Part shown: positions 1-64,000 of the stretch, one piece after another | Layout of the letters: each line of letters opens with the position of its first letter | Position numbering within the stretch: position 1 is the first letter of the stretch | Assembly (NCBI GenBank): GCA_965212015.1 | Contig: OZ243037.1 | Location: 1,152,001-1,216,000, forward strand | Length of the DNA: 64,000 nucleotides | From: Cenarchaeum sp. | Lineage (GTDB): Archaea; Thermoproteota; Nitrososphaeria; Nitrososphaerales; Nitrosopumilaceae | Direction: 5' to 3' | Program-made: the position numbers and the translations under genes | The notes under the pieces: generated by a model | The model's database searches: none | What the model saw: only the letters and a program-made list of their open reading frames with translations | Told to the model about the DNA's origin: nothing

Positions 1-519
1 AGATTTAATTTGTTGATCAATAATTGAAATTAAATTTGTTTTTATTGGTTTTAATATTTCTCCTTTACCCTCTGGTGCTCTAGATTTTTCAATAAAATCC
101 TTCCAATTTTCTAATGTTGTGTTATATATATTAGTTGGAAGTTCAAATTCAGAAATTTCAGGATTAAAATTCCAATTATATTTATTATTATAATATTTTG
201 TTACTACAATAGTTTCAGTGTTTTTTAAAGATGCAGATATATCAGATAATACAGATTTTTCATCATCATTAAGTTCAAATTCTGCAGAGCTTACTGGATA
301 GTTTTTCTCTGAGAATTCATCGGTGTATCTTCTTCGTGGAAATTCTTTTAATCCATCATATGTTGATTTATCAGAAGGATTTAATTTTGATAATCCTCTA
401 AAAAGTGCTGATTTGCCTGATTCATTTTTTCCCACAAATGTGGTAAAATCTTTAATATTAATCCAGCCACTATCATTAATTTTTTTATAATTTTGAACTC
501 GAAATTTACACATTTTCAT
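1..519 (-). CDS. N-terminal part of an OLD-family / AAA_15-type ATPase (putative ATP-dependent nuclease); runs off the window edge
   Basis: Manual translation from ATG 519: MKMCKFRVQNYKKINDSGWINIKDFTTFVGKNESGKSALFRGLSKLNP. F-x-V-x-N-Y-K strand followed by Walker A GKNESGKS is typical of SMC/OLD-type ABC ATPases. Open to position 1; very AT-rich. Confidence 0.8.
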   Translation of the reverse strand, partial: MKMCKFRVQNYKKINDSGWINIKDFTTFVGKNESGKSALFRGLSKLNPSDKSTYDGLKEFPRRRYTDEFSEKNYPVSSAEFELNDDEKSVLSDISASLKNTETIVVTKYYNNKYNWNFNPEISEFELPTNIYNTTLENWKDFIEKSRAPEGKGEILKPIKTNLISIIDQQIKS

Positions 520-589
520 AATTAACATTATTATTGTTTAAATTTAAATGTTTCACCAAAAATTATATAATCGATTAAGTTTCCCTAGC

Positions 590-870
590 AATTCCCGCAG
601 CTTTTCTGCCCTATTCAGGCCTGTTTGCACCAGCTCAGAAAGCACGTCATCAGTACACCAAACATACTCATGCCACTTGCCGTGGCAATCCTCATCCGTA
701 TCTTCCGGTGGATCACCACTCTGCGTATCATCCTTTCAGATTCGTTATTTGTCGGCTCCATCCCGGGATGCCGTATGAACGTGAACAGATCATCTGCCGC
801 ATTATCCAGCGTGGTGCCGAATTTTGATCCAGATACATCTGTGCGATGCTTCTGGCCCAGATGATCATAG
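590..870 (-). pseudogene. IS66-family transposase (TnpC) C-terminal remnant
   Basis: Minus-strand translation KFGTTLDNAADDLFTFIRHPGMEPTNNESERMIRRVVIHRKIRMRIATASGMSMFGVLMTC matches the IS66 TnpC C-terminal motif LFTF..P...PTNN.SER..R..V..RK. No intact upstream frame. Confidence 0.7.
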
Positions 871-1401
871 AGTCATATTCGACATTCCCAATATCCGGCG
901 GCACAAGTTTGCCTCATGGAATAATCACTACAGTTTTTGGTGCAGTATCTGTATTTACGGATCGTCATCCCCAAGATTGTCTAATTCGTGCAGTATGTGC
1001 GACCAGCACTTCTACTGGATGCAGAACGAATTATACCAGGAATATCCGTCACGCATTATCGGGATATTCCAGTGTAGATAATATTCGTACAGTAGGCCTG
1101 TGCCTTTGTTCTGGCAACCGTTATTGATACGGCATCGTCCACTATGCACGCTCAGGCATATCCCAGTTTGTTTTTTATAGGACGGGGTTTAATCCATCTT
1201 TGGATACGTTGATTCCAACATGGATTCGCGTGTGCAATCTGCCTCCGGTGCAAGCTCTTTATCGCATACGGATCATGGCTTGGGCTGATCGCAAAATTAT
1301 TGAAGACAGATGTTGGAGGAAATTGTCCTTGTACTCAACCTAATCTATTACACCTAAATGATCCAAATAAATAATAAGGACATATTATTGATAATATTAG
1401 T

Positions 1402-2013
1402 TTGCTAAATAAATGGAATTGCCACATAACTTTCAAGAATCGATATGTATGTTCTGGAATAACAAAACATATTCTCAAATATTCAGACGATCCGAATAAG
1501 AAATTACGAATATTAGATGTCGGTTGTTCTACAGGCAAAGCTATAGCAAAATGTAAATCAGTCTTATTTCATGAAAATAATCTTGAATTAGTTATAATTG
1601 GTATTGATGATTTCTCATGGCCATCACGAATTCCCAGATATATATCACGATTAGTATCAAAAGCAAATTCAAATCTAGATGTGTTTATTCGGAAAGATAT
1701 ATTGGATGTTGATAATAAAGAATTAGATGAATGTGATATTATTATTTGTGCAAATATTTTTGTCGGAGTAAATAATGATGTTAAACAAGAGATATTAAAC
1801 AAATGTGTACAATTTCTCAAATCAGATGGAATTCTAATTACAAATGGAATAGATTCATCATTAAAAGATCAATTACTTAGTTTAGACGATTCAATCGGAA
1901 ATGAAAATAGAAAGAAATATTTTTATAAATGGTACTGTGATTATATTGGCCTTAAAAACTTCATATCTATTAATAAATCTGATTTGGAACAATATGTTAA
2001 AATGAAAATTTAA
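1402..2013 (+). CDS. Class I SAM-dependent methyltransferase
   Basis: Motif I LRILDVGCSTG, acidic beta-2 end IIGIDD, DIIICAN and LKSDGILI; AT-rich. Confidence 0.75.
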   Translation: MLNKWNCHITFKNRYVCSGITKHILKYSDDPNKKLRILDVGCSTGKAIAKCKSVLFHENNLELVIIGIDDFSWPSRIPRYISRLVSKANSNLDVFIRKDILDVDNKELDECDIIICANIFVGVNNDVKQEILNKCVQFLKSDGILITNGIDSSLKDQLLSLDDSIGNENRKKYFYKWYCDYIGLKNFISINKSDLEQYVKMKI

Positions 2014-2052
2014 TAATATTCAATTATTCATAGATATTACAAGCCTGAGAAT

Positions 2053-2509
2053 ATGCTGGAAAACCATGACAAAAGTACGGATGATCCCATACACATGCAT
2101 ATCATAGAGTCATTTGACAACATGATAATAACGGAAAAATCCCTCTTTGGCAAGACAGGCTTTAATTCTATCAAATTCAACCATGCCCTAAGATTATTCT
2201 CAAAGATGGTAAGAAAAGATGAGTACAAAAGACTGTTCTGAGAGTTCAAAGACTAGTCATGATCCTGGAAACAGGTGCAAGCTGCACATCCGACATGTTT
2301 TGCTCTTAGGTTTAGAGCACAAAAGACACAGTACAACACAGGAATGCCTTGTGGCAAATTATGGCATCGATCAGAGCATGATATCTGACTATCTTGTATT
2401 TGCCGACGGCATATTCCAGATGATATTTCTCACTTCATCCGTACTGGCCAGGAAAAAAAGATCCAAGGCGGATGACGAGATACTGATGATACCCACAATG
2501 ATACTCTGA
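2053..2509 (+). pseudogene. Frameshifted remnant of an IS5-like / DDE_Tnp_4 transposase (N-terminal HTH region)
   Basis: Two overlapping frames (2053-2241, 2219-2509). PGNRCKLHIRHVLLL...TTQECLVANYGIDQSMISDYL resembles the HTH of DDE_Tnp_4-type transposases; no catalytic domain follows. Confidence 0.6.
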
Positions 2510-2544
2510 TAGAAACACAAATTAGTCTTGTATTTGGATTAATA

Positions 2545-2997
2545 TTGGATATGATCGATGCCGCTCTCAATTTATTGAATATGATCGATACTGCTCTCAT
2601 TTTGTCAGGAACTATAGGATGTATCGCCTTAATTTTTGCTCGGCTGCAGCATGTTCATCAGAAAAAAACAACTTCAGTCAACATATCAATGGAAATGTTA
2701 AAGCGTTTTAGAGAGGATGATTTCAGAAAAACTGTGCGCTTTTTAAATACAAATGAGTTGCCAAATGATAAGTGGGACAAAAATAAAGAATTATTGAAAT
2801 TATTGAATCATTTTGAGGAGATGGGCTTGTTTGAAAAAGACAAATTACTTTCGACGGATCACATAGTACATCTACATGGTCATGTCTTAAAATTGATTAA
2901 AAATAATGAATGTGCAAAAAAACTGATCCGAGATTGGAAGTCAAAAAGGCCAGATTTTTATTTCATTCATTTGTCAAGACTATTGCGGAAAATCTAA
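2545..2997 (+). CDS. Membrane-anchored hypothetical protein, DUF4760-like
   Basis: N-terminal TM helix, then a helical domain with LLNHFEEMGL and FYFIHLSRL; 30-bp imperfect duplication at the 5' end (MIDAALNLLN/MIDTALIL). Confidence 0.55.
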   Translation: MDMIDAALNLLNMIDTALILSGTIGCIALIFARLQHVHQKKTTSVNISMEMLKRFREDDFRKTVRFLNTNELPNDKWDKNKELLKLLNHFEEMGLFEKDKLLSTDHIVHLHGHVLKLIKNNECAKKLIRDWKSKRPDFYFIHLSRLLRKI

Positions 2998-3333
2998 TAA
3001 TCGCCAGTAGTGCCTTTTGTCGCCTTAAATGCCTCGCCTTCTTTTTTACAATAAGGACAGGGATATTTGTCTATTTTTCGACCACAATTTGAACATTGCA
3101 TAGATCATGTCATATGAATTCAGGTTTAAACTTTACGATCAGGTCAGCATCTCCACAAATCCCACTCCCAGAACCCTCCCAGAGGCCCAGCTCTCGGAAA
3201 CAGATATGCAAGCCGAACCGCCCAAGCCAGAAAACAAACACTCAACCTCCAAAAACGACCATTCCAGCCTCTCACGCTCAAAAATCACCCAAAATCACCA
3301 TACCAATACTCTACAACTAACGTTAGGCCTCTA

Positions 3334-3352
3334 AAAAAAATAAAAAAAGGGG
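3334..3352 (-). terminator. Oligo-T archaeal terminator of the S-layer gene
   Basis: Minus strand reads CCCCTTTTTTTATTTTTTT, about 20 nt after the stop codon. Confidence 0.55.
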
Positions 3353-3370
3353 AAATGTGTTGTTTCTAGT

Positions 3371-6300
3371 CTATACTACGTTGATGTCTATTACGGCTTT
3401 GGGTGACAGTGCAGTCGGGTTGGATACTGATTCCCAGGCAAACATTGTTACTGTGTATGCTCCAGGTGTGTCAGGTATCCATGACTGTGCTGCGTTTTGT
3501 GAACCGCCAGCTGGCATTACGCCTCCGGACCAATCAAGTTTGATGATCACTCCGTTTGCGTCTTCGATCTGTACCAAATATGCATAGTCCTGCTCCTTGT
3601 CCTGTCCGCTGATCAAGTCCGCCTCAAAGTGCACCCGTGTATCCACGGATATGCTAGCTAGGGGGTTTCCTTGGCCGTCGACTACTCGCGGATCGTTGAT
3701 TACCAGGCGCTCAAGAGGCGGTACTATTGTACCGATGAACGTTGTTCCCGTAATCTGTACCTCATCCGAAGGTGAGTAAGTCCTGTCAGGCAGGTCTGGG
3801 AGAGTATTGTCGTCATATTCAGCCTTTACCGTGTCGCCTTCAGCTACTCTGAGCCTGTGGCCAGATGAGTCCTCGGTTAGCGAGAATGTCACCGTGCCCT
3901 CAAATATACCAGTTGCCTGGTTGGTCTCAGTTACAGTGAGGTCAATGCCTCCGCTGTCACTATCAGAGCGAACGTCAATGTCGAAGTTGTCTACCGATTC
4001 TGGATTCCAGTTCATGTCCGGATCAATCACACGTACAGTGCCTGTTGATGATGCAGCATAGCTAGCTTCTAGCCAGCTTACCTCACCTAGGTTCCATCTG
4101 ATCAATGAAGAGCCGATTACGGTCTCATCCTCTGAGAACTCAAAGGACACCGTTACACCGTCGTCTTCAGTGGCAGACAAGAGACCATTAGTCGGGCCCT
4201 GACCGTCAGACTCGTAGTTTGCCGGTATGGCAAATCCAACGTCCTGTCCTAGGTCGTTGCCCGTAGTCGTGTCGCCGTCAGCATCGTGCAAGAAACCGGT
4301 GAGTATTACCTCTCCGGTAAATATGCCCGTGTCGGGACCCGTCTCAGTCAGCCTGTATTGGTCAAGATCGCCCTCACCAGTGTTTACCCTTACCACGTCC
4401 TCTCTCGTTTCTCCGATTTCATCAATCAGATCGCTGTCAAAGTTGTGGTCAGGTGCAAGTATGGTGATATACACCTTGTCAGTCCAGGTATACACCTTTT
4501 GATCGAGCTCTATCGTGGCACCAAAGTTGGATGTGAGTACTGTAAGATTTACATCTTCGTCCTCGTCACCAACATAGTTTGCGCCAGATGGACCCCAATC
4601 GGTGTATTCTAGCTCGATTGCCTCGCCTCTGTCCAGATTGCTTTCGCTTAGTGCTTCAGGGATTTCAATGACAACCTGGAAGATTCCAGTGCTGTCACCT
4701 GTCTCTCTAAATGCACTTGGTTCTGGATCGAATGCTGTGTCTTGACCACCTAGTATACCCATGGTCAGTGCGGCATCGTCTGAATCCCATTCAATGAGAT
4801 CCAGTGTATAGGTCTCGCGCTCGTCATTTTCAAGGTCAAGATCTGGCTCGATTAGAGTCAGAATCATGTCCCCTCCAATAATGTACGCGGACTTGTCGGA
4901 TTGTAGTATGCCGTTTCTGAGGTCGAATGTAGCTGAATCAGTCACTGTGTTTTCTTCACCTGATGCGTCTGTTGGATCCGTGTATATCACTGTGAGAATG
5001 TCGCCTTGCAGGATACAATAGTTGCGCTCTGTATCACCGTTGAATCGGACAGTAGAGTTGCCTCTTGAACCGTCTGCTACATTCTCAAAGTTGTCAGTGT
5101 TCGGACAGTTGTTGCTAGACGGGCCGTCAGTATACCTGACAGGCAGATCCAGCTCGAATATTCCGGCATCCGGTGCAATCTCTGCAATCGGGCCGAATTC
5201 GTACTGGTTGTCTTCAGGTTCTGTGCCTACTGTGAGGTGGGTACCGCTACTTGCTTCTCCACCTGCAGTTGCCAGGATTACAGTCTCAGAGCCTCTAGAC
5301 ACGGAAACTTCTATCGGTCCTCGTGCTCCGTCTGCAATCATGTCCTCACCACTGCCAGATATGTCATAGTCCGGATCGTTGACCCTTACGTGTATGGTCA
5401 GATCACCGTTTTGGATTGTCTCGTCTGGCTGTATGCCGTCACTGCCTATACTGGCTACATGAACCGGGAATATGGCTCTTCCACTAGGGCCAGAACCACT
5501 CTCGGGATCAAAGTCGGCAACTCCGTCAGTCTCACCAACAGTACCGAATGGTACCGGGTAGACAGTTTTGTCAAAGCTGACCGAACCAGTGTTTGCGCGG
5601 ATTCCAGCAGAATCACCTACTTCGATGATTTCGCCGGACAGATCTCTATAGTCGACATAGTTTACCTCCAAGTCTACACCAGTAGTGGATACATATCCAG
5701 GAATTTCTTCAGTTCCAGATGTGTCTGCTGGACAGTACACTGTAGGTATCTGGAATGTTCCTGTGAATATTCCTGAAGCCTTTGTGGTCTCGGCCATGGT
5801 AAATCCAGTGGCTCCAAGTCCATCGTCTGCAGGATTATCTCCGAAGCATCCATTACGCTCAGCACTTGTCCATAGTTCGTCGTCGAAGGTGATATCAAGC
5901 AGTCGTCCAAGATTGTCAGCTGGATTATCATCGGTTCCAACCACATCAACATTAAAGGATGTGGTACCGCTAGTATTACGTACCACAGTAAAGATATCCC
6001 TTACCTCCACATCTGTGTTCAGATCCGGATCCTCAAGGGTAACTGTTACCGTGTCGGCAATCTTGTAGTTGTTTGAGTCAAACGATACTACGCCTGAATG
6101 AGTCGGTGCTTCTACCTGGTCTGCGACCTGTGTAGCCACGCCATCCTCGCCAAAGTCAAGATAGTTGATTCTCACTGAATCCTCGTCTGTAAGATCATTG
6201 TGGATGATCATTTCTGCATCATCGCTGATCACGTCCAGATTCGGAATGTAAGAATTAGGATCGTTGACATTGAGCTGGTTTAGCATCAGGAACTCTAGGG

Positions 6301-8374
6301 AGCCTATAAAGACTCCGGTATTGTCCCCGCTCTCTTCTAGCTCCAGCCTATAGATGGCATTGTTGACCCTGTCACCAGGAGCAACACCGTCGCCTATTTG
6401 GCCATAGCTAAAGAAGTCGATTGCTATAGGATACGTGGCTGCAGGAATGTCCTCACCAAAGTCAACAATCTCTACAGTTAGATCTTCACCCAGGAATCCT
6501 CTTTCTACAATAGTCAAGTCGGTTTCATCTAGTAGAACCAAGCCCTGAAGTCCTTCAGATGTGGCAATATCAACCTCAGTGCCGTTATTAACACTAAATG
6601 TTAGAGTGCCAATATCACTGTCAACATCTCCAAATGATCGTAGATCATAGTTCAGGAAGTGATGTACCGTATCGTTGGATGCTCCATCAAAGAAGTCCCT
6701 CAATACCGTGCCATCACCTTTGTCGAATGTGAGTGTTAGAGGAGCGGTTACAGTGATAGAGCTATTAACTACGATCAACATCCTGTCACTAAAGGCTTGA
6801 ACTTCAGAGCTTCCAATATTAGCAGCATTACCGCCTTCAATTGTAACTCCAGTCGTACCGGCCAGTGTCACTGGGCTTCCAATTCTAACGCTTGGAATCA
6901 GTGGGACGTTTGAATCAAATAGATCCAGGTCTTCGTCGACCAGGCTGTTTCTGTTGATGTCGCCGTCTGTGAGTGTGATTGATATCTGTTCACCAGAGTT
7001 CCATGCATCACCTACTCCGTCTTTGCCAAATTCTATGCTACCAAAGTAATTGGTAACAAAGATTGACTTTTCTGAGAGGTTGTAATCGATGCTTGCACTG
7101 ACTCCTCTAGGCGCATCAGCATGAACAACAATGTTGGCTATATCGCCTTCATCGGTGTTTTTGAATATGCCAGAGTTTGACTGAGTTTCAGTTATGGTCA
7201 CTGGAGCAGCACCTGCATCAATGTCTGTTATGGCTGTACCATCATCTAGTGTGACTGTCGCCGTTGCAAGTTCAGCTATACCATTTTCTACATCACTGCT
7301 CAGTACCTGTTCTGTATTGTCTTGTAGCTGAAGTAGATCACCAAATTCATGGTTCTCCTTGTTCGGATACAGTATCAAAGCTCCATTGTCGTCAAAGTTC
7401 AGGGTACTAAGAGGTATGTCTGGATGATCACCTGCACCTCCTTGTGATTCGCCATTCTCATCAAATACTTGGTATCTGGTTTCAGTGGCGCCAAAGGGTG
7501 TCGAAAATGTCCAAGAGTCTTCGTCAGTTGGGTCGATGTTTAGCTGTAGATCAGTTATGGTAAAATGAACTGATGCTCCAGGTGGATAGTCCTCCCTGTC
7601 TAGTGACAGGCCGGCATATCCATCGGCATCATCCAAGTATACCAAATCAATCTGTTGTTCTCCGCCACCCTTGTTGTACTTTACCTCGATGGTTCCATCT
7701 ACGGCAAAGTTAAACACTTGAATGGCAGGAAATTCGTTGGGAGCTAGACCGACTTGTCCAAGAGTTACTCCACCATTTCCTTCGGCGGTAGGTGTTTTTT
7801 GTTCTCTGAGAACATTTTGGTTGTCATTTCTGTCATCAGGTAATGATCCAGTTGGAGTACCAGTAGCTTCGTTACCACATGTTGCATCTTCAAAGTATAC
7901 ACCATCGGTATCAGAATAACTGGTAAGACTAACAGCAGCATCAGTGGCATCATCATCAGTGGCAGCATCAGCAGATCCTTCAGTACAGAATGTACCAAAG
8001 TCCAATGATTCACCATTAATACCAATAAGATCAGCAGCTTCTGCCATACTTGCTTCTGCAAAGTACGCATACCAGTTGCCGTCAGTTGCCTGTACCATCT
8101 GTATGTCTTGTCCATTGACCGTCACGTCTGGTTCGGATTCTAGCGAGTCCACATCCTTCAAGTCAGGATCGTTGACTACAATCTCGACGACCATAGGGCC
8201 GGCAATGCTGTTGTCAAACAGTGAGTTTTCCGCAGAAACGAACAGGTTTTCGGTAGCTGCATGTGCGACCGGCGTGCCAGGAATGGCAAACGTCAGTCCA
8301 CCTGCAACCATTATCGTCATTATTATTAGACTAGTTGTTTTTCGTATTTTGTCGTTATCTATTTTGTTTTTCAT
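3371..8374 (-). CDS. slaA: S-layer protein (SlaA, Nitrosopumilus Nmar_1547-like), 1667 aa
   Basis: Signal peptide TSLIIMTIMVAGGLTFAIPG, mature start NLFVSAENSLFDN, very acidic, repeated Ig-like units with ETxxxxGIF motifs, C-terminus FAWESVSNPTALSP. Confidence 0.9.
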   Translation of the reverse strand: MKNKIDNDKIRKTTSLIIMTIMVAGGLTFAIPGTPVAHAATENLFVSAENSLFDNSIAGPMVVEIVVNDPDLKDVDSLESEPDVTVNGQDIQMVQATDGNWYAYFAEASMAEAADLIGINGESLDFGTFCTEGSADAATDDDATDAAVSLTSYSDTDGVYFEDATCGNEATGTPTGSLPDDRNDNQNVLREQKTPTAEGNGGVTLGQVGLAPNEFPAIQVFNFAVDGTIEVKYNKGGGEQQIDLVYLDDADGYAGLSLDREDYPPGASVHFTITDLQLNIDPTDEDSWTFSTPFGATETRYQVFDENGESQGGAGDHPDIPLSTLNFDDNGALILYPNKENHEFGDLLQLQDNTEQVLSSDVENGIAELATATVTLDDGTAITDIDAGAAPVTITETQSNSGIFKNTDEGDIANIVVHADAPRGVSASIDYNLSEKSIFVTNYFGSIEFGKDGVGDAWNSGEQISITLTDGDINRNSLVDEDLDLFDSNVPLIPSVRIGSPVTLAGTTGVTIEGGNAANIGSSEVQAFSDRMLIVVNSSITVTAPLTLTFDKGDGTVLRDFFDGASNDTVHHFLNYDLRSFGDVDSDIGTLTFSVNNGTEVDIATSEGLQGLVLLDETDLTIVERGFLGEDLTVEIVDFGEDIPAATYPIAIDFFSYGQIGDGVAPGDRVNNAIYRLELEESGDNTGVFIGSLEFLMLNQLNVNDPNSYIPNLDVISDDAEMIIHNDLTDEDSVRINYLDFGEDGVATQVADQVEAPTHSGVVSFDSNNYKIADTVTVTLEDPDLNTDVEVRDIFTVVRNTSGTTSFNVDVVGTDDNPADNLGRLLDITFDDELWTSAERNGCFGDNPADDGLGATGFTMAETTKASGIFTGTFQIPTVYCPADTSGTEEIPGYVSTTGVDLEVNYVDYRDLSGEIIEVGDSAGIRANTGSVSFDKTVYPVPFGTVGETDGVADFDPESGSGPSGRAIFPVHVASIGSDGIQPDETIQNGDLTIHVRVNDPDYDISGSGEDMIADGARGPIEVSVSRGSETVILATAGGEASSGTHLTVGTEPEDNQYEFGPIAEIAPDAGIFELDLPVRYTDGPSSNNCPNTDNFENVADGSRGNSTVRFNGDTERNYCILQGDILTVIYTDPTDASGEENTVTDSATFDLRNGILQSDKSAYIIGGDMILTLIEPDLDLENDERETYTLDLIEWDSDDAALTMGILGGQDTAFDPEPSAFRETGDSTGIFQVVIEIPEALSESNLDRGEAIELEYTDWGPSGANYVGDEDEDVNLTVLTSNFGATIELDQKVYTWTDKVYITILAPDHNFDSDLIDEIGETREDVVRVNTGEGDLDQYRLTETGPDTGIFTGEVILTGFLHDADGDTTTGNDLGQDVGFAIPANYESDGQGPTNGLLSATEDDGVTVSFEFSEDETVIGSSLIRWNLGEVSWLEASYAASSTGTVRVIDPDMNWNPESVDNFDIDVRSDSDSGGIDLTVTETNQATGIFEGTVTFSLTEDSSGHRLRVAEGDTVKAEYDDNTLPDLPDRTYSPSDEVQITGTTFIGTIVPPLERLVINDPRVVDGQGNPLASISVDTRVHFEADLISGQDKEQDYAYLVQIEDANGVIIKLDWSGGVMPAGGSQNAAQSWIPDTPGAYTVTMFAWESVSNPTALSPKAVIDINVV

Positions 8375-8400
8375 GTTCTTACGATTTTTTAGAAAAAAAT

Positions 8401-8432
8401 ACTATAAAAGGGTAATGAACGAGTCGTTCATT
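8401..8432 (-). promoter_or_regulatory. slaA promoter: TATA box plus upstream perfect palindrome
   Basis: Minus strand CTTTTATAGT at 8401-8410, about 30 nt upstream of ATG 8374. Perfect inverted repeat AATGAACGA-G-TCGTTCATT at 8414-8432. Confidence 0.6.
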
Positions 8433-9068
8433 GCAAAACGAGGGAATTCCCATGAAACGTGCCTAACCACACAGTTTGCCCATGGCAGATCAGATCGCCC
8501 CAGTCAGGGCCGAATTTACTGCAAAATGACAGATCGGCCGGCCGCATCACCCGGTACCCAAGCCGCCGCTTTTGCCCCCAAGCCGGAATGGCGCACATTT
8601 GCACCACACTTGTACAGGTCCGTGCCAGAACGGGGTTTATGATGTCAACGGATCACCGTACACATCATGCGATCCAAAGTTCACGCGATCAGACGGTTTA
8701 GATAAAATTCCCAGCCGGCCGATCAGGCTTTATGAACTTTCACGCACCACATCGGTTTATTCTGGAATCATCCACACGTGAAACGGATCTGCAAGATCAG
8801 GATGTGTTTTGACGTCATGCCGGCAGTCCGGATCAACTGCACACAATCCTGGAAATCTTTTGTATTTTTGGCCCGCATGACACACAGATTCCCAACGTAT
8901 GGTGTTCTGCCCCACACGTACTAGACTCACGACAACTTTACGTACACGGTCAATGCGCATCAAATCCAAAAAGCATATTTATAAAATCACGTGCAGGACT
9001 GCAACGTCTCGTACGCCATAAAGCCCGCACCAGAGCCATTCTCGTCTTGCGGCAGAAAAATTTGACGC

Positions 9069-9626
9069 ATGTATTACCGTGACAAAACCGGAATAATCCT
9101 CGACAATGCCTTGGCATACGGCATGCATTTTATGCATTGTTTGGCCTTTGTAAATCGGAATTATACACATGCAGCCAAAGATCCAACCCTAGACTTTGAT
9201 CATGCCGCTACAACCCGCAAATCCGCAAGCATCCCGCCCCAAAATACAAGGCTCATCCTGTCTGACGCTGCCAAGGAACGACTTCGAATATACCGCGCAA
9301 AATACTATAAGGCAAACAAGGAAACGATCTTGGCTCAAAACAGAAAATATCAAGCAAAATTAAAGACCGGTAGAAAACCCAAGGGAAAACCCGGCAGACC
9401 CAAAAGAAAGCCGGGTAGAAAACCAGGTAGAAAGTCCCAAACAAAGACGAGGAAAACCGTGGGAAATCCAGTGCAAGATCCAAGGGACCTACCAAGGCAC
9501 AGCTCAGGAAATACCATCGGGAATATGCGAGGAAATACTATAAAGCAAACAGGGCAAAGATTCTCTCCAAAAATAGAAAACGAAAACGTTAAAGCTAAAG
9601 GTAAAACCAAAAATAAGACACTGTAG
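9069..9626 (+). CDS. Basic K/R-rich hypothetical protein with AT-hook-like GRP/GRK repeats; true start probably downstream
   Basis: AKERLRIYRAKYYKANKETILAQNRKY resembles segments of the next ORF, followed by GRKPKGKPGRPKRKPGRKPGRK. Confidence 0.55.
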   Translation: MYYRDKTGIILDNALAYGMHFMHCLAFVNRNYTHAAKDPTLDFDHAATTRKSASIPPQNTRLILSDAAKERLRIYRAKYYKANKETILAQNRKYQAKLKTGRKPKGKPGRPKRKPGRKPGRKSQTKTRKTVGNPVQDPRDLPRHSSGNTIGNMRGNTIKQTGQRFSPKIENENVKAKGKTKNKTL

Positions 9627-9735
9627 GAAATGATATTGTCGTGAGGTATTATGAGGTCAAATCAATACTCATTATGTACAAAACTTTTGTGCACAAAGAA
9701 CAACCCATAATAATTACCAAACAAGACATCACACA

Positions 9736-10545
9736 TTGGCAAAATCTATAGAATCGGCCAAGAAAAGGCTGGAGAGGCTAAGGCGCCAGAGGGAGTACTA
9801 TCGGGAAAAGATACTGGCCAAAAACAGGAAAAGCCCGGCAAAATCGGGGGCAAAAAATACCCGTAAAAAATCCAAGACAAAATCCGGCGTATCGGCCAAG
9901 GAAAGGCTCAGAAAATACCAGAAGGAATACTATTGGGAAAATCGGGAAAAAATCCAGGCCCGACGACAAAGATATCGGAAACAACGGAAGGAATACACCC
10001 AGAGGCCGGAGGTAAAGAAAAAATTCCAGAAATACCGGCTAGAATATTATCAGAGGCCGGAGGTGAGGGAGCGGCGAAAGGAATACATGAGAAAATACAA
10101 CCGGCGGCCGGAGGCAAGGGAGCGGCAGAAAGAATACGACCAGAGGCCGGAGGTGAGGAAGCATAAAAGAGAATACCAACAGAGGCCGGAGGTGAGGAAG
10201 CATAAAAGAGAATACCAACAGAGGCCGGAAATAAAGAGAAAACAGAAGGAATACACCCAGAGGCCGGAGGTAAGGGAGCGGCGAAAGGAATACCGTCAGA
10301 GGCCGGAGGTAAAGAAAAAATTCCAGAAATACCGGCTAGAATATTATCAGAGGCCGGAGGTAAAGGAGCGGCAAAAGGAATACAGCCAGAGGCCGGAAAT
10401 AAAGAGAAAACAGAAGGAATACACCCAGAGGCCGGAGGTGAGGGCGCGTAAAAGAAGATACGATCAGAGGTCGAAGGTAAAGGTACGTAAAAGACATTTA
10501 GCAAAGACCAGTGGGAAATCCAAGACAAAGGCCGATAGGAAATAA
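9736..10545 (+). CDS. Extremely basic tandem-repeat protein with ~12 EYxQRPE(V/I) units (13 or 17 aa)
   Basis: 269-aa ORF with TTG start; DNA repeats of 39/51 bp preserve the frame around a conserved CAGAGGCCGGA core. Confidence 0.7.
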   Translation: MAKSIESAKKRLERLRRQREYYREKILAKNRKSPAKSGAKNTRKKSKTKSGVSAKERLRKYQKEYYWENREKIQARRQRYRKQRKEYTQRPEVKKKFQKYRLEYYQRPEVRERRKEYMRKYNRRPEARERQKEYDQRPEVRKHKREYQQRPEVRKHKREYQQRPEIKRKQKEYTQRPEVRERRKEYRQRPEVKKKFQKYRLEYYQRPEVKERQKEYSQRPEIKRKQKEYTQRPEVRARKRRYDQRSKVKVRKRHLAKTSGKSKTKADRK

Positions 10546-10592
10546 TACCAGTCGGATGGCCCTTATGATTGGGACATGCCCCCTTTGATCAT

Positions 10593-10708
10593 GTGACCTG
10601 TACGGGCTTACGGGCCTTGGTGACCTGTACGGGCTTACGGGCCTTGGTGACCTGTACGGGCTTACGGGCCTTGGTGACCTGTACGGGCTTACGGGCCTTG
10701 GTGACCTG
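10593..10708 (+). repeat. 27-bp tandem repeat GTGACCTGTACGGGCTTACGGGCCTTG x4
   Basis: Four exact copies read directly, plus a partial fifth. Confidence 0.95.
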
Positions 10709-10922
10709 GGAGTTGTGTATGTGATTTGTATCCTGTCCGGGCCGGGACTCCGGCCCGGGATGGTTCTGGGCAAGAGGGCCGGCCCTGCCGGCCCGATGAT
10801 GTGATGGGATAGGGCTCCCGTCAGGGAGCCTTGGGCGATGACCTTGAAGTCCGAATGAGTTCGTCGTTGTGGGGATTGTGAGGTAACTGCGAGCTGGAAA
10901 TCCGCGCGCGGGGCTTGAAAAA

Positions 10923-11121
10923 TGGCACTTTTGCAGTCAAAAAAATGCAGTCAAAAGCATTTTTGCAGTCAATTTTTGGCATTTTTGCAGTCAGTAAAAA
11001 GATGCCAAAAGCATTTTTGCAGTCAAAAAAATGCAGTCAAAAGCATTTTTGCAGTCAGTAAAAAGATGCCAAAAGCATTTTTGCAGTCAAAAAAATGCAG
11101 TCAAAAGCGCTTTTGCGGTCG
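10923..11121 (+). repeat. TGCAGTCA / A-tract array (9 exact cores plus 1 variant; 64-bp higher-order duplication)
   Basis: Cores spaced 14, 18, 22, 32, 14, 18, 32, 14, 18 bp. Confidence 0.9.
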
Positions 11122-11241
11122 AAATGGATCCGGATGACAGGACGGCTCAAAAGCCAGAGCAGATAACACAGAGTCGGCTGGCCATCAAGATTGAGAGACT
11201 CCTCTTGGTGATGTGGGACCTGTACGGGCTTACGGGCCTTG

Positions 11242-11365
11242 GTGACCTGTACTGGCCTGTGGGGGCCTTGGTGACCTGTACTGGCCTGTGGGGGCCTTGG
11301 TGACCTGTACTGGCCTGTGGGGGCCTTGGTGACCTGTACTGGCCTGTGGGGGCCTTGGTGACCTG
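11242..11365 (+). repeat. 29-bp tandem repeat GTGACCTGTACTGGCCTGTGGGGGCCTTG x4
   Basis: Four exact copies, preceded by one nearly complete copy of the 27-bp variant. Confidence 0.95.
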
Positions 11366-12060
11366 TGGGGTTGTGTATGTGATTTGTATCCTGTCCGGGC
11401 CGGGACTCCGGCCCGGGATGGTTCTGGGCAAGAGGGCCGGCTCTGCCGGCCCGATGATGTGATGGGATAGGGCTCCCGTCAGGGAGCCTTGGGCGATGAC
11501 CTTGAAGTCCGAATGAGTTCGTCGTTGTGGGGATTGTGAGGTAACTGCGAGCTGGAAATCCGCGCGCGGGGCTTGAAAAACGACCCTTTTGTGGTCGGTA
11601 ATCGACCTCTTTGTGATCGAAACAGGCTGGGATGACGGAACGGCTCAGGAGTCGGAGTAGATAACAGAGTGGGCTGGCCTTCAAGATTGAGAGACTCTCC
11701 TTGGTCATGTGGCCTGTGGCCCTTGGTGGCTTGTGGCCGGCCTTGGTGACTTGTGGGAGTCTAGACTTTGTCCCAGATGGTTTTGGGAGAGGGCCGGCTC
11801 TGCCGGCCTTGGTGTATGGTTCGGCCGGAGACTCTGGCCTATATGATTCCGGGCAAGAGGGCCGAACCTGTGACCCGGGATGGTCCTTGGCTAGTCGGGC
11901 TGGCCTACAGCCCGACGGTGTGGTGGAACGGGGCTCCCGTCAGGGAGCCCCGGGGAAAGACGTTGAGATTACTGAATCGTGGTTCGTTGTTGGGGATTTA
12001 TGAGGTAATGCGAACTCGTCTGTCGTAAATGCGCATACGTGAGGGATATCAGTCATATTT

Positions 12061-12210
12061 CTTTGTGCACATTGTGCACAACCATTGTGCTCTTTGTGCA
12101 CAAAAAAATGTGCATATTGTGCACATTGTGCACAACCATTGTGCATTTTGTGCACAAAAAAAGTGCTTTTTGTGCTCTTTGTGCACATTGTGCATTTTGT
12201 GCACACAGAA
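12061..12210. repeat. Array of palindromic TGTGCACA cores in 9-mers, 54-bp period
   Basis: Eight exact TGTGCACA (12064, 12073, 12095, 12118, 12127, 12149, 12180, 12198) plus degenerate copies. Confidence 0.9.
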
Positions 12211-12227
12211 AGTGCACTTGGTGTACC

Positions 12228-12460
12228 CAGTGTACGCAAAAAGGTGTATTGCGTACACTCAGTGTACCGTCACGTAGCACTCAGTGTACGCAAAAAGGTG
12301 TATTGCGTACACTCAGTGTACCGTCACGTAGCACTCAGTGTACGCAAAAAGGTGTATTGCGTACACTCAGTGTACCGTCACGTAGCACTCAGTGTACGCA
12401 AAAAGGTGTATTGCGTACACTCAGTGTACCGTCACGTAGCACTCAGTGTACGCAAAAAGG
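12228..12460. repeat. 54-bp tandem repeat x4 plus a partial copy, each unit with an 11-bp inverted repeat
   Basis: Unit CAGTGTACGCAAAAAGGTGTATTGCGTACACTCAGTGTACCGTCACGTAGCACT contains AGTGTACGCAA-N9-TTGCGTACACT. Confidence 0.95.
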
Positions 12461-12712
12461 GTACACTTGGTACATTTGGTGTACCCATACGTAGCACTTG
12501 GTGCACTCAGTGTACGCAAAATGGGTGCACTTGGTGCACTTGGTGTACCCATACGTAGCACTTGGTGCACTTTGTGTTACCTCACGTAGCTCTTTGAGCT
12601 ATCCCCACGTAGCTCTTTATGCTCTTTATGCTACCTCACGTAGCTCTTTGAGCTATCCCCACGTAGCTCTTTATGCTCTTTATGCTACCTCACGTAGCTC
12701 TTTGTGCTTTTT
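12461..12712. repeat. Continuation of the 9-mer satellite: a 64-bp-period pair, then a 54-bp repeat x2 (CCTCACGTAGCTCTTTGAGCTATCCCCACGTAGCTCTTTATGCTCTTTATGCTA)
   Basis: Read directly from the sequence. Confidence 0.9.
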
Positions 12713-12946
12713 TACCCAAAGTTGGACTGTGGCATTTGGGCATGACAATCAAAGACCCAAATTAGAAGCAGATTCCATGCGATCAAACCAACGTCTGCCT
12801 GATCTCAAAGAACGACTCAATAATTCCCAAAGCCCCATATTGGCAAGATCCAAGATATTGACCAAGGAAAGACTCGGAAAATACCGCTAGAGGCTCATGT
12901 GGGAATTGTGCTTTTTCTGCAATTTGCGCTAGCAGACCCTCTGACA

Positions 12947-14359
12947 TTAGGATTCCACCTTTTGTGTGATTGGCCGGCGCACAAGGAATCTGCCGTCGGA
13001 GAGCTCCTTGTCCATATCCCACCCCCGGGCCGAATGCTCCAGCAGGCTCTGCTCATCCTTTACAATCTTGCTCTCAAAGGGGTTACGGCCGACAGGCTCT
13101 TCCTGCTTTATCCTGTCTGGGGTCTGCTCTGATTTTGGGTCCTGAGCAAGCACGGGCGGGTCCACCCCGTACATTGTCGCCTGCTGGCGCCACATCTCGA
13201 GCAGCATCTCCTTTTTGTCCATGCCCGCACCAGAGGAGTCGGTGGCCAGAAACATCTGGCTTTGTGTGTATGCGCGCCTCATATCCTCCATCATCTGCTC
13301 TGTCAGCATTCCCTTGTTGGTCGTATATCGCGCCTCCATGTCGCCCTTGTGGCCCATAAAGAACTGCCTGTATGCGTGCGTCATGCACCCGTGGCTTTCG
13401 GCCATGAGCATCTGCGTGTCAAAGTACGCCCTCAGGGCGTACGGCCGGATCTTCATCACGCTCCAGATAATCGGCCGTATGCTAGACGATATGTTTGTCG
13501 TGGTCAGATACAGGTTTGAGTCGTCCTTGCGCCTTCCCTTTATCCTGTATCCATGTCCAACCGCAATCAGTGCAGAGTCCGGCTTCAATATCTCCCCGCG
13601 CGCTATGCGCGCTTGAAGATATCCCAGGACATACTTGCAACCCTGCTCGCTCAGAAACGTCATGTACTTGTTGCGCGTCTTGCTCAGATTCGCCCGTACT
13701 ATTATTCTGGCAGGCATTTTTTCAAATCTAACCCTATCGCCGTCGATTACAAGCTCTGGCATGTCACCAAGGCACAGACCGTCGTCCCTCTCTACGGTGC
13801 CCATAACCTGCGGACGTATTCCGGAGAACGCCATCAGGCTGATTATGACCCTGTCACGCGGGGCTCCGGCATCAAGAATTTGCCGCAGCTGATCCTGATC
13901 CGGAACCTTTTCGTCCTGGATTCTTACCGGCACGTCCTCGTTTCTGATCTTTATCTTGCGCTTTATCTCTATATGGTTGTACTCTAGCCAAGACTTTATC
14001 GCCTTTATCATGCCGCCGATGTATCCCGGCGCATATTTCTGTCCCTCCATCCACGAGACGTGATCAAGCAGTATGTTTTCTACTTGCATTGGATCCTCCC
14101 GTCCAGTCTTTACAAGCTGTTCGGGTGATACTTTGATCCTGTCGCAGAAAAGATTCAGTCGCCGCAACTTTACGCCTGCGCTTAACACGCTTGAGCGGCG
14201 AATGTTATCATACCATCTGCGTATGTCATCATTATTCAATAATAGTTTAGGGGGTTCGGTCGCCATTCTGTTCCAGCTTCGGATCTTTGATTTGGATGTA
14301 ATCGTATTTGTACTTGGCGCATTTTGATCAACGTTGATACCTCTATGTTGTTGCATCAT
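12947..14359 (-). mobile_element. Tyrosine recombinase / site-specific integrase (start possibly at 14266)
   Basis: Catalytic motifs FSGIRPQ (Arg I), KTRNKY (Lys), RPYALRAYF (YxxR in place of HxxR) and FMGHKGDMEARY (His/Tyr); lies directly downstream of the tRNA-Lys 3' end. Confidence 0.92.
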
Positions 14360-14579
14360 CGTTGATACCTCAACTTTGACATTCTTTCATTAGGAATTAT
14401 ATATGGGATGTTTTTATATTGTGAAATAATACGGCGCCCTTCCAATTCTGCCCTTGATTTGAATAATACAATTTTTAAAATCATTTTTTGGAAATGAAAT
14501 TTGTTTACAATTCTAAAATCCAGAATATTTTTTTTGCTCGATTCTGAAAACATTATATCATATAGTTGTGTTAAAAAAA

Positions 14580-14656
14580 TGGCGGGTCTAAGGGGATTCG
14601 AACCCCTGACAGCCGGATTAAGAGTCCGGTGCTCTACCTGGCTGAGCCATAGACCC
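14580..14656 (-). tRNA. tRNA-Lys(CTT), encoded CCA
   Basis: GGGTCTA...CCGGA-CT-CTT-AA-TCCGG...GTTCGAATC...TAGACCC-G-CCA cloverleaf. Confidence 0.97.
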
Positions 14657-14704
14657 GCACACTGATCCAGCTTCAAAGTTGTTATTAACGTTAAGGTGTG
14701 AAAC

Positions 14705-15307
14705 CTAGCTTGCCACTTTGGAGTCTAGCTGCTCATACTTTTCAAGAATCGCAGAAAGGACGGTGGACACTGGTATGTCGTTCATCTTTTTCTTTTCAGA
14801 GAGGAGCTTTTGATAGGCATCAAGCGTAATGTATACCGGAATCGAGCCGTTGCCCTCTAGCAGTCCCCTCACCTTGAACAGGGCAGTCTCCATCCCGCGC
14901 CTGGCGGATTTTTCAAATTTCGCCTTGTTCATGATGGCGCCTAGCGGGCCAAACGGCATCTGATAGTCCACTGTCATGGTGACGCTAGTCAGGTTGTCGC
15001 CTAGCGCCTTGAACTCGTTTGTTATATTCCACCTCTTAAACGGCCCATTGATCTGTTTTGCCGAGATTCTCTCTTCCCTGTCAAATTCCGTAGTCTCGCA
15101 GTCCCATTCGAGCCTTTTTCCGCTAAAGTCGCTGATTATCCTAAAGGTGGTGCCTACGCCCATTCCCTCCTTTATGTCCATGGGAATGACAGTCATGCCC
15201 ACTCCGTTGTCAGTCATTTGGTCAGAGACGTGCTCTGGCCTTGCAAAATACGTAAAGACCGTGCTGACGGGGGCCTTGATATCGATGGACTTGCTCACTA
15301 TCGTCAA
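14705..15307 (-). CDS. SRPBCC / START-domain (polyketide cyclase-like) protein
   Basis: VSKSIDIKAPVSTVFTY start and GPFKRW motif; TTG start chosen. Confidence 0.85.
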   Translation of the reverse strand: MTIVSKSIDIKAPVSTVFTYFARPEHVSDQMTDNGVGMTVIPMDIKEGMGVGTTFRIISDFSGKRLEWDCETTEFDREERISAKQINGPFKRWNITNEFKALGDNLTSVTMTVDYQMPFGPLGAIMNKAKFEKSARRGMETALFKVRGLLEGNGSIPVYITLDAYQKLLSEKKKMNDIPVSTVLSAILEKYEQLDSKVAS

Positions 15308-15342
15308 TAATTGCCTCTCTTGGCAATCTTGATTTAAAGGTT

Positions 15343-15921
15343 TTGACAATATTTTGCAAAAAAATCCCTTACAATATATTCGCCATAATACGCATCCTGA
15401 GCGGAATGGGGGTGTGCGTATTTGGGGCATGCATTGTGCTTTTGGTTTTTCTGACACTCCAGGCGGCCCCGGTCCAGGGCCACTCCCTTTTTAATTCGGC
15501 CGAGGAGTTCATCGGGGGATACAGGGTTCAGATCGCAACGCTGCCCGAGTTCCCGCAGATCGGCGAGGATTCCCAGATTCTGCTGAGGGTGACAGACGCC
15601 GAGTTCGCAGAGGTGGACGATTTTACGGTGGGAACCAGGTTCACCTACAACGGGGATCAGATACTGGCCACAAGCCCGACACCCGTCGAGGGAAGCCACT
15701 GGGAGATGAGCTTTGTCTTTGAGAGGCCCGGCAACCACATCGTATATGTGGACCTGTACGACACTGCACCAGGCAAGATCCTGACGTACACGTTTAACAT
15801 CGGCACGCAGAGCCCGTTTGGATACATCTTTTTTATCGCCATTACAATCGGTGCGGTGACGTTTGCAATTGTAGTCGGCTATATCTATCTGCCAAGGATA
15901 CTCGCAGTGCTCAGGCGCTAG
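15343..15921 (+). CDS. Conserved exported membrane-anchored protein next to the cox cluster
   Basis: Signal peptide ending VQG-HSLFNS (His at mature N-terminus), Ig-like body, C-terminal TM helix; start uncertain. Confidence 0.7.
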   Translation: MTIFCKKIPYNIFAIIRILSGMGVCVFGACIVLLVFLTLQAAPVQGHSLFNSAEEFIGGYRVQIATLPEFPQIGEDSQILLRVTDAEFAEVDDFTVGTRFTYNGDQILATSPTPVEGSHWEMSFVFERPGNHIVYVDLYDTAPGKILTYTFNIGTQSPFGYIFFIAITIGAVTFAIVVGYIYLPRILAVLRR

Positions 15922-16354
15922 CCTTTAGCGGTTTTCTGTCTATTCGAAACGCAAACAGGGTGGTCAGGAGGCTCATTGAGAACAGCAGGATTCCTATTCC
16001 CAGGTGTATTGCAACTAGCACAGAGTGCAGCTTTGTGTCTATTACGAGTGCGCCCAGGGTAATCTGCACCACCACCAATACTGCAGCAAGGATGCTCGTC
16101 ACTTTGATCTGTACTGTGGCGTTTTTGTTCATGCAGCATCCTACTGCGGTGGCAACTATCAGTACGCCGGCGCTTGCGGCCACCAGCCTGTGGACCCACT
16201 CGATAAAATAGCCGTCACCCGGCGCAAGGCCGTCGGGGCACAGCGGCCAGTCCGGACATGTAAGGCCGAGTCCGGCGGCAGACACGTATCCCCCCACAAA
16301 CATCAGGGAGTACAAAACCACAAGGGACGTCAGCGCAAGGTATTTGATCGCCAA
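15911..16354 (-). CDS. ctaA: Heme A synthase (short COX15/CtaA type)
   Basis: GLTCPDWPLC, EWVHRL and IHLG motifs. Confidence 0.9.
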   Translation of the reverse strand: MAIKYLALTSLVVLYSLMFVGGYVSAAGLGLTCPDWPLCPDGLAPGDGYFIEWVHRLVAASAGVLIVATAVGCCMNKNATVQIKVTSILAAVLVVVQITLGALVIDTKLHSVLVAIHLGIGILLFSMSLLTTLFAFRIDRKPLKASA

Positions 16355-16360
16355 GGGTTT

Positions 16361-17302
16361 CTACCTTACAGTCACAATCCCGGTCATGTGCGGATGCACG
16401 GCGCAATAATACGGGTATTCGCCCGCATTCTCAAACGTATAGGAAAACTCGCTTCCCGCCTCAAACGGATAACCCGTGTCAAAGTTTCCATCCGAGCCGT
16501 CGCTGAAAATTCCGCTAGTTACGGTATGCGCCACGGTGTCGTCATTTGACCACGTGACAGTGTCCCCCGCAGAAACTAGCGCATTGGCAGGCAGATAGCA
16601 CGTATTGTCAGCCTTGCATGCAAATGCAGAGGATCCCGGAGTAGTAGAGATGCTTCCGACAAGCTCTGTGAGTTCTGCCTTTACCTCCTGCGGCTCCTCG
16701 GTTTGCGGTTCAGGTTTCGGCTCTGCGGGTTTTGGCGGCTCGGCCTCACCCACTATTATCGTGCCCACCATTCCCAGCTCGCGGTGTCCTGCAACCGTAC
16801 AGATATAGTAGAATATTCCCTCCTCTGGCGCGATAAACTCGGACTGGCCGCCCTCGTTTGCATTCAGGGGATTATTTGGGTGTGCCACCTCCGTTCCCGG
16901 AATTATCCCTGCTGCCCCCTCTTCTGCACCGGTGACTCCAAACGAGTGAAACGACTTGCCGGCATTTATCACGTCAAATACTATCTTGTCTCCCACGTCT
17001 GCCGTTATGGTGGGATTGTGCCCGGGATCGCCGGGCAGCGCGTTGAAGGCCAGATTGCGAAGGTCGCCGGACTCTACAAACGACAGCGATACTGGGATCT
17101 CCTCTCCGGTGAACTCTATTTTGTCATACGTTTTTTGCTCGCCTGCCAGTATGGCGACAATGGGGGGCGGTGCGGATATCCAATAGTCCCACATTGCAAA
17201 GAATATCACGCCTCCGGCTATGCAGATTCCAAGCATGATTACCATCATCTTTATGGTCCTCTCCGGGGAGGTTCTGTATATTGGATCGTTGTTCTGGCTC
17301 AT
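16361..17302 (-). CDS. Membrane-anchored blue (type 1) copper protein with two cupredoxin domains
   Basis: TM helix; H...CTVAGHRELGM and HTVT...YYCAVHPHM ligand sets. Confidence 0.88.
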   Translation of the reverse strand: MSQNNDPIYRTSPERTIKMMVIMLGICIAGGVIFFAMWDYWISAPPPIVAILAGEQKTYDKIEFTGEEIPVSLSFVESGDLRNLAFNALPGDPGHNPTITADVGDKIVFDVINAGKSFHSFGVTGAEEGAAGIIPGTEVAHPNNPLNANEGGQSEFIAPEEGIFYYICTVAGHRELGMVGTIIVGEAEPPKPAEPKPEPQTEEPQEVKAELTELVGSISTTPGSSAFACKADNTCYLPANALVSAGDTVTWSNDDTVAHTVTSGIFSDGSDGNFDTGYPFEAGSEFSYTFENAGEYPYYCAVHPHMTGIVTVR

Positions 17303-17313
17303 CTTTATATCAT

Positions 17314-18840
17314 CTAGTGTTGCGGGTTCTTGTTTTTGTACGGATAATAGTATTTTCCCCCCAGTCCCCACGGATCATCCATGTTGGCGGGCCTGCCCTT
17401 GGCAGCAGAATGAATCATGTTGCCAAGGAATATGGCCATGCTTATGCCGATCAGCATTGCGCCCACAGTGGCGATCTGATTCATCGCAATCCATTCGGGA
17501 ATCGGCGGATAGTCGTATATCCTTCTTGGCATGCCAAACAGTCCTAATACGTGTTGAGTGAAAAACACCAGTACGGCGCCTATAAACGACATTATAAAGT
17601 GGACCTGGCCCAGTTTCTCGTGGTACATCCGTCCCGTGACATACGGGAACATGTAGTACAGGTATCCTATGGAGCCAAAGGCGATCGTTCCCATGACAAA
17701 GAGGTGAAAGTGCCCCACCACCCAGTAGGAATCGTGCGTGACAAAGTCCAGCGGCATCGCGCTATTGACCACGCCGCCGGCTCCCGCAGAAAAGAACAGC
17801 GCAATTCCCCCGACTGCCCACATCATCGGGGTCGCAAACTTTATCCTGCCGTTCCACATTGTGGCCAGAAAGTTAAAGACGTGCATTGCAGAGGCGGGGA
17901 CTGCGGCCAGCGTGCCCACCATAAAGACGGTCTTTTCGGTAAAGGACATTCCCGTCGCATACATGTGGTGCGCCCACGAAGAAAAGCTGACGATTGCAAG
18001 CAGGACAAACGCAAAGATGCCAGAGCTGTGGCTGAATATGGGCTTTCTGGAAAACCTGGGGATTATCTCGTACATCATTCCGATTGCAGGTATTACAAGC
18101 ACGTACACCTCCGGGTGGAAGGTAAACCAGAACAGATGCGCGTACGCTATGGGATCGCCGCCCAGTGCCGGGTTGAAAAAGCCGCTCACCCCGAGCCTGT
18201 CTGTAAGCAGCATGAGAAGCGCGGCAGCAAACGTGGGAATCGCGACAAGCACTATCAATGATGACGACAGGAATGACCATGCCAGAAGCGGGACCTGCCC
18301 TATCGACATGTCCGGATGCTTGCACTTCATTATGGTGACTACAAAGTTGATTGCGCCAAGAATCGACGAGATGCCCAGTATCTTTAGCCCAAAGATCCAC
18401 ATGTCAGCCGCCGGGCCCGGCGCGCTGATTATGGAATACGGCGGGGTTGCATACCAGGTAAAGTCCGCAAAGCCCAGCCATATGAGCGCGCCCGCAGGCG
18501 GGATCATCCAGAACGCAATTGCGTTTAGCTTTGGATACGCCATGTCCCTGTACCGGACCATTATCGGGACAAAATAGTTGCCCACCGCAGACGCAAACGG
18601 CAGTATGAACAAAAAGATCAGCGTGGTGCCGTGTACTGTAAATATCCTGTTAAACGTCATGGAATCGGCGATAAACTGCGAGCCGGGCAGGAACAGCTCC
18701 AGGCGTATGGCCAGCGCAAGCGCGCCGCCCATGAACAGGAATCCAAGGGACGTAATAAGATAGAGCAGGCCCACGTCGGTGTGGTGGGTGGAGAACATTA
18801 TCTGCCAGATTGGACGCGGTTTTTGCAGTTCCAGGACCAT
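17314..18840 (-). CDS. coxA: Heme-copper cytochrome c oxidase subunit I
   Basis: HGTT, FHPEVY, WAHH and GHFH motifs; multi-TM. Confidence 0.97.
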   Translation of the reverse strand: MVLELQKPRPIWQIMFSTHHTDVGLLYLITSLGFLFMGGALALAIRLELFLPGSQFIADSMTFNRIFTVHGTTLIFLFILPFASAVGNYFVPIMVRYRDMAYPKLNAIAFWMIPPAGALIWLGFADFTWYATPPYSIISAPGPAADMWIFGLKILGISSILGAINFVVTIMKCKHPDMSIGQVPLLAWSFLSSSLIVLVAIPTFAAALLMLLTDRLGVSGFFNPALGGDPIAYAHLFWFTFHPEVYVLVIPAIGMMYEIIPRFSRKPIFSHSSGIFAFVLLAIVSFSSWAHHMYATGMSFTEKTVFMVGTLAAVPASAMHVFNFLATMWNGRIKFATPMMWAVGGIALFFSAGAGGVVNSAMPLDFVTHDSYWVVGHFHLFVMGTIAFGSIGYLYYMFPYVTGRMYHEKLGQVHFIMSFIGAVLVFFTQHVLGLFGMPRRIYDYPPIPEWIAMNQIATVGAMLIGISMAIFLGNMIHSAAKGRPANMDDPWGLGGKYYYPYKNKNPQH

Positions 18841-18890
18841 CTAGCAGCACACCCTCTCAAAGGAATCCAATGCAATCATTAAAAGCGTTA

Positions 18891-19322
18891 TCATGCGGAC
18901 GGATCCTCCACGTACAGCGTTCCGCGCATGTTGTAGTGGATCAGCCCGCAGTACTCCCTGCACTGTATGTCGTGTACGCCTGCCTCCATCGGTGCAAACC
19001 ACACCGTGTTGACCCTGCCGGGGACCGCATCCAACAGTACGACATAGTCGTGTATGTTAAACGAGTGAATCACGTCAGTCGACGTTATCTCAAACTTGTA
19101 GGCCTTGCCCACCTCCACGTGAAGCTCACCTATTTCTTTTGTCCCGTCGGCGTGCTCAAAGGTCCAGAACCACTGCTGGCCTGTCACCTTTATGACCTCG
19201 GCGTCCTCCGGAATGTGCTCCACAATTCTCTCGACGTTCCACGCCTCTGCCCCGACCCAGACTAGCAGTGCTATGACCACGCCGATATAGACCCATTCTG
19301 GCCAGTTTGAGTGCTTGCCCAA
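18891..19322 (-). CDS. coxB: Cytochrome c oxidase subunit II, CuA domain
   Basis: GQQWFW, DVIHSF and CREYCGLIHYNM. Confidence 0.95.
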   Translation of the reverse strand: MGKHSNWPEWVYIGVVIALLVWVGAEAWNVERIVEHIPEDAEVIKVTGQQWFWTFEHADGTKEIGELHVEVGKAYKFEITSTDVIHSFNIHDYVVLLDAVPGRVNTVWFAPMEAGVHDIQCREYCGLIHYNMRGTLYVEDPSA

Positions 19323-19586
19323 CTACCATTCACCCTTGCCCTCGTATTCCGTGGGCTTTGCATTCGGGTTGGACTCCCTGAACCGCCAGACCTGCCAGAC
19401 TATCGTACCGGACACTATCGCCCCGATGGTAAAGGCCACCACCATCATTCTAAAAAACAGGTTCCAGATCTCGACTCTGCGATCAAGATACTGGCCCGGC
19501 TCGTCTGCTGCCGCATGGACGTATCCGGCAGCCGGTATGATGACAAGTATTGAAAACACCAAGAATAACCCGATTATTTTCCTCAT
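19323..19586 (-). CDS. Small membrane protein, probably the split N-terminal TM part of oxidase subunit II
   Basis: Signal peptide plus TM helix ending WRFRE; abuts coxB. Confidence 0.7.
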   Translation of the reverse strand: MRKIIGLFLVFSILVIIPAAGYVHAAADEPGQYLDRRVEIWNLFFRMMVVAFTIGAIVSGTIVWQVWRFRESNPNAKPTEYEGKGEW

Positions 19587-19643
19587 GACCGAATGGTTGT
19601 GATGCCCTGAAAATTCTATTTAAGGGTTTTGAAGATAATCGGC

Positions 19644-20267
19644 CTACCATTGCTGATCGAATCGCGCGGGATCCATTACATTGATGGCCTTTAGCGAAAG
19701 ATCCCCCTCATACTCGTCAAAGACCGTCAGTGACGCATTGGCCACTATAAGCTCAAAGAGGAACTGCGGCTTTAAGTCGATCACCGTGGACAGCATGGCC
19801 TTGATGGGATCCATGTGGGTCACAAACAGGATGTTTTGGCCCTTGTGCTGCGTGATTGCCTCCCCGACCATACCGGACATGCGCTTTTTGACCTCGGCGA
19901 ACGTCTCTACGCCGTTGTGTGCAAGCTCCAGATCGCCTGAATAGAATTTCAAAAACACATTGCCGTGGGCGGACATTATATCATCATACTTCATGCCGGT
20001 AAACTTGCCCATGTCAAGCTCGATCAGCCTGTCGTCTGCGACCACGTCAGCAGAGTTGCATTCTGCGACAATCTCTGCTGTGTGCCTTGCCCTGTCTATG
20101 GGACTGGTATAGATTTTCGAGACGTTCATGCCCCGGACCAGCTCTGCTGCCTTTTTGGCCTGCTCTATCCCGTTCTGGGTCAGCGGAACACCCGGCGTCC
20201 TGCCGGACAGTATGCGCTTTACGTTGTTTTGTGCCTGACCGTGTCTTAGAAAAATTACCAGGGCCAT
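19644..20267 (-). CDS. Histidine phosphatase / phosphoglycerate mutase family protein
   Basis: LRHG, SPxxRAxxTA and VTH motifs. Confidence 0.9.
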   Translation of the reverse strand: MALVIFLRHGQAQNNVKRILSGRTPGVPLTQNGIEQAKKAAELVRGMNVSKIYTSPIDRARHTAEIVAECNSADVVADDRLIELDMGKFTGMKYDDIMSAHGNVFLKFYSGDLELAHNGVETFAEVKKRMSGMVGEAITQHKGQNILFVTHMDPIKAMLSTVIDLKPQFLFELIVANASLTVFDEYEGDLSLKAINVMDPARFDQQW

Positions 20268-20317
20268 GTTTCATTCGATTTAAAAGAGATAATAATAACA
20301 TTGCCAGCCAAGGACAC

Positions 20318-20986
20318 ATGAGGATTGGAATTATCGGCGGCACCGGCGGAATGGGAAAGGGGTTTGCCATCAGGTGGTGCAGGAACAACGAGATAATAAT
20401 CGGCTCGAGGGACGCAACAAAGGCCGCAGACGCGGCAAAAAAATACGGCGAGCTTGCCAAAACGTACGGCCTGATGGACGGCGGCATAACCGGGGGTGAC
20501 AACATACGCGTCGCAGAGAAAAGCGACGTCCTGGTCCTGTCAATACCGTACGAGAACATCGACTCTGTATGCCCGGAGATTCTTCCGGAGATCAAAGACG
20601 ACTGCGTGGTGATATCGCCGATCGTCCCCATGGTCAAGACCGACGTGGGATTCGAGTTTGTCCCGCTGAGGGACAAAAAGCCGTTCTCGCACGAGCTTGT
20701 CTCAAAATACATGAAAAACAGCGACAACCTGGTCTCTGCATTCCATGTAATCTCTGAGAAAAAGCTGGTCAACCCGAGCCTGGATCTGGATTACGACATT
20801 TTTGTGTGCGGCGATGGCGCAGACGCCATAAAGACTGTCAACTCGCTGATAAACGAGATCAGGGGGCTGCGCCCCGTTTATCTTGGCCCCGGCGCGCTCT
20901 CATACATGGCCGAGATTGCAACCCCGCTGCTGCTAAACGCAATGATAAGAAACAAGCTGAAAAACCCCGGAATAAAGATCGTCTAA
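20318..20986 (+). CDS. npdG: NADPH-dependent F420 reductase
   Basis: MRIGIIGGTGGMG, GSR and VSAFH motifs. Confidence 0.9.
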   Translation: MRIGIIGGTGGMGKGFAIRWCRNNEIIIGSRDATKAADAAKKYGELAKTYGLMDGGITGGDNIRVAEKSDVLVLSIPYENIDSVCPEILPEIKDDCVVISPIVPMVKTDVGFEFVPLRDKKPFSHELVSKYMKNSDNLVSAFHVISEKKLVNPSLDLDYDIFVCGDGADAIKTVNSLINEIRGLRPVYLGPGALSYMAEIATPLLLNAMIRNKLKNPGIKIV

Positions 20987-21220
20987 ATGTGCGCACAATA
21001 CTATCGCCGCGGCAGGAACTGGCTTACTGCGATGGGAATACTGTTTATAGTCTCTGCCGGTATAGTCCTCGTCAGGCAGGTAATCCTGTGGACGCCGGAT
21101 TTTGTTGCGGATTTTTTGCTCGACTCGAACGTTACAAGCGAAAAGATATCAGTGGCAATGATTGCGTTTGGCGGCATACTGCTGGCGCTGGGGTTCAGAA
21201 GGCATGATCGGCCAGACTAG
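20987..21220 (+). CDS. Small two-TM hypothetical protein
   Basis: Two hydrophobic helices; operonic position. Confidence 0.65.
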   Translation: MCAQYYRRGRNWLTAMGILFIVSAGIVLVRQVILWTPDFVADFLLDSNVTSEKISVAMIAFGGILLALGFRRHDRPD

Positions 21221-21605
21221 GTTTCTAAAGTCACAAAAGGTGCTCAGGCTGGCGACTCTGGGCGCGGGGGGGCGCCTGCACATTACCCCCGTGTGGTATT
21301 TGTTTCGCGAGGGCAGGTTCTATGTGGGAACCAACACCGGCACGAAAAAGGCAAGAAACATACGCAGGAAAAAACAGGTCGCCTTTTGCGTCGATGTGGG
21401 GGTCAACTCGCCTGACATTACAGGCGTAACGGGGCAGGGACGCGCAAGGCTGATTCTTGAAAGACTCGAGGTGGCAAGGATTGCCAGGGCCATACTGAAA
21501 AGGTACTACAAATCGCTGCAAGACGAGTCCGCAAAAAAGCTTCTGGCCGATACGGACTGCATAATAGAGATAACACCGGACGGCTATGCTAGCTGGAGCT
21601 ATTAA
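21204..21605 (+). CDS. Pyridoxamine 5'-phosphate oxidase-like (FMN/F420-binding split barrel) protein
   Basis: LRLAT..G..HITPVWY, KKARNI and VAFCVD. Confidence 0.85.
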   Translation: MIGQTRFLKSQKVLRLATLGAGGRLHITPVWYLFREGRFYVGTNTGTKKARNIRRKKQVAFCVDVGVNSPDITGVTGQGRARLILERLEVARIARAILKRYYKSLQDESAKKLLADTDCIIEITPDGYASWSY

Positions 21606-22770
21606 CAAAGCGCTCAATTCTGTCCATGGCGGAGCTCAGCACTGCCGGCTCTGGCAGGTACACGATTCTGAAATGACTGCTGCCGTACTTTGTTCCGAAT
21701 CCCGAGCCGTGTACGGTGAGCACCCCCTCATCCTCCAGTAGCTTGAGGACAAACTCCCTGTCTGAGGAAAAACGGTTCTCGATAATCCTCGGAAACGCGT
21801 AAAACGCGCCCCTGGGATTGGTGCACGAGAGTCCCGGCATGGAGTCCAGCCGCCCCATCACCAGATCCCTGCGTTTTTTTACCTCAGAGACAAACTTTGC
21901 GATATAGTCCTGCGGTCCGCGCAATGATTCCAGTGCGGCGTGCTGGAAGGGGAGGTTTGTGGATATTCTGACGCGCGCAAGCTTGGGCAGATGCTCCCGT
22001 ATTGCCTCAAGCCGGGGCGAGTTGTTAAACCCCACATAGCCGACACGCCATCCCGACATCAGGTGCACCTTGGAGAAGCCGTTGAGCAGTATCACCGGCG
22101 AGTCGCCCGCCACGCTTCCGATTCCGGCGAACTTTTCATCAAAGACTATCTGATCGTATATCTCGTCGCAGATTATGTACAGGTCGTTTTCGTTTGCCAC
22201 ATCAACTAGCCGCTTGAGGGAGGCGGCATCAAACACGGCGCCGGTCGGATTGTTGGGGCTGATCAGGCAGACTGCTATAGTCCTCGGGGTGATCTTTGAT
22301 CGTATGTCCTCAATGTCCGGCGCAGAGTTTTCCAGATCGACTGCAAACTCTACTGGCGTTCCGCCGTGCAGCCGGACGTACGACGCGTACGGCGGGTAAT
22401 ACGGGCCGGGCAGCAGCACCTCGTCGCCCTGCTCCACTATAGAGGAGAGCACCATGTCTAGCGCCTCAGACACCCCGTTGGTCACAAGAATGTCGTCACC
22501 GGACACGTCCAGCCCCTTTCTTTTTTCCTTGATTGCAATCTCGTCTCGAAGCTCCGGCAGTCCTTCGGATGGCGAGTAAAAGTTCTGGTCCCCCCGGACT
22601 GCCTCGATCAGGGCGCGCTTTACGTTCTCAGGCGGCTGGAATCCAAACTGCACCGGATCGCCAATGTTGAGATAGTCCACCGACCGTCCCTGCCGCTCCA
22701 GCGCCCTTGCGGCAACCACAATGTCCCGTATTGCATACTCTACGCCCTTTACTTTTTTTGATATTTTCAA
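21589..22770 (-). CDS. PLP-dependent class I/II aminotransferase (AlaA-like)
   Basis: LNIGDP, NNPTG, DEIYD and FSKVHLMSGWRVG. Confidence 0.92.
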   Translation of the reverse strand: MKISKKVKGVEYAIRDIVVAARALERQGRSVDYLNIGDPVQFGFQPPENVKRALIEAVRGDQNFYSPSEGLPELRDEIAIKEKRKGLDVSGDDILVTNGVSEALDMVLSSIVEQGDEVLLPGPYYPPYASYVRLHGGTPVEFAVDLENSAPDIEDIRSKITPRTIAVCLISPNNPTGAVFDAASLKRLVDVANENDLYIICDEIYDQIVFDEKFAGIGSVAGDSPVILLNGFSKVHLMSGWRVGYVGFNNSPRLEAIREHLPKLARVRISTNLPFQHAALESLRGPQDYIAKFVSEVKKRRDLVMGRLDSMPGLSCTNPRGAFYAFPRIIENRFSSDREFVLKLLEDEGVLTVHGSGFGTKYGSSHFRIVYLPEPAVLSSAMDRIERFVNSSS

Positions 22771-22881
22771 GGAATTACACAGGCCCGTACCATACTATAA
22801 CATATCGCTTTGTTGCGGCGCGCGAATCCGGGTCGGGCCCGCATTTGTTAGATTTTTAGAGCGGTGCGGTTTTGTAGTGTT

Positions 22882-22956
22882 GGACTCGTAGCACAGTCAG
22901 GACAGTGCGGGCGGCTTCGGACCGCCAGGTCGAGGGATCGAAGCCCTCCGAGCCCT
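22882..22956 (+). tRNA. tRNA-Arg(TCG)
   Basis: GGCGG-CT-TCG-GA-CCGCC anticodon arm; D and T arms present; one acceptor-stem mismatch. Confidence 0.85.
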
Positions 22957-23079
22957 TTCCATAAATCCGCAGGCCGGCGCCGGCCTTTTTGCAGACATGC
23001 AAAAATTCCGCAGCCGGCAAAATGACGGGTGCGGGACTGCCCCAGCCAACTATATTAGGCATCATAGCCAATTGCACGC

Positions 23080-23319
23080 ATGAGCCCCGGAATCGGACTG
23101 ATGAGGCGAAGGCTGGAAAAGAAACAGGATGCAGTATCGCTTGCCACCTCCGGGGTTGCAAAAAAATACGGCGTCGGGGCGGCCGCAATCAAGACCCTGG
23201 AGACAAAGTACGACGACGATGCCGGGGACTGGTATGTCGCACTGGGCTGGGCCGAAAAGCGGGCCGTAATAAGGATGGATTCCGTCCAGGCCACAATTAC
23301 GGAAATTAAAGAGATTTAA
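23080..23319 (+). CDS. Small hypothetical protein (PepSY-like alpha/beta fold possible)
   Basis: 79-aa ORF with plausible composition (WYVAL..AVIRMD..TITEIKEI). Confidence 0.65.
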   Translation: MSPGIGLMRRRLEKKQDAVSLATSGVAKKYGVGAAAIKTLETKYDDDAGDWYVALGWAEKRAVIRMDSVQATITEIKEI

Positions 23320-23343
23320 TCATCTTGTACAGCATACCATCCA

Positions 23344-23991
23344 GTGACTGACGCAATAGTAATCGGGGGTTCCAGGGGAATTGGAAAGGCAATCGCCGAC
23401 GCCCTCAGATTAATTGACTGTACGGTGACTGCCACCTCAAAGTCGCAGGTTGACACCTCGAATCCGGACAGTGTCAGACAATTCGCACAAAAAAACCCCC
23501 AGACCGATGTCCTGGTGTTAAACACGGGCGGGCCGCCGCCAATAGAGTTTCATTCCGTAACACAGGAGGACTGGGAGAAATACCACAACCAGCTGTTTTT
23601 GGGGTTTTGCATACTGTTACAGAACATTACGATCAGAGACGGCGGATACGTATTTCTCATAAGCTCAAGTGTGATCAAGGAACCCAGTCCAAGGCTGGTC
23701 ATATCGGGGGCGTACCGCTCTGCGTTTAGCAGCGTCTTTAAGGTTCTCAGCAAGGATCTTGCCGCAAGGGACGTCAGCTGCGTCAACATCGCCCCCGGCC
23801 CGATAAACACCGACAGGACGCGCGAGCTTGTGGAGGACGTGGAAAAGTTCCGGTCCGGACTCCCGATGAAAAGGCTCGGCGAGCCCGCAGAGATTGGGGA
23901 CTTTGTAAGGTGTATAGTACAGAACAGGATAAAATATCTGTCCGGTGTGACGATTAATTTTGACGGCGCAAGCTCGGCGCATCTGTTCTAG
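23344..23991 (+). CDS. SDR-family oxidoreductase
   Basis: GGSRGIG, NTGGP and NIAPGPINT. Confidence 0.9.
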   Translation: MTDAIVIGGSRGIGKAIADALRLIDCTVTATSKSQVDTSNPDSVRQFAQKNPQTDVLVLNTGGPPPIEFHSVTQEDWEKYHNQLFLGFCILLQNITIRDGGYVFLISSSVIKEPSPRLVISGAYRSAFSSVFKVLSKDLAARDVSCVNIAPGPINTDRTRELVEDVEKFRSGLPMKRLGEPAEIGDFVRCIVQNRIKYLSGVTINFDGASSAHLF

Positions 23992-24626
23992 GATTTCTTG
24001 AACTCTATGTTTGGCGCATCGGTATTGCCTGCAACGACTAGCAGTCCGCCGTCGGTGAGCTGCTTTACTAGCTGCATTACCTCCTTTTCCACCTGGCCCC
24101 TCTGCAGTCCGGTCTGCTGTGCAAAGATATCCACAAGCTCCGTCATTTTCCGCTCTCCGTTACACGACTTCCAAAAGTCAATGATTGCCTGGTTTACCAT
24201 GAATCCCTGCTCGTGCTCGTTTGCAAGAACCATAGAGCCGTCCTCCTGCTTTACCAGCTTTCCCACGCCCTGCGGCATGGCAGTCTCGTAGTTTATCGGC
24301 GCCGGAGTCGCCATTCCCGTTCCCATGCTCTTGAGCGTGGCCCTTGCATCGTCTGATAGCTTGTCCATCGTCCATGGCGGATCCCACACGATGTCAATGT
24401 TGACATTGTTTACGCCGGGGACTTTTTTTGCATACCTGGTCACGTCGGATACCAGCGTCTCGTGCAGCGGGCACCCCTGGGTGGTCATGGTCATCTTTAT
24501 GTTGACATTGTCGTTTTTTACGTCAATGCCGTATATCAGGCCCATGTCGACTATATTTATCGGAACCTCGGGATCCATGCACTGCTTGAGGGAGGTCCTT
24601 ACGGCCTCCGGCGTCACGACACTCAT
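23988..24626 (-). CDS. DUF59/SufT-type Fe-S assembly protein fused to a PqqD-like domain
   Basis: DPE..NIVDMGLIY, TTQGCP and WDPPWT; C-terminal FWKSCNG winged-helix. Confidence 0.85.
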   Translation of the reverse strand: MSVVTPEAVRTSLKQCMDPEVPINIVDMGLIYGIDVKNDNVNIKMTMTTQGCPLHETLVSDVTRYAKKVPGVNNVNIDIVWDPPWTMDKLSDDARATLKSMGTGMATPAPINYETAMPQGVGKLVKQEDGSMVLANEHEQGFMVNQAIIDFWKSCNGERKMTELVDIFAQQTGLQRGQVEKEVMQLVKQLTDGGLLVVAGNTDAPNIEFKKS

Positions 24627-24665
24627 GTTTATACCAAAAAATGGGAAAACAATAAAAACTTTCTA

Positions 24666-25712
24666 TTAGTTAGCTTTGAATAATTTTCCGATGGATTCCC
24701 CGTACGGGGGCCTTGCTATGGCCTTTTCGGTGATTATTCCCGAGACTAGCTCCGGCGGGGTCACGTCAAATGCGGGATTGATCACGCCGATTCCGTCTGG
24801 CGCGGTTTTTTTGCCCCCCATTCCGGTGACCTCGCTTGCCTTTCTCTGCTCGATTACAATGTCATCCGTGCCGCTCTCCAGGTCAAACGTCGAAAGCGGC
24901 GCTGCCACGTAAAACGGGATTTCGTGCCGCTTTGCCATGATTGCAATCTGGTAGGTGCCAATCTTGTTGTAAACGTGTCCGGTGCGCAGGATTCTGTCCG
25001 CGCCCACTATTATCCTGTCGACTAGGCCTGCGGCCATCGAGTATCCCACCGCGGTGTCAGGTATCAGGCTGACATCAATGCCGTCGTGCTTTAGCTCAAA
25101 CGCAGTAAGCCGGGAGCCCTGCTGTACGGGCCTGGTCTCAGTAGCTATCACCCTGATGCTTTTTCCGCTGTCCCTTACGGCCCTGATGACGCCCAGCGCG
25201 GTGCCGTATGCGACGGTTGCAAGCGCGCCTGCGTTGCAGTGCGTCAGTATTGTGTCATTGTCCTCAAAGAGCGCCGAGCCGTTCCTGCCCATCTCCATGT
25301 TGATTCGTATGTCGTCTTGGGCCATCTGTTTTGCAGAATCAACTATCTCTGACTTTATTTCACGTATGGCAGTCCCCCTGTTTGCCACGCCCATTATCCT
25401 GTCCAGGCCCCACTTGAGGTTTACCGCAGTGGGCCTGGTATTATACAGGACGTCCCTTGCCTCGTTCAGGTCCGCTAGCAGCTCGTCTTTTGAGGCGGCG
25501 CGGCTTTGCAGGCAGGCAAGGGCCAGGCCGAACGCGCCGGACACCCCTATCGCCGGCGCCCCCCTTATGACAAGGGTCCTGATTGCGTCGGCCACCTGGT
25601 GATAGTCGTCATACGTCACAAAGACCAGCTCGTTTGGAAGCCTGGTCTGATCAATCATTATTACCTTGCCGTCCTTCCACTCGATGGTCTTCAGGGGGCC
25701 CGAATCATTCAT
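24666..25712 (-). CDS. mtnA: Methylthioribose-1-phosphate isomerase
   Basis: IRGAPAIG, RPTAVNL, THCNAG, ETRP and NKIGTY. Confidence 0.93.
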   Translation of the reverse strand: MNDSGPLKTIEWKDGKVIMIDQTRLPNELVFVTYDDYHQVADAIRTLVIRGAPAIGVSGAFGLALACLQSRAASKDELLADLNEARDVLYNTRPTAVNLKWGLDRIMGVANRGTAIREIKSEIVDSAKQMAQDDIRINMEMGRNGSALFEDNDTILTHCNAGALATVAYGTALGVIRAVRDSGKSIRVIATETRPVQQGSRLTAFELKHDGIDVSLIPDTAVGYSMAAGLVDRIIVGADRILRTGHVYNKIGTYQIAIMAKRHEIPFYVAAPLSTFDLESGTDDIVIEQRKASEVTGMGGKKTAPDGIGVINPAFDVTPPELVSGIITEKAIARPPYGESIGKLFKAN

Positions 25713-25753
25713 TTCATCAAAGCTTTTTGAACCATATTTAAAATGGATCGGGC

Positions 25754-26803
25754 GTGGTTAACCGTTATATTTTCAGCCGCATGCACAAAGGACACTTGGA
25801 CCTGAAAACGCTTGAAAAAATCGACTCTGGAAACATGCATTCCGTATACGACAGGTGGCCTGAAATCGCCAGGGAGCAGTTCGGGGCGGATTTTGAGCCG
25901 TTTGACTGCGGGGATCGCAGGCACATAGTCTTTGCCGGCATGGGCGGCTCGGGGGCAATCAACAATGTGTTTTCATCCATACTATCAAAGACCGGCGTTC
26001 ACGTCGACGTGGTAAAGGGGTACCTGCTGCCCAGGACTGCCGATTCGGACTCGCTTGTGGTGGCCACTAGCATATCTGGCAACACCGCAGAGACGCTCAC
26101 CGTGCTGAGGCAGGCAAAAAAGACCGGATGCAAGACAGTCGCGTTCTCAAGCGGCGGCATTATGCGGGACTATTGCGGGAAAAACGGCGTCGGGTTTTGG
26201 GAGATCCCGTCCCACCACTCCCCGAGGGCCTCCTTTACGTCGTTTCTCTACTCGATGCTAAAGATCCTGCATCCCGTCTTGCCCATAGACGGCTCAGACA
26301 TTGCCGAATCGCTGACGCTCATGGAAAAGCTGCGCGACAAGATACATTCCGGGAACCTTTCCGGGTGTAATAGCGCGCTGGATCTTGCCGCATGGCTGCC
26401 CCGAATTCCGGTGATTTATTATCCGTGGGGGCTGGAATCTGCCGCAATACGCTTCAAGAACTCGCTGCAGGAGAACTCAAAGATGCACGCAATGGCAGAG
26501 GACGTCATAGAGGCGTGCCACAACGGAATAGTGTCCCTCCGGGAGGGCGGCGAGGTAAGACCCGTACTGGTCAGGGGGGCGCAGGACTATGAAAAGACGC
26601 AGCAGAGATGGGAGATACTCAAGGAGCTCTTTGAGAAAAAGGGCATAAAATACAAAGAGGTCTTTTCGCCGCCAGGCAGCATACTTGCAAAGCTAATCGG
26701 CCTCATCTATCTGTTTGACTATTGCTCAATCTACAGGGCCGCCCTTGACGGGACGGATCCCACCCCTGTTGAGGCGATAAACTTTGTAAAAAAGAGGCTG
26801 TAA
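25754..26803 (+). CDS. Bifunctional phosphoglucose/phosphomannose isomerase (SIS)
   Basis: GMGGSG, SISGNTAET, ENSK and EACHN. Confidence 0.88.
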   Translation: MVNRYIFSRMHKGHLDLKTLEKIDSGNMHSVYDRWPEIAREQFGADFEPFDCGDRRHIVFAGMGGSGAINNVFSSILSKTGVHVDVVKGYLLPRTADSDSLVVATSISGNTAETLTVLRQAKKTGCKTVAFSSGGIMRDYCGKNGVGFWEIPSHHSPRASFTSFLYSMLKILHPVLPIDGSDIAESLTLMEKLRDKIHSGNLSGCNSALDLAAWLPRIPVIYYPWGLESAAIRFKNSLQENSKMHAMAEDVIEACHNGIVSLREGGEVRPVLVRGAQDYEKTQQRWEILKELFEKKGIKYKEVFSPPGSILAKLIGLIYLFDYCSIYRAALDGTDPTPVEAINFVKKRL

Positions 26804-26839
26804 GGTTTGGATTTCCGCTAGCACGGATCCCGGAAAAAA

Positions 26840-27205
26840 CTAGTCTAGCTTTTTGTCAATGTCGGCCATTTTGTCCTGGAATTTCTTGTATTTTTTGGTC
26901 CAGCGATTCAGCGAGACTAGCTGCATTACTCCCAGCCCCATTACAATTGCAACAAGGGCTATAAAGCCGATTACTACTGCCGTCACAATGTCAAACACGC
27001 CTGCCAGCGACTGCAACTCCTCGTCGGCTGCGCTGGTCTGCAAGTCGTGATGCACGGTTACGACTATTAACAGTATGGCAATCATGGCCACTGCCAGCGG
27101 AACTATTATCAGCCCTATGAGTATCGCAAATATCCTGCTTGTCTTTTTTATCTGATCTGCAACGCCGTCCATTATACCAGAGATGCCGCCCTGATCCTCG
27201 CTCAT
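26840..27205 (-). CDS. Two-TM membrane protein
   Basis: Two TM helices and a coiled C-terminal tail; overlaps the stop of the wHTH gene. Confidence 0.7.
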   Translation of the reverse strand: MSEDQGGISGIMDGVADQIKKTSRIFAILIGLIIVPLAVAMIAILLIVVTVHHDLQTSAADEELQSLAGVFDIVTAVVIGFIALVAIVMGLGVMQLVSLNRWTKKYKKFQDKMADIDKKLD

Positions 27206-27501
27206 GTATGATCACCTTTGTGGTCCCTGGGAAACATCTCCTCGTAGGGCTCGAGGATCATCCTGCCGAACTCTTGTCCCTTCGGGGTCATCCTGTATTT
27301 TACTATGGTCTTGCTTCCCCACGGCTCCCTGCTTGCAGTAAGCAGCCCTTTTTTCTCCATGTCCTCGATGATTTCCTTGTGCTTTTTCATGTTCAGGCCG
27401 CAGTAGCTTATCAGCTTTGTCTGGTTGAGCTCGCCGTGCTCTGTGAGCATCAGTATTATGTCCCTCCGAATGTATGTTCTGTCCCTAGGATCTGCGACCA
27501 G
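27202..27501 (-). CDS. Winged-helix (HTH_45-like) transcriptional regulator
   Basis: RDRTYIRRDII...LNQTKLISYCGLN...YRMTPKG; frame extends to a CTG at 27501. Confidence 0.8.
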   Translation of the reverse strand: MVADPRDRTYIRRDIILMLTEHGELNQTKLISYCGLNMKKHKEIIEDMEKKGLLTASREPWGSKTIVKYRMTPKGQEFGRMILEPYEEMFPRDHKGDHT

Positions 27502-27654
27502 CGTGTCTCACCAACTGTTTTTATCCCGTCTTTATTTACACATATCCCGGTATTCACTCCCAACAGCTCAAATTAATTGATTTAAGTCTAGCTTAACCTC
27601 GTTAATTAATCGGGTTGAACAAGCCCTTTTATCTGATATGCGTATCATACACCA

Positions 27655-28017
27655 ATGACAGAAAAAAGATCTCTGGTGGCAAAGGACAGGGTAAGCCTGA
27701 AATGGCAGGCGCTGTTTTCGGTGATCGGCCTGCTTGACATCTGGGCGTTTTACAGGATTCAAAAGCTGCGCAGGGCCATGCTGCTTGTTGTGGTTCCCGG
27801 AATCATGGTGTGGTTTGTGGTGCCGGGACTGGTTTTGGGCGCCGGGCACGATATCGAGGGCTATGCAGAGATGGAGGAATATGACGAAGAGATTCACGAG
27901 CAGTATCTGCCGCCGTCTGTCCCGGTTTTGGGCACGGTAATTACCGTGGGATTCGCAGCGTGGTCGATATATCTGATCGTCAGATGGTCCAAGGAATGGA
28001 ACAGGCAGTTTGCGTGA
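27655..28017 (+). CDS. Membrane hypothetical protein
   Basis: Three hydrophobic segments; WAFYRIQKLRR and WSKEWN motifs. Confidence 0.7.
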   Translation: MTEKRSLVAKDRVSLKWQALFSVIGLLDIWAFYRIQKLRRAMLLVVVPGIMVWFVVPGLVLGAGHDIEGYAEMEEYDEEIHEQYLPPSVPVLGTVITVGFAAWSIYLIVRWSKEWNRQFA

Positions 28018-28177
28018 ATCATCCAGTCCTGTATGAGCGCCAGCCCGTGCAGGCAATCCCTTTTTTATGCCCGCAGACGCAGGGGTGCGTCATGCGCACA
28101 TTTGGCAGATGCGCGCGAATCGGCCTCGCGACTGGTACAGGCATAAAAAATATTAGTACAGGTCTGCAAAAAAACCC

Positions 28178-28651
28178 GTGAACAAGGCCGCACCTGCAAT
28201 AATCATACCGTCAGTCGCCATAGCAATCATTGCCATAGTCTTTGTGCTTCCCAGCCCCGAATGCGACGCGCAGGCGGATCCAGGCTGCGATCCCAAGGAA
28301 CACGACAGCGTGTGGTCAGGCCCCATCGGGGTGACAAAATACGAGCACAAGCTTGGCGATAACATTTATTTTTTGATCAGGAACCTGCAGCCGCACGAGA
28401 GCGGCGTCATGGGGGTGTTTACCCCAAACGGGATCCTGTACAAGACCATAGAGTATGACGGATCAAAAAAGTCCGACTTTAACCAGTTCTTCTTTCCGGA
28501 TACGACAAAGACGCTGGGCATCTGCACCCCCGAGGAGCTAGTCGGAATCTGGAAGGTCGTGTTTGCAAACGGGGCATACGCCCCGCTCGAGTTTGAGATG
28601 AGCGACCAGTACATCGGCGGCGGCGAAAAAATCGTAAATACCGTCTGCTAG
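28178..28651 (+). CDS. Membrane-anchored exported hypothetical protein
   Basis: N-terminal TM helix, Ig-like body, four Cys. Confidence 0.7.
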
Positions 28652-28977
28652 CCGCCCAAGGAGTTGTGAAAGCAGGTGCGCTCGCCGGTGTGGCATGCGG
28701 GACCGGACGGCTCCACCACATAGATGATTGCATCAGAATCGCAGTCGACTAGGATCTCTTTGATTTTTTGTACATTGCCGGATTCCTCGCCCTTCATCCA
28801 CAGTTTTTTCCTTGATCTGCTGTAAAACCAAGAGTTGCCGGTTTTTTTTGCAAGCCTGAGGGACTCTTCGTTTGCGTACGCCAGAGTCAGAATCTCCCCG
28901 GTGGCGGCATCCTGCACTATAACGGGAACCAGGCCGCCGCTCTTTGCAAAGTCGACGTCACCGATTGTTCTTTCCAT
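28648..28977 (-). CDS. hisI: Phosphoribosyl-AMP cyclohydrolase
   Basis: [14 protein letters not shown] and [10 protein letters not shown]. Confidence 0.95.
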
Positions 28978-28999
28978 ATGGTTCCTGCCGAATGGTATC

Positions 29000-29800
29000 T
29001 TATAACCGTACAGGGATTTTTCTCTCCCGCAGCAGCCGCTTTGTCGCCGCAATCCCGTGCGAGTCATAGTGAAATATGGATGCGGCAAGGGCGGCATCCA
29101 CGCCGGAGCGCTCGAAAATCTCCGCCATGTGCTCCGGGCTGCCGCATCCGCCTGACGCAATCACCGGAACCGACACCGACCTTACAATCTCGGAGGTCAG
29201 CAGCGTGTCATAGCCGTCCTTTGTGCCGTCCCTGTCTATGCTGGTAAGCAGGATCTCACCTGCGCCCAGATCCTGCGCCCTTTTGGCCCACTCTATCGCA
29301 TCAAGGGACGTGGCAGTCCTGCCGCCGTATGAAAAGACCTCAAACCAGAATTTTTCGCCGTCCCGCCCAAAGGTGTTTTTGCCCCCCGCCGCGCGGTTTT
29401 TTTTGGCGTCAATTGCGACTACGATGCACTGCCTGCCGAACTGCGCCGACAGATCCGTGACGATTTGCGGGTTTTTGATGGCGCCCGTATTGATTGCCAC
29501 CTTGTCTGCCCCGCTTAGCAGAATGTCGCGCGCATGCTGCGGCGAGCTAATGCCGCCGCCGACGGTAAACGGAATGTCGATAACTTTTGCAATTTTTTTT
29601 ACAAGCTCAGTCATTGTCTTGCGGCCCTGCTGCGAGGCGGTGATATCCAGAAATACCAGCTCGTCTGCCCCCTCGTCGCTGTACTTTTTGGCCAGCGACA
29701 CGGGATCGCCTGCGTCCCTGATGGACTCAAAGTGCAGCCCCTTGACTACCCGCCCGTCTGCCACATCAAGGCACGGAATTATCCTCCTAGTCAGGGTCAT
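29000..29800 (-). CDS. hisF: Imidazole glycerol phosphate synthase, cyclase subunit
   Basis: [17 protein letters not shown] and DRDGTKDG. Confidence 0.97.
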
Positions 29801-30513
29801 GCTATCTTTTTTGCCTCCTCTATTGTGATCTTGTTCTCGTATAATGCCCTGCCCAGAATCACCCCGGATGCGTTGCAGTCCCGGACCGGCGCCAGATCAC
29901 CGATGCCTGATATTCCGCCGCTGGCGATCACATTGGCGCCGGCAATGGCACACGCGTCTTTGAGGCATGCCAGATCCGGCCCGCACATGGCCCCGTCCCG
30001 GTCCACGTTGGTAAGCAGAAACTCTGTAAATCCCGCCTTCAAAAAGCCCCGCATGCCCTCAAATAGATTCACGCCCGTGTCCCTTTGCCATCCATTAACC
30101 ATTATGCTTTTGCCCACGTGATCCACAGAGATGACTATTCTGTCGTGGCCGTATCTGGCTGCGATTTTTTTGAGCGTATCGCAGTCATCAAAGGCCATCG
30201 TGCCCAGGACAATCCTTTCAGAGCATCCCATGGCCTCGTCTGCCAGCGATTCGGTCCTCAGGCCGCCTGCAACTTGTACTGGAATGACAGTTTCCGCCGA
30301 TATCCTTTTGATCATTGAAAGGTTGGAGCCCCGTCCCAGCGTCGCGTCCAGATCCACCACGTGCAAAAAGTCGGCGCCTGCCTCCTCCCATTTTTTTGCG
30401 ACCAGTACAGGCTCGCTGCTGTATACGGTCCTGTCTTGCGGCCTGCCCCGGAGCAGCCTGACTACCTTGCCGTCCATCAGATCAATTGCCGCAATGACCT
30501 TCATTTCGAGCAC
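29797..30513 (-). CDS. hisA: ProFAR isomerase
   Basis: AAIDLMDGKVVRL, HVVDLD and QVAGGLR. Confidence 0.95.
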   Translation of the reverse strand: MLEMKVIAAIDLMDGKVVRLLRGRPQDRTVYSSEPVLVAKKWEEAGADFLHVVDLDATLGRGSNLSMIKRISAETVIPVQVAGGLRTESLADEAMGCSERIVLGTMAFDDCDTLKKIAARYGHDRIVISVDHVGKSIMVNGWQRDTGVNLFEGMRGFLKAGFTEFLLTNVDRDGAMCGPDLACLKDACAIAGANVIASGGISGIGDLAPVRDCNASGVILGRALYENKITIEEAKKIA

Positions 30514-31103
30514 TCTCTGAGAAAATTCTCCAGTATTATCCTGCCGGCCTTGCCGGATTTTTCCGGGTGAAACTGTGTGCCAAAAAAGCTGCCCATTTCC
30601 ACCACTGCGGGTATCCTGATTCCATAGTCCGAATCGGCCACCACTATGCCGTCGTCATCCGGCCTTGCGCTGTACGAATGGACAAAGTACGCCCACGCGC
30701 CGTCATCGACTCCGTCAAGAAGCCTGCCGGGACGCCTTAGCTCGAGATTGTTCCATCCCATGTGTGGGACCTTCATAGAGTCGGGAAGCACGACTATCTC
30801 GCCTTTGATTATTCCCAGTCCCCTCTCCTGGCCCTCCTGGCTCCTCTCAAAGAACATCTCCATTCCCAGGCATATTCCAAGTACCGGGGTCCTGCCGACA
30901 CACTCCCGGATTGCAGTAACCGAGTTTTTGATGCTCTTTATCGCGGGATCAAAGTTTCCCACGCCCGGAAGCAGGATTCCAGAGTGCCCGTGGCCGTCCT
31001 CAAGGCTTGTAACTATTGTGACCTGGGCACCTGCCCTTTCCAGCGAGTTTTTAAGCGAAAAAATGTTTCCCGCCCCGTAATCAAAGACTGCTACCTTGAC
31101 CAT
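30501..31103 (-). CDS. hisH: Imidazole glycerol phosphate synthase, glutaminase subunit
   Basis: DYGAGN, GICLG, PHMGWN and QFHPEKS. Confidence 0.97.
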   Translation of the reverse strand: MVKVAVFDYGAGNIFSLKNSLERAGAQVTIVTSLEDGHGHSGILLPGVGNFDPAIKSIKNSVTAIRECVGRTPVLGICLGMEMFFERSQEGQERGLGIIKGEIVVLPDSMKVPHMGWNNLELRRPGRLLDGVDDGAWAYFVHSYSARPDDDGIVVADSDYGIRIPAVVEMGSFFGTQFHPEKSGKAGRIILENFLRECSK

Positions 31104-31690
31104 TACATCCTACCTTTTGTGCTGGGAACTCCCTGTTTTGAATCCCTGGATGCGGCGGCTCTAAACGCGACTGCAAGCGATTTCATTGCGGATTCCACCT
31201 TGTGGTGGTCGTTCTCCCCGTACTTTACTGCAAGGTGTATGCAGGCGTTCAGGTTTTGCAGCAGGGATTCAAAAAAGTGCTCCAAATCCTCGCGCGGCAT
31301 GTCCTCTATTTTTGTCCTCTTGACTGACAGGGTTATTTTACAGTACTGCCTTTTAATCAGATCGACTGAAGCTTCTGCCAGCGACTCGTCCATCGGAACT
31401 GACGCATAGCTGAACCTGGCTATTCCGGAGCGCTTCCCCAGTGCGTCATCAATCGCACGGCCCATCGCTATTGCCGTGTCCTCAATCAGGTGGTGCGAAA
31501 TGTTGTCGCTGGATTTTGCCCTCACCGTCAGATCCAGCATTGCGTGCTTTCCAAAGGTGGAGATCAGGTGGTCAAGAAAGCTTATTCCGGTGTCCACGGA
31601 GGTCTTGCCCGTCCCGTCGAGGTTTACGTCGACTGATATGTCAGTCTCCTTTGTGGTTCGCTTTACCGTGCCTTTTCTCTGTGCAGCCAT
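31103..31690 (-). CDS. hisB: Imidazoleglycerol-phosphate dehydratase
   Basis: [21 protein letters not shown] and PSTKG. Confidence 0.97.
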
Positions 31691-31705
31691 GTCATGCGTA
31701 TCACA

Positions 31706-32656
31706 CTACTGATTTAATACCTTTGGCAGCAGGTCGATTGAGTCTATCGCCATGACGCCGTGCTTTTCAAACAGCGCCAGTTTTTTTTGCGGATCGGCGC
31801 TTGTGCCGGTTATTCCGCAAAACGTAGTCTTTACGCCCGCATCCGTGGCGCGCCTGGCCATGAGAAGATCCTCAAAGGAATCGCCCACGTACAGGCAGTG
31901 GCCAGAGCGCATCGCAGAGACTGAGCGGATTAGCGATTCCGGGTTGGGCTTGGCAAGGCTGCGCGGGTGATCCTCAAGAAAAAACGAGCTCGCCAGGTCA
32001 AACTCGTCGAGCATTGCGCCCAGCGAGCGCCTTATCGACTCTGCGCCGCGCCCGGAGACGATTGCCGTCTTGCCGCAGAATCTTGCCCGGAGGCGCGCCA
32101 AAAGATCCCATCCCAGTATCACCATGTCGTTTTCAATCAGGCCCGGCCCGGCAAAGGCGGATTTTTTCTTGAATATGCTGTAAAACATGTCCGGCCCGTA
32201 AAAGATTTGATTAAACGTTGCGTGCAGCAGACCCGTGCCGTCCCCGGGATAGTCCAGCTTTGCCCTAATCCCAGAGACGTCAGACGCATCCAGGTATTTT
32301 TCGACTGATTTTATTCCAGTGTCATCAGAGTTTTGAATCACACGCATGACAAAGTCGCGCGGATTACTTCCCGTGTTGCGCGCGGCTACCACCGAGAGTA
32401 TTGCGGCATACGTGAGGTCGACTTCGTCGTTGAACCCGCCGGTGGCCTTGAAGCCGTCTATAATCTCCGGGGTGACCGGCATTGGATCCGGAATCGCCGC
32501 CGCATTCTCCAGCACGTACCGTGCGGTTTTTTTTATGGTCAGGTCGTACGATTTGCGAATGTCCACTAGCACCCCGTCGCAGTCAAACACTACAGAGTCG
32601 ACTGAATCCAGCCGCCCCACGGCCTTTTTGTCCATGTGGATTCCGCCGGAGCTCAT
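31706..32656 (-). CDS. HAD-family hydrolase, likely histidinol-phosphate phosphatase
   Basis: FDCDGVLVD, KPNP and YVGDSFED; located inside the his operon. Confidence 0.85.
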   Translation of the reverse strand: MSSGGIHMDKKAVGRLDSVDSVVFDCDGVLVDIRKSYDLTIKKTARYVLENAAAIPDPMPVTPEIIDGFKATGGFNDEVDLTYAAILSVVAARNTGSNPRDFVMRVIQNSDDTGIKSVEKYLDASDVSGIRAKLDYPGDGTGLLHATFNQIFYGPDMFYSIFKKKSAFAGPGLIENDMVILGWDLLARLRARFCGKTAIVSGRGAESIRRSLGAMLDEFDLASSFFLEDHPRSLAKPNPESLIRSVSAMRSGHCLYVGDSFEDLLMARRATDAGVKTTFCGITGTSADPQKKLALFEKHGVMAIDSIDLLPKVLNQ

Positions 32657-33723
32657 CCCAGCAGATCCCTTATCGCAAGCAGGAATTTCGAATTCATGTC
32701 CCGGGTTCCAATGGTCACGCGCAGGCACCCCGTGTGTCCCCCGATCCTGCCTAGCTTTCTTATGGATATTCCCTGCTCGACGAGCGCAGTATAGACGTGT
32801 TTTTCTGCCCCGCGGGCGTCAAATAGCACGAAATTGGCCCGCGAGTCAAAGACGTCAAACGAGTCGTATTTTTTGAGGCTGTCTATCACCCTCTTGCGCT
32901 CCCCCACTATAGTTTTGACGGATTCCTTGAGGAGCTTTGCCTTTTGGAGCGAGGCAATGCACGCCTCGATTGCAACGGTATTCACCGGATACGGATACTG
33001 AATCACGCGCCTGAACGTGTCAGTAAAGAGCCGGTTGGCCACAAAATATCCCAGCCTCAGCCCGGCAAGGCCGAAGGATTTCGAAAACGTCCTGGTCACG
33101 ATCAGGTTGTCCAGCTTTTTTGTCCAGGGTACAGCCGAATAGTCCCCAAACTCCCCGTATGCCTCGTCTATAATTACGAGTCCGGCAAAGTTTTTCACCA
33201 GTCCTTCCAGCTCGGGCCTGGGAAACTGGAATCCCGTCGGGTTGTTGGGGACGTCCAGATACAAAATGTCGGCGCTTTTGGACTTGGCTGCGAATTTTGA
33301 GGCGTCAAGCGTCATGTCTTTTGAGAACGGAATGCGTGTCATCGGAACAGAGTACAGTGCGCACCTCTCCTCAAAGAATCCAAAGGTGGGATTCGACGTG
33401 AGGACCCTGGTCTGCCTTGATGCAAAACTGCCAAGTATGAGATCCAGGATTTGATCAGAGCCGTTTCCCACGCCGATCATCGACTGCGGCATCCTGAGGT
33501 GCCTTGAGAGCGACTCTGTCAGCCTTTGCACCCCGCCGAGCGGATACTGGCGCAGATCAGAGTTCTTGGCCGCCGCACTCAAAAGATCGTGCTGTGCCTG
33601 CCTTGGAATGACAAAATTCTCATTCGAGTCGAGCTTTAGCGCGCCGTCGTGTATAGGGGGGGGCACGTACCCGCGCAGCTCCGAGTATTTGGCGGTTTTT
33701 TTCTCAAACCAGCCGGCGTTCAT
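32653..33723 (-). CDS. hisC: Histidinol-phosphate aminotransferase
   Basis: LDSNEN, GNGSD, DEAY and RTFSKSFGLAGLRLG. Confidence 0.95.
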   Translation of the reverse strand: MNAGWFEKKTAKYSELRGYVPPPIHDGALKLDSNENFVIPRQAQHDLLSAAAKNSDLRQYPLGGVQRLTESLSRHLRMPQSMIGVGNGSDQILDLILGSFASRQTRVLTSNPTFGFFEERCALYSVPMTRIPFSKDMTLDASKFAAKSKSADILYLDVPNNPTGFQFPRPELEGLVKNFAGLVIIDEAYGEFGDYSAVPWTKKLDNLIVTRTFSKSFGLAGLRLGYFVANRLFTDTFRRVIQYPYPVNTVAIEACIASLQKAKLLKESVKTIVGERKRVIDSLKKYDSFDVFDSRANFVLFDARGAEKHVYTALVEQGISIRKLGRIGGHTGCLRVTIGTRDMNSKFLLAIRDLLG

Positions 33724-34991
33724 TGCAGCCTCTCCTCTAGCGCGGCATAGTGGTTTGGCAGGCCCTCAGATGACGTCAGGGTTTTCATGTGCGGGGCAAT
33801 CCTGGCAAGCTCGTCTGCGCTTGTCCTGACCTGGGTTCCAAGCTTTAGGAAATCCAGCACCGAGAGCGACCCGCGGGTTCTGCCGGCGCCGCCGGTTGGC
33901 AGGATGTGGTTTGATCCCAGCAGATAGTCGCTTGCGGCCGAAGGCGTGTTTGGGCCCAGCAGGACCAGGCCTGCGGCGTTTATTTTGGATCCAAGCGCGC
34001 CGGGGTTTTTGGTCATTATCTCAAGGTGCTCTGCTGCCAGTCTGTTGGCAAGGTCGATCATGTCTTTTTTTGTCCTGCAGACTGCAATAAACCCGTTTTT
34101 TTGCAGGCTGGCCCGAATTATGCCGCCCCTTTGCGCAGAGGCCGCCCTTTTATCCAGTATCGCGTCTATCTCTGATGCCTTTTTTGGCGAGTCAGTTATC
34201 ACGTGGCAAAAGGTGTCCCTGCTGTGCTCTGCCTGCGATATCAGGTCGGCGGCGACTAGCTGCGCATCAGAGGACGCATCTGCAATTATTCCCAGCTCCG
34301 TGGGGCCGGCAGTCATGTCGATTGCCTGGTGGCTGCCCACCTGCGACTTTGCAATAGTCACAAAGGCGCCGCCGGGGCCGACAATCTTGTCTACCGGCCG
34401 GATGGACGCAGTGCCGTACGAGAGGGCGCCGATTGCCTGCGCGCCGCCTGCCTTGTACACCTCTGTTGCGCCGCACATGTCGGCTGCAACAAGCGTCATG
34501 GGATCAATCCTGCCTGCCCCATCAGGCGGGGTGACTGCCACTATTCTCCCCACCCCCGCAATCCTTGCGGGAACAATCGACATTATCGCCGAGCTCGGAT
34601 ACCTGGCCAGCCCACCCGGAACATAGCACCCCACGCTTTGAATCGGAAAAAACGACCGGGATATGCTAGTTGCCCCGTCCCTTACCGTAAAGTCCTGCAG
34701 CTTGGATTTTAGAATCCTCTCCGAGTTCTCCAGGCGCCTCTTGACTCCCCTTATCGCCGCAGTCTCGCTTTTTGAGACCGCGCGATAGGCGCGCTTGATC
34801 TCTGTCTCAGATACCCGCAGTGATCTGGCGCCGGCGCCGAATTTTTTCTCGTATTTTTTGACTGCGGCGTCCCCGTTTTTTTGGACGTCGGCAAGTATGG
34901 CCCTCACCGTGCCTTGATCCCTTTTGGAATGGTCCCGCCGGGTCTTTGTGACAAACCCGTCCACGTTACGCACCGCAATGATTCTCATCAA
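33720..34991 (-). CDS. hisD: Histidinol dehydrogenase
   Basis: YVPGG, AGPTE, SQAEH and GSNHILPT. Confidence 0.96.
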   Translation of the reverse strand: MMRIIAVRNVDGFVTKTRRDHSKRDQGTVRAILADVQKNGDAAVKKYEKKFGAGARSLRVSETEIKRAYRAVSKSETAAIRGVKRRLENSERILKSKLQDFTVRDGATSISRSFFPIQSVGCYVPGGLARYPSSAIMSIVPARIAGVGRIVAVTPPDGAGRIDPMTLVAADMCGATEVYKAGGAQAIGALSYGTASIRPVDKIVGPGGAFVTIAKSQVGSHQAIDMTAGPTELGIIADASSDAQLVAADLISQAEHSRDTFCHVITDSPKKASEIDAILDKRAASAQRGGIIRASLQKNGFIAVCRTKKDMIDLANRLAAEHLEIMTKNPGALGSKINAAGLVLLGPNTPSAASDYLLGSNHILPTGGAGRTRGSLSVLDFLKLGTQVRTSADELARIAPHMKTLTSSEGLPNHYAALEERLQ

Positions 34992-35962
34992 TTTTCTTCG
35001 TCACGTTTTATCTCTTCGAGCTCCAGTATCTGGCGCGGTTCGTGAACCACCAGTCCCTGCGCGGTTTTCCGCAGTTTTGGAATGAGCTTGTGATAGTCGG
35101 ATTTTAGAATCACCGTGTTTACGCCGTACCAGCCGTCCTCGCTTAGCGGGCTTATCGTGGGACGTTTCAGCGACGTGATTCCATTTAGCAGCCGGTCTAG
35201 GTTCTTTTCCTCCACGTTTAGGTATATGTGCAGGTACTTGCGCCCGTGTACGGCGCCGCGCATGAGCGTGATAATGTCGAATATCTTTTCCCGCTTTGAG
35301 CTGTCTGCGAGTGATTTCCTGTTCACTATGAGGTGTGCGGTGGATTCAAGCACCTGATCTGCGATCTTTAGCTTGTTTTGCCTGAGTGTCGTGCCCGTCT
35401 CGGTGACGTCGATTATCGCATCGACGTCCTCTGGCGGCTTTGCCTCCGTTGCGCCAAAGGAGAGGTGAATCTGCACCTTTTCGTTTTTGCCAAGGCGAAG
35501 CCACGGCGTTACAATCAGGGGATCCCTTGCGCCGTAATATTTCTTGTAGGATTTTGACTGTTTGATGAACCTTGACGCAGTGGTAAGGTATTCAGACGAG
35601 ATTCGCAGTGTTTTTTTCCTTTTCGCATAATCGGCAATCATTGCATCGAGGTTCTTGTAGCGGTATTTGTCAGGAAAGGCCACCACCAGCTTTATTCTTC
35701 CGTACTCTAGATCCAGGACCGGCTTTGCGTCGGATTTTGTCTCCTCTATCCAGTCCATTCCGGTAATGCCCACGTCGTACAGGCCTTCTGATACCAGGGT
35801 GGGTATCTCTTGCGGCCTTAGCATCTTTACTATAATCTTGGGATCGTCAAGAAAGACCCTGTAGGTTCTGCTTTTTCTGTTTACCTTGGTCCACGACTTT
35901 TCAAGCATCTTGAATGTGGCATCCTCAAGGCTGCCCTTTGGTATGGCAAACTTTACTGACAT
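34988..35962 (-). CDS. hisG: ATP phosphoribosyltransferase (long form)
   Basis: AIPKGSL, GATE and DVTETGTTL; C-terminal PTISPL. Confidence 0.95.
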   Translation of the reverse strand: MSVKFAIPKGSLEDATFKMLEKSWTKVNRKSRTYRVFLDDPKIIVKMLRPQEIPTLVSEGLYDVGITGMDWIEETKSDAKPVLDLEYGRIKLVVAFPDKYRYKNLDAMIADYAKRKKTLRISSEYLTTASRFIKQSKSYKKYYGARDPLIVTPWLRLGKNEKVQIHLSFGATEAKPPEDVDAIIDVTETGTTLRQNKLKIADQVLESTAHLIVNRKSLADSSKREKIFDIITLMRGAVHGRKYLHIYLNVEEKNLDRLLNGITSLKRPTISPLSEDGWYGVNTVILKSDYHKLIPKLRKTAQGLVVHEPRQILELEEIKRDEEN

Positions 35963-35999
35963 TGCTGGATTTTTACCTAATAGCTATATAACATCGTGC

Positions 36000-37250
36000 C
36001 TAGAGCCGGCCTAGAATCCGGCCCGCCCCGTCTGCCGTCATGTCGTCCTGCTCGATCATTTTTGCCACTACCGTATCTATTTGGCCGGGTTTGGCACCTG
36101 CCGCGGCTGCGAGGTTTCTGGCATGAAGCCTCATGTGTCCCCTTTGGATTCCCTCATCAGAGAGGGCCCTCATCGCGCCAAAGTTCTGGGCCAGCCCGGC
36201 TGCTGCCATGACGCATGCCAGGTGTCCTGCCGATGTGACGCCGAGTATCTTTGTGCAGACCCTCGCAGTCGGGTGCGAGCCGGTTATTCCGCCAATGATT
36301 CCGACTGAGAGCGGAAGCGCAAGCTTGCCCGTCAGGTTTCCGCTCCCGTCCTTTGACCACTCGGTAAGCGAGCTGTACGAGGACCGGGCGGCATACGCGT
36401 GCGCTGCGGCCTCGATGGCCCTGCCGTCCTGCCCCGTTGCGTTGGCCACCGCAATAATGCCGTTCATTACGCCCTTGTTGTGCGTCACGGCCCTGTACAC
36501 GTCGTGCTTTGCAAACTGGTATGCAAGAAGCATCCTGTCGACTATCTCCCCGCCGCCTGTCGCGTCACGATCAAACGTGGCCGTGGCACTGACCATCCGT
36601 CCCGTGGAATAGTTCGAGAGTATCCGCAGTAAAGCTTTGCCGCCCGTAACCCTCTCAATTATCGGCGCTGCGGCCTCGCACATTGAATTGGTAACATTGG
36701 CGCCCATCGCATCGGCTGCGTCTATTGACAGCTCGACTATAAGCATCGGCCCCGCATCGGTTTTGATCTGCCTGCATGACACCTTTTTTGCCCCCCTGCC
36801 CATCCTTGAGAGCGTCCTGCTTTGCGAGTTTGCGGCACTTAGAATCTCGCCGGATGCAGCCTCAATCCCCGGTATTGCAGCGGAATTAGCACCAAGAATT
36901 TGTATTTGTCCAATGTTAAATGACCCGCCGGCCTCTGCAGAAAAGCCCCCGTGAATCCTTGCAATCTTTGCTGCCTTTGAGGCAGCTGCTACCACCGACG
37001 GCTCCTCGATTGCCATCGGGACAAGATAGTCCCGCTTGTTTATCGTGAAATTCGTGGCAATGCCAAGCGGCAGGGAGAATGTCCCGATCGCGTTTTCAGT
37101 CATCCTGTCTGCGTCGGCTCCCCGGATCCCCCCGGCATCATCGGTCAGAATCCGTGCCTCGTCACCTGACAGGCCGGCAAAGTCCCGGACTAGCTCCACC
37201 CTCTCCTTTTGGCTTTTTTCAAAAAATCCCGGAATCGAGGAGCTGGCCAA
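36000..37250 (-). CDS. HMG-CoA reductase, class II (degradative type)
   Basis: ENAIG, EEPSVVAA, DAMGAN, THNKG and GHMRLH. Confidence 0.93.
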   Translation of the reverse strand: MASSSIPGFFEKSQKERVELVRDFAGLSGDEARILTDDAGGIRGADADRMTENAIGTFSLPLGIATNFTINKRDYLVPMAIEEPSVVAAASKAAKIARIHGGFSAEAGGSFNIGQIQILGANSAAIPGIEAASGEILSAANSQSRTLSRMGRGAKKVSCRQIKTDAGPMLIVELSIDAADAMGANVTNSMCEAAAPIIERVTGGKALLRILSNYSTGRMVSATATFDRDATGGGEIVDRMLLAYQFAKHDVYRAVTHNKGVMNGIIAVANATGQDGRAIEAAAHAYAARSSYSSLTEWSKDGSGNLTGKLALPLSVGIIGGITGSHPTARVCTKILGVTSAGHLACVMAAAGLAQNFGAMRALSDEGIQRGHMRLHARNLAAAAGAKPGQIDTVVAKMIEQDDMTADGAGRILGRL

Positions 37251-37251
37251 T

Positions 37252-38355
37252 TTACCTCACTATCCTCACCAGCTTGTCGTCAAGGCCGTCCGGAAAGCCC
37301 TTTCCGTCGGTGTTGGAGGTAAGCACGTACAAAAACCCGTCGGGTCCCTCGCTTACGTCGCGGATTCTTCCAAGGCCGCCCAGGATGCTCTGCTCCATGT
37401 TTGCCTGTCCGCCATCCAGGTCAAGCTTGTAGAGGTTTGAGGTACGCAGGGAGGCCACCAGCATCTTGTCCTTTAGCGGAAGCCTGTCGCCGGAATATAT
37501 TTCGATTCCGCCCGGCTCTATTGCGGGATCAAAGCACGCAGCAGAGTCGGCAAAGCTCGAGTTTCCGGAGCACTGTTGTTCTGGCCACCCGTAATTCTGC
37601 CCGGGTATTATCAGGTTGATCTCGTCGTTTTTTGTGGGACCGGCCTCGCTTGAGAACATTGTTCCGGTCCTGTCCCATGCCATGCCGTGGATGTTTCTGT
37701 GTCCCAGGGTAAAGACCGGCGAGTCCTCAAACGGATTGTCCGCAGGTATCGTCCCGTCGTCGTTTAGCCTGAGTATTTTTCCCGCAAGCGAGTCTGCGTC
37801 CTGGGAGAGGTGTAGCGAGTCAGACACCGAGCCGGTGCCCACGTACAGCTTGCCGTCCGGGCCGAACTTTAGAACGCCGCCGTTGCTAAACTGTGAGCCG
37901 GGGATTCCGTCCAGTATCGTCTCTGCGTCCTCAAGCTTGCTGTCCTTTTCGGTTATCCTCAGTACCTTGTTCCACAGACTCCCGTCCTTGGCATACGTGT
38001 AATAGACGTAAAGAAAGCCGTTTTCTGAAAAATCCGGATGGGTGGCTATCCCCAGCAGTCCGCCGGCAAACACGTCGGCGGTTCGCAGTGTCGCCAGCGG
38101 TTCGTCCAGCAGAACCTGATCCTCGACTACGCGTATGTTCCCCTTTTTTTCCGTGACAAAGATTCTCTCGTCGCCAAAGGCGATATAGCGCGGTTTTTCC
38201 AGGTTTGATGCCAGGACTGTGACTGATTCGTTGCCAAGCTGTGTAGTTGACGGATCTGGAAGCGGCAGCGGATCAGACGGGGAGGTAAGGATGATTATCG
38301 AAAATGCCACTGCTCCAATAATTCCTGCTATGCGAAGGCGTTTGTCCACGTACAA
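37252..38355 (-). CDS. PQQ-dependent glucose/sorbosone dehydrogenase family protein
   Basis: GLLGIATHPDF, FGPDGKLY, GHRN and NYGWP. Confidence 0.9.
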   Translation of the reverse strand: MYVDKRLRIAGIIGAVAFSIIILTSPSDPLPLPDPSTTQLGNESVTVLASNLEKPRYIAFGDERIFVTEKKGNIRVVEDQVLLDEPLATLRTADVFAGGLLGIATHPDFSENGFLYVYYTYAKDGSLWNKVLRITEKDSKLEDAETILDGIPGSQFSNGGVLKFGPDGKLYVGTGSVSDSLHLSQDADSLAGKILRLNDDGTIPADNPFEDSPVFTLGHRNIHGMAWDRTGTMFSSEAGPTKNDEINLIIPGQNYGWPEQQCSGNSSFADSAACFDPAIEPGGIEIYSGDRLPLKDKMLVASLRTSNLYKLDLDGGQANMEQSILGGLGRIRDVSEGPDGFLYVLTSNTDGKGFPDGLDDKLVRIVR

Positions 38356-38463
38356 TGATCCGCCGGTTCCTATTAATTACTTTCAGCAAGTCGCAGGACC
38401 GCCCCGGATCTGCCCCGCCGGATTCCTCCACGGTGCAATCCGTCCCGGGCCGGCGATTCATGC

Positions 38464-38551
38464 TGGTGCGGGAGATGGGATTCGAACCCACGAACTCCTG
38501 AGAGATAAGGATCTGAACCTTACGCCTTTGGCCAGGCTGGGCGACTCCCGC
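38464..38551 (-). tRNA. tRNA-Leu(CAG), encoded CCA
   Basis: TAAGG-TT-CAG-AT-CCTTA anticodon arm, long variable arm, GTTCGAATC. Confidence 0.96.
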
Positions 38552-38691
38552 ACGATAAAAATGAAAAAAAATACGGCATAAGTTTCTTTATGTGGCACAG
38601 ATCAGGCGCCATTTGGGGGCGCATGACGGATCGGGCGCAAACCGGATGTTTCGTTAGTTAAAATGAGAGGCCGTCGATCCCCGTGTGGGAA

Positions 38692-38874
38692 ATGACGCGA
38701 TACAGGGAGATTTATTGCAATAACTGTAAAAAGATTCTTGGCAGGTACAATACAAAGTATTACTCGGAGAGCAAGATCGGCGAGGTGATCAGGACAAACC
38801 ATTCCCTGCACGTAAGGGAGGGACACGACCTAGAGCAGAGGCTGACGCAGGAAAAACCGGATCACGGGAATTAA
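38692..38874 (+). CDS. Small putative Zn-binding protein
   Basis: CNNC plus H..H...GH. Confidence 0.65.
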   Translation: MTRYREIYCNNCKKILGRYNTKYYSESKIGEVIRTNHSLHVREGHDLEQRLTQEKPDHGN

Positions 38875-39956
38875 GAGTCGAATTCCTCCAATAGTTTTTT
38901 TTGCGTTTTGGTCAGCTTTTTGGGTATGTTTACGACGATTCTCACGTATTGATCCCCGCGGCCGGAGCCCTGGTGCGGCACCCCCCTGCCCTTCAACTTT
39001 ATGATATGGTTGGGCTGGGTGCCCGAATCCATCACTATATCCTCCGTGCCGTCAAGGGTCGGAACGCTGATTTTCCTGCCGAGTGCGGCATCGGTCATGG
39101 AAACGTCCCGATCATAAAAAATGTCGCCTCCGTCCCTTTTGAATTCCCGATGCGGCTCGACGTGGATTCTGATTATCAAGTCCCCGTTGACGCCGCCCGG
39201 TACAAACTCGCCCTCGTTTTGTATTGTGTAGTCCCCATTGTCGGCCCCCGGCGGAATCGAGAATTCCAGGTGCTTTGTTCCCTTTTTTACCCCCCGTCCC
39301 CTGCATTCCTTGCATGGTTTTTGAATCACCTGTCCCTCGCCCCTGCACTTTGGGCACGACACCACCGTAACAAACGAGGTGAATCCCATGTTTCTGCTTT
39401 TTCTGACCTGGCCGTGTCCGCCGCACTGCGCACAGGATGTCTTTGAGCTTCCGGGTTCGCATCCTGTCGCCTCACAGGCGTTGCATGCGACGTTTTTCTT
39501 GAGATCAAGATCCATATTTTTTCCCTTCAGGACGTCTATGAGTGAGATTGCAGTCTCGTACAGCATGTCTGAGCCGCGCTGCCTCCTGCCCCCAAAGCCG
39601 CCTCCCTGTCCCATAAAATTCTCAAAGATGGATTCGAATCCGCCCCTTCCGGAACGGCCGAACAGATCATTGAATACGTCATTAAAGTTGCCGCTTGCGC
39701 CCTGAAATATGTCCTCGGTGCTGTACTTTCCGTCGACTCCGGCGTGTCCGTACTGGTCGTATATCCCCCTTTTTTTGGAATCAGATAAAACTGCATAGGC
39801 CTCGGAGATTTCCTTAAAGTGCTCCGAGGCTTCGGCCGACTTGTTACGGTCGGGGTGGAATTTTAGGGCAAGTTTGCGATACTGGGATTTAATCTCGCTG
39901 GCCGGAGACGACTTTGATAGTCCCAAGACTTCGTAATAATCTCTTTTTGCAGTCAT
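38871..39956 (-). CDS. dnaJ: Chaperone DnaJ
   Basis: J domain HPD, G/F region, four CxxCxGxG-type motifs. Confidence 0.98.
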   Translation of the reverse strand: MTAKRDYYEVLGLSKSSPASEIKSQYRKLALKFHPDRNKSAEASEHFKEISEAYAVLSDSKKRGIYDQYGHAGVDGKYSTEDIFQGASGNFNDVFNDLFGRSGRGGFESIFENFMGQGGGFGGRRQRGSDMLYETAISLIDVLKGKNMDLDLKKNVACNACEATGCEPGSSKTSCAQCGGHGQVRKSRNMGFTSFVTVVSCPKCRGEGQVIQKPCKECRGRGVKKGTKHLEFSIPPGADNGDYTIQNEGEFVPGGVNGDLIIRIHVEPHREFKRDGGDIFYDRDVSMTDAALGRKISVPTLDGTEDIVMDSGTQPNHIIKLKGRGVPHQGSGRGDQYVRIVVNIPKKLTKTQKKLLEEFDS

Positions 39957-39984
39957 GAATAGTCGTACAAGAATTACAAATTAT

Positions 39985-41907
39985 TTAATTGGTTCCCGTT
40001 CCCTTGTTTTTGTCCTGATTTTCAGGGTCGGGTTTATCTGCATCTGCCTGTCCTGCATCTGCCTGTCCTGCATCTGCCTGTCCTGCATCTGCCTGTCCTG
40101 CATCTGCCTGTCCTGATGCCTGATCCCCTCCAGCGGATCCCGGCCCGGGGGAGGCGGCGTTTTTATACAATTCGGTGGTAATTTCGTTTACTATGGACTT
40201 TAGGGATTCCAGCTTTGGCTTTAGGACGCCTACTTCCTTGTCAAGCGCCTCTTTTACCTCCTTTATTGCGTCGGTGACCTTGATTCCCTGTTCCTGAGAG
40301 ATTTTATCCTTCAAATCGTGATTGACCAGCTTTTCGGTGGTATAGATATAGCTCTCCGCCTCGTTTTTGATTTCCACCTTTTCCTTTTTCTTTTTGTCCT
40401 CGTCGGAGAACTTTTCGGCGTCCTCTTTTAGATTTTTGATTTCATCCTCGGATAGCTTTGAGCTGGACTCTATCGTGATTTTTGCCTCCTTTTGCGTGCC
40501 CAGATCCTTTGCAGTGACGTTGATTATTCCGTTGGCGTCAATGTCAAATTTCACCTCTATTTGCGGCACTCCCCTGGGCGCGGGCGGAAGATCCGTCAGG
40601 TTAAAGCTTCCAAGTGACACATTGTCAGTCGCCATCGGCCTTTCGCCCTGGACAACATGTATGGTTACTGCCGTCTGGTTGTCTGCCGCGGTGGTAAAGA
40701 CCTTGCCCTTTGAGGTGGGAATTGTGGTGTTTCTCTCGATTAACGGTTCACGGACGCCGCCAAGGGTTTCAATGCCCAGAGTCAGCGGGGTGACGTCAAG
40801 AAGTACAATGTCGCTAGAGACATCGCCTGCTATGATTCCGGCCTGAATTGCGGCGCCCATTGCTACTGCCTCCATTGGATCCACGCCGGATTCTGCCTCC
40901 TTGCCCACTACAGAGCTTACAAATTTTCTGACAGAGGGCATCCTGGTGGGTCCTCCCACCATTACAATCTTTGATATGTCTGATGAGGAAAGTTTTGCAT
41001 CCTCGAGGGATTTTTCAATGGATGTCCGGCACTTTTCAATGATCGGGTTGACTAGATCCTCAAGCTTTGCCCTAGTCAGCCGCAGCTCCAGGTTTTTGGG
41101 TCCCGACGAGGGATCATGCGATATGAACGGAAGGTTGATGTCAGTCTCCATTACCGTGGACAGCTCGATTTTCGCCTTTTCGGCGGCCTCCCGTACGCGG
41201 GTTATTGCAGTACTGTTCCCCGACAGATCGATTCCCTCTTTTTTTCTAAAATCATCCACGATGTAATCTATGATTGACTTGTCCATGTCCGTTCCGCCAA
41301 GCTGCGTATCGCCTGACGTGCTCATCACCTCAAAGACTCCGCCGCCCATCTCCATGGTCGTGACGTCGAGTGTTCCGCCGCCAAAATCAAAGACGAGTAT
41401 TTTCATGTCCTGCTTTGACTTGTCAAGGCCGAATGCAAGCGAGGCCGCAGTGGGCTCGTTGATTATCCTGACCACATCAAGGCCCGCAATGGTGCCGGCA
41501 TCCTTGGTCGCCTGGCGCTGGTTGTCATCAAAATACGCGGGAACCGTAATTACCGCCTTTTCGATTTTTTCCCCGATGAATGCCTCTGCGTCTTTTTTGA
41601 TTTTTTGCAGGATAAACGAGGAGATTTGCTGCGGCTTGTAATCCTTGCCCTGAATTTTAAAGACGTGATCGCTGCCCATCTTTCTTTTTGCCGCAATGAT
41701 GGTGTTTTCCGGATTGGTGACAGTCTGCCTGCGTGCGGGTTCGCCCACCAAGAGATCACCGTCCTTTGAGAAGGCAACGACTGACGGGAATGCCTTGCCC
41801 CCCGTAGTCGTCCCCTCGGCGGCGGGGATTATGCTGGGCTTGCCGCCCATCATGACTGCTGCCGCAGAATTGCTCGTTCCAAGGTCGATACCGATTATTT
41901 TTGCCAT
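39985..41907 (-). CDS. dnaK: Chaperone DnaK (Hsp70)
   Basis: [15 protein letters not shown] and DFGGGT. Confidence 0.99.
40038..40121 (-). repeat. 15-bp coding tandem repeat (GQADA)n in the DnaK tail
   Basis: CTGCATCTGCCTGTC repeated five times. Confidence 0.9.
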
Positions 41908-41921
41908 TTTATTTCATCTAA

Positions 41922-42518
41922 TTAATTTGATTTTGGTTTTTTTGATATTTCAACTAGTGCCGGTCTAATTACCGTATTATGAGAAATATATCCTTTCCTG
42001 ATCTCCTTTGTGATTGTGCCGTCATCTAGCATGCCGTCCTCGGCCACGGAGATCGCCTCGTGGAAGTTGGGGTCAAATATCTCCCCTAGCGAGTCAATCG
42101 GGGTGACTCCGCACTTTAGGAGCAGCGATTGCATATTCCTTAGGATAGAGTCAAAACCGTCGGCCAGCGTCTTGTTTTCGGCCGCCGCCGCCCTGGCCCT
42201 GTTAAAATCGTCGTATATCCCGAGAAGATCCAGCATGTACCTGTCGATTCTCGCATTGATGCCGTTCTCAATGTCGGATTTTGTCTTTCGCTCCAGGTTT
42301 TGAAAGTCGGCCATGGTGTGCTTTAGTTTTTCATCGGCTGCGGCGACTTTATGCCTTTCCTGCGAGAGCAGATCACGCAGCTCCTCGACAGAATCTCCGT
42401 GATCGATTGCCGGGCCGGGCTCTTTTTCCGGATTGTGCGGTTCCGGCCCTTGATCTGGGGCGGGTTCCGAATCCCTTATAATCACCGGAATCTCGTCTGA
42501 TTCGCCGTTTTCTTCCAA
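41922..42518 (-). CDS. grpE: Nucleotide exchange factor GrpE
   Basis: ADFQN, FDPNFHEA and KGY..IRPALV. Confidence 0.96.
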   Translation of the reverse strand: MEENGESDEIPVIIRDSEPAPDQGPEPHNPEKEPGPAIDHGDSVEELRDLLSQERHKVAAADEKLKHTMADFQNLERKTKSDIENGINARIDRYMLDLLGIYDDFNRARAAAAENKTLADGFDSILRNMQSLLLKCGVTPIDSLGEIFDPNFHEAISVAEDGMLDDGTITKEIRKGYISHNTVIRPALVEISKKPKSN

Positions 42519-42552
42519 TCTAGCAACTGCTGGTTTTTGGCTGATTTTAATC

Positions 42553-43692
42553 CTATTGTATTACTTCGCACAACGGGTTTGCCTTTATCACGATGAGATC
42601 ATTGTTTTTCTTGCCCTTTTTGATTTTTTCAAGGTCTTTTTTGGAGCAGACTACGACTATGATGATCCTGTCGTCGTGGTACAGATCAAGGTTGCTTTCC
42701 TCGTACGATTCCACATCCCCGATATAGTCGCGAAGATGCGACGTCAGGTGCCGGTACATTTCAATTTTATCGCCCCGCATCTCGTGCCGATCCATGGTCC
42801 ACGCGAGGGCAATCTTGATTCTGCTGGCCTTGAGATCGTTTTTCTTTAATGTGGAGCGGATCTCGTCTATCAGCCGTTTGATATATCCCTCTATTCCTTT
42901 TACTCCCCCGTTTATCAGGTACATGAGCGTGCTTGTGCCCTCAAAGGAGGTTCCAAGCGAGCGCAGATCATACAGCCCCCCTACCATGTCATCAAAGAAC
43001 ATGTTCTTGAATTCGTCAGACGAGAGATCTCTCCGCGTCTGCTTGTCCATGACGAACTTGAAGACCTCAAGGATGCTGCAAAGCGTGGAGAAATGCGTCA
43101 GCACGTCAATTGCGTGATAGTGCTCAGAAGACGACAGGGAAACAAAGCTTTTTGCGGCCTTGTCGGCTAGCAGTTCCAGCAGTTTTTCGTCGGTTTTATT
43201 GTTAAACGAGCCGATTACATGCGGGTTGTTCTCTGCGGAGCTTAGGGGATAGTAATAGTACGATGTGGTCTTTCCCACCTCAAAGCCCGTCACGTGTTCA
43301 AGCAGTGATATGTTCTCGTTGTTTCCGTTAAACCCCGTGGGAAGGTTGTACACCACGGAGCTGTTTTTCTTGAGGGCCGATATGGCATCCTTGAATTTCG
43401 AGTGGATTTCCGTTTTTATGTCCTGGCCGGTTTTTCTTATTCTGGGTGCGAAAAACAGGTACTGCGCCTTTGAGATGGCCACGTCGATGGGCTCAAGGGA
43501 CAGTATGGGCTCGTCCTCCTGCAGTGAGGAGACATCAGGGTAGGATTTTGCAATGTCAGGCGTGAGGGATATGGCAGACGGCGTAAGCTCGTCGATAAGC
43601 GAGACTGGGATTCCCCTGATGGCCATTTGACACGCAATTGCATAGCCCTCGGTGCTGAGTCCGTAAACTACCACCTTGGGGCCTTTCATCAC
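42553..43692 (-). CDS. Degenerate nucleotide-sugar dehydrogenase-like conserved protein
   Basis: Rossmann-like start VVVYGLSTEG; overall layout resembles the UDP-sugar dehydrogenase family without its canonical motifs. Confidence 0.6.
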   Translation of the reverse strand: MMKGPKVVVYGLSTEGYAIACQMAIRGIPVSLIDELTPSAISLTPDIAKSYPDVSSLQEDEPILSLEPIDVAISKAQYLFFAPRIRKTGQDIKTEIHSKFKDAISALKKNSSVVYNLPTGFNGNNENISLLEHVTGFEVGKTTSYYYYPLSSAENNPHVIGSFNNKTDEKLLELLADKAAKSFVSLSSSEHYHAIDVLTHFSTLCSILEVFKFVMDKQTRRDLSSDEFKNMFFDDMVGGLYDLRSLGTSFEGTSTLMYLINGGVKGIEGYIKRLIDEIRSTLKKNDLKASRIKIALAWTMDRHEMRGDKIEMYRHLTSHLRDYIGDVESYEESNLDLYHDDRIIIVVVCSKKDLEKIKKGKKNNDLIVIKANPLCEVIQ

Positions 43693-44234
43693 ACAAAATC
43701 AGCGTGAATGGACTAAAAACTTATTGAACTAGGGGATTCCGTCGGAAATGCCTGAAAATCAGGTTTGTGCCGGTTCTGCGGAATCGCCGTTTTTCAGACC
43801 ATCGCAAGACCGCCCCGCACGGTTTGGCGCTTTGCCGGATTTTTTATTTTTGGTATTTTCTGGCCGATTTTGCCAGAAATCACCGCTTTTGCATGCAAAA
43901 TGGAGCTGGGTCTCGCGGCATTTGCATTCCATACAACACGGATGCGGATTCGGGAAGCTAGTTTGTCTGGAATTATGAGCAGTCAGAGTATGCCTGTTGT
44001 GACTGCAAATCGGGGCAGTTTTGGAGGTATTCGGCCAGAAAAGGCAGTGTCAGGATTGCACCGGGAAAAACCAGACGCATTCCCGCGTCTTGCGCCAGAA
44101 ATGCGGACTGTCCCAAAAAAACGCCGGCGACTGCAGGTGCCGTGAGATCGGCAGGTGGGATTTGCAGATGCGGCATGATACGGGCCGCTTGCAATAGAAA
44201 ATAACATTAAGGGATTGAAAACCTTGCTCATAGA

Positions 44235-44307
44235 AGCCCGGTAGTGTAGTGGTCAAGCATGGGGGCCTTTGGAGCCCTTGACCCCAGTTCGAGTCTGGGC
44301 CGGGCTA
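44235..44307 (+). tRNA. tRNA-Gln(TTG)
   Basis: AGCCCGG/CCGGGCT acceptor stem; GGGGC-CT-TTG-GA-GCCCT anticodon arm. Confidence 0.95.
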
Positions 44308-44324
44308 TCTCTTTTTTTGCGGTG

Positions 44325-45086
44325 CTAAAAGTCCAGCTTTGTCAGCATCTTGATGGCGACTGCAAACAGTCCCGCTGCAAGTACGGTCACTATCATCATC
44401 TCTACTATGACAAACTCTGTGATGGTTCCAAAGATTCCCGCCCGGATCACGTCCACAAGATAGGTCAGGGGATTGAGGTAAAAGGCAACTGAGAGCAGCT
44501 CGGGGGCGCCAGATGCGGGATAAAACGCCGTGCTGACAAACGCAAAAAACAAAAACACCGTGTTGATAATTACATTAAACCCCTCGCTTGATTTGAGCCT
44601 CGTCGATATTATCGACGCTATGGAGCCGAACAGGATCGAGCCCGTAATGGCGGCAAAGACTAGCAGCGGGATCGTTACAAGGCCAAACTCAACCTGTTCG
44701 AAATAAACCAGGTATCCCAGCGCCGCAATCAGGGCGGCGCTGACCAGTCCCACGATTCCCTGCGTGATCACGTTGCTTATGATATAGTGCGTCCTGGTAA
44801 ACGGCCCGGACATGATCTGCTCGAACATTCCGTGCCGCCTGTCATTCCAGATTATTATCCCGGTAACCAGCGTGCTGTTCATTATGTTAAAGCCGATCAT
44901 TCCCGTAGCCAGATACGCCGGATACCCGAGATCCTTGTCCCCGAACGGGACCTTTTCAATCAGGGAGGTGTATGCGAATCCCGCCACAAAGATGTAAATC
45001 AGCGGGAATATCACCTGCCAAATCAGGAATCCGGGGTTCAACGAGATGGTGATGTTGCGGTTTACAAGCCTAATTACCGGATGCAT
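44325..45086 (-). CDS. ABC-2 type exporter permease
   Basis: About six TM helices; FYP and NPLTYLVD. Confidence 0.92.
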   Translation of the reverse strand: MHPVIRLVNRNITISLNPGFLIWQVIFPLIYIFVAGFAYTSLIEKVPFGDKDLGYPAYLATGMIGFNIMNSTLVTGIIIWNDRRHGMFEQIMSGPFTRTHYIISNVITQGIVGLVSAALIAALGYLVYFEQVEFGLVTIPLLVFAAITGSILFGSIASIISTRLKSSEGFNVIINTVFLFFAFVSTAFYPASGAPELLSVAFYLNPLTYLVDVIRAGIFGTITEFVIVEMMIVTVLAAGLFAVAIKMLTKLDF

Positions 45087-46011
45087 CGTAATCCTCCACC
45101 ACTTTGAGAAATATCTCCTCGAGGTTCGTGGGAACGGCGGACAGATCCTCAATCTCGACGCCGTTGTCGCCGAGTATCTGCAGCACCCGCAACAGGACGC
45201 CGCTGGACCCGGCAGAGCGTATGGTGATGTCAGTGCCGGTCCCGAATTCTATCTTGCAGTCGCCGATTCCCCCCAGCAGCCCGGCGACGTCCTGCCTCCT
45301 AGAGGAGATGTGAATCTTGATTGTCTTTTGCTGGCCGAACCTGTTTTTGAGCTCCTCAGGCGAGGCGACTGTAATGATTCTCCCCTTGTTGATTATGGCT
45401 ATCTCGTCGCAGATGTACTCGGCCTCTGTCAGAACGTGCGTGGTAAAAAAAATCGTCAGGCCCGATTTTGCCTTGTTTTTGAGATAGTCAAGCAGGCTTC
45501 TTCGCGCCGAGGGATCCAGGCCGGAGGTGGGCTCGTCAAGAAACAAGAGATCCATGTCGTGCATGAACTCCCTTGCAACCTGCACCCTGCGCCTCTGCCC
45601 TATCGAGAGATCCTCGTTTTTCTGTCCCCTGATCCCAGACAGGCCAAAGTCGGCTATCAGCTGCTCTGTGCGCCTCCTGCGATCCGCCGCCGGAACGTCC
45701 CACATCATGCCGTACTTTTCTAGCGACTTTTCAACGGTCAGGGTGGGCTCGTAGCTTGGCTGCTGGAGGACGACGCCTATTCTTTTTCTCACCCCAAGGG
45801 GGTGCGCCGTCGCGTCGGTTCCAAACACGCTCAGCTCCCCGCTGCTTGGCCGAATCAGGGTGGTAAGCAGCTTTATGGTGGTGGATTTGCCCGCCCCGTT
45901 GGGGCCCAAAAACCCAAAGACCTGCCCGGATTTCACCGACAGATCGATGCAATCCACGGCATTGACGCCCCCGTATGACTTTGTCATCTTGCGCGCGCTA
46001 ATACACGACAT
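45070..46011 (-). CDS. ABC exporter ATP-binding protein
   Basis: GPNGAGKST, LSIGQ and LDEPTSGLD. Confidence 0.95.
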   Translation of the reverse strand: MSCISARKMTKSYGGVNAVDCIDLSVKSGQVFGFLGPNGAGKSTTIKLLTTLIRPSSGELSVFGTDATAHPLGVRKRIGVVLQQPSYEPTLTVEKSLEKYGMMWDVPAADRRRRTEQLIADFGLSGIRGQKNEDLSIGQRRRVQVAREFMHDMDLLFLDEPTSGLDPSARRSLLDYLKNKAKSGLTIFFTTHVLTEAEYICDEIAIINKGRIITVASPEELKNRFGQQKTIKIHISSRRQDVAGLLGGIGDCKIEFGTGTDITIRSAGSSGVLLRVLQILGDNGVEIEDLSAVPTNLEEIFLKVVEDYDASGN

Positions 46012-46058
46012 GACCGTGATCCGGGGCGCCTCCTAATGTAGTTAATGAAATTTTTATA

Positions 46059-47474
46059 ATGCGTCATTTGCAAACAAGCATGGCCGAATTCGACGAACTG
46101 CTAAAAAAACTGCTGGGGCAGAGGCCGGAGCTGAGCCAGGCCGATATCGAGGAGAGGATCAAGCAAAAGAAGGAAAAGATCGGGGCGGGCTATCTCACCG
46201 ATCAGGGGGCCCTGTTCTTGATTGCAGCGGATCTGGACATATCGATTGCCGGGCCGCTCAAAGTCGAGATGGGCCTCAAGGATCTGTACGTGGGGGCAAA
46301 AGAGATCTCCGTAGAGACCCGGGTGCTGAACCTCTCGCCCACAAAGCAGTATTCCAGAAAGGACGGCACAGAGTTCTCGCTGCGCACAATGACGGTATAC
46401 GACGGGGACTCGACTGCAAGCGTAAAGCTGTGGGACGAAAAGGCCAACCTTCCCGGAATCGGCGAGCTAAAGCCGGGGGATTTGATTAGGATCATAAAGG
46501 CGTATGTAAAGTCCGACCTGGACGGGTCGGCCACCATCAATGTCGGCTCTGGATCAACCATCGAGCCGATGGAGGATCAAAGCAGCATCCCCTCGATTGA
46601 CTCGATAACTGTGGATTCAAGCCAGATCAAGGAGGGCGGAAAGAACCTCGTAGTCTCCGGACTAGTCGACGGCCCGATAGGCTCGATACAGTTTACCAAC
46701 TCGCGGGGACAGCCCGGCAAGGGGCTAAAGTTCGGATTAAAGGGCAAGGACGGCAAGTCAGTCAGGATAGTTGTGTGGGGACGGGACGAGGCAGACCTGC
46801 CGTCGGTGATATCGCTTGGCGCCAAGGCCAGGTTGCTCGGGGTCAGGACAAAGGACGGGCAGCAGGGGCTGGAGATTCACGGCAACGAGTCGACTATAAT
46901 CCAGATAGACGGCCCGCACGAGGCCCAGCCCGTCACTGCCAGGATAATTGCCATGACAAAGACCGACGCCGGAAACAGGATCGTGGGGGTGGACGGCGAG
47001 AGGAATCTCTTGCACTTTTCGGACGGCTCTGGCATCACAGGCGAGTTCAAGGAGGGCGACGTAATAGAGTGCATGCCCTCAAGGGCCTTTGGAAACTCGA
47101 TCACGCTTGATTCCAACTCGTTTGTAAGAAAGATGGACGACTCGCAGTCGATTCCCAAACGGGGCGAGCTGAGAACAAAGATCTCAGAGATAAGCGCCGA
47201 GAACACCTATTGTATAGAGGCCATAGTGCTAAAGATTCCCGGCAGGCGGGACATTCAGACAAAGGCAGGCGAGTCAGTGGCGCTGTCTGAAATGTTCATA
47301 GAGGACGACTCGGGACAGATGTGGGTCAAGGGATGGAGAAACAATGCCGGATTGATCGACAAGTGCTCGCTCGGGGAGATTGTCTCAATCGTGGATGTAG
47401 CCGCAAAGGCGGGCTTTGAGGGGAGAACCGAGCTGGTCCTGGGGGCGTTCTCAAAGGTAACCAAAAAGGACTAG
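46059..47474 (+). CDS. rpa: Replication protein A / multi-OB-fold ssDNA-binding protein
   Basis: N-terminal GYLTDQGA helix bundle; OB folds with DxT/SG..V.LW signatures. Confidence 0.88.
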   Translation: MRHLQTSMAEFDELLKKLLGQRPELSQADIEERIKQKKEKIGAGYLTDQGALFLIAADLDISIAGPLKVEMGLKDLYVGAKEISVETRVLNLSPTKQYSRKDGTEFSLRTMTVYDGDSTASVKLWDEKANLPGIGELKPGDLIRIIKAYVKSDLDGSATINVGSGSTIEPMEDQSSIPSIDSITVDSSQIKEGGKNLVVSGLVDGPIGSIQFTNSRGQPGKGLKFGLKGKDGKSVRIVVWGRDEADLPSVISLGAKARLLGVRTKDGQQGLEIHGNESTIIQIDGPHEAQPVTARIIAMTKTDAGNRIVGVDGERNLLHFSDGSGITGEFKEGDVIECMPSRAFGNSITLDSNSFVRKMDDSQSIPKRGELRTKISEISAENTYCIEAIVLKIPGRRDIQTKAGESVALSEMFIEDDSGQMWVKGWRNNAGLIDKCSLGEIVSIVDVAAKAGFEGRTELVLGAFSKVTKKD

Positions 47475-50248
47475 TCCCAAAAACCCCGGGTCATCACGTA
47501 CTGCCTTTCTGCCTCGTATATCTGCCTAAAGAGGGTCTCGCCGTCAACCATGTTGCGCAGTATTCTCGCCGCAGTGTCGGCCCCTATGCCGTACCCCGAA
47601 AGGACCACCAGCGCGGTCCTGCCAAAGTTTTCAACCAGCGATGCCACCTTCCACGCCCTGTCCAGCCTGCGGGCCTCCTCGGCAGACGGCCTTGCTCCGC
47701 CGTGCCTTTTGCGTATTATCCCCGACAGGTCGTGGTCAGAATAAAACGTGGCCGTGATCTGGCGGCCCTTGCAGCGGGGGCACGACATTTTGCCGGGCAC
47801 CTCGCATGTCTTGTAGGAGCGCTCCCACTGCCCGCACCTTGCGCAGACCAGCCTGTGGACGGTCCCGTCCAGGCGCTTTTTTATCACCTCTAGGATCTTT
47901 TGGTCCACGTCTGCCGGCGACGAATAGTACTTTGCAAGGTGATCCAGTATGGGCTCGGCCAGCTTGGAGAACTTGGATACGTCAAGCCATTTTACCGCAA
48001 TCTCGCCGCCCCTAATCTCGTCAAGGACAGTCTGCGTCCTTGCAAGATCATACTTGTCATGGAATAGCTCGCGCAGCGCCTCCTTGACTATCGGGGTCTT
48101 GGAGTATTTTTCATACAGGTATCTCGTAAGCCTGCGCTCGTATGCGTCGTGCCTTCCGACGACGCCGAATTTTTTCGAGACGCACCACGTCCTCCAGTTG
48201 GCATTGTGGGTGCCGTCAAGGGATGCTGCCACTATCACGGACAGGTCATAGCTGTCGTGCAGCACCTTGCAGAGCATCTTTTCTGTTATCCTAGAGTTAG
48301 AAGAGAGGACAATCCTGTACGCATCAGATCTCGATTCCACAGAAGAGTCAAGCAGGGACGTCATCATGGAGGAGAGCAGCGCAGAGAGTGTAGAGTTTAT
48401 CCTGGTCCCCAGACACGCGTGCATGACTATCACGCCGCTCGACCTTGAGGATTCTACTGTGATCGTTTTTTCATCGGGAGCCGTGCCAAAGTCCAGCTTG
48501 GAGACGGTCTTGTCCACCAGTGCCAGCTTGAATCCGGCCTTGCTTCTAAAGAATCCCGCCCGCCTGGCCGTCCCAAGATCAACTGGGATGTTCTCGCCCT
48601 CCCAGTACGGGACGGTAATCTCCCCTGCGTGGTGCGGCTCGACGTTTACCTGCTGGGATTTTTCATCAACGTTGAGTATCCTCCACTTGGAGCCGCGCAG
48701 GACAAAGACGTTTCCCTGCTTGCCATAGTCGCCGACAAACCTCTGATCAAGCGTTCCGATCATCTTTTTTCCCACCGAATCAAACACGCGGAACCGGAGT
48801 CTGTCCGGAATCGTCGAGAGGTTTTCAAAATAATACCTAAACGAGCCGTTTTTTTTCCGCAGCAGCATTTTTTCCCTGTCAAATAGCAGCAGGTACCGGG
48901 AATCAAGCAGCTCAACTACGCTGAGAAAATCCCCCCGCGTTACGCCGCAAAACGGATACGCCTGCGTGACTATCCCAAAGGCGCGCTCTATTGTAATGCT
49001 GCCCAGCTGCATCGTCAGGCCGACCAGATGGTGTGCAAGGACGTCAAGGGAGCCGTCGTGGATCTTTTGCTCCTCGATAGAACCCTTTTCTATCCTCTCC
49101 AGGATTGCCCTCGTCTCGCACTCGTCATCAACATTGTTCGTCACGACCAGCCCCCTTGCAGAGGATCCCCTGTTGTGCCTGCTTCTTCCTATCCTTTGCA
49201 TGAGCTTCGTTACCTGCCTGGGCGAGCCATAATGGATTACCAGCTCGACTGAGCCGATGTCCAGTCCCAGCTCCAGTGAAGAGGTGCACACGACGAGCCC
49301 AAACCGGCCCTCCTTGAGCGAGTCCTCTGTCTGCTCGCGCACCTCCCTTGAGAGCGATCCGTGGTGCAGCTCGACTGGAATGGACGATTTTTCCTTGAGG
49401 ACTGATGCCAGAAATTCCGCCTCGCCCCTGCTGTTTGTAAAAAGAAGCACCGGCGAGTCCAGGTTGAGGGCGCCGACATACTCTATGATTGATTCGGCCA
49501 CATCAGAGATGGATCCGTCAATATGCCTTATCTCTACGTCGTATTTCCGGACAGAGGCATCCTCGATTATCTTGCACTTTCTTTTCGTTCCTGCTATGAA
49601 TTTTGAGGCGGCGACTGCGTTTCCCACCGTGGCAGACAGCCCTATCCTGGTCAAATCCCTGTCCGAGTTGATTGCCAGCCTCTCCAAGCTCAGCGACAGC
49701 TGCGATCCCCGCTCGTTGGGCAGCAGCTCGTGGACCTCGTCGATTACCACCCATTCCAGCTCAGAGAGGGCATCCAGCATGTTTTTCTGCGTCAGCACTA
49801 CTACAAGGGTCTCCGGGGTGGTGATGAGCACGTCGGGGGGCTCTAGCGATATCTTTTTTCTGATTTTTGGCGGGGTGTCGCCGTGCCGTATCTCAATTGA
49901 CAGATTATCTGCCTTGGCATACGACGTGATGCGCCTAAAGACGTCGCGGTTGAGCGCACGCAGCGGCGTTATGTACAGGACCCTGATTTTTCCGTGCTCC
50001 CTGAGGTTCCGCAGGTGAGAAAAGATTGGAATTATCGCGCACTCTGTCTTGCCCGAGCCCGTCGGGGCTATCACCAGCGAGTCTTTTTTCTGGTATATCA
50101 CAGGTACTGCCTTTTTCTGTATCTCCGTTAGACGCCCAAAGCCAAGGGATTGAAACTTTTCTGCCAGTACATGATCACGAGGCCGGCTCTTTTGCATTTT
50201 TTGCCCTTGTCCGTTCGTACACCATGACGCCCACCAGTCCCGCGGCAA
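47471..50248 (-). CDS. lhr: Lhr-family DEAD/H helicase with C-terminal Zn ribbon
   Basis: APTGSGKT, DEVH, SAT, HHGSL and QRIGRS; two CxxC motifs. Confidence 0.93.
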   Translation of the reverse strand: MPRDWWASWCTNGQGQKMQKSRPRDHVLAEKFQSLGFGRLTEIQKKAVPVIYQKKDSLVIAPTGSGKTECAIIPIFSHLRNLREHGKIRVLYITPLRALNRDVFRRITSYAKADNLSIEIRHGDTPPKIRKKISLEPPDVLITTPETLVVVLTQKNMLDALSELEWVVIDEVHELLPNERGSQLSLSLERLAINSDRDLTRIGLSATVGNAVAASKFIAGTKRKCKIIEDASVRKYDVEIRHIDGSISDVAESIIEYVGALNLDSPVLLFTNSRGEAEFLASVLKEKSSIPVELHHGSLSREVREQTEDSLKEGRFGLVVCTSSLELGLDIGSVELVIHYGSPRQVTKLMQRIGRSRHNRGSSARGLVVTNNVDDECETRAILERIEKGSIEEQKIHDGSLDVLAHHLVGLTMQLGSITIERAFGIVTQAYPFCGVTRGDFLSVVELLDSRYLLLFDREKMLLRKKNGSFRYYFENLSTIPDRLRFRVFDSVGKKMIGTLDQRFVGDYGKQGNVFVLRGSKWRILNVDEKSQQVNVEPHHAGEITVPYWEGENIPVDLGTARRAGFFRSKAGFKLALVDKTVSKLDFGTAPDEKTITVESSRSSGVIVMHACLGTRINSTLSALLSSMMTSLLDSSVESRSDAYRIVLSSNSRITEKMLCKVLHDSYDLSVIVAASLDGTHNANWRTWCVSKKFGVVGRHDAYERRLTRYLYEKYSKTPIVKEALRELFHDKYDLARTQTVLDEIRGGEIAVKWLDVSKFSKLAEPILDHLAKYYSSPADVDQKILEVIKKRLDGTVHRLVCARCGQWERSYKTCEVPGKMSCPRCKGRQITATFYSDHDLSGIIRKRHGGARPSAEEARRLDRAWKVASLVENFGRTALVVLSGYGIGADTAARILRNMVDGETLFRQIYEAERQYVMTRGFWD

Positions 50249-50325
50249 AAAGTATTACAGAGATTATCGGAATTTGATCAAATATTCCCGCCATGTGCAG
50301 TGTCGTATTTTCACGGTTAAATAGA

Positions 50326-50973
50326 TTAAGGTGCGCCAGAGATGCCCTCCGGCGTGATTACAAGGGAGAGCTTTGAGCTGCGGTTTACGGTAGTCGCCGT
50401 CCCGCGTATCGAATCCCCGTCCTTTGTCAGGCGGATTTTAAGGTGTGCAAATGGGCTGATCGCCCTTTCCATGCTTTCCACCCCGGTCCCGTCGATGTTC
50501 CGGATTGTATTAGTCATGATTACCGGAATGTCCTGCTCGATTGAAATCCTGGACAGATCGTGCATGTATTTCATGAATAGCTTGTTTTTCTCAAGGGACT
50601 GCCCCTCCCGGGAGAATTCAAAGGAGAATAGCTCCGTGACGCCCTCGATTATCACCAGCGAAAAGCACGGCCGGATCCTCAGGAGGCCGGAGATTTGCTC
50701 GCCCGTGTTGGTGATCCTCAGGACCCGGATGCGCTCTAGCAGTCCCCCGTCCCCGCCTTTAGTCCCGAGCATCTCTAGTATTCTTTCTGGCCTGAACTCG
50801 CCTTTTGTGTCCAGAAACAGGACCGTGTGTCCGTGCGCCACTGCGTTTGCGCACACCTGAAAGACAAGCTGCGTCTTGCCAGAAGCGGGGGAGCCGAAAA
50901 TATCCGTGACTAGGCCTCCCCGGAATCCTCCGTTTAGAAGCTCGTCGATCTGTGCAATGCCGGACTCTATCAC
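50326..50973 (-). CDS. RadA/Rad51 paralog (RadB-like)
   Basis: IDELLNGG, GSPASGKT and FRPERI; no N-terminal HhH domain. Confidence 0.85.
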   Translation of the reverse strand: MIESGIAQIDELLNGGFRGGLVTDIFGSPASGKTQLVFQVCANAVAHGHTVLFLDTKGEFRPERILEMLGTKGGDGGLLERIRVLRITNTGEQISGLLRIRPCFSLVIIEGVTELFSFEFSREGQSLEKNKLFMKYMHDLSRISIEQDIPVIMTNTIRNIDGTGVESMERAISPFAHLKIRLTKDGDSIRGTATTVNRSSKLSLVITPEGISGAP

Positions 50974-51059
50974 ACACTGTACACATTCAAAGTGAAAATT
51001 AAACGAATCTTATCTGCTTCTAAAAGAGGCAAGGCTTTTATTCTAGTTAGCATCGATGC

Positions 51060-51320
51060 ATGACGAGTGAGCGATTAGTGTCAGAATCTAGTGCAAAAAG
51101 ACCCCTAACCATACTACAAAAAAGCACCAAGAAAAAAGTTACAATTCGTCTGAAAAACGAGGTGGAATACAAGGGAAAGATGGACAATGTTGATTCCTAT
51201 ATGAATCTCATAATGACGGATGCCGACGAGCTCCACGACGGCAGGGTCATTGCAAACTATGGCAGGGTCATAGTGCGGGGAAACAATGTGCTGTTCATAA
51301 AGCTAGAAAATGAGCTGTAA
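51060..51320 (+). CDS. Sm-like archaeal protein (SmAP/Lsm)
   Basis: Sm1 motif G...D.YMNL and Sm2 motif VRGNNV. Confidence 0.93.
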   Translation: MTSERLVSESSAKRPLTILQKSTKKKVTIRLKNEVEYKGKMDNVDSYMNLIMTDADELHDGRVIANYGRVIVRGNNVLFIKLENEL

Positions 51321-51326
51321 TTTCTG

Positions 51327-52502
51327 GTGGTTTTTATGACAAGGAATTTTCTGTTTACATCAGAGTCAGTCACGGAGGGTCACCCAGACAAGGTCTGTGA
51401 TCAAATCTCCGATGCGATTTTAGACGAATACCTGAGGCAGGATCCCGATTCCAGGGTCGCAGTGGAGACGATGGCGACTACTGACTTTGTCGCAGTGGCA
51501 GGCGAGGTGACTTCGAGGGCGGAGTTTGGCCGGGATGCGCAAGAAAAGCTAGTCAGGGATACGATTCGGGAGATAGGCTATGACAGCGCGGATCTAAAGT
51601 TTGACGCAGAGACGTGCCGCGTGGAGCTGAGAATCCACGCCCAGAGTCCGGATATCAGCCAGGGGGTGACTGCCACGGACGGCAGGGAACAGGGGGCAGG
51701 CGACCAGGGACTGATGTTCGGATATGCAACAAACGAGACAGACGAGCTCATGCCGCTGCCGATACTGCTGGCGCACAAGCTTACAGAAAAGCTCGCCGCA
51801 GTCAGAAAGTCAGGCGCCATTGACTGGATGAGGCCCGATGGAAAATCGCAGGTGTCAGTAGAGTACGAGGACGACAAGCCAAAAAGGATCGAGACTGTCG
51901 TAATCTCTACGCAGCACAAGCCAGAGGTATCCGCAGACAGGATAACAGACGCCATGATCGGCGAGGTGATAAAGCCGGTATGCGGAAAGTTCTGGAGCGA
52001 CAAGATAAAAGTGCACGTAAACCCGACTGGCAGATTCGAGCTCGGAGGGCCGCATGCAGACACCGGACTGACGGGAAGAAAGATCATAGTAGACACATAC
52101 GGCGGGTTTGGGCGCCACGGCGGAGGTGCCTTTTCGGGAAAGGATCCCTCAAAGGTCGACAGATCTGCGTGCTATATGTGCAGGTACATTGCAAAGAACA
52201 TAGTCGCAGCCGGACTGGCAGACAGGTGCGAGATTCAGGTGGCATACGCAATAGGCGTGGCCGAGCCTGTGTCCCTGATGATCAACACGTTTGGAACATT
52301 CAAGATTCCGGAGGAGGGCATTGAGGGTATAGTAAGAAAGCACTTTAAGATGACTCCGGCCGCAATCATTGCGCAGCTTGGCTTGAAGAGGCCGATCTTC
52401 AAAAAGACTGCGTCATACGGGCACTTTGGAAGGGACAATCCCGAGTTCAGCTGGGAGAGAACGGACAGGGCAGACGAGCTAAGACAGGCCGCTGGCCTCT
52501 AG
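51327..52502 (+). CDS. metK: S-adenosylmethionine synthetase (bacterial/eukaryotic type)
   Basis: [17 protein letters not shown] and GGGAFSGKD. Confidence 0.97.
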
Positions 52503-53324
52503 TGCGTCGGCATATCCCGCAAACTCTAGGCCGGATGATTTTTTCAGCGCTTTAAAATCGCCTGTAAATCCACCCACCAAAATGTTCAGATCGTCTATTC
52601 CAAAGACGGGATCGGGATCACGCATGGCCCGCCGGTATGCCTCCTCAAGGCTGATCTTTTTTGTCTTTTTAAAGCGCAGCGCAGAGACGAGGCGGCCGTA
52701 CGTTACGGTCTCCGGGCCCACCAGATCGACTGTCTTGCGCGAATATCCCGAATTGATGGACTGGAGGATTATCCTGCAGGCGTCATCAATGTGGATTGGC
52801 TGCATCGGGAATCTTCCAGAGCCGGGAATCACTATTTGGCCGGCGCGGATCTGTCTCTTGAGGCTTTTCGTGAGATGATCGTCTTTTCCGATTATGTAGG
52901 AGGGACGGAATATCGTATAGTCGAGCCCCGAGCGGATGACGGCCTGCTCTGCCCTGTACTTTGAGACGAAATAGTCAGTTACGGATTCCGGTGACGCCCC
53001 CAGCCCGCTGTTAAAGACGAATTTTTTTACGCCGGCCCTGCCGCACAGCCCGAGGAGCCTTTTTGTCAGGTTTACATTGACAGACGAATAGTCAGAGCCG
53101 GCATTCTGCCTTCCGATTCCGACCAGGTGGACAAATACGTCGCACCCCCCTAGCTTCGGGAGCAGCTTGTGCGTATAGTCCGTGATTACCTTGTCCTCGT
53201 TCTTGCGGCCCTCAAAGTCCCGGCGGGCGAGGCACACTGCAGAAATGCCTTTTTGGGCCAGCAGTCTTCTGAGGTTTCTTGCGACAAACCCGTCTGCCCC
53301 GCTGATTGCAACCCTGCCTGCCAT
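52479..53324 (-). CDS. NAD-dependent epimerase/dehydratase (NDUFA9-like atypical SDR)
   Basis: [13 protein letters not shown] and RPS. Confidence 0.88.
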
Positions 53325-53400
53325 GTATGGTTTATGCCGGTGCGGGATTTTAATTCATCCCTGTTAATGGTTTATCAAGAAGAATCGACACGGTATTGGC

Positions 53401-54492
53401 GTGGATAAAAAACAGCTGAGAACGGGATTTACCACCGGGACGTGCGCTGCGGCAGCATCCAGGGCTGCTCTTCTGGCGCTGGCAGGACAGCGCAGGATAG
53501 AGTCGGTGCCCGTGATTCTGCCAAAGGGATCCGTGGTGGATATGGCAGTCAACAGCTGCCGGTTCTCTGCTGACGGGGCCGTGTGCTCTGTGATAAAAGA
53601 CGGGGGCGACGATCCGGACGTCACCCACGGCGCTGAGATTTTTTCAAGCCTGTCGCTGACGGAATCGGCAGGCGGAATCGAGATAGACGGGGGCGACGGG
53701 GTGGGAACGGTGACAAAACCCGGCCTGGGCCTGGAGATTGGCAAGGCCGCGATAAATCCCACGCCCAAAAAAATGATTCGTGAGAACATCCGGGCGCTCG
53801 GGTGCGGCATTCTCGAAAAAAACGGCGTCAGAATAGTCATCTCGGTTCCAAGCGGCCGCGAGCTTGCGCCCAAGACGGACAATCCCAGGCTTGGAATCGT
53901 CGGCGGCATATCGATTCTCGGGACAAGCGGCATAGTGATCCCGTTTTCCACTGCGGCATATGCGGCATCAATACGCCAGAACATAGACGTGGCAGTGGCC
54001 ATGGGCGACGCAGACGTGGTCCTGACGACCGGCGGGCGAAGCGAGGATTTTGCAAGAAAAATAATCAGTCTTCCGGACCACTGCTTTGTCCAGATGGGTG
54101 ATTTTTCCGGGTACGCCATACAGCAGTGCGCAAAAAAGCAGATAAGAAAGGCGTTTGTCGCAGGCTTTGTCGGCAAGCTGGCAAAGATGGCGACAGGGAC
54201 AAGGCAGACGCACCTGAAAGGCTCCAAGGTGGACATGGGTTTTCTGGCCGGGCTGGCAGAAAAGGCCGGCGCGTCAGGCGACACGATACGGAGGATCAGG
54301 GATGCGGCCACTGCAAGGCACGTCCTTGAGATCATCCAGGAGGCCAAAAACTGCGAATTCTTTGGGCTCGTATGCGAGGAGGTGTGCCGGCAGATGCAGG
54401 CCCACTCAGATGGCAAAGTCTGCATCGAGGTGATCATGTTTGATTTTGACGGGGCGGTGCTTGCCAGGTATTCCAGGCCAGAGACCGGCTAG
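53401..54492 (+). CDS. cbiD: Cobalt-precorrin-5B C1-methyltransferase
   Basis: GFTTGTCA, KDGGDDPDVTHG and GGISILGTSG. Confidence 0.96.
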   Translation: MDKKQLRTGFTTGTCAAAASRAALLALAGQRRIESVPVILPKGSVVDMAVNSCRFSADGAVCSVIKDGGDDPDVTHGAEIFSSLSLTESAGGIEIDGGDGVGTVTKPGLGLEIGKAAINPTPKKMIRENIRALGCGILEKNGVRIVISVPSGRELAPKTDNPRLGIVGGISILGTSGIVIPFSTAAYAASIRQNIDVAVAMGDADVVLTTGGRSEDFARKIISLPDHCFVQMGDFSGYAIQQCAKKQIRKAFVAGFVGKLAKMATGTRQTHLKGSKVDMGFLAGLAEKAGASGDTIRRIRDAATARHVLEIIQEAKNCEFFGLVCEEVCRQMQAHSDGKVCIEVIMFDFDGAVLARYSRPETG

Positions 54493-54702
54493 GCTGTGCC
54501 CGGTCCGCGCGGGTTTTGCACGCATGCCATAACAGGGTTTGAATCATGCCGCTACACTGACAGATGCCGTGATACAGTCCGGCTGCGGACGGGTGCAGGT
54601 AGTGCTGCTGCGGATTTGCGCAGACAGAATGCCGGTATGGGTGGCGGGTTTTTTCCATTGCCGGTCAGTAAGGTATTTTATCATACATGGCAGAGTCAAC
54701 AC

Positions 54703-55752
54703 GTGGAAAACACCTCGGTTCTGGCAATCACCAGAAACGGAATACGAATCGGCCAAAAGTTGAAGGGTTTTTTTCCGGAATGGCGCATCTATGCCCCCGC
54801 AAAGCTTGCAGACGGCAGCGCCGGCACGGTCTGGTTTGACAATCCCACCTCATCGAAGCTCGAAGAGCTATTCAGGACAAGCGATGCAATAGTCTGCCTG
54901 TTCTCTCTTGGCGCAGTAGTCAGGCTGATCGCGCCGCACCTGCGCGATAAAAAGACGGATCCCGCCGTGATCGTAATTGACGACCAGGCCGGCTTTGTAA
55001 TCAGCGCGCTGTCAGGACACCTGGGCGGGGCAAACCAGCTGGCTGGCCGGATTGCCAAAAAGCTGGGGGCCACGCCCGTCATAACTACGGCCGCAGACGT
55101 CAACAAGACCATAGCAGTAGACCTGATAGGGAGGGATTTTGGCTGGCAGATTGACAATGACGAGCATGTGACAAAGATAAGCGCGTTTATGGTAAACGGT
55201 GAAAAAATAGGATTGTACCAGGACGCCGGCCAGAAGGACTGGTGGGGTGGCAGCATGCCCGGAAACGTCACCACATACGGCAGCACAGATGAGCTGCAGG
55301 ATTCGGACTCGAGGGCATTTCTGGCAATCACCGACAGGATATTAGAGCTGGACAGGCCTGCGGTGATATTTAGGCCAAAGACGCTGGTGGCGGGAATAGG
55401 GCTGCACCAGGACACAACAAAGCAGACCATCCGGGACGGACTAGACGCGTGCCTGGAAAAGTTTTCGCTCAGCCCGAAATCCGTCGCAAAGATTGTCTCG
55501 ATAAAAAAACCAAGGGATGTGGCGGGGCTGGTTGATTTTTCCGGCGAGGCGGGGATTCCGCTGGAATACGTCAAAAGAGAAGAGCTGGCAGGGGTGGATA
55601 TTCCCAACCCGTCTGAAACCGTCAGGTCGTTTGAGGGAACGCCGAGTGTTTCAGAGGCCGCAGCGATGCTTGGATCCGGCGGCCCGCTGATAGTGGAAAA
55701 ACAGAAATTCCCCCCGGATCTGACTGTCGCCATAGCGAGGGTGATGTTTTGA
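54703..55752 (+). CDS. cbiG: Cobalt-precorrin-5A hydrolase
   Basis: DPAV, SGHLGGAN, VITTA and SVSEAAA; GTG start. Confidence 0.93.
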   Translation: MENTSVLAITRNGIRIGQKLKGFFPEWRIYAPAKLADGSAGTVWFDNPTSSKLEELFRTSDAIVCLFSLGAVVRLIAPHLRDKKTDPAVIVIDDQAGFVISALSGHLGGANQLAGRIAKKLGATPVITTAADVNKTIAVDLIGRDFGWQIDNDEHVTKISAFMVNGEKIGLYQDAGQKDWWGGSMPGNVTTYGSTDELQDSDSRAFLAITDRILELDRPAVIFRPKTLVAGIGLHQDTTKQTIRDGLDACLEKFSLSPKSVAKIVSIKKPRDVAGLVDFSGEAGIPLEYVKREELAGVDIPNPSETVRSFEGTPSVSEAAAMLGSGGPLIVEKQKFPPDLTVAIARVMF

Positions 55753-56501
55753 GGCGCGGACTGTTAGTAATAGACAGGGGAAGCAGGGAGCGCGAGGTCA
55801 GAGACGAGCTAAAAGAGATCTGTGCCAGAGTAAAGGAGAGGGGAGGTTACGAGTTTTCGGATTTTTGTTTTTTGGAGGTGACGGGCCCGTTTATCAGGGA
55901 GGGAATGGAGCGCGCCCTTAGCCAAGGAATTGACACGCTGACGATCGTGCCGTATTTTTTGTACCCCGGAAAAAAGGTAAAGGCCGCCGTTACTGACGCA
56001 ATGAAGTTTCAGGCGGCGACTGGCGTAAAATTCGTCGTGACAAGGCCCATGAGCATGCACCAGACCATGGTTGATATCGTGGAGAACAGGATTACATCGG
56101 CATTAAAAAACGACAGCTCCGGCCTGCCAAAAGGCGAGATCGACGTGCTAGTCATCGGACACGGAAGCAAGGATCCCAACGCCAAGCTGTCCATACAGTA
56201 TCTGGTAGGCGGGCTAGAGCCGTCATACAGAAACGTGGAATACTGCTTTTTGGAGATCGAGGAGCCGGACATACGGCAGGGGATTGCCAAATGCGAGGCC
56301 AACCATCCAAGGGTGCTAGTCATTGTGTTTTATTTCCTCCACGAGGGCGCGCACGTAAAGCGCGACATTTACGAGGATCTCAACCCGTGCCTGGAAAAAT
56401 CCGGCCTGAACGTCCTCATCACAAGGCACATAGGGGCAGACGAAAAGATGGTCGACCTGATAATCGACAGGGCAGGCGAGGTGGAAGATGCAAACCGGTA
56501 A
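55749..56501 (+). CDS. cbiX: Sirohydrochlorin (cobalto)chelatase, duplicated CbiX domains
   Basis: DRGS/GHGS, FLE and GAHVKRDI. Confidence 0.88.
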   Translation: MRRGLLVIDRGSREREVRDELKEICARVKERGGYEFSDFCFLEVTGPFIREGMERALSQGIDTLTIVPYFLYPGKKVKAAVTDAMKFQAATGVKFVVTRPMSMHQTMVDIVENRITSALKNDSSGLPKGEIDVLVIGHGSKDPNAKLSIQYLVGGLEPSYRNVEYCFLEIEEPDIRQGIAKCEANHPRVLVIVFYFLHEGAHVKRDIYEDLNPCLEKSGLNVLITRHIGADEKMVDLIIDRAGEVEDANR

Positions 56502-57120
56502 GGGGCAGTCAATAGAGGACGCCAGCATGAGGATTATAGAGGACGAGGTGGGGGACCACCCGTACGGCAAAATGGAGTGGCCGATAGTCAGGAGGATCAT
56601 CCACTCCACGGCCGACTTTGACTTTGCGGGCAAAAACGCGGTGGTCTTTGGCGACGGGGCGGCAAGCTGCGGCATTGACGCACTTGCGCGCGGCTGCAAC
56701 ATTGTTACGGACGTAAACGGCGTGGGCGGCCTGTTCAACAAGCAGAATCTGAGGGATTTTAAAAACACCCTGATCTGCAGGATATCCGACGAGGAGACCG
56801 TCATGCTTGCCAAAAAGGAGGGCATGACGCGCGCAGAGGCCTCCATGATGCGATCCAAATCCGAGATGGACGGCGGCATAATAGTAATCGGCAACGCGCC
56901 GACTGCCCTGCTAGAGGTAATCAGGATGGTCGGCAAGGGTGTAAGGCCCGCCCTGATAATAGGAATGCCCGTGGGATTCATCTCGGCTGCCGAATCCAAG
57001 GCAAGGCTGGAGACAGTCGAGGTTCCGTTTATCACAAACAGGGGAAGAAAGGGCGGCAGCCCGTCTGCCGCTGCGATAGTCAATGCGCTATTCAAGCTGC
57101 TAAGGGAGTCACCTGCGTGA
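56488..57120 (+). CDS. cbiC: Precorrin-8X methylmutase
   Basis: RIIHSTAD, GNAPTAL, PVGF and GRKGGS. Confidence 0.95.
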   Translation: MQTGKGQSIEDASMRIIEDEVGDHPYGKMEWPIVRRIIHSTADFDFAGKNAVVFGDGAASCGIDALARGCNIVTDVNGVGGLFNKQNLRDFKNTLICRISDEETVMLAKKEGMTRAEASMMRSKSEMDGGIIVIGNAPTALLEVIRMVGKGVRPALIIGMPVGFISAAESKARLETVEVPFITNRGRKGGSPSAAAIVNALFKLLRESPA

Positions 57121-58452
57121 GTGCCGGATGCAGCTTTCTGCAAGCCTTTGCGCCATTTTAGAGTCAAAATACAGGTGCCCGTAGGAGGCCAGTGTGTTGT
57201 GGGCCATCAGGCCGTCCTTTTTGCCCCCTATTCCCTCGCCCAGCGACATGTCATAGGCGAATCTCGAGTCCTCCGGAACCTCCTCTATCTCCGAATAGTG
57301 AAACTCGTGGCCGTGGAGTCTCTGCGATTTGGCAGCCGTTATACAGTCGCCTGATACCGTCGCCTTTGTATAGTTGAGCTTTACCCTTTTGGTCATTATC
57401 GTCCTTACGTCAAAGACGCCTGCCATTTTATAGTCGCCAGACCCGCTTGTGATGGAATCGGCAAGGTACATCAGCCCCCCGCATTCGGCATAGACCGGCC
57501 CCCCGTCTTGTGCGAATTTTTTGACGGCCGTCTTCATCCTGCGGTTTTTTGCCAGGCGTTGCGCCCGGATTTCGGGAAACCCCCCGCCGATGTACAGCCC
57601 GTCGCACCGTGGAGGCGCCGTGTCGTCGACGGGGCTAAAGAATTTTATCTCCAGTCCGGCGCGCCTCAGGGCGTCAAGGTTGTCCTGATAATAAAAATTA
57701 AAAGAGTCGTCAAGTGCCACGCCGATCGAAGCCTTTGCCGGCCTTTGCCTGCGCACCGGCGGCCCCGGCAGGGTGGGGGCGGTCTTGCAGATCTGAATTA
57801 TCTTTTTGGCGTCGACAAAGCCCGATATTTTTTCTGCGATTCTTCCGAGCTTTGATGCGGATTCCGGCGCAACAACCAGTCCGAGATGGCGCGAATCAAG
57901 CGACAGGGCGGCGTCCCTTGGAACGCATCCCACAACTGGAATCCCCAGCGGTTTGAGGGCCTGCCTGCAGAGTCCCTCGTGCCTCGGGCTTGCCAGCCTG
58001 TTGAGTATGATTCCGCGTATCCTGGAATTTCTGTGGAACTTTTTGAATCCCAGGGCGGTTGCGGCAATGGAGCGCGACGTACGGCTGGCATCCAGAACCA
58101 GAACCACGGGGGCCCTTAGGATCGATGCGACATGGTGCGTGCTAGACGCGTTGGAATCGCCGGCAAAGCCGTCAAAGTATCCCATCACGCCCTCCACTAC
58201 AGAGACGTCACTAGTAGAGCTTGCAACAAAGCTGTCCATCAGGTTTTTTTTGCCCATCAGCCAGACGTCCAGGTTCCGGGCGGGGTTTCCCGATGCCAGC
58301 TCAAGATATCCGGGATCAATGTAATCCGGGCCCACCTTGAAGGGCTGGACGGTATGGCCGAGCTTTCCCAGTGCGCAGATTATGCCGCACGAGATCGACG
58401 TCTTTCCCACCCCGCTAGAGGAGCCCGCCAGGACAAGTCTGGGTATTTGCAA
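57109..58452 (-). CDS. cbiA: Cobyrinate a,c-diamide synthase
   Basis: GVGKT, KVGPDYID, EGVMG, AECGG and GHEFHYS. Confidence 0.95.
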   Translation of the reverse strand: MQIPRLVLAGSSSGVGKTSISCGIICALGKLGHTVQPFKVGPDYIDPGYLELASGNPARNLDVWLMGKKNLMDSFVASSTSDVSVVEGVMGYFDGFAGDSNASSTHHVASILRAPVVLVLDASRTSRSIAATALGFKKFHRNSRIRGIILNRLASPRHEGLCRQALKPLGIPVVGCVPRDAALSLDSRHLGLVVAPESASKLGRIAEKISGFVDAKKIIQICKTAPTLPGPPVRRQRPAKASIGVALDDSFNFYYQDNLDALRRAGLEIKFFSPVDDTAPPRCDGLYIGGGFPEIRAQRLAKNRRMKTAVKKFAQDGGPVYAECGGLMYLADSITSGSGDYKMAGVFDVRTIMTKRVKLNYTKATVSGDCITAAKSQRLHGHEFHYSEIEEVPEDSRFAYDMSLGEGIGGKKDGLMAHNTLASYGHLYFDSKMAQRLAESCIRHSRR

Positions 58453-58676
58453 TTCAAGCTGATACGGCCCGTTTTAATTTAAACCAATGTCCGGGAGGCA
58501 GCGCCTGCCTTGCGTCCGGCGCGCATTCTTGCATGCCGGCTTGTACCGGACTGTCCCGCGAAATGTCAGGCGTGTCAGGACATGGTGCGCGCATGGCAGC
58601 TAGCCAGACCAGCATGATGGATTATCATCCTAGAATCAATGAGGGGTTTAAATTAAAAATTATATGCGTGGTGCCG

Positions 58677-59138
58677 ATGAATAGAAAAATAATCCTTCCG
58701 CTTTTAGTTATTCTGCTTGTGCCATTCGGGCTTGCGTCAGCGGACAGCCAGGAAAAACTTGATTTTGCCGCAGGCCTCGAGGAGACGCTCTGGCACTTTT
58801 GGGCGCCGGAGCAGAACCTGGATGAGGGAAACGCCCAGCTGGCACTGGTGCATGCGACGCATCCAATTGCAGGGCTGTACGATGCAATAAAGCCGACGCC
58901 GGCCGCATCCGATCCCGCACTTGACTCCAGGGTGCTGCGTGAGATGATAAAATCAGGCGCGCCTGCATCAAAAGTCGACGCACAGATAGACTCTGTCCTA
59001 AAAGAGATCGACGGGGTGGCAGTTGTCCCAGAGTTCGGCGTCGTGGCAGTTATTCTTGCAGTGGCAATAGCCGGCATAATAATAGCTGCCCGCTCAAGAC
59101 CCGGCCTGATTTCAAATCACGTCGAATCCCGCGTTTAA
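58677..59138 (+). CDS. PEFG-CTERM sorting-domain surface protein, apparently internally shortened
   Basis: Signal peptide, EETLWHF and HATHPI motifs, then VPEFG with TM helix and basic residues. Confidence 0.65.
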   Translation: MNRKIILPLLVILLVPFGLASADSQEKLDFAAGLEETLWHFWAPEQNLDEGNAQLALVHATHPIAGLYDAIKPTPAASDPALDSRVLREMIKSGAPASKVDAQIDSVLKEIDGVAVVPEFGVVAVILAVAIAGIIIAARSRPGLISNHVESRV

Positions 59139-59263
59139 CCGGCCAAATTAAGGGCCGCGGCTTTTCTGTGTGCGACGGCTTGTGTAACGATTCGCCGGTT
59201 CCGGATTTTAAAAATCTCATAGTGCAAATCAATGTTTTTTAAGTCACGGCGCATACTAGACGG

Positions 59264-59794
59264 GTGGAAAAAGGGCTGGTCATAGTATACACCGGGGGCG
59301 GAAAGGGAAAGACAACTGCCGCGCTGGGAATGGCGCTGAGGGCCATGGGATACGAGCACAGGGTCTGCATGATTCAGTTCATCAAGGGCTCGTGGCACTA
59401 TGGCGAGGCCGATTCGGCAAAAAAACTGGGGCCGAACTTTGAGCTAATCGCCGCAGGCATGGGGTTTGTGGGCATAATTGACGATCATAGTCCCAAGGAG
59501 GATCACCGGAGGGTGGCCCGGGAGGCAGTGGAGACTAGCCGCAAAAAGATTGCGTCTGGAAAATACAATCTGATCATACTAGACGAGATCAATTACGCGG
59601 TAAACCTGGATCTGATAAAGACAGACGACGTCGTCGACCTGATTAAAGACAGGCCAGCAGGCCTTAATCTGGTCCTTACTGGAAACCATGCAAGGCAGGA
59701 GATAGTCGGGCTTGCGGATCTGGTAACGGAGATGAGGGAGATCAAGCACCCCTACAAATCCGGGATAAAGGCGAGAAAGGGAATAGATTTCTAA
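59264..59794 (+). CDS. cobO: Cob(I)yrinic acid a,c-diamide adenosyltransferase
   Basis: YTGGGKGKTTAA, QFIKG, LDEI and KHPY. Confidence 0.95.
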   Translation: MEKGLVIVYTGGGKGKTTAALGMALRAMGYEHRVCMIQFIKGSWHYGEADSAKKLGPNFELIAAGMGFVGIIDDHSPKEDHRRVAREAVETSRKKIASGKYNLIILDEINYAVNLDLIKTDDVVDLIKDRPAGLNLVLTGNHARQEIVGLADLVTEMREIKHPYKSGIKARKGIDF

Positions 59795-59831
59795 GGCAAC
59801 ATTAAATTACCAAGAAAATTTTTTACAGCCA

Positions 59832-60626
59832 ATGTCCACAGAGATGCAAGAGCTGCCCGAGCAGGGCGAGATTGTCATAGTGACGGTTACAAAAATCATG
59901 GATCACGGCGCGTATGTCACGCTTGACGAGTTCAACGGAATACAGGGGTTCCTTCACGTCTCGGAGATTGCCCCGGGCTGGATAAGATCGGTCAGCAGGT
60001 TCATCAAGGTGGGCGAAAAAAAGGTCCTTCTCGTAAAGAGGGTAAACACCAAAAGATCCGACATCGACCTGTCATTAAAGCAGGTATCCAACGACCAGAA
60101 AAAGAAAAAGATTCTGGAGGTAAAGCGGTACGAAAAGGGCAGGACGCTGCTTGACGGCGTAAAGTCAAGGGCGAATCTTTCAGAGGACGACATGGACAAG
60201 CTCGAGGAAAGCCTGTACTCAAAGTTCGACTCTGTATACGACGCATTCTCGGGGATTGCCAGAAACGGAATCGCCGTGATCGGGGATTTAAAGCTGGCAG
60301 GGGCGACGCTTGCGGCCATAGAGGAGATTTGCTCAAAGATAAAGCTGCCATCAGTCGAAATCCGCGGCATTATGGAGATATCAAGCGGCAGGTCCGACGG
60401 CGTCGAGATAATCAGGGCCGTGCTGCTAGACACGCTAAAAAAGCAAAACGTGACTATAAGCTATCTTGGGGCCCCGAAATACAGGATTTCGGTAACGGCA
60501 GGCGACTTTAAATCGGCAGAGAGGGAGCTAAAGCCGCTAATCGAGCAGATACAAAAGTCCGTCGAAAAGAAAAAGGGCACGTTCCGCTTTACCAGGGAAG
60601 AGTCAAAAAAGACCAGGGAGAACTGA
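59832..60626 (+). CDS. eif2a: Translation initiation factor 2 alpha subunit
   Basis: S1 domain (GAYV.LDE, LHVSEI, IDLSLK) and GAPKY. Confidence 0.95.
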
Positions 60627-60781
60627 TGAGGTTCCAGCTGCGAGTCTGCCTAGAGTGCAACGCATACACCCTGAAAGAAAAGTGCCGCCTGTGCGGCGGC
60701 GATACAAAATCCGCCCATCCGGCAAAATTCTCCCCCGATGACCGGTACATGAGATACCGCCTGGCCGAAAGGTACGGCTAG
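60626..60781 (+). CDS. nop10: H/ACA RNP protein Nop10 (not in the ORF track)
   Basis: Manual translation [51 protein letters not shown]; usual position after aIF2-alpha. Confidence 0.93.
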
Positions 60782-62931
60782 GGCTCCGGCGTATAGTCCG
60801 GGTTTACCTTGTAGATCAGCACCGCCGTAATCGGGCCTTGCGTCTCCCTCTCAAAGGAGGCCGACGAGTATGCCAGTGTCAGCGGGCCGGTCCCGTTTAC
60901 GGGATACTTTACGTCCTGCTGGTACACTGCCGTATAGCCCTGCCGGTACGTCTCGGACTGTTGGTTGGTTTCCGCATTGACGTATACCAGCGGCGAGAAG
61001 GCCATCATGTTGCCAAGCAGCGTGTCTTCCCAGAAATGCTTGGTTCCGCTCTGCATGTCAGGATGCAGGTATTTTTCAATCGGCTCCTCCTGTGCAATCC
61101 TGATAAACCACTGCTTTTTGCTCTCGTCTCCGCCGCCTGTAAGGATATACAGCGGAAGCGGATCATTTTGCAGCTTTGTGGCAGCAACAAAGATCAGGAC
61201 ATAGTCTGCCTCCATCTCTTGCAGTATCCTCCACGCCTCGTCCGGACTGGCAAGAAGCATCCTTGCAATTCCCTGTATTGCTATCGTGTCTATGGTGGCA
61301 TTGTCAGCCAGTGTAGTCCTCTCGCCCAGCGTGGTTATCCAGTACCCATAGTCCCACCATGACGCTATGATGGAATCCGGCGGCGTGTTGTTTTTTATCC
61401 ATTCCAGCGTGTCGGGCCAGTCCTGGACTGCAATCCGATAGTTGGTCCCGCCGTTGAGGATGGTGGGCGGAACGTCCGTTGCGCTGACCCAGTTGCCCTG
61501 CGTCGGAATCACCGTCGGGACTACCAGCAGCGCAATGACGACTGCCACAAACGAGATCTTTGTGTACGGGGAGAACGGCTTTATGGACTGTTTTTCCCGT
61601 ATGCGCGGCTTTAGCACCTCCGAGGCGAGAATCGAGAGGCCGATCGACGCAAGTACAATGACGGAGATGGACGCAAACAGCTCCAGCCGGATAAACGCCG
61701 AGCTGATGTACGCCCCGAGTATCCCGATTATCAGCGCAAAGGCAGTCATGTCCGGCGATACCCGCGTGGCGTACCGCTGCAGCGCCTTTTTGTTGTTAAA
61801 GATCAGCCACGCGCCGATTGCCGCAAAGATCATCATGACGGACAAAAAGAAGAACGACTGGGAGAGCGTCGTAGTGGCGTGCTCGGACACCGAATCGACT
61901 AGCGGATCAACTGTGGTAAGAAAGGGGTTGATTGCGTTGAGATACCTAAACGACGGCGCAGTCAGGAACTGCACCACAGAGTTGAGCATAAAGACGGATA
62001 TTCCGGCTGCAATCACGCCGCCCAGAAACACCAGCGTGTTGCGGATTCGCTTTTCCTCGCCGGAGATCCTTTGGACTATCATGCAGGCGGCCAGGCACGC
62101 CGACGATCCTATCATCAGCATGCCTCCGAATCCCGTGACAAACCCGATGCCGGGCCTCTCGGTGTTGGCCACCGCAAGAAGAAAGCTCGCGGCAAATACC
62201 GGTATTGCCCAAAAGAGAAAGTTGAGGTCCTTTCGCAACAGCGGCAGGACCAGTATGAACAGGGCTATGGGCATGACAAAGAACTGGATTCCGCCCCACG
62301 CAGACAGTCCCAGCGCAAGGATCACGCCGCCGCCTATCAGCTTTGGCAGCGCGACTCTTTTGTCCCTCGAGTTTATTCCGCTGAGAAACAGATAGACTGC
62401 AAGCATCCCGTAGAATAGTCCGAGCGGTTCGGACTTGAACCAGCCTATGGTGCCGCGGATCAGGATCGGAGTCGATACTGCAAACAAGAGCGCCGCAAAA
62501 AGGCCCGCCGTCGTGCCGCCCAGCACCCTTACCAGCGCAAAGACTATGATTGCAGTCATGGAGCCAAACACGACAGGAAACAGGATTATAAAGTCATACA
62601 GCGACGAGGAGCCGCCAAAGATAAAGTACGTATACGCCGCAGTGGCGTGCAGTACCACCTGGGATCCGCCCGATACGTTCCTGCCTTTCGGATGCCAGCT
62701 CATGTCGTCGTGCCACGAAAAGTATTCGGCAAACCCGTTGTCCACTATGAACTGCGTCGCCCTATAGTTGAAGAACGGATCAAACTCGTTTAGCTCGTAT
62801 CCGTAATCCGCCGGCTGGGAGCGCAGCATGAAGGAGATCGAGACTGCGGCGGCCAGTATTCCGATGATCAGTAGGTGCTGCAGTCGCAGCTCAAAACCCC
62901 CAATACGGACAAGCCTAACGTTGGATGCCAA
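60778..62931 (-). CDS. aglB: Oligosaccharyltransferase AglB (STT3 family)
   Basis: EFDPFFN, SVSEH, WWDYG and DESK; multi-TM. Confidence 0.95.
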
Positions 62932-63023
62932 TTGTTGTTTCAGGTCTGAAACAGCTTAATTACTCTTTTGTAAACCATTGTCATGCATGATCGCACCAGG
63001 ACACAAAATACCCGGCCCCTGTC

Positions 63024-63551
63024 TTGGACTGCGTTGCCCCGGCACGCAGGCGACCATGCCGGGATGGGTGCGAAAAATTTAATTCCGCCCCCGCCGGAGG
63101 TGATGCCTTGTCCGGATTGTACCTTAAAAGCACCGCCTTTGCAGACGGCGGGCAGATACCCAGAATGCACGGGTACAACAATGGAAATCACATCCCGCCG
63201 CTGTCAGTCGGCGGGGTCCCCCAGGGATCCGAGTCGCTGGCCCTGATAGTAGACGATCCAGACGCCCTAAAGGCGGTGGGAAAAGTCTGGGTGCACTGGA
63301 TTGCATGGAACATTCCGCCCGGCGCGTCCAGAATCGAACAGTCCGCCTGTGTGGAGGGCACGACGGACTTTGGCAAGGCCGGATACGGAGGGCCCGCCCC
63401 GCCTGACAAAAGACACACGTACTCCTTTAGGCTGTACGCGCTGGACTGCATGCTGGAGCTTGCCCATAGCGCACACAAGACCGATCTGGAGGAGGCCATG
63501 CGGGGACACATTATACAGCAGGCAGTCCTGTATGGAACATATGATCCGTAG
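63024..63551 (+). CDS. YbhB/YbcL (PEBP) family protein; true start probably ~63107
   Basis: DDPDA, WVHW, GYGGPAPP and H.Y.F.LYALD. Confidence 0.92.
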   Translation: MDCVAPARRRPCRDGCEKFNSAPAGGDALSGLYLKSTAFADGGQIPRMHGYNNGNHIPPLSVGGVPQGSESLALIVDDPDALKAVGKVWVHWIAWNIPPGASRIEQSACVEGTTDFGKAGYGGPAPPDKRHTYSFRLYALDCMLELAHSAHKTDLEEAMRGHIIQQAVLYGTYDP

Positions 63552-63653
63552 CGTCCGGATCTGCTAATCATTAGATGCGCCGCAGGAATTGACGACAAGA
63601 GTGCGGCATTGCAGTTTTTCTGCCTGCGCCTTTTCCAGGAGGCGCGGTTTTTC

Positions 63654-64000
63654 TCAGCCCTCCAGGATTATGCGATCGTTTGCAACTGACAGCACGGAAC
63701 CTCCGGCGCCTTTCACCCTGCCTTTTAGCTCCGCGTCCATCGTGGCCACGATTCCGCCGTGCTTTTTTATGTAATCCAGTATTGCGGCGTCTGCAAAGTC
63801 GCCGGTGATTGCGATTCCCGCAAGGCCTCCGGCATAGTCAAGCGCCGATGCGGCACGGGCGGCCTTTTTGGAATCGCCCGAAAGCCGTTCTAGCTCCCGC
63901 AGGACTGCTGCGGGCACGGCATAGTCGAGATTTCCGATCTCCGTTTGGATTCTGGCAGTGTTTTTTATCCGGGTGTTTGCAACGTGCATCAGAAAGCTTG
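63654..64000 (-). CDS. PIN-domain protein (Fcf1/Utp24-like), 5' end outside the window
   Basis: VP.AVLREL, ADAAI and VATMDAELK. Confidence 0.85.
   Translation of the reverse strand, partial: SFLMHVANTRIKNTARIQTEIGNLDYAVPAAVLRELERLSGDSKKAARAASALDYAGGLAGIAITGDFADAAILDYIKKHGGIVATMDAELKGRVKGAGGSVLSVANDRIILEG

Follow-up and report, generated by a model that had tools for sequence, protein, structure and literature searches.

A putative small mobile element adjoining a tRNA gene in an archaeon of the ammonia-oxidising type, with an array of folded motifs and fast-changing tandem repeats in place of ordinary genes

What kind of element combines an integrase gene and genes for basic repeat proteins with a long block of ordered, non-coding DNA? 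This question is raised by positions 9069-14656 of the 64-kb stretch of DNA analysed here (the window), which contain a tyrosine integrase gene, a tRNA-Lys gene, genes for basic repeat proteins (one intact and one frameshifted), and an ordered non-coding stretch of approximately 2.2 kb. The host genome is a single contig of 1.76 Mb with a completeness of 99.7%. All of the parts listed in an earlier note on this DNA were found where it had placed them, including the organised non-coding DNA, which corresponds to a block at 10546-12750 carrying structured units and repeat arrays. Searches of the tested ORFs (Pfam and PHROG) revealed no member of a Rep, Par, capsid, or RT family, and Pfam matches were found neither for the 1667-aa ORF that had been called slaA nor for the two tested ORFs among the remaining ones of the block. 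The locus is read here as a small mobile element adjoining a tRNA gene, in which folded motifs and tandem repeats replace ordinary genes.

The integrase gene (12947-14359, - strand) encodes a divergent protein of 470 aa, for which Pfam and PHROG searches gave no match. The tyrosine integrase fold was recognised in its AlphaFold model (pLDDT 73), with XerA, IntI, XerH, Cre, and lambda Int among the Foldseek matches (best E-value, 7e-8), and the protein has an extra C-terminal alpha/beta domain (approximately residues 425-465). Five residues (R182, K227, R310, H337, and Y345) are invariant among 27 aligned homologues and, as read from the motifs, are the predicted catalytic residues. Two paralogues with 67 and 40% identity are present in the same genome. 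The tRNA-Lys(CTT) gene (14580-14656, - strand; Rfam tRNA, 71.8 bits) is located on the same strand as the integrase gene and directly upstream of it, and the AT-rich spacer that separates the integrase start from the tRNA 3' end (14360-14579; GC content, 0.33) is the expected place for an att site. No repeat of the spacer sequence was found at the other end of the element, and neither an att repeat nor an empty site marking the element ends was found; the locus may be an immobile remnant. In the cryptic integrated elements (CIEs) of Thaumarchaeota, which are found in sizes from 2.6 kb, att sites with lengths down to 8 bp are reported (Krupovic et al. 2019, PMC6563490), and this could explain why none was found at this locus. 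Among 78 loci of the same integrase family in other genomes, 47 have a same-strand tRNA gene within 700 bp upstream, and three contain 13-18-bp att-like direct repeats of the tRNA end, one of these being a 3.1-kb element. Judged from such sequence features, this is a typical tRNA-targeting family, predicted to be aimed at tRNA 3' ends.

Three units of about 230 nt each are present in the non-coding block: U1 (10709-10938, + strand; P1 at approximately 10735-10760 and P2-P4 core at 10773-10900), U2 (11367-11596, + strand; core at 11431-11558), which is 97% identical to U1, and U3 (11760-12030, + strand; core at 11893-12021), which is diverged and contains a duplicated P2-like hairpin. The units represent a conserved motif of approximately 130-175 nt with helices P1-P4, which matches no catalogued RNA family (no match to any family in Rfam 15). 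U2 is followed by a TTTGTGGTCGGTAATCGACC motif, which is also found in the arrays of two other genomes. Contrary to what had been proposed, the first unit does not start at the stop codon of the repeat-protein gene; a satellite begins 48 nt past the ORF2 stop, and the first helix of U1 lies approximately 190 nt past it.

In an alignment that was fitted to the model, 91% of the pair cells are paired, compared with 71% in shuffled alignments (0 of 500 shuffles reached 91%), 21 of the 26 pairs change on both sides, and pairing falls to 54% or less when the partners are slid out of register. The stem sequences of GC-rich and AT-rich genomes differ completely, whereas the linkers are conserved, and one U.G pair is invariant in all 26 sequences. 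G.U or U.G cells (58) far outnumber A.C or C.A cells (8), which identifies the strand opposite the integrase as the folding strand. The folding z-scores of the + and - strands are -3.6 and -2.3, respectively, the GC skew is +0.2 to +0.26 across 10400-12000, and the units are co-oriented with ORF2 and, in another array, with AbrB/MazE-like ORFs. Because folding is confined to the strand opposite the integrase, the unit most likely functions as RNA. G.T pairs form in single-stranded DNA too, so the folded form could also be DNA. No archaeal promoter or terminator was identified for the units, and the locus is contained in none of the RNA runs.

Satellites and palindromic repeats surround the units. 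These include a 27-bp satellite of the GCCTTGGTGACC type (10593-10708, + strand; 4.3 copies, 100% identical), AT-rich 32-bp repeats (GCATTTTTGCAGTCAAAAAAATGCAGTCAAAA; 10925-11124, 6.6 copies), a type that also follows the unit at 648.8 kb of the genome, a 29-bp satellite (11234-11366, + strand; 4.6 copies, 100% identical), and a 20-bp satellite (11709-11756, + strand; 2.6 copies). Downstream, the palindromic 9-mer TTGTGCACA forms an array of eight exact copies (12063-12216) with spacings of 9, 22, 23, 9, 22, 31, and 18. The segment at 12228-12708, which has homologues at 650312-650550 in the genome, consists of 54-bp (4.3 copies, 100% identical), 64-bp (2.1 copies), and 54-bp (2.9 copies) repeats with internal inverted repeats involving GTACAC and ACGTAGC motifs. 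Overall, a tandem repeat follows 25 of 33 units at a distance of no more than 350 nt. The repeats are made up of palindromes, and their periods cluster at 22, 31-33, 44, 53-55, and 64 bp, near multiples of 11 bp. Copy numbers vary between homologous loci, and some repeat types are common to different genomes.

The repeat block could be a product of collapsed or chimeric assembly, misassembly being a possibility that the earlier note had raised; none of the public contigs spans it, short-read contigs stop inside it, and the repeat copy numbers given here are those of the assembly, with no single record covering the block. However, the genome is in one nearly complete contig, which carries a paralogous array at another position, homologous arrays occur in several independent assemblies, and parts of the block are found on contigs from four runs of two studies with few differences. 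Misassembly of the repeat block is thus unlikely, and we regard an artefactual origin of the locus as highly improbable.

The whole module has a second copy in the same genome (646.8-652.4 kb), which has no adjoining tRNA gene but shares the order of parts, namely the basic gene, the units, the 54-bp repeats, and the integrase gene. In the 78 related integrase loci, covariance-model matches to the unit (E < 1e-3) were found downstream of the integrase in 10, from six other genomes, always on the strand opposite the integrase (10 of 10), and no unit was found in the other 68 at the same threshold. In one genome, an array adjoins an unrelated PF00589 integrase. In total, 14 units were identified in the host genome with the covariance model; arrays or single units without an integrase are located at 324, 756, 947, 1108, 1134, and 1144 kb, and those at 947, 1108, and 1144 kb are degraded (52-64 bits, compared with 103-145 for the others). 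The units are rare, being found in 2 of 151 genomes of the family with the covariance model and in 4 of 401 with a strict pattern. The earlier proposal that all parts form one system is therefore supported for the integrase and the array, which are linked in the second copy and in 10 of the 78 loci, and not for the basic proteins (see below). Given this linkage and the tRNA-targeting integrase family, a minimal integrative element without Rep is a fair description of the locus.

The units could instead be a MITE-like family that multiplied in the genome and the satellites slippage products in a dead integrated element, neither of them serving host or element. The number of units, the isolated and degraded state of some of them, their rarity across the family, the frameshift in ORF1 and truncation of a third basic gene (both described below), and the failure to find att sites are consistent with such selfish or decaying debris. 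On the other hand, pairing survives complete turnover of the stem sequences and GC content among the compared genomes, the strand asymmetry points to selection on the folded strand, the same module grammar returns with unrelated satellite sequences, and the orientation with respect to the integrase is constant at all 10 loci. We consider the debris explanation improbable.

The basic proteins are encoded upstream of the block. ORF2 (9736-10545, + strand) encodes a very basic protein of 269 aa (pI 10.8; 39% K+R) containing 11 copies of a 13-residue EYxQRPEV repeat, with 11 RP[ED][VIA] motifs spaced by 13 residues, and its single-sequence AlphaFold model (pLDDT 87) consists of 11-residue helices with a break at each RP. 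Fourteen matches to ORF2 are present in the host genome, and some of its 456 homologues are fused to GIY-YIG, HNH, endonuclease VII, sigma-70, or HTH domains. The 13-residue repeat is a widespread module, occurring either by itself or in fusion with nuclease, sigma-factor, or HTH domains. ORF1 (9069-9626, + strand; 185 aa as read, pI 10.8) is paralogous to the N-terminal part of ORF2, with which it shares the ERLRxYxxxYYKAN motif. On account of a frameshift near 9456, which places the second KYYKANRAKILSKNRK motif in a different frame, ORF1 is a damaged copy; contigs from two public runs (X3 and X4) contain one additional C after 9456. ORF1 resembles the 226.2-227.1 kb region of the genome and has no Pfam match and one weak PHROG match (HNH-endonuclease, E-value 0.009). 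Both of the related basic proteins that had been noted are therefore present, only ORF2 being intact. A third basic-protein gene, truncated to its first ~16 codons and accompanied by a promoter-like box (12806-12890, + strand), was recognised by aligning the region with the start of ORF2 and with the paralogue at 647 kb. No EYxQRPEV protein was found by tblastn in the 78 integrase loci of other genomes, which argues against the suggested membership of these widespread repeat proteins in a conserved system, and their absence from the arrays of other genomes indicates that they are not essential.

A palindrome (TTTTGTGCACAAAGAA, 9685-9700) directly precedes a TATA-like box (CATAATAATT) and the TTG start codon of ORF2, and it carries the same 9-mer as the array at 12063-12205. 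This bears out the earlier observation that a satellite motif recurs upstream of ORF2: the exact + strand TTGTGCACA occurs nine times in the window, once at 9687 and eight times at 12063-12205, and the three copies of the 12-mer TTTGTGCACAAA in the 1.76-Mb genome are all at these places. The array palindrome at the ORF2 promoter is the sole hint that the basic proteins may bind the arrays or the transcripts.

The explanation that we favour, with slightly less than even confidence, is a small cryptic integrative element, or a fixed remnant of such an element, of which the locus forms the tRNA-proximal part. Its cargo would be a region for maintenance or control that lacks Rep. In this element, an integrase invisible to Pfam and targeting a tRNA 3' end would be followed by modular non-coding cargo on the opposite strand. 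Each module would comprise a short GC-rich satellite, a P1-P4 element of ~130-175 nt that is most likely transcribed into RNA in the direction of the basic genes, and perfect, helically phased palindromic repeats that most likely serve, in double-stranded form, as arrays bound by sequence-specific DNA-binding proteins. In the host genome, genes for basic helical proteins bracket the modules, and the array at 12063-12205 precedes the promoter-like box that accompanies the truncated copy. From this position and the same palindrome at the ORF2 promoter, it is probably the basic proteins, or a factor controlling them, that bind the arrays. Protein-loaded arrays may work like iterons or a centromere, and the G-rich structured transcripts may have a cis-acting role in priming, copy control, or processing; with the help of the host or a helper element, a non-autonomous element could then persist or be mobilised. 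Known parallels are plasmid iterons, tandem-repeat centromeres (F sopC and R1 parC), Rep-independent RNA-primed origins (ColE1 RNA II), and single-strand origins (ssoA); a ColE1-type origin needs no replication protein gene. The locus resembles these in its perfect direct repeats with internal palindromes at whole helical turns and in its strand-specific folded element, but it has no Rep, ParA, or ParM gene and combines several types of repeat with three to six folded units in each element. This excess over the needs of one origin or centromere counts against the favoured explanation, as do the failure to find an att repeat, an empty site, or a promoter or terminator for the units, the absence of the basic proteins from the arrays of other genomes, the rarity of the units, the 68 of 78 integrase loci in which none was found at E < 1e-3, and the second copy without a tRNA.

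The covariation and strand asymmetry that fit a maintenance region apply equally to genes for trans-acting non-coding RNAs, in which an operator-controlled array would produce stable structured RNAs with a role in regulation, defence, or counter-defence for the element or the host, e.g. as an RNA antitoxin or a decoy, and not in cis-acting maintenance. The conserved single-stranded linkers (GACGG..UGGUAC, AAAGAYGUUGA, and UUUGUGAGGUAA) suggest a bound partner, and ORFs near both copies have N-terminal sequences that look ATPase-like on inspection. A partner protein conserved beside the arrays across genomes was not found, however, and a free RNA leaves the tight coupling of the units to DNA-type repeat blocks unexplained; we consider this explanation possible but unlikely. 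A precedent is STAXI (RF01728; Weinberg et al. 2010, PMC2864571), a repeated pseudoknot of enterobacteria whose active form, RNA or single-stranded DNA, is likewise undecided. Like STAXI, the present motif is structured, tandemly repeated, and located on mobile DNA close to genes for integrases and other DNA-handling proteins; it differs in being an archaeal P1-P4 element, with no sequence or structure match in Rfam and with each copy coupled to a tandem-repeat block.

Alternatively, the units could be attC-like single-stranded-DNA sites of an integron-like platform, at which the integrase or a second recombinase inserts, excises, and reorders cassettes, each consisting of a unit plus its repeats and optionally a small ORF. 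As in integrons (IntI and attC-bounded cassettes), a recombinase with IntI (2a3v) among its top fold matches adjoins co-oriented, strand-specific folded elements that separate variable modules, and integrase-free arrays occur too (arrays or single units at six places in the host genome). Arrays vary by entire unit-plus-repeat modules, the six-unit array of genome G385 being the three-unit array of G358 with extra modules; shared repeat types are ordered differently in the host genome and G358; and some modules contain small AbrB/MazE-like ORFs. Contigs from two runs join 11416 to 11881 or 11884, skipping one unit, which is weak evidence with flanks of only 22-25 nt. In contrast to integrons, the array is convergent at the integrase 3' end rather than 5' with an attI site and cassette promoter, neither of which was seen there; the units have three or four helices with conserved linkers instead of a single attC hairpin; the modules are mostly non-coding; and the family to which the integrase belongs otherwise consists of ordinary tRNA-site integrases, mostly array-free, while one array adjoins an unrelated integrase. 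Homologous recombination between near-identical units (97% for U1 and U2) explains gain and loss equally well, and the cassette explanation appears quite unlikely.

Returning to the favoured cryptic element, the CIEs are similar in that a tyrosine integrase adjoins a tRNA 3' end and in their small size and lack of virus or plasmid hallmark genes (PMC6563490). The present locus differs in that its cargo of structured units and tandem repeats is almost wholly non-coding and its ends are undefined; the term tandem repeats was not found in the CIE paper (PMC6563490). Perfect tandem repeats are also known from the Borg elements, where they are reported to create disordered protein regions; the abstract does not mention a folded motif beside them (PMC9879509). 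Both sets of repeats are perfect, recently formed, fast-evolving, and carried by archaeal mobile elements, whereas those described here are non-coding, palindromic, and paired with a P1-P4 unit.

The locus presents a conserved, strongly covarying folded motif outside Rfam 15, coupled to rapidly changing repeat arrays that are phased with the DNA helix, and found repeatedly behind an integrase gene. The module (positions 9069-14656) consists of two genes for basic repeat proteins, ORF1 (9069-9626, + strand) and ORF2 (9736-10545, +), a 2.2-kb non-coding block without credible ORFs (10546-12750), a short remnant of a third basic gene comprising a promoter-like box and 16 codons (12806-12890, +), a 470-aa integrase ORF (12947-14359, -), and tRNA-Lys(CTT) (14580-14656, -). 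The ORFs, tRNA, units, and repeats were all found as the earlier note had listed them. Both the GC content (approximately 0.6) and the GC skew (+0.2 to +0.26) are raised in the block. Two ORFs within it (11055-11708, -, and 12039-12494, +) have no Pfam match and translate repeats, and were treated as non-coding.

On the left, a large ORF of 1667 aa (3371-8374, -) has no Pfam match, and the name slaA given to it is therefore unverified. Positions 8300-9107 recur in front of a second large gene of surface-protein-like type (at 1132.6-1133.3 kb of the genome), which argues that this stretch probably lies outside the element. This second gene encodes 1713 aa (1127619-1132760 on the same contig, G000:C1); its upstream region is 78-96% identical to positions 8300-9107 of the window, and a unit and a short TGTGCACA array follow at 1134.2-1134.6 kb. 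The 40 kb preceding the window also contain a third ORF of 1761 aa, a gene for a 462-aa basic repeat protein, and ORFs resembling AAA/OLD-type ATPases by eye, and genome positions 1124000-1152000 plus window positions 3371-9107 look like a variable island. Beyond tRNA-Lys, an ORF at 14705-15457 is SRPBCC/polyketide-cyclase-like (PF10604, E = 1e-8) and is followed by ORFs resembling haem-copper oxidase genes. From 14705 onwards the sequence is ordinary DNA of the host, and here the element reaches its right-hand limit.

In addition to three structured units of approximately 230 nt (U1-U3), the block (10546-12750) contains 27-bp (4.3 copies), 29-bp (4.6 copies), and 54-bp (4.3 copies) repeats, the copies of each being 100% identical, as well as a 32-bp AT-rich repeat (6.6 copies), a 64-bp repeat (2.1 copies), and a further 54-bp repeat (2.9 copies). 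A palindrome, TTGTGCACA, is common to one array and the promoter of a basic gene: nine exact + strand sites exist in the window, eight in the array at 12063-12205 and one just upstream of the TATA-like box of ORF2, and genome-wide the 12-mer version is confined to the same two positions. The promoter-like box of the truncated third basic gene has the 9-mer and 54-bp arrays on its upstream side. That the block is a misassembly is hardly credible; on the side of such an explanation, short-read contigs from four public sequencing runs cover the block only partly, with strain differences, none of them spans it, and the sides of the joints in them are shorter than 30 nt.

U1 and U2 are 97% identical, and U3 shares approximately 79% identity over the 57-nt core of all three (family D11). 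Searches with nhmmer and a covariance model identified 14 units in the own genome. Each unit contains an 8-10-bp hairpin (P2), a 9-11-bp hairpin with a GUCA-type loop (P3), and a helix in which GUUCGU pairs with GCGAGC and encloses UUUGUGAGGUAA (P4), and a further hairpin (P1) often precedes P2-P4. The linkers GACGG..UGGUAC and AAAGAYGUUGA are conserved, while the stems differ throughout in sequence from one genome to another. An initial combination of MAFFT and RNAalifold on mixed units misaligned the shorter stems and yielded a partial structure; per-sequence folds and a covariance model took its place, the latter built from 10 own-genome units and run over 82 loci. In the resulting alignment of 31 matches, which was fitted to the model and thereby favours the structure, 91% of pair cells were paired, compared with 71% in shuffled alignments (none of 500 shuffles was as high), and both sides had changed in 21 of the 26 pairs. 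Sliding the partners by 1-3 columns reduced the pairing to 29-54%. The per-sequence folds gave the same helices independently of the model-fitted alignment.

The alignment contains 58 G.U/U.G cells compared with 8 A.C/C.A cells, one U.G pair is invariant in all 26 sequences, and U1 together with its satellite folds better on the + strand (z = -3.6) than on the - strand (z = -2.3). From the excess of G.U pairs and the z scores it follows that a single strand folds; this strand is opposite to that of the integrase and carries the basic genes in sense orientation. When Rfam 15 was run on positions 8300-14800, only the tRNA passed its gathering score and all other families, STAXI included, fell far below their cutoffs; seven related loci gave no match. 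STAXI elements, as described in PMC2864571, are likewise tandem structured copies near integrase genes that raise the same RNA-or-DNA question, but the STAXI model does not match the units. If the units are RNAs, they would represent a new class of archaeal RNA associated with mobile DNA. As DNA sites, they could constitute a new signal for recombination or for replication. Among the readings of the locus, trans-acting RNAs in regulation or defence are a lesser possibility. That units and repeats are functionless debris seems quite improbable.

The AlphaFold model of the integrase, built from 27 homologues (pLDDT 73), has the two-domain fold of tyrosine recombinases, with a core-binding and a catalytic domain. 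Foldseek against the PDB matched it to XerA (5hxy, E = 7e-8) and IntI (2a3v, 6e-7), and also to XerH, Cre, and lambda Int, with 48 chains at E <= 0.001. R182, K227, Y307/R310, H337, and Y345 are invariant in the 27 homologues and, on our reading of the motifs, would form the catalytic R-K-(H/Y)xxR-H-Y set. Only the fold search identified the protein, sequence profiles all being blind to it: no match was found in Pfam at E <= 10 (PF00589 included), in PHROGs, or among PDB sequences, and the NCBIfam XerA model NF040815 scored 25 bits against a cutoff of 220. There are 1212 homologues at E <= 0.001, and among those listed with a source name nearly all are called hypothetical. Among 41 relatives searched, 22 have the family, frequently with multiple or broken copies; it was found in none of four same-genus genomes. 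The genome collection yielded 378 loci. The window integrase adjoins the 3' end of tRNA-Lys on the same strand (-), the classic position beside a tRNA gene, and a same-strand tRNA gene lies within 700 bp upstream of the integrase in 47 of 78 family loci from other genomes. In three of the 78, a 13-18-bp direct repeat of the tRNA end occurs farther on, and in one of these the 3.1-kb element comprises the integrase and one ATPase-like gene (read by eye). With these features, the family behaves as a mobile-element integrase.

A second full module is located at 646.8-652.4 kb of the genome and contains, in the same order, a basic gene (G000:C1 647230-647763), five units, 54-bp repeats, and an integrase gene (651057-652655) whose product is 67% identical to that of the window. 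A second integrase paralogue (652704-653966; 40% identity) comes next. No tRNA gene lies alongside, the nearest being tRNA-Lys(TTT) at 628.9 kb. Large ORFs whose N-terminal motifs appear HATPase/MORC-type-like by eye flank this module on both sides, and the region is possibly a defence island. In an AT-rich Nitrosopumilus assembly (locus L047), the 2.2 kb following the integrase stop show the same layout on the opposite strand, and three units alternate there with other perfect repeats.

The linkage of integrase and array proposed in the earlier note was borne out in part: unit matches (14 covariance-model matches at E < 1e-3) occur in 10 of the 78 loci, in six genomes, but are not fixed to one integrase clade. 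All 14 are downstream of the integrase and on the opposite strand, at a distance of up to approximately 4.5 kb in seven loci and of 7-9 kb in three. Another genome carries a six-unit array between a gene that is IS-like by eye and a different, PF00589-type integrase next to tRNA-Leu, and a further genome has just one unit, around which no integrase lies within 10 kb. The covariance-model search, which covered 151 genomes and 160 loci, found units in two of the 151 family genomes under stricter filters, and a strict 17-mer found them in four of 401 once a look-alike in 22 genomes was set aside. The rarity of the array and its presence beside a different integrase argue that tRNA-site integrative elements of a few genomes carry it as a recurring cargo, and that it is not the fixed partner of one integrase clade.

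Before this filtering, the 17-mer matched 26 of the 401 genomes, including the own genome, and 22 of the 25 other-genome matches were rejected as units because they fall in a look-alike stretch whose differences occur at approximately every third base and which looks protein-coding. This conserved single-copy stretch (loci L123-L128 and L132-L147) contains a 17-mer nearly identical to the 3' motif of the unit, TGTGAGGTAAATGCAAG, and is a trap for pattern searches. A pattern scan of IMG/VR returned three stretches, none of them a unit by the covariance model. For the JGI metagenome database the search pattern was too loose, returning at least 117 stretches, with no unit among the 80 fetched; the sole weak model match (E = 0.002) had no integrase match, tRNA, or unit-like context and was taken as false.

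The units and the repeats follow a common grammar. A tandem repeat lies within 350 nt downstream of 25 of 33 units and within 500 nt upstream of 20 of 33. The downstream blocks have periods of 22, 31-33, 44, 53-55, or 64 bp, approximately multiples of one helical turn, and are composed of small palindromes and internal inverted repeats; they thus show the helix-phased tandem direct repeats with palindromes that define iteron- and centromere-type arrays. In several loci, a GC-rich satellite with a short period (13-30 bp) is present upstream of the unit, its sequence being unrelated between genomes, whereas the repeat types TTTTGCGGTCGGTnnTCGACC, GGTGCAAAAGGGGTCAGTTnnTGAC, and TGTGCACA/TGTAGACA are common to different genomes. 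The same perfect 33-mer repeat is present in 2.9, 5.1, and 4.1 copies at homologous loci. One array is divided into modules of 0.9-1.4 kb, two of which contain small ORFs of AbrB/MazE-like type in the orientation of the units. Tandem repeats immediately past the integrase stop were found in six of 69 loci, compared with none of 63 and one of 45 control stretches, and were therefore rejected as a family-wide trait and regarded as a feature of a subset. At three loci from two genomes (L070, L073, and L098; approximately 11515-12270), the same three perfect 32-33-bp repeats begin approximately 100-200 bp past the integrase stop, in copy numbers that vary widely (2.0 to 13.5); in L073 an additional 278-aa ORF, possibly an insertion sequence, separates the repeats from the unit. 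Downstream of a same-family integrase at another locus (L048:14124-14396), ARAGORN calls four overlapping 'tRNA-???' 60 nt apart, probably a tandem repeat with a cloverleaf-like fold.

ORF2 has a pI of 10.8, 39% K+R, and 11 copies of a 13-residue EYxQRPEV repeat, and its single-sequence AlphaFold model (pLDDT 87) shows one 11-residue helix per repeat with a break at each RP. There are 14 matches to ORF2 in the own genome and 456 repeat homologues at E <= 0.001 in the protein collection. The 13-residue repeats are visible in all eight homologues fetched, four of which have GIY-YIG, HNH, or endonuclease VII domains; sigma-70, HTH, and zinc-primase domains are further fusion partners of some homologues. 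Because of the company of these fused domains, we infer that the repeat, which is widespread and for which Pfam has no model of its own, binds nucleic acid. The form EYxQRPEVKER occurs in proteins from many sources (e.g. P0121, P0134, P0164, P0174, and P0160), fused to GIY-YIG, HNH, endonuclease VII, or sigma-70 domains, and may represent a DNA-binding repeat, so far undescribed, of proteins resembling homing endonucleases. ORF1 has the N-terminal ERLRxYxxxYYKAN motif of ORF2, and its frame changes near position 9456 (within 9440-9470). Contigs from two public runs (X3 and X4) carry an extra C after 9456, which would keep one frame; the change reflects either a true pseudogene of this strain or an assembly error in a homopolymer. 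The expected co-occurrence of EYxQRPEV proteins with the integrase family failed outside the own genome, none of the 78 loci in other genomes encoding one within 10 kb.

To our knowledge, the integrated elements of ammonia-oxidizing archaea are mostly 'cryptic', and how small ones without replication genes persist or move is unexplained; the module is a concrete, testable candidate for such a process. Its nearest analogues are the integron, the STAXI motif, and, among plasmids, iteron or centromere arrays and folded origins of the ColE1 or sso type. In the ORFs tested at the locus, no member of a Rep family, nor of ParA/ParM with an adaptor, was detected. The reading that we favour, at a little short of an even chance, is that arrays and structured transcripts together form the Rep-less maintenance or control region of a non-autonomous integrative element. 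The units would be transcribed with or from the strand of the basic genes and would act as RNA, and the repeat blocks would offer arrays of double-stranded binding sites to sequence-specific proteins. In the own genome these would probably be the basic repeat proteins or a factor regulating them, and elsewhere perhaps AbrB-like or helper proteins. The arrays would be comparable to iterons or to a centromere, and the G-rich structured transcripts would be cis-acting. Against this maintenance role weigh the presence of more units and repeat types than one origin or centromere needs, the absence of the basic proteins from other arrays, a look-up of RNA runs that listed none containing the locus, and searches that found neither an att repeat nor an empty site bounding the element.

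It is unlikely that the locus is a cassette platform of the integron type whose units serve as recombination sites folded from single strands. The layout that defines an integron has the array on the 5' side of the integrase with attI and a cassette promoter, whereas here the array lies at the integrase 3' end in convergent orientation, in the window and in all 10 other loci. Compared by structure description, the units consist of P1-P4 and conserved linkers, whereas attC is a single imperfect hairpin with R and L boxes. A bolder reading, a new archaeal cassette system in which the P1-P4 units serve the neighbouring tyrosine recombinase as folded recombination sites or guide/scaffold RNAs in moving repeat-array modules, is likewise doubtful. 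By way of the units, modules composed of repeat arrays that bind proteins and of small genes for DNA-binding proteins would then be captured, reordered, and amplified, and the system would be an archaeal counterpart of integrons or an RNA-assisted tyrosine recombinase trading regulatory DNA instead of protein genes. The units in any case mark a module that is invisible to protein-based annotation and fragmented in the short-read contigs of the four runs.

As an integrated element, the module belongs to a known kind, the thaumarchaeal cryptic integrated elements, whose layout in the same archaeal group the family fits, as far as the text of PMC6563490 describes them. The term 'tandem repeat' is absent from the main text of that paper, whose supplementary tables could list related elements, and no title or abstract in the literature searched describes such arrays. 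Within the window, no att repeat of the tRNA end of at least 12 nt was found, the only matches being A-rich, 9 nt long, and at chance level; att sites of these elements can be as short as 8 bp according to the same text (PMC6563490). In four same-genus genomes, tRNA-Lys and its other flank are present and the element side has no synteny, and therefore no empty site was identified. Elsewhere in the own genome (947064-947725), a lone unit (-) lies 450 bp beyond tRNA-Val(TAC) (+) with no integrase, the layout that would be expected of a decayed element of the same kind.

Follow-up and report, generated by a model that had tools for sequence, protein, structure and literature searches.

The window, the whole 64,000-nt stretch of DNA that was analyzed, contains a non-coding stretch in which GC-rich stem-loops are combined with tandem repeats and a short conserved box, and this combination is itself repeated. 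Three such units lie downstream of a gene for a basic repeat protein and run towards the gene for a divergent recombinase that sits beside a tRNA gene:

9736..10545, + strand: basic repeat-protein gene, 269 aa, 13-aa QRPEV-type repeats, K+R 39%; the open reading frame directly upstream of the units and co-oriented with them
10593..10708, + strand: perfect 27-bp tandem array, 4.3 copies, heading unit 1 (TRF, 100% matches; repeat family D8)
10709..10905, + strand: unit 1 hairpin module, with stem-loops at 10737-10758, 10776-10794 and 10811-10832 and a G+T-rich tail after them
10884..10893, + strand: unit 1 conserved box, TAACTGCGAG
10925..11124, + strand: unit 1 iteron array, 32/64-nt period, word GCAGTCA (TRF; repeat family D4)
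11125..11233, + strand: linker between units 1 and 2, homologous to the unit 1 lead together with the final 20 nt of the basic gene
11234..11366, + strand: perfect 29-bp tandem array, 4.6 copies, heading unit 2 (TRF, 100% matches)
11367..11563, + strand: unit 2 hairpin module, with stem-loops at 11395-11416, 11434-11452 and 11469-11490 and the box at 11542-11551 (repeat family D3, 97%)
11581..11619, + strand: unit 2 iterons, two CGACC..GGTCG-type words (read from the sequence)
11709..11756, + strand: 20-bp tandem array, 2.6 copies, heading unit 3 (TRF)
11760..12023, + strand: unit 3 hairpin module, diverged, with stem-loops at 11790-11810, 11823-11839, 11894-11916 and 11929-11952
12006-12014, + strand: unit 3 box, TAATGCGAA
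12063..12712, + strand: unit 3 iteron arrays with 54-, 31- and 64-nt periods, words GTGCAC, GTACGC and TAGCTC (TRF; families D2, D5, D7 and D11)
12947..14359, - strand: divergent tyrosine recombinase gene, 470 aa, convergent with the units (assigned by fold and catalytic residues)
14580..14656, - strand: tRNA-Lys(CTT), the probable integration site

Units follow a general order in which short perfect tandem repeats are succeeded by two to five GC stem-loops, a box with the consensus TAAyTGCGAr and iteron arrays that are specific to the unit. The GCAGTCA-type word of unit 1 also occurs 3' of copy a648b of the same genome (G000), and the CGACC..GGTCG-type word of unit 2 occurs 3' of copies a649 and a947. 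The unit 3 arrays extend to the 3' end of the recombinase gene and are colinear with 650.3-650.9 kb of the genome. Between units 1 and 2, positions 11148-11252 match 10526-10630 at 78.7% over 108 nt (blastn, E 7.7e-15). Because the linkers share homology with the 3' end of the basic gene and with its lead, the units appear to have arisen by the stacking of whole cassettes that later decayed. Six perfect hairpins (stem of at least 8 bp, loop 3-5) were counted in 10541-12015. In 500 shuffles the mean was 0.04 and no shuffle had more than 1, which excludes a chance origin of the window hairpins. The stretch GATGATGTGATGG may be a candidate C/D-box-like element.

All eight stem-loops quoted in an earlier sequence-only reading of this DNA were found in place: CCGGGCCGG-gact-CCGGCCCGG at 10737 and 11395, GGGCCGGC-cct-GCCGGCCC at 10776 with a tct version at 11434, AGGGCTCCC-gtca-GGGAGCCTT at 10811 and 11469, GTCGGGCTG-gccta-CAGCCCGAC at 11894 and CGGGGCTCCC-gtca-GGGAGCCCCG at 11929. 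The upstream pair that it matched up, GGCT-caaa-AGCC at 11144 and CGGCT-cagg-AGTCG at 11641, is also present, but stems of 4-5 bp are too short for a verdict. Units 1 and 2 (offset 658) are as close as it had described, the sole difference over 10712-10922 being C/T at 10784 in the loop of the second hairpin. Its proposal that unit 3 keeps the stems by paired changes was right in that pairing is maintained despite sequence change and that the last hairpin is compensated (A-T to G-C, G-T to G-C). The 'C-G to T-A' compensation, on the other hand, compares two hairpin types, GGGCCGGC and GTCGGGCTG, and not one stem; these hairpins stand side by side in copy a324 and therefore represent paralogous units. 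That reading overlooked the larger unit, belonging to integrated mobile elements, in which the hairpins are accompanied by tandem repeats, box and iterons.

The basic repeat protein had no Pfam, PHROG or NCBIfam match. Its homologues number 302, some of them fused to GIY-YIG, HNH, Endonuclease_7 or sigma-70 domains, and paralogous genes precede modules at 325-326 kb and 646.8-647.8 kb. The co-orientation of units and basic gene pointed out in the sequence-only reading thus recurs at three loci of G000, and G086, a genome of another genus, has an upstream repeat-encoding frame. The recombinase likewise had no Pfam match, and its score against the XerA model NF040815 (25.1 bits) was below the cut-off of 220. 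Its AlphaFold2 model (pLDDT 76.9) was matched by Foldseek to XerA (5hxy, E 2.3e-7), IntI (2a3v) and Cre, with E values ranging from 2e-7 to 1e-4, and residues R182, K227, Y307, R310, H337 and Y345 are invariant in 25 sequences. The predicted fold together with the set R, K, H/Y-x-x-R, H and Y marks the neighbor as a tyrosine recombinase. No relatives of the protein were found in metagenome and viral contigs. The 3' end of the tRNA-Lys gene is repeated (17-20 nt) at genome positions 1136461 and 1145544, and att sites are predicted at genome 1145544/1166599 and 744575/764272; a tRNA or att-site likeness of the hairpins was also considered, and none was seen against tRNA-Lys.

The element is three-copy within the window, as had been claimed, but not genome-wide, where nhmmer returned 16 hits and a covariance model 14, at eight loci. 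All G000 copies examined lie within or adjoin mobile-element or defense genes. For example, the 2.4-kb window gap is colinear throughout with a second locus at 646.8-652.4 kb, which holds a basic gene, five modules and a recombinase 65% identical to that of the window. Copy a756 lies inside a 19.7-kb element with a PF00589 integrase, bounded by an 18-nt tRNA-Asp repeat, and tRNA-Val is 445 nt away from copy a947. The flanks that copies have in common are longer than the unit, and truncation differs from copy to copy. The repeated block belongs to integrated mobile elements and is probably part of the site that serves their control or maintenance.

Complete cassettes were found at the a324 and a756 loci. 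Here the leader lies between the basic repeat-protein gene and an AbrB/MazE-type gene, which is convergent with genes for VirD4/TraG-like and actin-like ATPases. The AbrB/MazE-like proteins encoded 3' of the iterons at a324 and a756 (genome 323916-324302 and 756913-757239) scored 23.1 and 21.5 bits against PF04014, below the cut-off of 24.7, while their G104 and G097 orthologues scored 38.9 and 34.9 bits; the family matched seven of the eight AbrB-type proteins scanned, two of them above the cut-off. The 1036-aa ATPase at a324 matched PF10412 (TrwB_AAD_bind) with 25.5 bits (cut-off 20.5), as expected of a type IV coupling protein, and its a756 paralogue is 70.8% identical. This VirD4/TraG-like ATPase occurs in 18/151 genomes of the family and in 8/27 genera. 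The actin-like proteins matched PF06723 with 53.3 bits (a756) and 35.1 bits (a324). The AbrB-type adaptor has a conserved C-terminal tail, and its predicted complex with the actin-like protein scored 0.47 against 0.14 for the best control, with at least 34% of contacts agreeing between runs and a partner pLDDT of at least 54. Of 80 solved complexes, 58 came up to the mark of this test, as did 2 of 110 mismatched pairs, and passes at or below 0.60 comprised only 7 of the 80 solved complexes together with both passing mismatches, so that the prediction lends weak support to a contact between the two proteins. In the window itself, AbrB, ATPase and actin-like genes are missing from the neighborhood of the units, which would therefore act in trans or be relics: they are orphans, stacked up against the very divergent tyrosine recombinase beside tRNA-Lys.

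Outside G000, BLAST found the unit in none of 60 relatives, and the element was present in none of four genomes of the same genus. A search of archaeal genomes with the covariance model, a check that the earlier reading had proposed, gave, besides the 14 G000 matches, hits in only one further genome among the 150 others searched. G104 has 12 diverged modules with the G000 order of parts, adjoining recombinase homologues and interspersed with AbrB genes and C-terminal fragments of the ATPase. The layout of G086 is the same, and both genomes belong to another genus than G000; the order of parts is kept in two genera at 68-72% ATPase identity. A degenerate tail pattern had no match in metagenome contigs or in viral contigs. 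An exact 18-nt pattern of the last hairpin matched 87 stretches in genome contigs, none apparently related; as nearly all are bacterial, we regard them as chance matches to a GC palindrome. In the sequencing-run contigs X1-X4, matching pieces were only 98-410 nt long and mixed with paralogous copies. A literature search found no published description of the unit, including in PMC6563490, whose per-element supplements fall outside this statement and may bear on it.

The box extends further than the hairpins. Repeats precede the AbrB/MazE gene in G000, G104, G086, G097, G032 and G130, and the box lies upstream of AbrB-type genes in the last four of these, occurring once per locus on the unit strand, 168-264 nt from the AbrB gene, at 9/9 loci, and never on the opposite strand of those nine. 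It is conserved across at least three genera. AT-rich relatives keep the box, the iterons and the AbrB gene, with short tandem repeats just 5' of the AbrB start, and have no hairpins, which are therefore dispensable for the core cassette. Two other accounts of the box were rejected. A TATA box is at odds with its sequence, which is TATAATTGCGAAC where the genome is AT-rich but GAGGTAACTGCGAG or GGTGAATGCGAGG where it is GC-rich, and the ATG of a short open reading frame that starts inside the G104 box is lost in most G000 copies.

We favor, with moderate confidence, the explanation that the window units are decayed, stacked non-coding leaders of a cassette carried by tRNA-integrating elements, and that the leader is a cis-acting maintenance region. 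From anatomy, copy number, synteny and cross-genus conservation, which were observed directly, we infer the binding events and functions as follows. The intact cassette runs from the basic gene through tandem repeats, two to five stem-loops, box and iterons to the AbrB/MazE gene, convergent with the VirD4/TraG-like and actin-like genes, and its leader would supply the cis-acting DNA of an element-maintenance module concerned with segregation or DNA handling. The AbrB-type protein would bind the iterons, which would serve as its operator and might also be a centromere-like site used by the actin-like ATPase, and the box would be a sequence-specific site. The stem-loop block, whose structure is conserved while its sequence varies and which is confined to one lineage, would more likely form extruded DNA hairpins or a boundary element than a free-standing RNA; of all parts of the model, its role is the least constrained. 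The window has lost the cassette's protein genes, and three leaders lie against the recombinase gene. Counting against this explanation, G000 has only 2-3 AbrB-like genes for at least eight types of iteron word. The lack of hairpins in the AT-rich relatives, the orphan state of the window units, a gene order unlike that of ParMRC-type loci and the weak complex score also speak against it.

A possible but doubtful alternative is that the hairpin block is a structured + strand RNA, either a small RNA of ~150-230 nt or an intercistronic/3'-UTR cluster that stabilizes or terminates the transcript of the basic gene. The recurrent co-orientation with that gene, or with the repeat-encoding frame of G086, would fit such a role, and the + strand of the modules is G-rich and C-poor in G000 and G104 (G 0.36 against C 0.19-0.23; G+T 0.59-0.63). 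In the aligned hairpins proper ~10 cells are G·U and ~3 A·C, one-sided changes in the aligned stems are mostly G·U, and pair 2 of the second G104 hairpin is U-A (4), U·G (2) or C-G (2). Several copies in G104 and G086 have a T-rich tract after the last hairpin, and AT-rich TTTTAAAA-like stretches lie ~100 nt upstream of the G104 modules. The strand composition, the one-sided changes and the T-rich tracts fit a role at the RNA level better than one in double-stranded DNA. However, the claim of the sequence-only reading that G-T pairs betray a single-stranded structure of the + strand is not supported in that form. Stem sequences vary among hairpin types and genomes, and of 552 pairs in 74 distinct helices from three genomes, 530 (96%) are Watson-Crick; the seven internal G·U pairs are rare, and their excess over two A·C pairs is not significant (two-sided binomial p ~0.18) and comes from cells that are not independent. 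Moreover, a G+T-rich + strand produces G·T pairs by itself, and the - strand is at least as structured, with a folding z of -3.94 against composition-preserving shuffles compared with -2.18 for the + strand. Covariation, which the reading had proposed to check, was modestly above shuffles in the G000 alignment (11 of 500) but not in that of G104 (188 of 500). A putative tail helix, GTTCGT/GCGAGC, drawn by RNAalifold was set aside, its core pairs being invariant, its extension varying weakly and its 5' arm missing in the AT-rich relatives that keep the box. Most G000 copies have no T-run after the last hairpin, and no recognizable promoter was seen for the G000 units. The sequence-only reading did not recognize the family of the hairpins, and Rfam matched only three tRNAs in the window; with E up to 10, 10400-12900 gave 46 matches, all far below gathering (best 31.3 against 51 bits) and mostly in AT-rich iterons. 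A + strand RNA for the hairpin block is thus no more than putative.

It is unlikely that hairpin block and box together form a new archaeal mobile-element signal that works single-stranded, either as a small structured RNA controlling the cassette or as the entry or loading site of a relaxase-less VirD4-like translocase with an AbrB-type adaptor. If so, an element poor in genes could, through the stacked orphan units beside the recombinase, make use of the machinery that several helper elements provide, and no cis-acting site for transfer or segregation would have been defined earlier in these archaeal elements.

We consider it quite unlikely that the region has no function and that its palindromes and arrays are by-products of repeat-prone, recombining element DNA, with template switching or gene conversion, and not selection, keeping them perfect. 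In many arrays the repeats match at 100%, so that slippage must have been very recent. The stacked units are also in decay: four unpaired positions disrupt one of the unit 3 hairpins in the colinear partner a650, the copies at 159 kb, 947 kb and 1108 kb are truncated, and related cassettes lack hairpins. Such by-products would nevertheless hardly keep the same order of parts in two genera and the box in at least three, or leave the inner stems identical between colinear paralogues that are only 85-86% identical overall.

Very unlikely is a single-stranded-DNA signal, an oriT-like nick site or an ssi-like priming site used with the VirD4-like ATPase in transfer or replication. That ATPase gene does adjoin the complete cassettes, structure is conserved rather than sequence with the near-perfect pairing of DNA hairpins, and a strictly oriented 9-10-nt box lies 3' of the hairpins. 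We take the box to resemble the GGTAAGTGCG-type nick region of IncQ plasmids, and iterons beside hairpins presumably recall the IncQ oriV. Against this, the two relaxase families searched, MobA_MobL (PF03389) and Relaxase (PF03432), and the one rolling-circle initiator family searched, Rep_trans (PF02486), had no matches in G000, VirB4 or pilus genes were not seen beside the cassettes, and AT-rich relatives with the same ATPase have no hairpins. According to PMC6563490, relaxases went undetected in the conjugative elements of thaumarchaea, and conjugation in archaea may transfer DNA in double-stranded form.

A selfish, self-spreading small repeat (a MITE, a REP/BIME-like palindrome or an IS200/IS605-type end) would account for multi-copy, short, GC-rich palindromes in non-coding DNA but is highly improbable, given that the units are not bordered by terminal inverted repeats (the one inverted pair, I12, consists of the hairpin palindromes of units 1 and 2), that the shared flanks reach beyond the unit with variable truncation, that every copy examined lies beside or in mobile-element or defense genes, that the Y1 transposase family PF01797 had no match in G000 although the same search matched 6/14 reference genomes, and that the unit is so rare among relatives.

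The integrated elements of these archaea have been catalogued by their genes and hardly at all by cis-acting DNA such as origins, centromeres, transfer sites and regulatory RNAs. The leader model defines a conserved, oriented non-coding unit of box and iterons, plus stem-loops in one lineage, tied to AbrB-type, VirD4-like and actin-like genes, a trio present in 18/151 genomes of the family, and so names concrete DNA sites and proteins for the study of element maintenance or movement. It would also explain long 'empty' repeat-rich gaps beside recombinase genes as stacks of decayed cassette leaders.

Several known systems share features with this unit. Borg elements of archaea carry 100%-perfect tandem repeats, both between genes and, as repeated peptide units, inside genes, and perfect repeats of both kinds in an archaeal mobile element are found here as well, although they are tied to the hairpin/box/AbrB cassette and the elements are small and integrated. 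Integron attC arrays also place a tyrosine recombinase beside repeated structured units, and IntI is among the fold matches; however, the window units abut the 3' end of the recombinase gene, their stems are perfect, with 7-10 bp and loops of 3-5 nt, whereas attC forms one long imperfect hairpin, and the recombinase model matches XerA and Cre as well as IntI. The REP/BIME sequences of bacteria are short GC-rich palindromes clustered in extragenic DNA, according to the portions of PMC3733652 and PMC3184786 consulted. The units are like them in all these respects but number ~15 copies and not hundreds, occur only in mobile elements, have a fixed orientation relative to box and iterons and come without a RAYT that could be found. 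Judged by sequence, the hairpin unit would thus seem to be neither an Rfam family nor a MITE with inverted repeats, and to have neither the copy number of REP/BIME nor a RAYT/Y1 partner.

Two further comparisons are with regions of plasmids. Origin regions of the IncQ type combine iterons, a GC-rich part and hairpin priming signals and have their own oriT. The cassette likewise has iterons beside hairpins that would act by structure and a short oriented box after them, but no initiator, primase or relaxase was found in its genome among the families searched, and its hairpins are several, short (7-10 bp) and variable. ParMRC-like loci have centromere/operator iterons before the gene for a small DNA-binding adaptor, together with an actin-type ATPase. 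The cassette differs in its gene order, with the 1036-aa VirD4-like ATPase between adaptor and actin-like genes, in the fold of the adaptor (AbrB/MazE instead of ribbon-helix-helix), in the GC stem-loop block and box upstream, and in its host, an archaeal integrated element. What the two have in common is tandem repeats before an adaptor gene, an actin-like ATPase gene in the same cassette and, as the modeling weakly suggests, a contact between adaptor and actin-like protein.

All eight stem-loops quoted by the sequence-only reading of this DNA were found in place, and its observation of hairpins stands: six perfect hairpins (stem of at least 8 bp, loop of 3-5 nt) lie in 10541-12015, against a mean of 0.04 and a maximum of 1 in 500 shuffles. 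Units 1 (10709-10938) and 2 (11367-11596) are 97% identical over 230 nt and, as had been claimed, show a single difference within 10712-10922, at base 10784, a loop position of the second hairpin. The hairpins are just one part of a longer unit, and the units occupy a 2.4-kb gap between a gene for a basic repeat protein and a convergent 470-aa gene, which is followed by tRNA-Lys. The parts of the unit and the genes around it are:

Unit part 1: lead, ending in ..TTGRTCATGTGG
Unit part 2: perfect array of short tandem repeats (27 bp x 4.3, 29 bp x 4.6 or 20 bp x 2.6)
Unit part 3: GC stem-loops, 3-4 per window unit, with G+T-rich, C-poor linkers between them
Unit part 4: conserved tail with the box TAACTGCGAG or TAATGCGAA, at 10884, 11542 and 12006
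Unit part 5: AT-rich iteron arrays, with words that vary by unit (GCAGTCA; CGACC..GGTCG; GTGCAC and GTACGC)
9069-9626: basic repeat protein
9736-10545, + strand: basic repeat-protein gene (K+R 39%)
12947-14359, - strand: 470-aa recombinase gene, convergent with the units
Genome 226, 325, 647, 881, 1146 and 1722 kb: basic repeat-protein paralogues

The genome, a single contig of 1.76 Mb, holds 16 matches to the module by nhmmer and 14 with a covariance model made from 12 copies. A second locus (646.8-652.4 kb) repeats the full layout: besides a basic gene and a recombinase 65% identical to that of the window, it contains five iteron-bearing modules, the last three of which align colinearly with the window's three at 85-86% identity. 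The linkers between the window units are homologous to the final 20 nt of the basic gene and its lead (78.7% over 108 nt), so the stack derives from whole cassettes since stripped of their genes. BLAST with the module found nothing in 60 relatives, and the covariance model gave a single marginal match in 150 other family genomes and none in the four of the same genus. That match was in G104, a genome of another genus, in which a search with its own copy revealed 12 modules. The same copy found no modules in three other genomes of that genus, and another member, G086, has the same layout next to its ATPase genes. No relatives of the module or the recombinase were detected in metagenome and viral collections. 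In G104, units adjoining recombinase homologues retain small AbrB genes and standalone fragments of the ATPase C-terminus in between, which again points to stacked, decaying cassettes.

Complete cassettes were found at the copies near 324 and 756 kb, where a same-strand AbrB/MazE-domain gene (125-128 aa) lies 3' of the iterons. Its PF04014 scores (23.1 and 21.5 bits) fall below the cut-off of 24.7, whereas orthologues in G104 (38.9 bits) and a further family genome, G097 (34.9 bits), exceed it. The gene is convergent with one for a P-loop ATPase of 1036-1038 aa carrying VirD4/TraG-like domains (PF10412, 25.5 bits; cut-off 20.5), which follows an actin-like gene (PF06723, 53.3 and 35.1 bits). 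This trio of actin-like ATPase, VirD4/TraG-like ATPase and AbrB/MazE-type gene is conserved in 18 of the 151 family genomes and is borne by integrated elements, here at genome 320-330 kb and 750-765 kb; the 1036-aa ATPase carries an extra C-terminal domain. The 756-kb copy sits within a 19.7-kb element bounded by an 18-nt tRNA-Asp repeat and encoding a canonical PF00589 integrase. The VirD4/TraG-like ATPase itself was detected in 8 of the 27 genera, the 18 genomes included.

In all nine loci with a convergent AbrB gene in four relatives (G086, G097, G032 and G130), the unit strand carries a single copy of the box, 168-264 nt upstream of the AbrB gene, and the opposite strand none; short tandem repeats directly precede the AbrB start. 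The AbrB leaders of AT-rich genomes have no GC hairpins, so the conserved core consists of box, iterons and AbrB. The stem-loop block, found only in G000 (the genome studied here), G104 and G086, is an addition to that core. The unit 1 iteron word ATGCAGTCAAA (10925-11124) recurs in G130 (L181), a genome of a different, AT-rich genus, where it lies between box and AbrB gene; iteron words may be common to several genera.

What the hairpins clearly keep is structure, not sequence. Watson-Crick pairs make up 530 of 552 pairs in 74 distinct helices from G000, G104 and G086, and stem sequences vary by hairpin type in G000 (CCGGGCCGG, GGGCCGGC, GTCGGGCTG, GGGGCTCCC) and are different again in G104 (CTGGGACG and GGGGCCC) and G086 (GGGCCGCC and GCGGGGCC). 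Pairing in the alignment of 12 G000 copies (95.8%) was reached by none of 500 shuffles and its covariation score by 11; for nine G104 copies the pairing (93.8%) was matched by 241 and the covariation score by 188 of 500. The sequence-only reading had taken G-U pairs to suggest selection on a single-stranded + strand structure. This argument proved weak: internal G·U pairs number 7 and A·C pairs 2 (two-sided p ~0.18), and the aligned hairpins proper contain about 10 G·U cells and 3 A·C cells, many of which were inherited together. The + strand folds at -85 kcal/mol (z -2.18 against its own shuffles) and the - strand at -67.4 kcal/mol (z -3.94), so the surplus stability of the + strand is compositional. 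Several features are strand-specific: composition in G000 and G104 (G 0.36 vs C 0.19-0.23; G+T 0.59-0.63), module orientation, which is constant with respect to the box, the iterons, the AbrB gene and the basic gene upstream, and T-rich tracts that in G104 and G086 follow the final hairpin. The G+T-rich strand and these terminator-like tracts keep alive the reading that the block acts as a + strand RNA, which we nevertheless consider unlikely and which does not follow from the present data. The near-perfect pairing, the scarcity of G·U and the ties to DNA-binding and DNA-handling genes favor a role at the DNA level, and it is towards this that we lean for the stem-loops.

We take the unit to be the putative cis-acting leader of an element-maintenance cassette. 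In this view the AbrB-type protein would bind the iterons, which would probably also be its operator, while the box would be a sequence-specific site and the stem-loops an accessory structural block. The AbrB-type protein has a conserved C-terminal tail, and a complex test with the actin-like protein lends weak support to a contact between them: the pair scored 0.47 against 0.14 for the best control. Of 80 solved complexes, 58 reach the mark of this test, as do 2 of 110 mismatched pairs; those that reach it with scores of 0.60 or below are only 7 of the same 80, together with both of those mismatches. At least 34% of contacts agree between runs, and partner pLDDT is at least 54. Weaker readings are a bacterial-type oriT or rolling-circle origin, for which no enzyme of the MobA_MobL, Relaxase or Rep_trans families was found in the genome, and a MITE, REP or IS200-type repeat, for which neither terminal repeats nor a Y1 transposase were found; the sequence-only reading had recognised no family, and Rfam likewise holds none matching the hairpin element.

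The 470-aa protein has no Pfam match and a weak XerA match in NCBIfam (25 bits). Its AlphaFold2 model (25 homologues; pLDDT 76.9) resembles XerA, IntI and Cre (E 2e-7 to 1e-4), and R182, K227, Y307, R310, H337 and Y345 are invariant in the 25-homologue alignment. It is a very divergent tyrosine recombinase, recognisable only by fold and invariant catalytic residues. Homologues occur in 44 of 151 family genomes, a tally that includes one unpublished genome (G101) used in no other result, and in none of the four same-genus genomes. The 3' end of tRNA-Lys (genome 1166580-1166599; window 14580-14599) recurs upstream at genome 1136461 and 1145544, as repeats of 17 and 20 nt, and tRNA-Lys is therefore the probable end of one or two integrated elements; the two repeats suggest two in tandem, of ~9 kb and ~21 kb. 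Close to these repeats, module copies occur at genome 1134202 and 1144039. Also encoded within the presumed elements, on the - strand, are two giant proteins, both very acidic: one of 1667 aa (window 3371-8374) and one of 1761 aa (L144 4421-9706). The former, the one scanned, has no Pfam match. Positions 1-3000 form a low-GC island (0.33-0.35 vs 0.51 genome-wide) whose genes, for a methyltransferase, a DUF4760 protein and an ATPase that extends beyond the first base of the window, look like defence or cargo functions. A gene for an aa3-type oxidase is located near the locus. ARAGORN additionally reported a tRNA-Arg(TCG) at 22882-22956, unlisted in the Rfam gathering scan, and at genome 779312-779404 a tRNA whose type it left undetermined and whose anticodon it read as four letters (tcca); this tRNA may contain an intron.

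The very basic proteins form a family of 13-aa tandem repeats (QRPEVKERRKEY-like) coded by 39-nt DNA repeats. The 302 homologues found in bacteria and archaea include fusions to GIY-YIG, HNH, Endonuclease_7, sigma-70 or zinc-finger domains, suggesting that the repeat is DNA-binding. In G086 (L195), an open frame with perfect 17-aa repeats (KSAGSGLFGSPSKGRSK) and then a long 14-nt tandem array lie 5' of the module, an arrangement that parallels the basic repeat gene and tandem array of G000.

Overall, the unit is a real, conserved and lineage-restricted non-coding element of archaeal integrated elements, with a defined context and a putative function. No description of it was found in the literature searched, which included passages of PMC6563490. 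The nearest known systems are the iteron/centromere regions of actin-type partition loci, the iteron-plus-hairpin origins of IncQ plasmids, integron attC arrays and REP/BIME clusters. Each of the four partly resembles the unit, although the unit is not seen to have the features that define them.
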